From assembly GCA_020833025.1 (NCBI GenBank), contig JAJHRB010000019.1, positions 1-25,055 of the forward strand: DNA of 25,055 bases, read 5' to 3'. A program made the position numbers and the translations under genes. Origin of the DNA: Thermoproteaceae archaeon (GTDB lineage: Archaea; Thermoproteota; Thermoprotei; Thermoproteales; Thermoproteaceae). Below the pieces are notes generated by a model. That model had not been told where the DNA came from. It saw nothing but the letters and a program-made list of their open reading frames with translations, and ran no database searches. Positions 1 through 25,055 of this stretch are shown piece after piece. Position 1 is the first letter of the stretch, and the number at the start of each line of letters is the position of its first letter.

Positions 1-342
1 GTGGTGCGGGCCGTGCGGGAGAGGGCAAAGGCGGAGTTCCCCGAGCTCTCGGCGCTGGAGATAGCGCCGCCCAGGCCTGAGGCCGGCGCCGTGAGGCCCG
101 TGGTTGAGGAGACGAGACCCGCCGGGGTGCCGCCGGCCCCCCCTCCGCCGCCTCCCAGCCCGCCGCTGGCGCTGCCGCCGGCCCTGCCGGCGCCCCGCGT
201 CAAGATTGTCCTTGGGAGGCCGGGCAACTGCAACGACTGCGCCTACTACGGCCCGCTGACCTCACGCTGCCTCCTCCACGGCTTTGCCGTGACTGACGCA
301 GCGTCGCCTCCCTGCAGGCAGTATGCTAGAGGTGGAGGTTAA
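1..342 (+). CDS. Hypothetical protein, C-terminal part (truncated by window start); Pro-rich linker followed by a 4-Cys domain
   Basis: Open frame from base 1 to TAG 340-342. PPAPPPPPPSPPLALPPALPAP linker, then CNDC..RC..PPC. Overlaps the cyaB start by 20 nt. Confidence 0.7.
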   Translation: MVRAVRERAKAEFPELSALEIAPPRPEAGAVRPVVEETRPAGVPPAPPPPPPSPPLALPPALPAPRVKIVLGRPGNCNDCAYYGPLTSRCLLHGFAVTDAASPPCRQYARGGG

Positions 343-859
343 GTACAGGGCAAGCCACGCGCAGCTCAGGGAGAGGCTGGGGCTCCTCGGCTTCTCGCCC
401 GCTGGCCTCGCCGAGGAGGAGGACGTCTACTTCCAGCACCCCTGCAGGGACTTCGCCGCGACTGACGAGGCGCTGAGGCTCAGGATTTCCGGGGGCAGGG
501 CGGAGCTGACGTACAAGGGGCCGAGGGCCGGCGCGGGGGCCAAGACGAGGCTTGAGGTGTCGGTCGCGGTGTCAGGCGACGCCGCGCTGCTGCTGAGGAG
601 CCTGGGATTTGCCGAGGTCGCGAGAGTGAGAAAGAGGCGCGAGATCTACAAGAGGGGCAGCGTGACGGTGTATCTCGACCTGGTCGAGGGGCTGGGGGAG
701 TTCGTCGAGGTGGAGACTCTCGCCGGCAGCGGGAGCGACGCCGCGAGAGCCGCCGGGGAGCTGAGGAGGCTCGCCGGGGAGCTCGGGCTCCGGGAGGAGG
801 TGGGGGAGACGTACCTCGAGCTCCTGCTGAGAGGCGCGCCGGCCGGCAAACGCTTATAA
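323..859 (+). CDS. cyaB: Class IV adenylate cyclase (CYTH domain)
   Basis: N-terminal ExExK (LEVEVKY), [46 protein letters not shown]. Confidence 0.93.
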
Positions 860-879
860 GCGCCGGCGGCGGCGCGCGC

Positions 880-2637
880 GTGCTCTTCGGCGAGCTAGTA
901 AAGGCCCTGGCCGCGATAGAGTCAACGACGCAGAGGACGGTAATGGTGAAGATACTCGTCTCGCTGCTCAAGAAGGCAGGGCCGGGAGAGGTGGACAGGG
1001 TTGTTTACTTCATTCTCGGCGACTTGAGGCCTCCCTGGGAGGGCGTCGAGCTGGGCGTGGCCGAGAAGCTGTGCCTCAGGGCGCTCTCGAAGGCCACCGG
1101 CGCCTCCGTCAGGGATCTCGAGGCGCTGTACAAGAGGACAGGCGACGTGGGCGAGGCCGCGAGGAGGGCGGCCGCGCAGTCAAAGCGCCCGGGGCTCCTG
1201 GCGCTCGCGCAGCAGAGGCCGCTGGAGGTCTCCGACGTCTACGACACGCTCCTCAAGGTTGCGCGGGCGGCGGGAGAGGGCGCGCAGGACATGAAGGTCT
1301 CGCTCCTCGCCTCGCTCTTCGCCAGGGCGTCGCCTGACGAGGCAAAGTACATAGCGCGGTTCGTCGTGGGGAAGCTGAGGCTCGGCGTTGCGGACATGAC
1401 AATAATCGAGGCGCTATCCGAGGCATTTGGCGTCAGCAAGGAGGCGCTGGAGAGGGCGTACAGAGTCAGGCCCGACATGGGCTACCTGGCGAGGCACGTG
1501 GCGGAGAGGAGGCCGCTAGAGGATGTCAAGATAGCTCCCGGCACGCCGATCCTTCCCATGCTCGCCCAGAGGCTCTCGTCGCCCTCGGAAATCCTGTCGA
1601 AGCTCGGCGGGGCCGCCGTGTGCGAGTACAAGTACGACGGGGAGAGGGCGCAGATCCACATCGGGGGCGGTCTCGTCAAGGTGTTCAGCAGGAGGCTCGA
1701 GGACATCACCCACGCGTATCCCGACGTCGTGAAGGCAGTCAGGGAGGCCGTGACGGCCTCGGAGGCCGTGCTGGAGGGCGAGATCGTGGCGGTGGACCCC
1801 GACACTGGAGACATGCTCCCGTTCCAGGAGCTGATGCACAGGAAGAGGAAGCACGAAGTCGCGGCGGCAATGGAGACGTACCCCGTCGTGCTCTACCTCT
1901 TCGACGTGCTTTACGTCAACGGGAGGGACCTCACGTCGGAGCCCCTGATTTACAGGCGCGTGGCTCTCTCCGAGATTGCCAGAGAGACGGAGAAAGTCCA
2001 GATAGCAAAGTGGCGGGTCTTCGACGGCCCCGACGGCATTGACACGTTCTTCCACGAGGCCATCTCTCTGGGCGCAGAGGGCCTAATATGCAAGTCCCCC
2101 GCGTCGGCCTACGAGATGGGGGCCAGGGGGTGGAACTGGATAAAGTACAAGAGGGACTACAAGAGCGAGATGATAGACACCGTCGACCTGACAGTCGTCG
2201 GTGCGTTCTACGGCAGGGGCAAGCGGGCGGGTCTCTACGGCGCGTTCCTCATGGCGGCGTACGACCCCGGGACTGACGCGTTCTACACGGTGTGCAAGGT
2301 TGGCAGCGGGTTCACCGACGCCGACTTGAAGAAGCTCTACGACGCGCTCCAGCCGTACAGGATACCACACAGACACCCGAGAGTCGTCTCGAAGATGGAG
2401 GCCGACGTCTGGTTCGCGCCCCGCGTCGTTCTCGAGATAATTGGCGCCGAGATAACGCTGTCGCCGCTGCACACGTGCTGCCTGGGCGCGGTGAGGCCCG
2501 GGGTCGGGCTGGCAATACGCTTCCCCAGGTTCACCGGCAGGTACAGGACGGACAAGTCGCCGGAGCAGGCAACGACGCCCGCCGAGATGCTCGAGCTGTA
2601 CAGGAGGCAGAAGAAGGTCGCGGCTCAGGCGGAGTAG
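880..2637 (+). CDS. lig: ATP-dependent DNA ligase
   Basis: 585 aa. Motif [43 protein letters not shown]-fold CKVGSGF and [11 protein letters not shown]-like CTTATAAG at 852-859. Confidence 0.97.
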
Positions 2638-3149
2638 ACCTTCTCGAGGGTCCACCTCAAGACGCGCAGTATCTCCCTCTTCCTCTCCTCGGTCCTGTAG
2701 TTGTACAGCCTCATGCCCACGACGCCGCCCTCTCCCTCCTCCAGCTCGTACCTCAGGACCTCCTCCTGCCTCAGGGAGCCCTGCCTGACAGCCTCCGCGT
2801 CCTCGCTCCTGTACTTCTGCAGGAACTTGTCGAGGAAGAACCTCTTGAAGAGGCCGTCCAGCCTGACCGGCCTGGCGAACTTTATGTGCAAGCGGTCGCC
2901 GTACACCTCGACAGTGGCGTAGACCTCGCCGCCCCTCCCCCTAACCTCCTCGACTGCCTCGGGCCCCTCCCGCGCGGCCGCAGCCTGCGCCGCGGTGGAG
3001 AACGAGCCCTCGCCTATTGCCTTGTCTAGGACGCTCAGCATCGCGCTGTAGAGCTCGAGCTCCCGCTGCAGCTGGGCGACCCTCTCCTGCAAGGCCTTGC
3101 GCAGCTCCAGCAGGCGCTGCACGTCCACGAGGCAGCGCGCCTCCCTCAT
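2625..3149 (-). CDS. Hypothetical protein with N-terminal coiled coil
   Basis: 174 aa ATG ORF filling the gap between lig and pfkB. Heptad-like [22 protein letters not shown]. Overlaps the lig stop convergently. Confidence 0.75.
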
Positions 3150-3176
3150 TTAAAGTCTTGGCCTGGGAGCCGGCAC

Positions 3177-4100
3177 GTGCTAGTGGTGTCCGTGGGGAAC
3201 CTCAACTTCGATATATACCTCAGGGCCGGCGGCATTCCGGGGCCCGACGAGCGCGTCGAGGCGCTCGAGCTCTACACCGGCGGGGGAGGCTCCGCGGCGA
3301 ACTTCGCGCTCGCCATTGCGAGAATGGGCCTCAGGGCGAGGTTCATAGGCGCGGTCGGGGACGACCCGCTGGGGGAGATGTCCCTCATGGAGCTTGCCGC
3401 GGGGGGCGTTGACGTGTCCCGCGTCAAGAGAGTCCACGGAGTCCCGTCGGGCATCGTCGTCGTGATAGTCGACGAGAGCGGAGTCAAGAGAATGCTCGCC
3501 TACAGGGGCGCGAACGCGCTGCTGGCCCCCGAGGACCTGACGCCGGAGAAGTTCGAGGGGGCGCGTCACGTCCACGTGGCCACGGGGAGGGTCGAGATTA
3601 TCAAGAGGGCGGGCGGGCTCGCGAGGGAGGCCGGCGCCTCGCTGTCAGTTGACGGCGGGATGGCTCTTGCCGGGCGCGGGCTGGAGCGGCTGAGAGAGGC
3701 CCTCGGCGGCGCGGACGTCGCGTTCTTCAACTACGCCGAGGCGAGAGCGGCGACGGGCCTCGACGACCCAGAGCGCATTGTCGAGGCGCTCTCGGCGGGG
3801 CTGCGCGTGGGCGAGGTCGTGGTGACGCTCGGCGCGGGCGGCGCAATAGCGTCAGACGGGAGGAGGACAGTGCGCGTGCCTGCCATCAGGGCGGCGGCTG
3901 TCGACACGACGGGAGCCGGCGACAGCTTCGCAGCTGCGTACGTGGCGGCGCTGCTCAGAGGCGCAGACATGCGCGAGAGGCTCGCGTTCGCGAGCGCGGC
4001 CGCGGCAATAAAGGTGTCGAGGCGCGGGGCCCGCTCGTCTCCCAGCTACGACGAGGTGGTCTCGCTCTTGAGGTCCCTCGGCTACACTGCAAAAATTTAA
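3177..4100 (+). CDS. PfkB/ribokinase-family carbohydrate kinase
   Basis: GGGSAANFA, FIGAVGDDPLG, VVVTLGAGG, and the PfkB signature DTTGAGDSFAA. Confidence 0.93.
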   Translation: MLVVSVGNLNFDIYLRAGGIPGPDERVEALELYTGGGGSAANFALAIARMGLRARFIGAVGDDPLGEMSLMELAAGGVDVSRVKRVHGVPSGIVVVIVDESGVKRMLAYRGANALLAPEDLTPEKFEGARHVHVATGRVEIIKRAGGLAREAGASLSVDGGMALAGRGLERLREALGGADVAFFNYAEARAATGLDDPERIVEALSAGLRVGEVVVTLGAGGAIASDGRRTVRVPAIRAAAVDTTGAGDSFAAAYVAALLRGADMRERLAFASAAAAIKVSRRGARSSPSYDEVVSLLRSLGYTAKI

Positions 4101-4117
4101 AGCGCGCGCGCGCCAGA

Positions 4118-4459
4118 GTGACAGTGGCGCAGCTCAGGCAGTGCGCAGGGCCCAGGTGCGTTCTCGGCCCCAACAGCACGTCGCTCTTCAGGTGCGGCAA
4201 GAGGTCTCTCAAGCCTGTCGTGCGCGGGAGCAGGATCCTGTTCTGGTGCGCGTGGCTCAACGACGAGTGCATTGGCGTCAAGTGCCAGTTCGCGTACTGC
4301 GAGGCCAGGTCCATGACGCCGGAGGGGCTCTGCGCGCGCCTGGCCGAGGGAGGCCGGGCGCGCGAGGTCGACATAGTCGAGGAGGCAAAGAAGCTGGAGA
4401 GGGAGGACGAGAAGCTGAGGGCGCACCTGAAGAGAATAGGCCTCGGCGACTACCTGTGA
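4118..4459 (+). CDS. Small Cys-rich hypothetical protein (probable metal binding)
   Basis: 113 aa with 8 Cys (CAGPRC, FRC, WC, ECIGVKCQFAYC, GLC) and a charged helical tail. TATA-like TTTAAA at 4096-4101. GTGA overlap with the next gene. Confidence 0.75.
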   Translation: MTVAQLRQCAGPRCVLGPNSTSLFRCGKRSLKPVVRGSRILFWCAWLNDECIGVKCQFAYCEARSMTPEGLCARLAEGGRAREVDIVEEAKKLEREDEKLRAHLKRIGLGDYL

Positions 4460-5133
4460 GGGCGGTAGTGCTCGCGGCAGGACTGGGGACGCGCCTCAGG
4501 CCCCTCACTTACTTCGCCCCGAAGGCCCTGGTCCCGGTCGGCGGGATTCCCATGGTGACGCGCGTCATCGAGTGGCTCCGGCTCAACGGCATTAAGGACG
4601 TAGCCGTGGTCGGGTACTATATGCAGAGCCTCCTCGAGAGGTACCTCGCCGAGCGCCACCCCGACGTCGCCTTCCTGAAGTCCAGGAGGCTTCTCGGCAC
4701 GGCGGGGCAGCTCTACTACGCGAGGGAGTGGGCAGACGGCAGCGTCGTGGTGGTGAACACCGACGTGCTCACGAACCTGGACTTGAGAGCCCCGGCGGAG
4801 CTCCACGAGAGGGCCGGCGCGCTCATGACAATAGTCGCGCAGCGCGTGGAGTCGCGGCTGCGCTTCGGCGTGCTGAGCCTCAGCGGGAGCGCGCTCGCGC
4901 GGTGGAGCGAGAAGCCGTCTTTTGAGTACGTCACGTCTGCCGGCGTGTACATAATGTCGGGCGACGTGATCCGGAGGCTGGAGGAGAGATATCTCGACAT
5001 GGACGCGCTTGCGAACTCGCTGGCCCCGAGAGTGGCCGTTTACGTGGCGAGAGAGGCCTTTTTCTACGATGTCGGCACGCCCGAGGACCTCCAGAGGGCG
5101 CGGGACGTGGCGGTGCCCCCTCTCAAGCCCTGA
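4456..5133 (+). CDS. NDP-sugar pyrophosphorylase / nucleotidyltransferase family protein
   Basis: Start reassigned to GTG 4456 (GTGA overlap). RAVVLAAGLGTRLRPLTYFAPKALVPVGG, LGTAG, VNTDVL, FYDVGTPEDL. Confidence 0.9.
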   Translation: MRAVVLAAGLGTRLRPLTYFAPKALVPVGGIPMVTRVIEWLRLNGIKDVAVVGYYMQSLLERYLAERHPDVAFLKSRRLLGTAGQLYYAREWADGSVVVVNTDVLTNLDLRAPAELHERAGALMTIVAQRVESRLRFGVLSLSGSALARWSEKPSFEYVTSAGVYIMSGDVIRRLEERYLDMDALANSLAPRVAVYVAREAFFYDVGTPEDLQRARDVAVPPLKP

Positions 5134-5182
5134 GCGCCGCACGCGGCTGCAATGGATATATACCTCGCCGCCACTCGTACAA

Positions 5183-5911
5183 GTGAGCGTCTGCCCGGCT
5201 CTCAAGCGGCGCGAGTCAGGCTTTGAGTGCGCGCACAGCGGCAAGCCGATCAACCCGTTCAGCTGGTACTGCATAGGCGGATACATCGAGTGCCCCGCGT
5301 ACGTGAGGGCCGCCAGAGCCGCGCAGGCGGCCCCGCCGCAGCAGCCCCCGGCGCAGAGCGCCGCGGAGTCTCAAGTCGTCCCGCTGCAGCAGGAGAGGGC
5401 AGAGGCGGCGGAGCCCGAGAAGGCAATAAGGCCAGCCGTGGACAACGTGATTCTCAAGTACGACGAGCTGATAAAGAGGCTGGACGGCATGTGGAAGGAG
5501 TACGAGAGCGGGGTCGTCGAGGCGAAGAGGCGCTGGGAGGTCGAGAAGCTGTCGCTCCTCCGGGCCAGGGACCTCCTCAGCAAGACTGTGCGCGATTACG
5601 AGAGGGCGCTGGCAGAGCTTGAGCTCAAGAGGGATCTAGTGCCCGCCGAGACGTACGAGGGAATAAAGAAGGACCTGGAGTCCAGGCTTGGCTCGGTGAA
5701 AGGCCTCCTGGACGAGGTGGACGCGAGAATTGCAGCGCTCGAGGACGGCCTCAACGCGCACTTCAAGAGAGTGCTGTCAACGTCGTCAAGCGCGGAGGTC
5801 GTGTCGCTGAAGCTCTCGCTTGCCAGGCTCGACGAGCTGCTCAAGGAGGGCAAGATATCTCACGAGACATATGAAAGGCTTAAAAAGGAGCTAGAGGCGC
5901 TCCTCAAGTGA
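5183..5911 (+). CDS. Coiled-coil protein with N-terminal Cys4 motif and CdvA-like/SHOCT-like repeats
   Basis: Start reassigned to GTG 5183. C..C..C..C segment (CPALK..FECAH..WYCIGGYIECPAY), Ala/Gln linker, long helices with ELELKRDLVPAETY and LDELLKEGKISHETYERLKKEL. Confidence 0.75.
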   Translation: MSVCPALKRRESGFECAHSGKPINPFSWYCIGGYIECPAYVRAARAAQAAPPQQPPAQSAAESQVVPLQQERAEAAEPEKAIRPAVDNVILKYDELIKRLDGMWKEYESGVVEAKRRWEVEKLSLLRARDLLSKTVRDYERALAELELKRDLVPAETYEGIKKDLESRLGSVKGLLDEVDARIAALEDGLNAHFKRVLSTSSSAEVVSLKLSLARLDELLKEGKISHETYERLKKELEALLK

Positions 5912-6462
5912 GTCTTGACATTGCGTCGACTGCGCTCGGCGAGCTAGAGAAGCTCCTGTCGCAGTACGACGAGAAGCTGAGAGGCGCGGAGGACGTCTGG
6001 AGGGCCTTTGTGGACTCGGCGCTTAAGATCAAGTCGAGCTGGGACGCCGACGCCTCAAAGATCAGGACCTGTGTGAGCCAGATCAAGGGCGTGATTGAGA
6101 GCCTCTCGCGCGAGCTGGAGTTTCTGCTCGCCAAGAGGGAGCTCGGGCTCGTACCAGAGAAGGAGTACAACGAGCTCTCCGCAGAGCTGCAGAAGAGGCA
6201 GAGCGAGTACAGCGAGAGGCTGCACGCGCTGCTCCAGAAGCTGGAGGACGTCGAGAGCCGCGTGATTTACCTCTGGGCGCGCGCGCTCACGAGAGAGTAC
6301 CTGTCGAGGCTGGATCTCGTGCAGTTCGAGAAGCGCGCAGAGGACTCAAAGGCCGCCGAGAGAATAGACGAGGAAACTTACGCGAAGATAAAGCGTGAGA
6401 TTGCCATAATGAAGCAGGTGTGGGAGCTGCTGAGCCTACTCCCCGCCCCCAGCAAGGCCTGA
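5908..6462 (+). CDS. Coiled-coil protein, apparent paralog of the upstream gene (CdvA-like coiled coil)
   Basis: GTGA overlap. All-helical 184 aa with LEFLLAKRELGLVPEKEYNEL and ERIDEETYAKIKREI motifs. Confidence 0.75.
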   Translation: MSLDIASTALGELEKLLSQYDEKLRGAEDVWRAFVDSALKIKSSWDADASKIRTCVSQIKGVIESLSRELEFLLAKRELGLVPEKEYNELSAELQKRQSEYSERLHALLQKLEDVESRVIYLWARALTREYLSRLDLVQFEKRAEDSKAAERIDEETYAKIKREIAIMKQVWELLSLLPAPSKA

Positions 6463-6639
6463 CGCGCGCGTGCCCGCCCTCCAGTACTCGCCGTCTACCA
6501 GCGCCGCGCCCTAGGGGCTTGACTCCCCGACTGCAACTCTCCCTGCCCTCGAGATGGCTGAAACGTCCCGCCCGCTCCCTGACGGCCCCGGCGCCACCGC
6601 GAGGCGGGACGCATAAACTGCGCGCCTGCTGTTTTATGT

Positions 6640-7701
6640 ATGCCGGTGGTTGAGGTGCCTGAGGGCTACACGGCGCTGGTCAAGGGCCCCTCGCGCGTCA
6701 AGTGCCCCGGCGGCTGTAGGGTGTTCGGCGGGGTTTTTCACGGCTTTGAAGTACCGCCCCACAAGCAGTACCCGGTGGAGGGGCCCGCGTCAATCGTGCT
6801 TGAGAGCGGCGCGGTCGAGTTTGTGAGGGGCTCCACCATACCGCCGGACTGGCGCGTGGAGCTGGAGGGAGTAGTGGCGCTCGCCGGGCCTGTTGATTCT
6901 GGCAAGAGCAGCCTCTCGACATATCTCGTGAACTTGCACGCCGGAGCCGGCAAGAGGGCGTGCGTAATAGACGCAGACGTGGGCCAGTCAGACATCGGGC
7001 CTCCCGGCTTCGTGACGCTCAGTTGCACTTCGGCGCCCGTGCCCCACATCTCCGAGCTTGAGCCGCAGGACGGCTACTACGTCGGGTCGGCGAGCCCGCA
7101 TGGAGTCGAGGAGCTGCTCACTGCCGGCGTTGTGCAGTGCCTGAGGCGGGCAGCGGCGCAGCACCCCCACCTCGTGGTGATAAACACGCCGGGCTGGGTC
7201 ACTGGGCGCGGGCTCCAGCTCCTCCGCGCGCTGGTTGACGCGACGGGAGCCAGGGTGATCAGCATCGGCGGGGCGTTGCTGCGCGGCATCACTGTCTCCA
7301 GGCCGCAGCATGTGCTGCCGCGGGGCCTACATGACAGGAGAGAGCTGAGGAACTACGCCTACAGGCGCCACCTCAAGCTCGCGCTCGCTGCGGAGGCGGA
7401 CCACAGCGCCCTCACGCTGTGCGAGTGGCGCGGAGCGCTTGAATGCCCCTGGGGGACTTACGCCGCGGCTGACGTGAGCGAGCCGCAGAGGCGCGGGCGC
7501 GAGCGCGTCGTGCCGCGGCACTACTTGCGGTACCTGCTGGCGGCACTGTACAAGGAGGAGAGGCTCGCGGGCTACGGCATTGTGGAGAGGCTCGAGCCGA
7601 GAGTCGCGCTCCGCGCGACCACTGCCGACTTTGACGAGGTCAGAGTGGGGAGGATAAGGGTCGACCCCCAGAGTCTCGAGGAGCTCGAGCCGCTGCCGTA
7701 A
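6640..7701 (+). CDS. Clp1/Grc3/Nol9-family polynucleotide 5'-hydroxyl kinase
   Basis: Walker A GPVDSGKS, family motif IDADVGQSDIGPPG, INTPGWV, and R..LR..AY lid segment. Confidence 0.9.
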   Translation: MPVVEVPEGYTALVKGPSRVKCPGGCRVFGGVFHGFEVPPHKQYPVEGPASIVLESGAVEFVRGSTIPPDWRVELEGVVALAGPVDSGKSSLSTYLVNLHAGAGKRACVIDADVGQSDIGPPGFVTLSCTSAPVPHISELEPQDGYYVGSASPHGVEELLTAGVVQCLRRAAAQHPHLVVINTPGWVTGRGLQLLRALVDATGARVISIGGALLRGITVSRPQHVLPRGLHDRRELRNYAYRRHLKLALAAEADHSALTLCEWRGALECPWGTYAAADVSEPQRRGRERVVPRHYLRYLLAALYKEERLAGYGIVERLEPRVALRATTADFDEVRVGRIRVDPQSLEELEPLP

Positions 7702-7720
7702 TGCCGGCGCCTGGCAAAAG

Positions 7721-7856
7721 TGGCGGGCCCGGTGGGATTTGAACCCACGACGTCCGCCCGCCCAGCGGCCTACGGCTCCGCAGGCTCGGCGTTGCGGCCC
7801 GCGGGGCCCCGCGGGCCGCTCCCTCCGCCGCTCCATCCAGGCTGAGCTACGGGCCC
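7721..7856 (-). tRNA. tRNA-Arg(GCG) with two non-canonical introns and encoded CCA
   Basis: Reverse strand: acceptor GGGCCCG/CGGGCCC-G-CCA, D arm GCTC-AGCCTGGATG-GAGC, T arm GTGGG-TTCAAAT-CCCAC. Removing 40 nt (about 7786-7825) and 18 nt (about 7752-7769) restores GCGGC-CT-GCG-GA-GCCGT and variable loop AGGTC, giving a 78-nt tRNA. Anticodon at 7779-7781. Confidence 0.9.
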
Positions 7857-7874
7857 TGTCCGCATCCGGAGCCA

Positions 7875-7884
7875 ATTTTTTAAT
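7875..7884 (-). promoter_or_regulatory. Putative TATA box of the tRNA-Arg gene
   Basis: ATTAAAAAAT on the minus strand about 20-28 nt upstream of the tRNA 5' end, in otherwise GC-rich DNA. Confidence 0.55.
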
Positions 7885-7951
7885 GTTCGCGGCGGCCGTT
7901 GATGAGTTCCGCGCCCATGGCGCGCGAGAAATCCGCCGGGCCGGAGGCCGC

Positions 7952-8938
7952 TCACGCGAAGAGGCTGAAGAGCCTGTCCTCGACGTAGGGCCTGTCGTAG
8001 ACCCGCTCGCCGATCTTGGCTAGAAAGCCGCCGCGCGGCACGACTCTGCCTATCACTGAATAGGGCACGCCGAGGCGCCCGAGCCTCTCCCCAGCCTCGG
8101 ACGCGCGCTCGGGCGGCACGGTGGCGAGCAGCACGCCGGAGCTGAGCGTCTCGAGGGGGTCTATCCCGAACGCCTCGCACAGCTCGCGGACCTCGTCGCT
8201 GACAAAAATCCTGCCGGGATCTGCCACGATTGAGACGCCCGAGGCGTACGCGATCTCGGCTAGCCCGCACGCCACGCCGCCCTCGGTCGGGTCGTGCATT
8301 GACGTCGCGATGTCAGCGAGGGCGAGCGCCTCGCGGACGACGGAGATAGATCTGGCAAGCGCGCTGGCGCGCTCTAGCGCTCTCTCGCTCACGCCGCGCC
8401 TCAGCGCCTCCTCGCTGAAGTCTGCCGCGAGTATGGCCGCCGCCTCCTGCCCGGCCGACTTCGTCATTATGACGAGATCCCCCGGCCTGGCGCCCGACGT
8501 CGTGACGAACCGCCTCCCGAGCCCCATTGCCGTGACTACAGCGAGCGGTCTCGCCACCGCCGTGGTGACCTCTGTGTGCCCGCCCGCGACAGCCACTCCC
8601 AGCTCCCTCGCCGCCTCGTCTATCTGTCTTGTGATCTCGTCCACGAGCGCGGTGCCGGAGCCGCGCGGTAGGAATATAGCTACGGAGAGCCAGGCCGGCT
8701 CGACCCCCCTCACCGCCACGTCGTTAGACGGCACGTGCACTGCCAGGTACCCGAGCAGCCTGACCGAGCCCGAGATCGGATCAGTGTGCACCACGAGGTA
8801 GCCGTCGCTGACTCTCACGACCGCCGCGTCCTCGCCCACTGCCGGGCCCACGACGATCTCGGGCCTCCTGGCGCCGACTCTGCTGAGCACGAGGCTCTGC
8901 AGCAGGTCGTGCGGGAGCTTGCCGATTTTCAGCTGCAC
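7952..8938 (-). CDS. AIR synthase (PurM/HypE/ThiL-like) family protein
   Basis: GKLPHDLL, VGPAVGEDAAVV, HTDPI, NDVAVRG.EP, GGHTE, ARPGD, SMHDPTEGG, SSGVLL. Substrate unknown. Confidence 0.85.
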   Translation of the reverse strand: MQLKIGKLPHDLLQSLVLSRVGARRPEIVVGPAVGEDAAVVRVSDGYLVVHTDPISGSVRLLGYLAVHVPSNDVAVRGVEPAWLSVAIFLPRGSGTALVDEITRQIDEAARELGVAVAGGHTEVTTAVARPLAVVTAMGLGRRFVTTSGARPGDLVIMTKSAGQEAAAILAADFSEEALRRGVSERALERASALARSISVVREALALADIATSMHDPTEGGVACGLAEIAYASGVSIVADPGRIFVSDEVRELCEAFGIDPLETLSSGVLLATVPPERASEAGERLGRLGVPYSVIGRVVPRGGFLAKIGERVYDRPYVEDRLFSLFA

Positions 8939-9007
8939 GCGGTGCAGCGCCCCGCGCGCTTAAGAGTTTAGGCGCAGAGCTAATTTACCGGCAGTGCCGC
9001 ACTGGCG

Positions 9008-9649
9008 GTGGAGTGGCTGTCGGCGCTGGCGCGCGCGAGAAGGCAGCCGTGGCGGCCGCCCAAGTTCCTGCAGAAGAACTTCAAGGTCGTCGCCATAGCG
9101 GAGAGCTTCTCGCTCGAGGACGGCTACTCGGTCTACGCCGGCGTTCTGGCGCGCAGGGACGGCACGATAGAGGACGTGGCGCTCGCGCTCGCCAGGCTGG
9201 GAGGCGTAGACGGGACGCGTGCCGCCATGGAAATACTCGACGCGCTCATGAAGCCGGACGCGAGCATGATAATGCTCGACGGGTGCATCGTGTCGTTCTA
9301 CAACTGGATCGACGGGGAGGCGCTGTGGAGAAAGTACGGCAAGCCCGTCGCGTGCTACGTGTTTGAGGAGCCAGAGGGGCGCGTGGAGGACGCTGTGAGG
9401 AAGCTCTTCAGCGACTGGGAGGTGAGGCTCGAGGCATACAGGCGGCTCGGCCAGCCCACTCCCTACTACACGCAGAGCGGCTACAGAATTTATATCAGGT
9501 CGTGGGGGATAGACCCGACTGGCGCCGGGAGAGCCGCCGAGGCGTGCGCGAAGTTCGGCAAGGTGCCAGAGCCGCTGCGGTCGGCCAAGATAATAGCGTC
9601 AGGCGCGAGGAGGTTCTTGAGGGGGGCCCGCGCGCCGGCAGCGGGCTAG
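9008..9649 (+). CDS. DUF99 family protein (endonuclease V-like fold)
   Basis: [57 protein letters not shown]. Confidence 0.8.
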
Positions 9650-9677
9650 AGTTATATCCTGGCAGCTGGCTCGCTAC

Positions 9678-10202
9678 GTGGCGCACGAACTCCACAGAGA
9701 GAGGGGGCCCGGGGCAGCCAGGTTTTACATAATCACGGTCAGCACGTCGAGGTACCGCGAGAGGGCATCCGGCGGCGCGCCCAGGGACGAGTCGGGAGAT
9801 CTCGCCGAGAGGATGGCCACGGAGGCGGGGCACGTCGTGGTGGGGCGGGACCTCCTCCCCGACGACATAAACGCCATAAGGCGGAGGGTGCTCGAGCTGC
9901 TCTCTAGAGATGACATCGACGTGGTAGTAATAACGGGGGGGACGGGCATTGCGAAAACTGACGTCACGGTGGAGGCCGTCAGGCCGCTTTTCGAGAAGGA
10001 AATAGAGGGCTTCGGCGACGTGTTCAGATATTACAGTCTGCAGGAGGTGGGCACGGCGGCGGCGCTGACCAGGGCAACTGCCGGCATTGCCGGCGGGAAG
10101 GTCATATTCCTTCTCCCCGGCTCGCCCGGCGCTGTGAGGACCGGCATGAGGATCGTTCTCGCGGAGACGCCTCACATACTCTACCTGACGAGGCAGGCGT
10201 GA
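9678..10202 (+). CDS. moaB: Molybdenum cofactor biosynthesis protein B (MoaB/MogA family)
   Basis: IITVSTSR, DESGD, LLPDD, ITGGTGIAKTDVTVEAV, KEIEGFG, TRATAG, FLLPGSPGA. Confidence 0.9.
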   Translation: MAHELHRERGPGAARFYIITVSTSRYRERASGGAPRDESGDLAERMATEAGHVVVGRDLLPDDINAIRRRVLELLSRDDIDVVVITGGTGIAKTDVTVEAVRPLFEKEIEGFGDVFRYYSLQEVGTAAALTRATAGIAGGKVIFLLPGSPGAVRTGMRIVLAETPHILYLTRQA

Positions 10203-10720
10203 GCATGCCCGCGAGGCAGATCGCCGTGGCCGTTCACAGCGGCTACGTGCCAGGCCTGGCGGAGAAGATAGAGCGGTTCGTCGGCGCGCTGGCCCGCGCG
10301 TGCCCCGACGCGGTGCTGCTGGTCGGCGGCAGCTGGGGCCACATGAGAGACGTCATTGACGCCGCGCTGAGGAGGGGCATGGCAGTCGTCATGTTCCTGC
10401 CTGTCGAGAAAGAGGGCGTGCCGGCTCCAGGACGCGCCATTATCGTGAGGACCGGCTGCGACGACAGGTGCAGGTCCGTGGTGCTCGTGAGATCCGCAGA
10501 CGCCGTCGCGGTTCTCGGGGGCGGCGCGGGGACCATGATAGAGGCCTTAATGGCGTACGCCATGGGCAAGCCCGTCTTCGTGCTTACCGGCACAGGCGCG
10601 CCGTCGGACAAGCTGGCGGCAGCCTACCCGGACTACTTCGACGAGAGGAAGACCGTGAGGGTTGTCTACGCCGAGAACCCCGAGAGGCTGGCCGAGCTCT
10701 GCTGCGCGGCCTCGCGCTAG
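10199..10720 (+). CDS. LOG/SLOG-family Rossmann-fold protein
   Basis: LLVGG..G.M, RSVVLVRSADAVAVLGGGAGTMIEALMAYAMGKPVFVL. Confidence 0.82.
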   Translation: MSMPARQIAVAVHSGYVPGLAEKIERFVGALARACPDAVLLVGGSWGHMRDVIDAALRRGMAVVMFLPVEKEGVPAPGRAIIVRTGCDDRCRSVVLVRSADAVAVLGGGAGTMIEALMAYAMGKPVFVLTGTGAPSDKLAAAYPDYFDERKTVRVVYAENPERLAELCCAASR

Positions 10721-11319
10721 CCGAGGAAGAGGAAGAGCAGGAGCGAGAGCGCGTTGTGCAGCGAGTGTAAGAGCGCCGAGGCCGCGAGTCCGCATCTGTG
10801 GTACGCGAAGGCAAAGCTCAGCGAGATTGCGGCGAGCGGCACGGCGCCGGGGCCTGCCCTGTGCGCGAGCGCGAAAGCCACCGAGGAGACCGCGTATGCA
10901 GCCACCGTGCCGAGCCTGCGCCTCGCCGCCTCGAACACGACTCCCCTGAATATTGCCTCCTCGACGACGGGCGCGAGCACGAGCGCGTGGAGGGCCACGA
11001 GCGGCGCGCCGAGCGGACACCCGAGCGCCAGCCTGATGAGCCCTGCCTGCGCCCTCTGCAGCTCCGCGTAGTCGGCCCGCACGGGCGGCAGGAGCGCGAG
11101 GGCCCCCGCGGCGAGGAGCGAGGCGAGGTAAGCGAGGAGCGCCAGGGGGAGGCCCCTCCCGAGGCGCCACTTGACCAGGAGCGCCGCGGGCGCCAGCGCG
11201 CCGTAAATAAGCGTTCCCAGATAGAGAGCGAGGCACGCACGAGGCCTCAGGAGCGCGAGCAGCGCGCACGCAGCCGCGAAGGACGCGAGAGCCGCAATCC
11301 AGGCCCGCCGCGCTGCCAC
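10717..11319 (-). CDS. CPBP (CAAX protease/Abi) intramembrane glutamic protease
   Basis: Hydrophobic protein with APVVEEAIFRG, FALAH and LLHSLHN motifs. Confidence 0.88.
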   Translation of the reverse strand: MAARRAWIAALASFAAACALLALLRPRACLALYLGTLIYGALAPAALLVKWRLGRGLPLALLAYLASLLAAGALALLPPVRADYAELQRAQAGLIRLALGCPLGAPLVALHALVLAPVVEEAIFRGVVFEAARRRLGTVAAYAVSSVAFALAHRAGPGAVPLAAISLSFAFAYHRCGLAASALLHSLHNALSLLLFLFLG

Positions 11320-11365
11320 GCAGGGCGGGAGGGCGCCAGATTTAACTGCCGCCCGCCGGGGTGCC

Positions 11366-11866
11366 GTGATTTACGCGAGCATTCTGAGCTCGTACACCGT
11401 GAGGGTGGCGTTCAAGAGAGATGTCGCGCTGGCTCCTCTGAACGTGTCCTACGGGGCGGGAGTCGAGGCGGACGTGCCGCTCTATCTGGCGATAAAGCTG
11501 GACGAGATGGGAGTGGCGGAAATAGTGGACTGGGACGCCACGCTCCAGCCCGGCGACATCGCGGCGCTCAAATACGTCGAGCGCCGGGAGAGCTACCCGT
11601 CCAAGCTGCCTGACAGGTTCTACCCGAGAGTAAAGCTCACGATGTACCTGCTGAGCAAGAGGGGCGACTTGAAGACGCTGAGGGCCCTCGCGCAGGAGGT
11701 CAGAGAGCTGGTTATAGAGCGCGTGAGGAAGATGGCGGCCCTCGTGGCCGCGAGACCCGACGTGGTGAACGAGCAGAGCTTTCTCGAGAGACTAGAGCCG
11801 GAGGAGAGGGCGCTGCTCACGTCAGTTTACACTGCAGTCGTGCCGTTCATACTGTCCGTAATCTGA
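11366..11866 (+). CDS. Probable GINS complex subunit (Gins23 type, B-domain then A-domain)
   Basis: N-terminal beta segment VRVAFKRD..G.EADVPLYLA..L...GVAEI, then helical LPDRFY, RVRKM and LEPEERAL, recalled as the Psf2/Psf3-like pattern. Confidence 0.65.
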   Translation: MIYASILSSYTVRVAFKRDVALAPLNVSYGAGVEADVPLYLAIKLDEMGVAEIVDWDATLQPGDIAALKYVERRESYPSKLPDRFYPRVKLTMYLLSKRGDLKTLRALAQEVRELVIERVRKMAALVAARPDVVNEQSFLERLEPEERALLTSVYTAVVPFILSVI

Positions 11867-12437
11867 GCCTGCTGGCAATAATCTCGGCGACCTCTCTGGC
11901 TACCTCGAGCGGCGGCCTCCCGGCGTCCACCACCAGGTAGCCCTCCTCTCTCGCCCTCATGAGGTATATCTCGCGGACTCGCCGCAGGAAGTCTCCCCTC
12001 TCGTACTTCTCCGCCCTATCCCTGCGCCCTATTCTTGCGAGCGCTGTGCCTGGGTCCACGTCGAGTATTACAGTCAGATCCGCGCGGGGGACTGCCGAGT
12101 TCACGAGCTTGATGAACTCCACGGGAACTCCCGCCGCTCCCTGGTACGCAATTGACGACTCCACGTACCTCTCGCTGATGACCGTGCAGCCCTCCCTCAG
12201 CATGGGCTCTATCTCGCGCTTGTAGTGTTCAATCCTGTCGGCCGCGAACAGGAGGGCGTCAACGCGCGGGTCCACCGTGCCGCCTTGAAGGACCCAGCTC
12301 CTAATGAGAGCCCCTACCGGACTGCCGCTCGGCTCCCTCGTCGTGCAGACCCCAGGCAGCATTCTGGCCAGCCGCTCCAGCACCGTCGTCTTGCCGGCGC
12401 CGTCAATGCCCTCTATGGCGACGAAGAGCCCCGGCAT
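11847..12437 (-). CDS. tmk: Thymidylate (dTMP) kinase
   Basis: Start reassigned to ATG 12437. FVAIEGIDGAGKTT, TREPS, ALLFAADR, ISERYVESSIAYQG, LTVILDVDP. Confidence 0.95.
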   Translation of the reverse strand: MPGLFVAIEGIDGAGKTTVLERLARMLPGVCTTREPSGSPVGALIRSWVLQGGTVDPRVDALLFAADRIEHYKREIEPMLREGCTVISERYVESSIAYQGAAGVPVEFIKLVNSAVPRADLTVILDVDPGTALARIGRRDRAEKYERGDFLRRVREIYLMRAREEGYLVVDAGRPPLEVAREVAEIIASRLRLRTV

Positions 12438-12441
12438 TGCG

Positions 12442-13884
12442 TCACGTCGAGTCGAGGTAATGGAGTATCCCGCGCGCGGCCAGAACGCCGGTGGCCGCGG
12501 CGACGTTAAAGCCTCTGGAGAGCCCGGCGCCGTCGCCGGCGACAAAGAGCCCTGGCACTGTTGTCATCATGCTCTTGTCAACGACGGGCCTCACGGAGTA
12601 GTATTTTATCTCAGGCGCGTATATCAGAGTCTGCGGGCTCGCGACTCCCGGCGCCAGCTCGTCAAGCCTCTTCAGGCCCTCGAGCAAGTCCTCGACTATC
12701 CTGTGGGGGAGCGCCAGGGATATGTCGCCGGGCGTTACGTCCTTGAGCGTCGGGGATATGTTCGATCTCCTGATTCTGTCCCACGTGGATCTCTGCCCGC
12801 GCTCCAGGTCGTACAGGCGCTGAATGAGCGGCTTGCCGCCGCCGAGCTTTGTCGCCAGCCTCGCTATGGACCTGCCGTACTCCACCGCGTTCTCCATGGG
12901 ATCCTTGAGGCGCAGCGTGACTAGAAATGCAAAGTTTGTGTTCTCGCTCTTTCTCTTGAGGTAGGTCTCCCCGTTCACCCCCACGGTCCCGTCCATGTAG
13001 ACTTCCTTTATCACGAAGCCCCGGGGATTCGTGCAGAACGTCCGCACCTTGTCGTCGTACTTCGACGTGTAGATCACTATCTTGGGGTCGTGCACCGCAT
13101 CTGTCAAAGGCCTCATCACGTGGTACGGAACCTCGACTCTCACTCCTATGTCAACGGGCCCGAACGTGACGGCAGCGCCGAGCTTTCTAAGCTGGTCTAA
13201 AAGCCACGCGCTCCCGCCCCTCCCGGGGGACAGTAGCAGGGCCCTTGCGTGAAGAACGCCGCGGCTAGTCTTCACCTTGAATAGCCCGTTCTGCTCTCTA
13301 TTCACTTCAAGAGCCCACGTGCGGTCCATTATGACCACGCCCGAGCCCTCGAGGCGCCGCACCATGCTGTCGACGACCCCGGCGGCGCCCTCGGTCCCCA
13401 TGACCCTCTGCCTCACTGGTATTATCCTCGCGTTTACGCGCGCGGCCAGCGCCGACAGCTTGCTTACCAGCTCCATGTCAGGCTCGCGTACGTTATCGGG
13501 AGCCCCGAACTCGACGAGAGTTCTGTCAACGTACTCAATGAGCTTCATTGCCTCGTCCCAGTCGCCGACCAGCTCGTGCAAGTCCCCGCCCACGTCGGGC
13601 CTGAGGTTCACCGTGCCGGCGCTGAAGGCGCCAGCCCCGCCGACTCCATACAGCGTGTTGCACGGGTTGCAGCCAGCGCACCTCCCTGCGTGCGCGCGCA
13701 GGGCACACTTCCTCTGTTCCACTCTGTCACCGCCGTCAATTATCGCAATCTTGAGGCCCCTCCCTCTGGCGAGCTCCAGCGCTGCAAACAGCCCCGCGGG
13801 CCCCGCCCCAACGATGACCACATCGTAGCTTCCCGCGCGCGGGTCGGGCGCGCCCGCCGGGTGCCTGGCCGCCGGCTCTATCAC
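12442..13884 (-). CDS. NAD(P)/FAD-dependent oxidoreductase with a Cys cluster (uncharacterised FAD dehydrogenase family)
   Basis: YDVVIVGAGPAGL, C..H...CAGCNPCN..GVGGAG, GVRVE, VRTFCTNPRG, APEIKYYS, GLFVAGDGAG. Start probably GTG 13884 because a TATA-like TTTTATGG lies at 13903-13910. Confidence 0.88.
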   Translation of the reverse strand: MIEPAARHPAGAPDPRAGSYDVVIVGAGPAGLFAALELARGRGLKIAIIDGGDRVEQRKCALRAHAGRCAGCNPCNTLYGVGGAGAFSAGTVNLRPDVGGDLHELVGDWDEAMKLIEYVDRTLVEFGAPDNVREPDMELVSKLSALAARVNARIIPVRQRVMGTEGAAGVVDSMVRRLEGSGVVIMDRTWALEVNREQNGLFKVKTSRGVLHARALLLSPGRGGSAWLLDQLRKLGAAVTFGPVDIGVRVEVPYHVMRPLTDAVHDPKIVIYTSKYDDKVRTFCTNPRGFVIKEVYMDGTVGVNGETYLKRKSENTNFAFLVTLRLKDPMENAVEYGRSIARLATKLGGGKPLIQRLYDLERGQRSTWDRIRRSNISPTLKDVTPGDISLALPHRIVEDLLEGLKRLDELAPGVASPQTLIYAPEIKYYSVRPVVDKSMMTTVPGLFVAGDGAGLSRGFNVAAATGVLAARGILHYLDST

Positions 13885-13996
13885 TCTCGCGATATGGCCG
13901 CTCCATAAAAATCTCGCGCTTGCGTTAGCGCCAAGTGTATCGCACCGGCGTGTGCCCTGAGCCCAATCTTTATTACTGTGCAGTCTCTGCCCGCGC

Positions 13997-14686
13997 GTGC
14001 CGCTTAGAGCCCGCGTGGATCCCTGCATCTTCTTACACCGAGACCCCAATGACTGGCAGCTGCTGCTGGCGCCCGACTTGATTAAAGCGCTGGCCAGGAG
14101 CGTCGGCGCGCGCGACGTTGACGAGCTCGTGAGGCGTGCTGGCGAGAGCCTGCCGAAAATGTACCTCGCGCTCGTCGGGCTCAGAATCTCTGGCCCCTAC
14201 AGGCACGAGTGGGCGGCGTATGCCAGGATGGGCTGGATCGCGCCGGGGGCCAGAATGAGATGGCCCAGCGCGCCTAACGGCGTGGAGCTGGGCGTGTACC
14301 TCCAGCTGTCTCCCTGCTTTCTGCTGGCGCCGTACAGCGAGTACAAGAAAACGTGGAGGGACAGGGCGGCGTCGTACTTCCGCGCGGTTCTCGAGACATG
14401 CCAGGCATCTCGCAGATCGTACCTGGATGGATTTAGAGAGGCATTTCCCAGGTGGCTGAGGGAGCTGGGCTGGAGCAGAGGGTATGTATGGGTTGCTAAC
14501 ACGAGATACCGCGGGAGGCGCAACGTGCACCTCGCCGAGTGGCTCTACTGGCTCGACACGGGCAGAATGCCGCACATTGACGCGATGCTGGGAAAGTTCA
14601 GCGGGAGGGCGCCCGTAGCGCTCGCGCTCCAGCCTCAGGCCGCTTCCGGGAGGCCCGGGACCCCGGCGAACGGTAACGTTAATTGA
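13997..14686 (+). CDS. Hypothetical protein, Trp/aromatic-rich
   Basis: 229 aa ORF with protein-like composition, divergent from the oxidoreductase. No family recognised. Confidence 0.65.
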   Translation: MPLRARVDPCIFLHRDPNDWQLLLAPDLIKALARSVGARDVDELVRRAGESLPKMYLALVGLRISGPYRHEWAAYARMGWIAPGARMRWPSAPNGVELGVYLQLSPCFLLAPYSEYKKTWRDRAASYFRAVLETCQASRRSYLDGFREAFPRWLRELGWSRGYVWVANTRYRGRRNVHLAEWLYWLDTGRMPHIDAMLGKFSGRAPVALALQPQAASGRPGTPANGNVN

Positions 14687-14883
14687 GGGCGGGCGCTGGG
14701 GGAGAGAGGGAGGCTTCAGGCGCGCCGCCTGCAGAACGACGGCCTTCAGGCTTTGGCGGCGCGGCGGCAGTACCTGCCGCCCGCTGCACCACAGGCGGCG
14801 TGCCCGGCCGGTCCGCGTCCTGCCGCCCAGGGCAGCCTCTGCTTGTCACTTCAAGCTTTATCCGCCAAGGGGCGGTAGAGCGC

Positions 14884-15528
14884 ATGAATGCCGTGAGGCG
14901 CTGGAGCGACTTAAAAAGAATAGGCGAGGAGCTCGGCCGCGGCTGGGAATTACGCCGCTCCCTGCCGCCGCCCGGCCTTTTCGTGCTGAACGAGAGGGAC
15001 ATGATCGACCCCTCTGAAGTAGAGCCCCTCTGCAGGCACGACGGCAACGCCGTGTTAGTTTACATTGCAGCGCGAATCGGAGACAAGCACTTCATTTACG
15101 GGCGCGTCAAGCCGTCCCCGAGAATTGCGTGTCCTGTCGTTACATTTATAAAGAGCTTCAGGGACCCCGGAGAGGCGCTAGTGGTACTGCTGGAGTACGC
15201 GCGCCGCATTGAGGAAATACCTGACACTAGGCTCAATATCGACATACTGCGGGAGTACGGCCTCTGCGAGGTGTCCAGGTACGCGCTCCTGTGCGCGGAG
15301 AGCATAGAGCGCACGTTGAGGAGGAGACTGGAGGAGAGACTGAATGCCGCGCCGGCACACGCAAGCCGCGACGCGCTTGCAGCAGTGCAGGAGCCGGCAG
15401 GGGAGCAATGGGGCACTGCGGCGAGGTGGCTTGAGGAGCTCGTGCGCGCGGCCGGCGAGGCGGACGCAGAGGGGCTGAGGCGGTGTCTGGCCGCGTGCGT
15501 GAGGTCGTGTCTGCTCCAGAGGGCATGA
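14884..15528 (+). CDS. Hypothetical protein
   Basis: Start reassigned to ATG 14884 because TATA-like CTTTATCC lies about 20-28 nt upstream. ATGA overlap with the next gene. No family recognised. Confidence 0.65.
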   Translation: MNAVRRWSDLKRIGEELGRGWELRRSLPPPGLFVLNERDMIDPSEVEPLCRHDGNAVLVYIAARIGDKHFIYGRVKPSPRIACPVVTFIKSFRDPGEALVVLLEYARRIEEIPDTRLNIDILREYGLCEVSRYALLCAESIERTLRRRLEERLNAAPAHASRDALAAVQEPAGEQWGTAARWLEELVRAAGEADAEGLRRCLAACVRSCLLQRA

Positions 15529-15830
15529 ACGAGAAGGAGCTGGAGCTGCTGGAGGCGCTGAGTAAAATCTGCGCATCGCCGAGGTACTTCAGACTGCTGG
15601 TGGAGAGCTGCATGCTGGCGAGACTCGCGGCGTCAAACATACAGGGATCGGTGAGGCTAAGGGCGTCTCTCCTCGGCCCGCTCGGCGAGGACATGTCAGT
15701 TGTGAAGAGGGCAGCAAACGCGTTGAAGTCGCTTGAGAGGCGCGTGGGGAGAGTTGCCGACGCGCGGCTCTTGAAGAGGGCAGCAATTGAGCTCGCGTAC
15801 GAGTACGTAAAAAGGGCGCTTGGCCTCTAG
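15525..15830 (+). CDS. Small helical hypothetical protein
   Basis: 101 aa from ATG 15525, translationally coupled (ATGA) to the previous gene. Confidence 0.65.
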   Translation: MNEKELELLEALSKICASPRYFRLLVESCMLARLAASNIQGSVRLRASLLGPLGEDMSVVKRAANALKSLERRVGRVADARLLKRAAIELAYEYVKRALGL

Positions 15831-15863
15831 GGCTTCGGGCCGGGCGCCGGTTTCGCGCGCTCC

Positions 15864-15887
15864 CTTTCAATCCTTCTTTTGAGATTC
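15864..15887 (-). CRISPR. Solitary CRISPR-type repeat (no array), Thermoproteales type
   Basis: Minus strand GAATCTCAAAAGAAGGATTGAAAG, 24 nt, ending in the ATTGAAAG 5'-handle. It is 22/24 identical to the Pyrobaculum repeat GAATCTCAAAAAGAGGATTGAAAG as I recall it. One copy only in the window. Confidence 0.75.
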
Positions 15888-15916
15888 CGGGCCCTCTTGA
15901 CAAGTCTCCCCGCATT

Positions 15917-15932
15917 CTTTTAAGCATTTCCG
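15917..15932 (-). promoter_or_regulatory. BRE + TATA upstream of the solitary repeat (leader-like)
   Basis: Minus strand CGGAAATG-CTTAAAAG ends 29 nt before the repeat. The BRE fit is better on minus than on plus. Confidence 0.55.
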
Positions 15933-15985
15933 CCGCGGTCCTGCTGCCGGGCCGAAGGGATTTCCACTGGACGCCGCGAGACCGC

Positions 15986-16690
15986 GTGAGACCTATCAGG
16001 GCCGTCACGGTCTTTTCTCTTGACGGCGGCGTCGGCAAGACGACAATTGCGTGCACTCTCGCCGTGGCCAAGGGCTTCACGATGATCATAGACGCGGACT
16101 GGGAGAAGGCTGACATCTCGCAGCTCTTCAGGGCGCCGAGGAAGCCAGGCTGGCTGGCTCCGTTTATCAACGGCTCGCGGCCCTACGTGCACCGCGTCAA
16201 CCCGATGCTCTACGTCGTGCCCGGCTACGATGCCGCCGAGTTCTACCAGCAGCACGGCGAGGACGTGGCCGGCGAGTATCACCAAGCGCTGCTCGAGTGG
16301 ATTGAGGCGCTGCCGAGGTTCGTCGCGTCGCTCAGAATTCCCGTGGACACCGTCATTATTGACACGCCTGCCGCCGTGAGGCTCGACGCGCTCTCCAAGC
16401 TGCAGTCAGCCGGCTCCTTCAACCTCTTTGTTGCCGACCGCCGCCTGCTGTCGCGAATTTCCGACGTCAAGGCGGAGCAGTACAGGCGCTACATGACTTA
16501 CGCCGCGCTCGCGGCTGTGAACATGCTCGACCGGGACGAGCTTAAAATAGCTAGAAAGATCGCGCCGGTTGCCCTCAAGCGAGTTAGAATAGGCGAGTAC
16601 TACAGCGAGACAGTCGCGGGGGCTATTCTCCGCGACCGCGATAATAGAAGGGCAATTGATGTGATTCTCGCGCGCATAAAGACGGCGTGA
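15986..16690 (+). CDS. ParA/MinD-superfamily ATPase, TadZ/CpaE-like
   Basis: AVTVFSLDGGVGKTT (deviant Walker A), MIIDAD (A'), VIIDTPA (Walker B). GTGA-coupled to the secretion ATPase. Confidence 0.8.
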   Translation: MRPIRAVTVFSLDGGVGKTTIACTLAVAKGFTMIIDADWEKADISQLFRAPRKPGWLAPFINGSRPYVHRVNPMLYVVPGYDAAEFYQQHGEDVAGEYHQALLEWIEALPRFVASLRIPVDTVIIDTPAAVRLDALSKLQSAGSFNLFVADRRLLSRISDVKAEQYRRYMTYAALAAVNMLDRDELKIARKIAPVALKRVRIGEYYSETVAGAILRDRDNRRAIDVILARIKTA

Positions 16691-18216
16691 TTTACGCCCA
16701 CGCCGACAGCTCGCTGCGCGCCCGCTGCTGGCTCCGCAAGGAGGGCATTATCGTGGACAGAGGCGTGAGGACTGACGTCTGCATAACAGAGGACCTGATG
16801 TATGTTGTAATCGACCCGAAGCTGCCGGACGAGCTCCATAGCGCGCTCCTCCTCCTCATGCTGAGAGGCGCCGTGCCGCCGGACGAGAGAGAGTACCCCA
16901 GGCTGGTCAAGTCGGTGTCCGAGGGGCTGAGGGACCGCTCCGTCTGGTCCCTCTACAAGGACTACAGGGACGTGGTGCACTACCTGCTGGACAGGTGGTC
17001 CGGCGCGCGCGAGTACGCCGGCTACGGCGCCATCGAGGCGCTCATGCGGGATCCCATGCTCACAGAAATAGTAATCCCGCAGCCGGCGGCGCCCGCCGCC
17101 AAGTACACGTACGTGCCGAGGGGCCTCAGGGAGCAGCTGGACTACATCAAGTTCCAGATGGTTGAGCTCGGCCGCTACAGACGCGTTATCGCCGTTCGCA
17201 ACGAGCTCAGGCTCCCCACTAATATTGTCATTCCCGAGCCCCTGATGTACGTGGTTGCGAAGCAGCTGCTGCCCTCGCTCACTATGGACCGCCCCATGCT
17301 CACCAGGGAGGACCAGATCTACAGGGCGAGAATTGCGGCCGACCTCCTCGAATTTAACGTCAACGTGAGGAAGGTCTCGGCCCACCCCAAGCCCTCTGAT
17401 GCGCTCCTGAGGCCCTACGTGGCGAGATCGAGGGCCGCGGAGGGAGCGGGGGCCGAGCCGTACAGGCCCGGGGGGCTCGAGGTGCTGGCGCTGGCCTCTC
17501 TCGTGCTCGAGACGCGGGGCTCTGTTATATTCTCGGGCGGCATGGGCACTGGTAAGACCACGCAGCTAAACCAGCTGCTCTACATGACGCCGCCGTGGTT
17601 CCAGGTTGTTGTGATAGAGCGCGGCGCCCGCGAGATATGGGCCCCCCTCGAGGGCCAGCTGCTCCACATCTCAGTTCCGTCCGAGGACAAGCTGTGGGCA
17701 GCCCTCGACCAAGCCCTCAGGTACGGGACGCTTTTCACGCTGGTAGCGCTGGCAGAGGCCAGGACTCCGCAGGAGTTGAGAACTCTCGTGAACTACAAAC
17801 TCACGGGCCACGGCGCATTAACGACGATACACGCAGACTCGGTGAGGGACGTGCTGCTGCGAATCGCGGAGGCTAGGGCGCCTCAGGAGGGCTTGGATGG
17901 CACACTGGTCATTCAGCTCTCGGCCGCGGGCGGAGTGAGATACGTCAAGGAGGCCAGGGCGGTGATTGCGGGAGGCGGGGAGGTGGAGGTCGCGGACACG
18001 GCGGAGATCACGCCAAGGCTCGCCGACTATGTGAGAGAGGCCTACGGAACCAGCCTCAGGGAGGAGCTCGCCCTCCGCGTCAAGGCCCTCTTGAAGGCCG
18101 CCGGAGTGGACGACCCGCTGGCCGCCAGGAAGGCCATTGTCGAAACGGTCTGGAGCGGCAGAATAGACCTCAAGGCAGCCGTGAGGGAGGAGGCAAGAAG
18201 GTTCGGCTACGGCTAG
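16687..18216 (+). CDS. Type II/IV secretion-system ATPase (TadA/VirB11/ArlI family)
   Basis: DPMLTEI, SVIFSGGMGTGKTT, VVIE, Walker B region LAEAR, His boxes GHGALTTIHA. Confidence 0.88.
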   Translation: MIYAHADSSLRARCWLRKEGIIVDRGVRTDVCITEDLMYVVIDPKLPDELHSALLLLMLRGAVPPDEREYPRLVKSVSEGLRDRSVWSLYKDYRDVVHYLLDRWSGAREYAGYGAIEALMRDPMLTEIVIPQPAAPAAKYTYVPRGLREQLDYIKFQMVELGRYRRVIAVRNELRLPTNIVIPEPLMYVVAKQLLPSLTMDRPMLTREDQIYRARIAADLLEFNVNVRKVSAHPKPSDALLRPYVARSRAAEGAGAEPYRPGGLEVLALASLVLETRGSVIFSGGMGTGKTTQLNQLLYMTPPWFQVVVIERGAREIWAPLEGQLLHISVPSEDKLWAALDQALRYGTLFTLVALAEARTPQELRTLVNYKLTGHGALTTIHADSVRDVLLRIAEARAPQEGLDGTLVIQLSAAGGVRYVKEARAVIAGGGEVEVADTAEITPRLADYVREAYGTSLREELALRVKALLKAAGVDDPLAARKAIVETVWSGRIDLKAAVREEARRFGYG

Positions 18217-18244
18217 GGTTTATCCCCCGCCCCCAACGCCCGGC

Positions 18245-18580
18245 GTGTCCGTTGAGAGACTTGCCATGAGGCGTGGCCTCACGCTGTCAACCGCCAGGTG
18301 GGTGGGGGAGCTCGCGAGAGAGCTCGGCGTGAGCGAGAGGAGGCTCCTCAAGGCAGTGCTGAGGCTCTCCAAGCGCGGCGTGTGGCTCGAGGATGAGGAC
18401 TGGCGCTTTATAGCGCGTTATATCGACCTTTCCAGACACCTCGACGCGGCGGTTAACTACATACTCCGCCGCGTGGCCTCGGGCGCGCAGCCTGCGGAGG
18501 CAGTCAAGGAAGTGCCGGCGGCCCTCGAGAGGGCCAGGCGGCTGGCCCGCGTCGTGGAGATCCTCTCGAGCCTACTCTGA
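18245..18580 (+). CDS. Small helical hypothetical protein, possible HTH
   Basis: 111 aa with VGELARELGVSERRLLKAVLRL, which resembles a helix-turn-helix. Confidence 0.6.
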   Translation: MSVERLAMRRGLTLSTARWVGELARELGVSERRLLKAVLRLSKRGVWLEDEDWRFIARYIDLSRHLDAAVNYILRRVASGAQPAEAVKEVPAALERARRLARVVEILSSLL

Positions 18581-18623
18581 TACTGCTGCCGCAGGGCTCT
18601 TCCGCGCCGGCCCGCCGCCGCGC

Positions 18624-19820
18624 GTGAGGCGCGAGGACTTCTACATCGCCGCAGCGCCGGTGTTTGCCACGTATCTCGGCGTGGTGTCGGGGAGCGAGGC
18701 GCTGAAGTACACGTCCTTCAACACCGCAGAGCTCGACGAGGCGGAGTCCAGGAGGCTCTTCATTGCATCGCTAATGCCGACTCCCTCCACTCACTTCACC
18801 GAGGAGAGGGAGGAGGCCGCCAGGCACTTCGGCTACGCCCTGGCGCAAGAGGAGGCGGGAGTTGACAGGCAGGTCGTCGTTCACTCCTTCCTGGACTCCA
18901 TGAGGGCACTGGCGACGGCGAGAGTAGAGGCCAGGATGCGGCTGTACGAGTCTGTGGCGTCGTCGCTGGGAGCCATGTTCCTGCTTCCCCTGTTCCTTCT
19001 CTTTCTCTGGGCGGTGGGCATTCTCGCGGCAGATCCTGCGCTCCTGCTGGCCCTGATCTTCGGCATTACGGCCGCCATGGCCGGGGCCGCCCTCGCGGTC
19101 TCCCCCATCGACCTCAGCGTGTGGAGGACTTACGAGTGGTCCATCCCGCTGGGGCTTGCCGCAGCTGCGTTAACCGCGCCGCTCAGCCCGCCGGCCGCGT
19201 TTATAGCCTTCGGCGCTGCGACCTTTTTCTGGCTTCGCATCAGGGACAGGCTGTGGTGGTTTGACATACGGCGCGAGGTGCCGCCCATGCTGCGCTCGGC
19301 CGCGGCCATGCTGAAGGAGGGCGCCCCGCCCGACGTGATACTCGCCAGGCTTGTCGGCAGGTTCAGAGTTGCCGCGAGGATCGCGTACGGCTACTTCATA
19401 CCGTCCCGCTACTTCGTCCTGGCAAAGGCGATGTACAGGGCAATTGTCGAGGCCGGAGGCGCCGCGGCGCTGAAGTCCGTGGAGTACATCCAGTCTGTGG
19501 TAGACATTGAGAGCGCCTCGGTGAGGAGGATGGCCAGACAGGCTGCCGCGTACTTCGCGCTGTTCACCGCGGCGGTAATAGTCATTGCGCTCGCGGTGTC
19601 GTTAGCAGCAAAGCAACTCTCAGCGCTCGAGTCGGGCTACAACGTGTTCTTCGCGCCGCCTCCCTACGAGGAGCTCAAGGCGGTCCTGGCCACTGCAATG
19701 TCCCTCGTGGCGGCAAGCTACGTGGCGGTCTTCATGGCGCCCCTCGGCGTGCACCGGTCGGCGCTGCTGGGAGGCGCCGTCGGGCTGGCACTGCAGCATG
19801 CGCTGGGCGCCCTTATGTAG
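18624..19820 (+). CDS. Type IV pilus membrane platform protein (TadC/ArlJ-like)
   Basis: Multiple TM helices alternating with two cytoplasmic segments (RREVPPMLRSAAAMLKEG.P). Located between the TadA-like ATPase and the pilin. Confidence 0.72.
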   Translation: MRREDFYIAAAPVFATYLGVVSGSEALKYTSFNTAELDEAESRRLFIASLMPTPSTHFTEEREEAARHFGYALAQEEAGVDRQVVVHSFLDSMRALATARVEARMRLYESVASSLGAMFLLPLFLLFLWAVGILAADPALLLALIFGITAAMAGAALAVSPIDLSVWRTYEWSIPLGLAAAALTAPLSPPAAFIAFGAATFFWLRIRDRLWWFDIRREVPPMLRSAAAMLKEGAPPDVILARLVGRFRVAARIAYGYFIPSRYFVLAKAMYRAIVEAGGAAALKSVEYIQSVVDIESASVRRMARQAAAYFALFTAAVIVIALAVSLAAKQLSALESGYNVFFAPPPYEELKAVLATAMSLVAASYVAVFMAPLGVHRSALLGGAVGLALQHALGALM

Positions 19821-19868
19821 CCGGCACGCGGGCCCCAAGCCTTTTCCTCCTCCGGCTCCCTCACATCC

Positions 19869-20360
19869 ATGCCGCGGGGCGAAGCCGGCACGAGAGTCAG
19901 AGGCCTCACGACGGTAGAGGCCCTGCTGATAGCGGCTGCGTTCATTCTCGTCGGCGTTATCGGCGTGCTAACATTTCAGGGAATCGGCAAGTCCGCGGCC
20001 GAGGCCCTGAGGGCAGGCGCGATAGTAACGGCGGACAGGGGTGGCTTTGACATCACGATAGAGGTCCTGAACGGCAAGCTCAGCGGGATCTACCTGCAGT
20101 ACGGCCAGTCAGGCCAGTCGCTGGGCCAGGCGCCGCCTGGTCAGTGCGTCGTCGCGCGGAACAATCAAGTGCAGACGGGCGTCACGTCGAGCAGCATAAA
20201 CCCGCCGCTCGTGGCGGGGCAGTCCGCCACGTGCAGGTTTAACGTGGGCCAGCAGCTTCAGCCCGGCGTGCAGTACACCTATGTGGTCTACGCGGTCGAC
20301 GCGTCGAGCGGAAAGGCCGTTCAGGTGGCCAAGGGGGTCGTGACCGTCGGCATATCCTAG
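19869..20360 (+). CDS. Archaeal type IV pilin (class III signal peptide)
   Basis: MPRGEAGTRVRG|LTTVE with Glu at +5, then a hydrophobic stretch ALLIAAAFILVGVIGVLTF and a beta-rich globular domain with 2 Cys. Confidence 0.88.
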   Translation: MPRGEAGTRVRGLTTVEALLIAAAFILVGVIGVLTFQGIGKSAAEALRAGAIVTADRGGFDITIEVLNGKLSGIYLQYGQSGQSLGQAPPGQCVVARNNQVQTGVTSSSINPPLVAGQSATCRFNVGQQLQPGVQYTYVVYAVDASSGKAVQVAKGVVTVGIS

Positions 20361-20400
20361 ACCGCGCCCCAGGCCCGGCGCGCTTTTTTCCCTGAAGTTT
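20316..20400 (+). repeat. Direct repeat copy 1: last 15 codons of the pilin plus terminator
   Basis: GCCGTTCAGGTGGCCAAGGGGGTCGTGACCGTCGGCATATCCTAG ... GCCCGGCGCGCTTTTTT..CTGAAGTTT, matching 21413-21499. Confidence 0.9.
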
Positions 20401-20402
20401 TT
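20373..20402 (+). terminator. Oligo-T terminator after the pilin gene
   Basis: T6 and T5 tracts starting about 24 and 38 nt after the stop. Confidence 0.6.
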
Positions 20403-20605
20403 GCGCGCTGCCCGATGCGGGCGCGGCGCTGCTGTTCGGCAGGGAACGCTCCCCTTCGCGCCTCTGGTACACGCGGCTCAACTGAATCCGCCACGCTCTC
20501 GACATGATCGCCTACAAGATCGCGCTGGGAGTCATGATCAGAGTCCTGGGCCGCGGCCGGGGCTCCGGCCCCTCGCGCATTTAAGCTGCGGCTCTCCCGC
20601 CTCCC

Positions 20606-21157
20606 GTGCCCGCCGACGCTCTGGAGCGCCCCCTGCCGAGGCCCACGGACGCCGCCTACGTCGGGGCCAGGCTCCTCGAGGCGCTCGTGGAGGCCCGCCT
20701 TGCCCTTCGCTTCCTGGAGGAGGGGCTGACGAGAAACGCCGCCGGGAAGGCCTTCCAGGCGTGGAGGGCCCTCCTCGCCGCCCTGCTGAGGCTCGAGCTC
20801 GACAGGCTGAAGGCCCTCGTGAAGGCGGAGGAGGAGCGGAAATGGCTTGAGACAACAGCGGTTCCCCGCGTCCCGACGACGCGAATGCTGCCGCTCTCGC
20901 TAATGCTCGAGAGGGCGGGCCACAACGGCCTGTCCGCATGGACGGAGAGGGCGCTCAACCTCCACGACTACCAGTACCACGGGCCGGACCCGGACATGGC
21001 CCTCTCGAAGTACCGCAGTAGGGAGGAGGCCGCGGGGGCTCTCCTGCTGCTCGTCGAGGAACTGGCAAGGCGCGCCGAGGCGCTCAAAGGGCGCGTGAAG
21101 TGGACCGACGAGCTGGAGAGGGCGCTGGGAGAGGTGAGGCGGGCACTGAGCCGCTGA
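20606..21157 (+). CDS. PaREP1 family protein (HEPN-like fold)
   Basis: LLEALVEARLALRFLEEGLTRNAAGKAFQAWRALLAAL, VPTTRM, LNLHDYQYHGPDP. TATA-like TTTAAG at 20580-20585. Confidence 0.88.
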   Translation: MPADALERPLPRPTDAAYVGARLLEALVEARLALRFLEEGLTRNAAGKAFQAWRALLAALLRLELDRLKALVKAEEERKWLETTAVPRVPTTRMLPLSLMLERAGHNGLSAWTERALNLHDYQYHGPDPDMALSKYRSREEAAGALLLLVEELARRAEALKGRVKWTDELERALGEVRRALSR

Positions 21158-21412
21158 GCCTGCGGCTCACGCCATTTCATGTATTACATGAGAGTCCCGC
21201 CCCTCAGGTCGGGGATCAGATTTCGTTAATTGAATGACCGATGAGCGGCAAGCGCAAGGACATAGGATCTAGGGCAGCTGCTAAGGCGGGAGCCCGACAT
21301 GAGTTACTTAGTGAGGAGGGCCGGGGAGGCCGGCCTCGGCAGAGAGTTAAAAAAAAAAGAAAAGCCGCTGATAAGGAGGGCGTCTCCTGTTCAGCTCCGT
21401 GCGGATCTTGCC

Positions 21413-21499
21413 GCCGTTCAGGTGGCCAAGGGAGTCATGACCGTCGGCATATCTTAGGCCCGCGGCCCCCGAAGCCCGGCGTGCTTTTTTCTGAAGTTT
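21413..21499 (+). repeat. Direct repeat copy 2: orphan pilin 3' end plus terminator
   Basis: 42/45 nt identical to 20316-20360 (encodes AVQVAKGVMTVGIS-stop), followed by GCCCGGCGTGCTTTTTTCTGAAGTTT. Confidence 0.9.
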
Positions 21500-21665
21500 C
21501 GGGTGCTGCCCGGAATGTGGGTGCAGCGCCCGTTTTGGAGGCCCTGGGGGCACGTGAGTGGAGTTGTTGAGATATGCAAGAGCTTGGGGTTCAGAGCGTT
21601 TCTCATCGGCGCTGAGGCCCCGCCGTCTGCCGGGCGAAAAAAATACCGGGAGGTTTCTTGCAGGC

Positions 21666-23093
21666 ATGGGGGCGCTCAAGCCCGCGGGGCTTCCGGCTAG
21701 GTACGTGATTGTTGGGGCTGCGTCTGCGCTGGCAGCGGCTGTGTTCTGGCTTGTCTACACGTGGCCCGTTGCTGTGCAGTACCTGCCCCACTTCAGTGTG
21801 GAGTACAGCAACGGAGTGGGGAGGGCGCTTCAGCTTGAGGTTGTCAACGAGACCGGGCGCCCCGTTGTCTTCTGCGCGACTCTCTACGGCTGGCTGCCGA
21901 ACGGCTCTTTCGCGCAAATCGGCTGGAGGTGCGGAGAGGGCGCCGTCAGCATGGACAAGAGCTCCCTCGACGAGTACTTGAGGCACTTCGCGGGAGTGCC
22001 GGGAGAGGTCGGCGTGATCGCCTTCATCACGTACGTGAGCGGCACAGACAGGAGCGGCAGGCCTGCGCTGGCGAGAAGCGCGGCTGGCTTCACCGTCGAC
22101 CCGAGGGAGGCCCTGAGGAGGGACGCGGTGAGGGTCACGATGAGGGTTAAGAGCAGAGGAGCGCCGCGGCGGCAAGTCGCCGCGGCCAAGTACTCGCTCC
22201 AGTGGCCGCCGCAGCAGATAGACGAGGGGTGCTACGCGGCAGACAACTGGTACGTGTGCTACTACTGGCAGTACGACTACAGCTACGAGACAGCATACCA
22301 CACAAGAATTCCGCTGGCCGCCGTGCGCGTATTTTATGATTATTACAAGTACTACGGCCTAAGGGTCAAGGCATATCTCCAAGTGCAGGGAAGCAACTAC
22401 GTTTATTTCAGGGGCAGTGCCGCAATTAAGTACAAGGGCGTCTCGTCTGGTTACAGTGCTGACATCTTCACCATAACGCTGAAGAACGAAACGGTGTATC
22501 TAGACACAGAAAAGTCCTGGCTATATCCATCCAGGCCGATCATGGCCGCCGTTGGTTTCTACGGCGACTACGCCGTGGCGAGATACAAAGAAATGAAGAT
22601 AGACCCTCTGTGCCCGTCGGGCTGCGAGACTGGATACACGGCAGACGTGTACCTGGCGAGACCCACCTTCCTGCACAACGGCACTATTGAGAAGTTCTAG
22701 GACATCGACAATGCTCCCGACAACGAGTACGGGCTTAGTAGGTTCTTCGTGACCGCTGCTGCAAACTGGGCCTACAAGACTAAGAGTCACGACTATTCAT
22801 TGCTCCTAAAATCTATCGATGTTGTGAGTAGCGTCGGCGGGACCGACTTCTTCGCGCTAGCAATACCGCTGCCCAGCGGCATTCCTGTGGACGCCAAGCT
22901 GACAATTGGCGTGGGGCAGGTACGGCAGACAGTGTCGCTCGCGGCAGCGGGGGCGGCGCTGCGCGAGGCCTACGTGTCCACGCACGACGTGGTGGGCCGG
23001 TACTACACGCCCGGCATTGAGTTCTGGTTGGAGATCGGCGAGTATCCCGTTGGCTCGCTTTACTTAGACGTAAACGCCGTGACGCAGACTTAG
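21666..23093 (+). pseudogene. Secreted/surface protein interrupted by one in-frame TAG (22698-22700)
   Basis: N-terminal hydrophobic anchor or signal (YVIVGAASALAAAVFWLVY). The track ORFs 21558-22700 and 22749-23093 share a frame and the sequence between them is open after the TAG. Tyr-rich and beta-rich. No family recognised. Confidence 0.7.
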
Positions 23094-23102
23094 CACGCGC
23101 TC

Positions 23103-23136
23103 GCGGCAGGAAAAAAAGCCCGTGCTTTTTTGCCGC
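23103..23136. terminator. Bidirectional A7/T6 hairpin terminator between convergent genes
   Basis: GCGGCAGGAAAAAAAGC-CCGT-GCTTTTTTGCCGC inverted repeat. Confidence 0.7.
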
Positions 23137-23159
23137 GCCCTGCTCTGCCCGGCAGCAGC

Positions 23160-24216
23160 TCACCGCGTTAGATTGCGCGCGGCGCAGGCGTCGTGAGCGT
23201 AAAGGCTGACTACGGTGGGCGCGTGCCAGCACATGCAGTCGGGCTCCATCTCAGAGTACGCCACGCAGCCTGGCTTGGAGGCCACCGCGTATACCGAGAA
23301 TGAGAGACTGGCGCGCGGGTCGCGTGCATGCAGCGCCGCTCCCGTGAGCGATCTGCACGAGCCCAGCACGCTGCAGGAGCAGCTGCGCCTCCAGCACCGT
23401 CACTCTTATGATATTACCCGTGTCCTCGCCTCTGTCGTCGCGCTCGGCAAATGTCGCCGCTAACTCACTGCCCTTAACGCCGATTGTGTAAGCTGCTAGG
23501 CCGCCGGGAGATGGGTAGAACACCTCTTCGGCCGAGATCTCTGACGCAACTTGAACTAAAATATAGAGCGACGGGGCTATGCCCCCAGCGCCTATGAGGA
23601 CGGGACAGCGGGCGGGCCCGAAGCCCAGCCTAAAGACAGCGGCCACTGCGTGTATGAACTGCTCGGAGCCTGGCGCTACCCGCACGACCAGCAGCGACAC
23701 CGGGACCTTGTCCACTGTCGTGACGTTCCGGAGCTCCCAGAAGTACCGCCTGGGCTGTACCATCCTGCAGTAGCCTCCCATCAGGACACTTACCCTGACG
23801 CTCTCGCCTGCCGCAAGCCTGTCCGCGTCAACTGCGAAGACCCCGAGGGTTCTGTAGGAGAGGTCCAGGTCTGTTATTAACGCCAGGACTGTCAGGCTTC
23901 TCGCGCGCTGGTCGCGCAACGCAGCTCCGAGTCTCGCCAGGGCCGCGCGTCGAGCGCCGCCTCCCCGAGCCCGCACGCGCCTCCGGGCTTTACAAGAGAG
24001 CCGCTGGGCAGCAGGGCATACAGCGTCGCGCAGAAGGCCGCACCCAGTCGCGTCGACCACCTTCAGCGTCAACAGCCACCCGAGCCCCTTGTAGCAGGCC
24101 ACCGCGGAGTTCCGAGAGTACTCAGTCGCGGTGGGCTGCGCGCAGGCGTGGTAGAGGAGCACGGGCGCCGGAAGGCCGGCGCATCCAAGCGCGATCGCGA
24201 GCCGCGACCTGCGCAT
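23160..24216 (-). pseudogene. Putative secreted protein, possibly frameshifted
   Basis: ATG 24216 lies 12 nt after the previous stop, with signal-like MRRSRLAIALGCAGLPAPVLLYHACAQ. The ORF runs to 23251, while a second frame (23160-23369) looks like an alternative C-terminus. Confidence 0.45.
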
Positions 24217-24227
24217 GGAGCCCGCCC

Positions 24228-24845
24228 TCAAGGAGCCGCGGCCGGGGCCTGCCCCGCCAGCCTCCTCCTCGCGTCGCTCACCGCCGCGGCCAGCAGCACG
24301 AGGGCCGCGACCTCCACTACTATAGTGATAGTGCGCGCCAGAGAGGCGAGCGCGCCTGACGCCAGCAGCAGCGCCCCCGCGGCGGTGAAGAGGCGGGAGC
24401 CGGTGTCGCGGGAGAGCTCCAGCAGCGTGAAGAACAGCACCAGCGTGACTGCCGCGTAGAATATGGGCTCGAATATCAGAACGGCGATGAACATGCCCGC
24501 CATGTCGGCCAGCCTCTCTGCCGTGAGCGCGGCGTAGGTGAACCACGCCGAGAGGGCCAGAGGGGGCGCGGAAGCGACTACCAGGGCCCTCCCGCAGTTA
24601 ACGTACACTTGCTTGCCGAGCGCGGCGCGGAGCCGCCTGAGCGCCCTCTCGGCGAGGAGGCCGCCGCAGAGGAAGGCCGTGGCGAGAGTCCACAGCGCCG
24701 CGGCGGTGGGAACAAAGGAGTTGTACCTCGCGATGAGCGGCACGGAGAGTATCAGCGCGAGGAAGCCCGCGACAGCGAGGACTACAGTCAGCGCGACGGC
24801 GGCTCCGAGCAGCGCGAGCCCGCGCGACGCGTCCGCGGAATTCAC
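24228..24845 (-). CDS. Multi-pass membrane protein, DUF996/DUF973-like
   Basis: About 5-6 hydrophobic helices. C-terminal LLELSRDTGSRLFTAAGALLL resembles the L..L...TG...F..AG pattern I recall for these families. Confidence 0.6.
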   Translation of the reverse strand: MNSADASRGLALLGAAVALTVVLAVAGFLALILSVPLIARYNSFVPTAAALWTLATAFLCGGLLAERALRRLRAALGKQVYVNCGRALVVASAPPLALSAWFTYAALTAERLADMAGMFIAVLIFEPIFYAAVTLVLFFTLLELSRDTGSRLFTAAGALLLASGALASLARTITIVVEVAALVLLAAAVSDARRRLAGQAPAAAP

Positions 24846-24930
24846 GGCTCATGAAGCGCGCGCCGTGCGGCCATTTTAACAATACACACGGCGGCGGCCA
24901 AGCCCTATCAGCCGGCGGGCGGGCCCCAGC

Positions 24931-25055
24931 GTGCGCGCGTTATTTGCCATTGTGGCGCTGGCGGCGCTCGCGCTGGCGCAGTACGTCAGCTGGCACCCTC
25001 CCCACGCCTTTCTAGTGCAGGCCTACCCGCTCAACGCGACTCACCTCGCCGCCTA
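24931..25055 (+). CDS. Secreted protein, N-terminal part (truncated by window end)
   Basis: GTG start, MRALFAIVALAALALAQYVSWHPPHAFLVQAYPLNATHLAA, a classical signal peptide. Frame open to the window end. Confidence 0.65.
   Translation, partial: MRALFAIVALAALALAQYVSWHPPHAFLVQAYPLNATHLAA

Follow-up and report, generated by a model that had tools for sequence, protein, structure and literature searches.

A single CRISPR repeat with a truncated leader, inserted antisense in a pilus operon of a Thermoproteaceae archaeon, and its dispersed kin

We analysed a 25,055-nucleotide stretch of DNA (the window) from a Thermoproteaceae archaeon which contains a conserved pilus operon. The operon genes run on one strand and comprise three genes of unknown function, a ParA-like ATPase, a T2SSE ATPase and membrane proteins. 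Antisense to them, between a small conserved gene and the ParA-like ATPase gene, lies one CRISPR repeat preceded by a leader. A solitary repeat with a leader-like promoter had been predicted here from the letters of the window, with correct coordinates for the repeat (15864-15887) and an overall range (15809-15935) that we found adequate. The features of the locus are as follows.

15483-15830, plus strand: conserved gene of the pilus locus (101/115 aa), its 3′ end antisense to the predicted transcript of the unit
15809-15813, minus strand: T5 tract, a possible archaeal terminator, within the antisense of the 115-aa gene
15828-15985, unstranded: lineage-specific insertion of ~158 nt, from the stop of the 115-aa gene to the GTG of the ParA gene
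15831-15863, minus strand: unique 33-nt trailer from the repeat to the stop codon of the convergent gene, with no second copy in the genome
15833-15850, unstranded: left arm of an imperfect inverted repeat (partner 15940-15957) that brackets leader core and repeat
15864-15887, minus strand: single 24-nt CRISPR repeat, its final 8 nt (15871-15864) being the ATTGAAAG handle
15888-15943, minus strand: truncated CRISPR leader core of 56 nt, homologous to the leader of a 63-repeat array
15917-15931, minus strand: leader promoter, BRE-like GGAAATG and TATA CTTAAAAG (TATA at 15924-15917), followed by 29 nt (15916-15888) and then the repeat
15944-15985, minus strand: unique 42 nt from the leader core to the ParA start, retained in the JGI and ENA contigs
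15986-16690, plus strand: ParA/MinD-like ATPase gene with a GTG start, the first gene after the insertion
16687-18216, plus strand: T2SSE-family (TadA/PilB-like) secretion ATPase gene (PF00437)

Read on the minus strand, the window letters give BRE/TATA, 29 nt, the repeat, the unique trailer and the T5 tract in this order, and each element of the original prediction is thus present. A single exact copy of the 24-mer is present in the window, none appeared in 100 shuffles, and no second repeat could be found within the 25,055 nt when up to three mismatches were allowed, in line with what had been claimed. The window had also been said to lack cas genes, and among its scanned ORFs we identified no member of a cas family. 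The 115-aa gene has a coding score of 0.49 and homologues at the same position in five of nine genus loci. The predicted transcript of the unit showed no special fold (z = -0.17), and no target-site duplication was visible by eye at the unit junction. The bracketing inverted repeat spans 18 nt with 78 % complementarity, for which the chance probability is roughly estimated at ~0.06, and we regard it as only a lead. A CTAG adjoining two of the genome's repeats was considered as a target site and dropped, since CTA here is simply the convergent gene's stop.

In the genus genomes inspected in which the upstream gene can be aligned, this gene and the ParA gene overlap by ATGA, and in 16 metagenome loci with an alignable upstream gene the gap between the two is -4 or -13. 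None of 75 metagenome loci, collected by a scan with the ParA protein and no more than 71 % identical, carries a CRISPR repeat within 3 kb, and the unit is absent from this position in nine genus genomes; conservation of its position in relatives was not observed. The overlap in relatives, together with the lack of a repeat there, indicates that the ~158 nt were inserted in this lineage alone. Within the insertion, the central 80 nt (leader core and repeat) are the only part with kin in the genome. The spacer-like segment after the repeat gave only chance-level matches of 12-16 nt elsewhere in the genome, and the 33-nt trailer, which is unchanged in JGI, ENA and Logan contigs, matched nothing among the viral contigs and phage records searched.

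To place the unit we turned to the whole assembly (126 contigs, 1.56 Mb, 62.6 % G+C). The window repeat is identical at 23 of 24 positions to the 63 repeats of an array on C47, and the exact 24-mer is found at eight genomic sites, the window and seven others, as a single copy at each. Upstream of each of the eight is a homologue of the C47 array leader. Given the near-identity to the C47 repeats and the full 24/24 identity at seven other sites, the window repeat is, judged by its sequence, a genuine CRISPR repeat of the genome's own family and not a chance resemblance. Comparison with the real repeats and leaders of this genome thus bears out the predicted kinship, with the C47 repeat one base away, and the leader-like promoter turns out to be part of a real but truncated CRISPR leader. 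The TATA stands at -37 or -38 from the repeat in 20 leader-repeat junctions of the genome (-38 in the window unit), and the same promoter word with the same spacing is present in every leader found in relatives from the genus. This fits the ultra-conserved CTTAAAA-type, nearly invariant CRISPR promoter described for Pyrobaculum arrays (Bernick et al., PMC3396285).

The window leader is the shortest among the units. Its homology ends 56 nt upstream of the repeat, past which alignment is no better than with shuffles, and its core is closest to the copy on C9 (53/56 identical) with 41-49 of 56 positions shared with the others. Certain leaders form close pairs, namely C9-C66, C10-C44 and C11-C89. 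Across seven independent exact units the repeat shows no changes (0/168) compared with 44 changes in 392 positions (~11 %) of the adjacent 56-nt leader; at the rate of the leader, an unchanged repeat would be expected with a probability of ~2e-9. The invariance of the repeat beside a drifting leader implies that the repeat is maintained by selection or homogenisation.

A census of the genome identified about 16-17 units consisting of a leader plus one repeat, as against six arrays of at least two repeats, divided between two repeat families; a strict pattern recovers 20 leader-repeat junctions. In closed genomes of the genus there are at most four leaders per repeat family and, among the leaders found, all are followed by at least four repeats. 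The neighbours of the units include housekeeping genes such as those for ribosomal protein S17, ThiI and DAHP synthase/prephenate dehydrogenase. Relative to their neighbours the units are antisense in seven cases and sense in four, and the repeat frequently abuts or overlaps a convergent gene's stop codon. The flanks of the units on C44, C18 and C9 are not adjacent in five relatives, so these units mark rearrangement junctions. The gene that follows S17 in relatives could be traced to C105 through a weak 40-aa match only, and a look-up of one gene from C89 returned nothing. Genes for tnpB (PF07282) lie directly upstream of, and co-oriented with, two of the leaders (C9:24334-24555 and C11:1684-2253), an association with a roughly estimated chance probability of ~4e-4 among ~16 units. 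On C27 the leader, repeat and downstream gene match those of C11, but tnpB is missing.

A number of individual units have features of their own. The distal leaders of C9 (~24110-24150) and C11 (~1735-1775) share a ~39-nt segment at 97 % identity but in inverted orientation, which looks like a small invertible or hairpin-flanked element within the leader. On C44 (2153-2192) the 3′ part of the repeat is duplicated, with a 16-nt copy immediately after the full repeat and no spacer between them, and the 170-nt gap between the convergent DAHP synthase/prephenate dehydrogenase genes there consists entirely of leader and repeat. On C10 (4996-5019) a convergent gene encoding 493 amino acids takes its five terminal codons and its TGA stop from the reverse complement of the repeat. 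Similarly, the S17 frame on C9 extends through the repeat sequence.

Four independent assemblies concur on the single-repeat junction. A JGI contig, 99.75 % identical to the window with 16 SNPs, has the identical order of gene, trailer, repeat, leader and ParA, and an ENA contig assembled with MEGAHIT carries identical trailer, repeat and leader core. A Logan contig (k=31) extends out of the gene across trailer and full repeat into 6 nt of leader and ends at the point where the sequence becomes common to other units. We nevertheless considered an artefact in which the cells carry a normal hypervariable array from which assemblers emit only the shared path of leader, repeat and trailer. In its favour, single-repeat units were seen only in metagenome-assembled genomes (this one and one in G009) and never in closed isolate genomes of the genus, and the copy of the window leader in a sister strain bears a spacer. 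Against it, three different assemblers and samples yield the same junction, including the last Logan k-mers, which span trailer, repeat and leader. ENA and Logan contigs show precisely the full repeat plus 16-nt partial repeat of C44 and also reproduce the layout of tnpB, leader, repeat and S17 on C9, and the same assembly resolves arrays of 63, 10 and 6 repeats. An artefact of this kind is therefore largely excluded, and we rate its likelihood as very low; the agreement of the contigs argues against assembly collapse and for a real single repeat, at least in the dominant genotype. The unit in G009, a metagenome-assembled species of the same genus, is a leader with one repeat in the middle of a contig (C26:12524-12584).

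The sister strain represented in the ENA data is ~99.9 % identical around the unit, and there the two sides of the unit are joined to other partners. One contig (A, k141_60352) contains the 115-aa gene, the trailer, the repeat and a full-length leader, followed by a gene for an AAA_21 ATPase. The other (B, k141_138966) contains ParA, the 56-nt leader core and two repeats separated by a 37-nt spacer, the second repeat being of the C47 variant; beyond these is an ornithine-cyclodeaminase-like gene, and an 11-nt duplication is located at the leader-repeat junction (L128:790-830). The first repeat of contig B is of the A-variant and the second of the G-variant that characterises the C47 array, a pairing that favours recombination over in-place uptake of a spacer. 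The two distal genes are absent from the genome analysed here, and exact-protein look-ups with both returned only the same ENA contigs. When the AAA_21 gene was searched against viruses, distant ATPases were the only matches, and the 37-nt spacer matched none of the viral contigs and phage records searched. Either the sister strain has an island between the operon genes with two co-oriented leader-repeat units, or flanks have been exchanged between arrays; both readings entail recombination at the repeat or leader in a nearly clonal population. The different partners in a strain this similar indicate that the site recombines. The possibility raised beforehand that relatives carry a full array here holds in part, as the same leader is followed by repeat, spacer and repeat in a near-identical strain, but by a single repeat in this genome and in the JGI contig.

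Two further observations concern the pilus locus. Of 43 listed differences between the window and the ENA sister strain, 41 cluster at 19128-20184, which covers the 3′ part of a gene for a 398-aa protein and the small gene that follows it, and two fall in the 3.2 kb nearer the CRISPR unit; we take 19128-20184 to be a hypervariable surface or pilin region. In the closed genome of another species (G005) alignment of the T2SSE gene at this pilus locus (C1:1306581-1309641) stops at residue 350 of 509, and ~270 nt later there is an antisense array of four repeats with a leader (array at 1292-1524 of the locus), the downstream pilus genes being missing. This array is a second, independent junction between CRISPR and the pilus locus within the genus.

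The machinery that a repeat-derived RNA would need in trans is encoded on other contigs, as the original prediction supposed. C46 encodes Cas6, Cmr1, Cmr3, Cmr4 and Cas10/Cmr2 (type III-B), Csx1 and Cas3′′, and Cas1 is encoded on C118, so that Cas6 and type III-B/I-A effectors are available. Cas6 (C46:28916-29728) was recovered by the PF10040 and TIGR01877 profiles, PF01881 having given none. C46 also contains two copies of a second-family repeat, identical and directly oriented, ~12 kb apart (16584-16605 and 28623-28644). The stretch between them holds the Cmr genes, csx1 and one leader, with Cas6 and Cas3′′ just outside, a layout that would be expected if a circle carrying a Cmr cassette, leader and repeat had recombined into a chromosomal repeat.

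We consider it fairly probable that the unit is a spacer-less minimal CRISPR locus, with a 56-nt leader remnant, an intact BRE/TATA and one repeat, whose RNA output is incidental. The insertion separated two translationally coupled genes of the pilus operon, and did so in this species only. The unit is one of ~16 with a leader plus one repeat, from two repeat families, which behave as dispersed, recombination-prone sequences. The leader promoter is predicted to fire towards the repeat and produce a short transcript, which Cas6 (C46) may cut 8 nt before the end of the repeat to give a AUUGAAAG-tagged RNA. The body of this RNA would be flanking DNA, that is the antisense of the intergenic region and of the last codons of the upstream gene, and it probably ends near the T5 tract. 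In type III systems a target complementary to the full tag signals self and does not trigger Cas10. If loaded by Cmr, the RNA would encounter a target whose anti-tag is complementary throughout, and because the sense transcript holds the complement of the whole tag we would expect it to be read as self, leaving Cas10 untriggered. Effects on the operon would be a by-product and may include the loss of start/stop coupling, an antisense promoter with its transcription, and sense-strand segments rich in T. For the repeat, it has been suggested that its A-run acts like a terminator on the reverse strand (Bernick et al., PMC3396285). The site may still gain spacers or recombine with other arrays, as in the sister strain. 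One repeat suffices for adaptation in E. coli according to Yosef 2012, as cited in PMC3396285. Taken together the site looks like one that has been emptied and is recombination-prone rather than a dedicated pilus regulator, and the suggestion that it could seed or form a minimal array is a fair description. The perfect conservation of the repeat counts against a minimal locus, however, since it hints at continued selection that a mere relic would not need.

A related proposal, which we put forward tentatively as a possible one, is that the leader-repeat units of this lineage multiplied about five-fold and act as portable sites of recombination or attachment, with the window unit an empty site or scar. 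Gene cassettes could then enter or leave, and the chromosome rearrange, through the units; candidate cassettes are the putative island of the sister strain at the window site and the Cmr-bearing stretch of C46. That the window unit is specifically an empty attachment site or the excision scar of a gene island we consider doubtful. On such a model the sister-strain island, running from the AAA_21 ATPase gene to the ornithine-cyclodeaminase-like gene, would lie between two co-oriented units, and recombination of repeat with repeat would remove it, leaving one repeat, a truncated leader and both ends of the island. ENA contigs A and B do end in genes that are missing here, with both units co-oriented in a strain otherwise ~99.9 % identical, but the two contigs are unjoined, which makes the island a conjecture, and reciprocal exchange with a distant array would be equally possible. 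Support also comes from the direct, identical second-family repeats that flank the Cmr genes and a leader on C46, from the units at synteny breaks on C44, C18 and C9, and from the tnpB genes that abut two leaders. The imperfect inverted repeat around the window unit would be in keeping with an attachment site, although it is weak. Target-site duplications were not found, no integrase was identified, and the AAA_21 gene gave no informative viral relatives, all of which speak against the model.

The original prediction had linked the unit to control of the pilus locus. A dedicated regulator would work through a crRNA-like RNA which, loaded by Cmr or Cascade, cleaves or silences the transcript of the 115-aa gene and ParA and so tunes a likely virus receptor. 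The promoter, repeat, T5 tract and antisense geometry that this would need are present, Cas6 and Cmr are encoded in the genome, the repeat is under strong constraint, and in G005 an antisense array of four repeats truncates the T2SSE gene of the same locus. This geometry is generic, however, with the same unit beside S17, ThiI, DAHP synthase and others in both orientations (antisense in seven, sense in four), and the window unit is conserved in no relative. Searches found no partial-match target elsewhere in the genome, nor a trans target of the predicted 50-nt segment in genome or viruses. The unit is also far from cas genes, unlike known regulatory mini-arrays (bioRxiv 10.1101/2023.03.03.530964), and in the sister strain the gene-side repeat is driven by a different leader. 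We therefore judge a dedicated regulator improbable. The proposed link to pilus control finds no backing in an architecture repeated at ~16 loci with unrelated flanks and absent from relatives at this site, and the same recurrence leaves the alternative role as a decoy or anti-CRISPR unsupported.

Viewed as a minimal CRISPR locus, the unit bears on the birth, movement and death of CRISPR arrays, which are poorly understood and for which ~16 units with intact repeats are relevant material. The window unit is caught in two alternative states in strains ~99.9 % identical, making array seeding, collapse and repeat-mediated rearrangement directly testable in these hot-spring samples. The consequence for the pilus operon is modest, a coupled gene pair having been uncoupled and now facing an antisense promoter.

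Several known systems resemble the unit to varying degrees. Like a CRISPR array it has a family repeat, a leader promoter at the conserved distance and Cas machinery in the genome, but it falls short of the two or more repeats of an array both here and in the JGI contig, the sister-strain leader being the one with repeat-spacer-repeat. With viral SRUs and RNA anti-CRISPRs (PMC10651486; bioRxiv 10.1101/2023.03.03.530964) it shares one repeat identical or nearly so to that of the host array, a promoter of its own and the lack of a second repeat. Unlike viral SRUs (PMC10651486) it resides in a chromosomal operon conserved across the genus and not in a virus, plasmid or cas locus, has a bona fide CRISPR leader, and is followed by a trailer without a virus match. 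Repeat-like sequences have been reported to be depleted in intergenic regions outside cas loci (Shmakov et al., bioRxiv 10.1101/2023.03.03.530964). The creA RNA of creTA, scaRNA and crlRNAs are repeat-derived RNAs that Cas proteins can load, as is predicted here; the unit differs from them in its distance from cas genes (on C46 and C118) and in lacking a degenerate second repeat, partial complementarity to a promoter and conservation in relatives. IS elements and MITEs are similar in their many copies, their presence at synteny breakpoints and their alternative junctions in near-identical strains, and two sister units, though not the window unit, adjoin tnpB. The unit is unlike them in consisting of CRISPR leader and repeat sequence with no transposase of its own, and has here an 18-nt inverted repeat that is imperfect and weak, with no target-site duplication by eye. 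Minimal or orphan CRISPR loci, which serve in adaptation assays and are also met with as remnants of arrays, have a leader with promoter, one canonical repeat and cas genes elsewhere in the genome, and on the basis of these shared elements the unit appears to work like, and qualifies as, such a locus. It departs from them in its ~16 copies per 1.56-Mb genome, a leader cut to 56 nt, perfectly conserved repeats, and a location at a coupled operon junction, with kin at synteny breaks, in place of a former array site. What is new relative to known minimal loci is thus the multiplicity of the units, their perfect repeats and their link with rearrangement.
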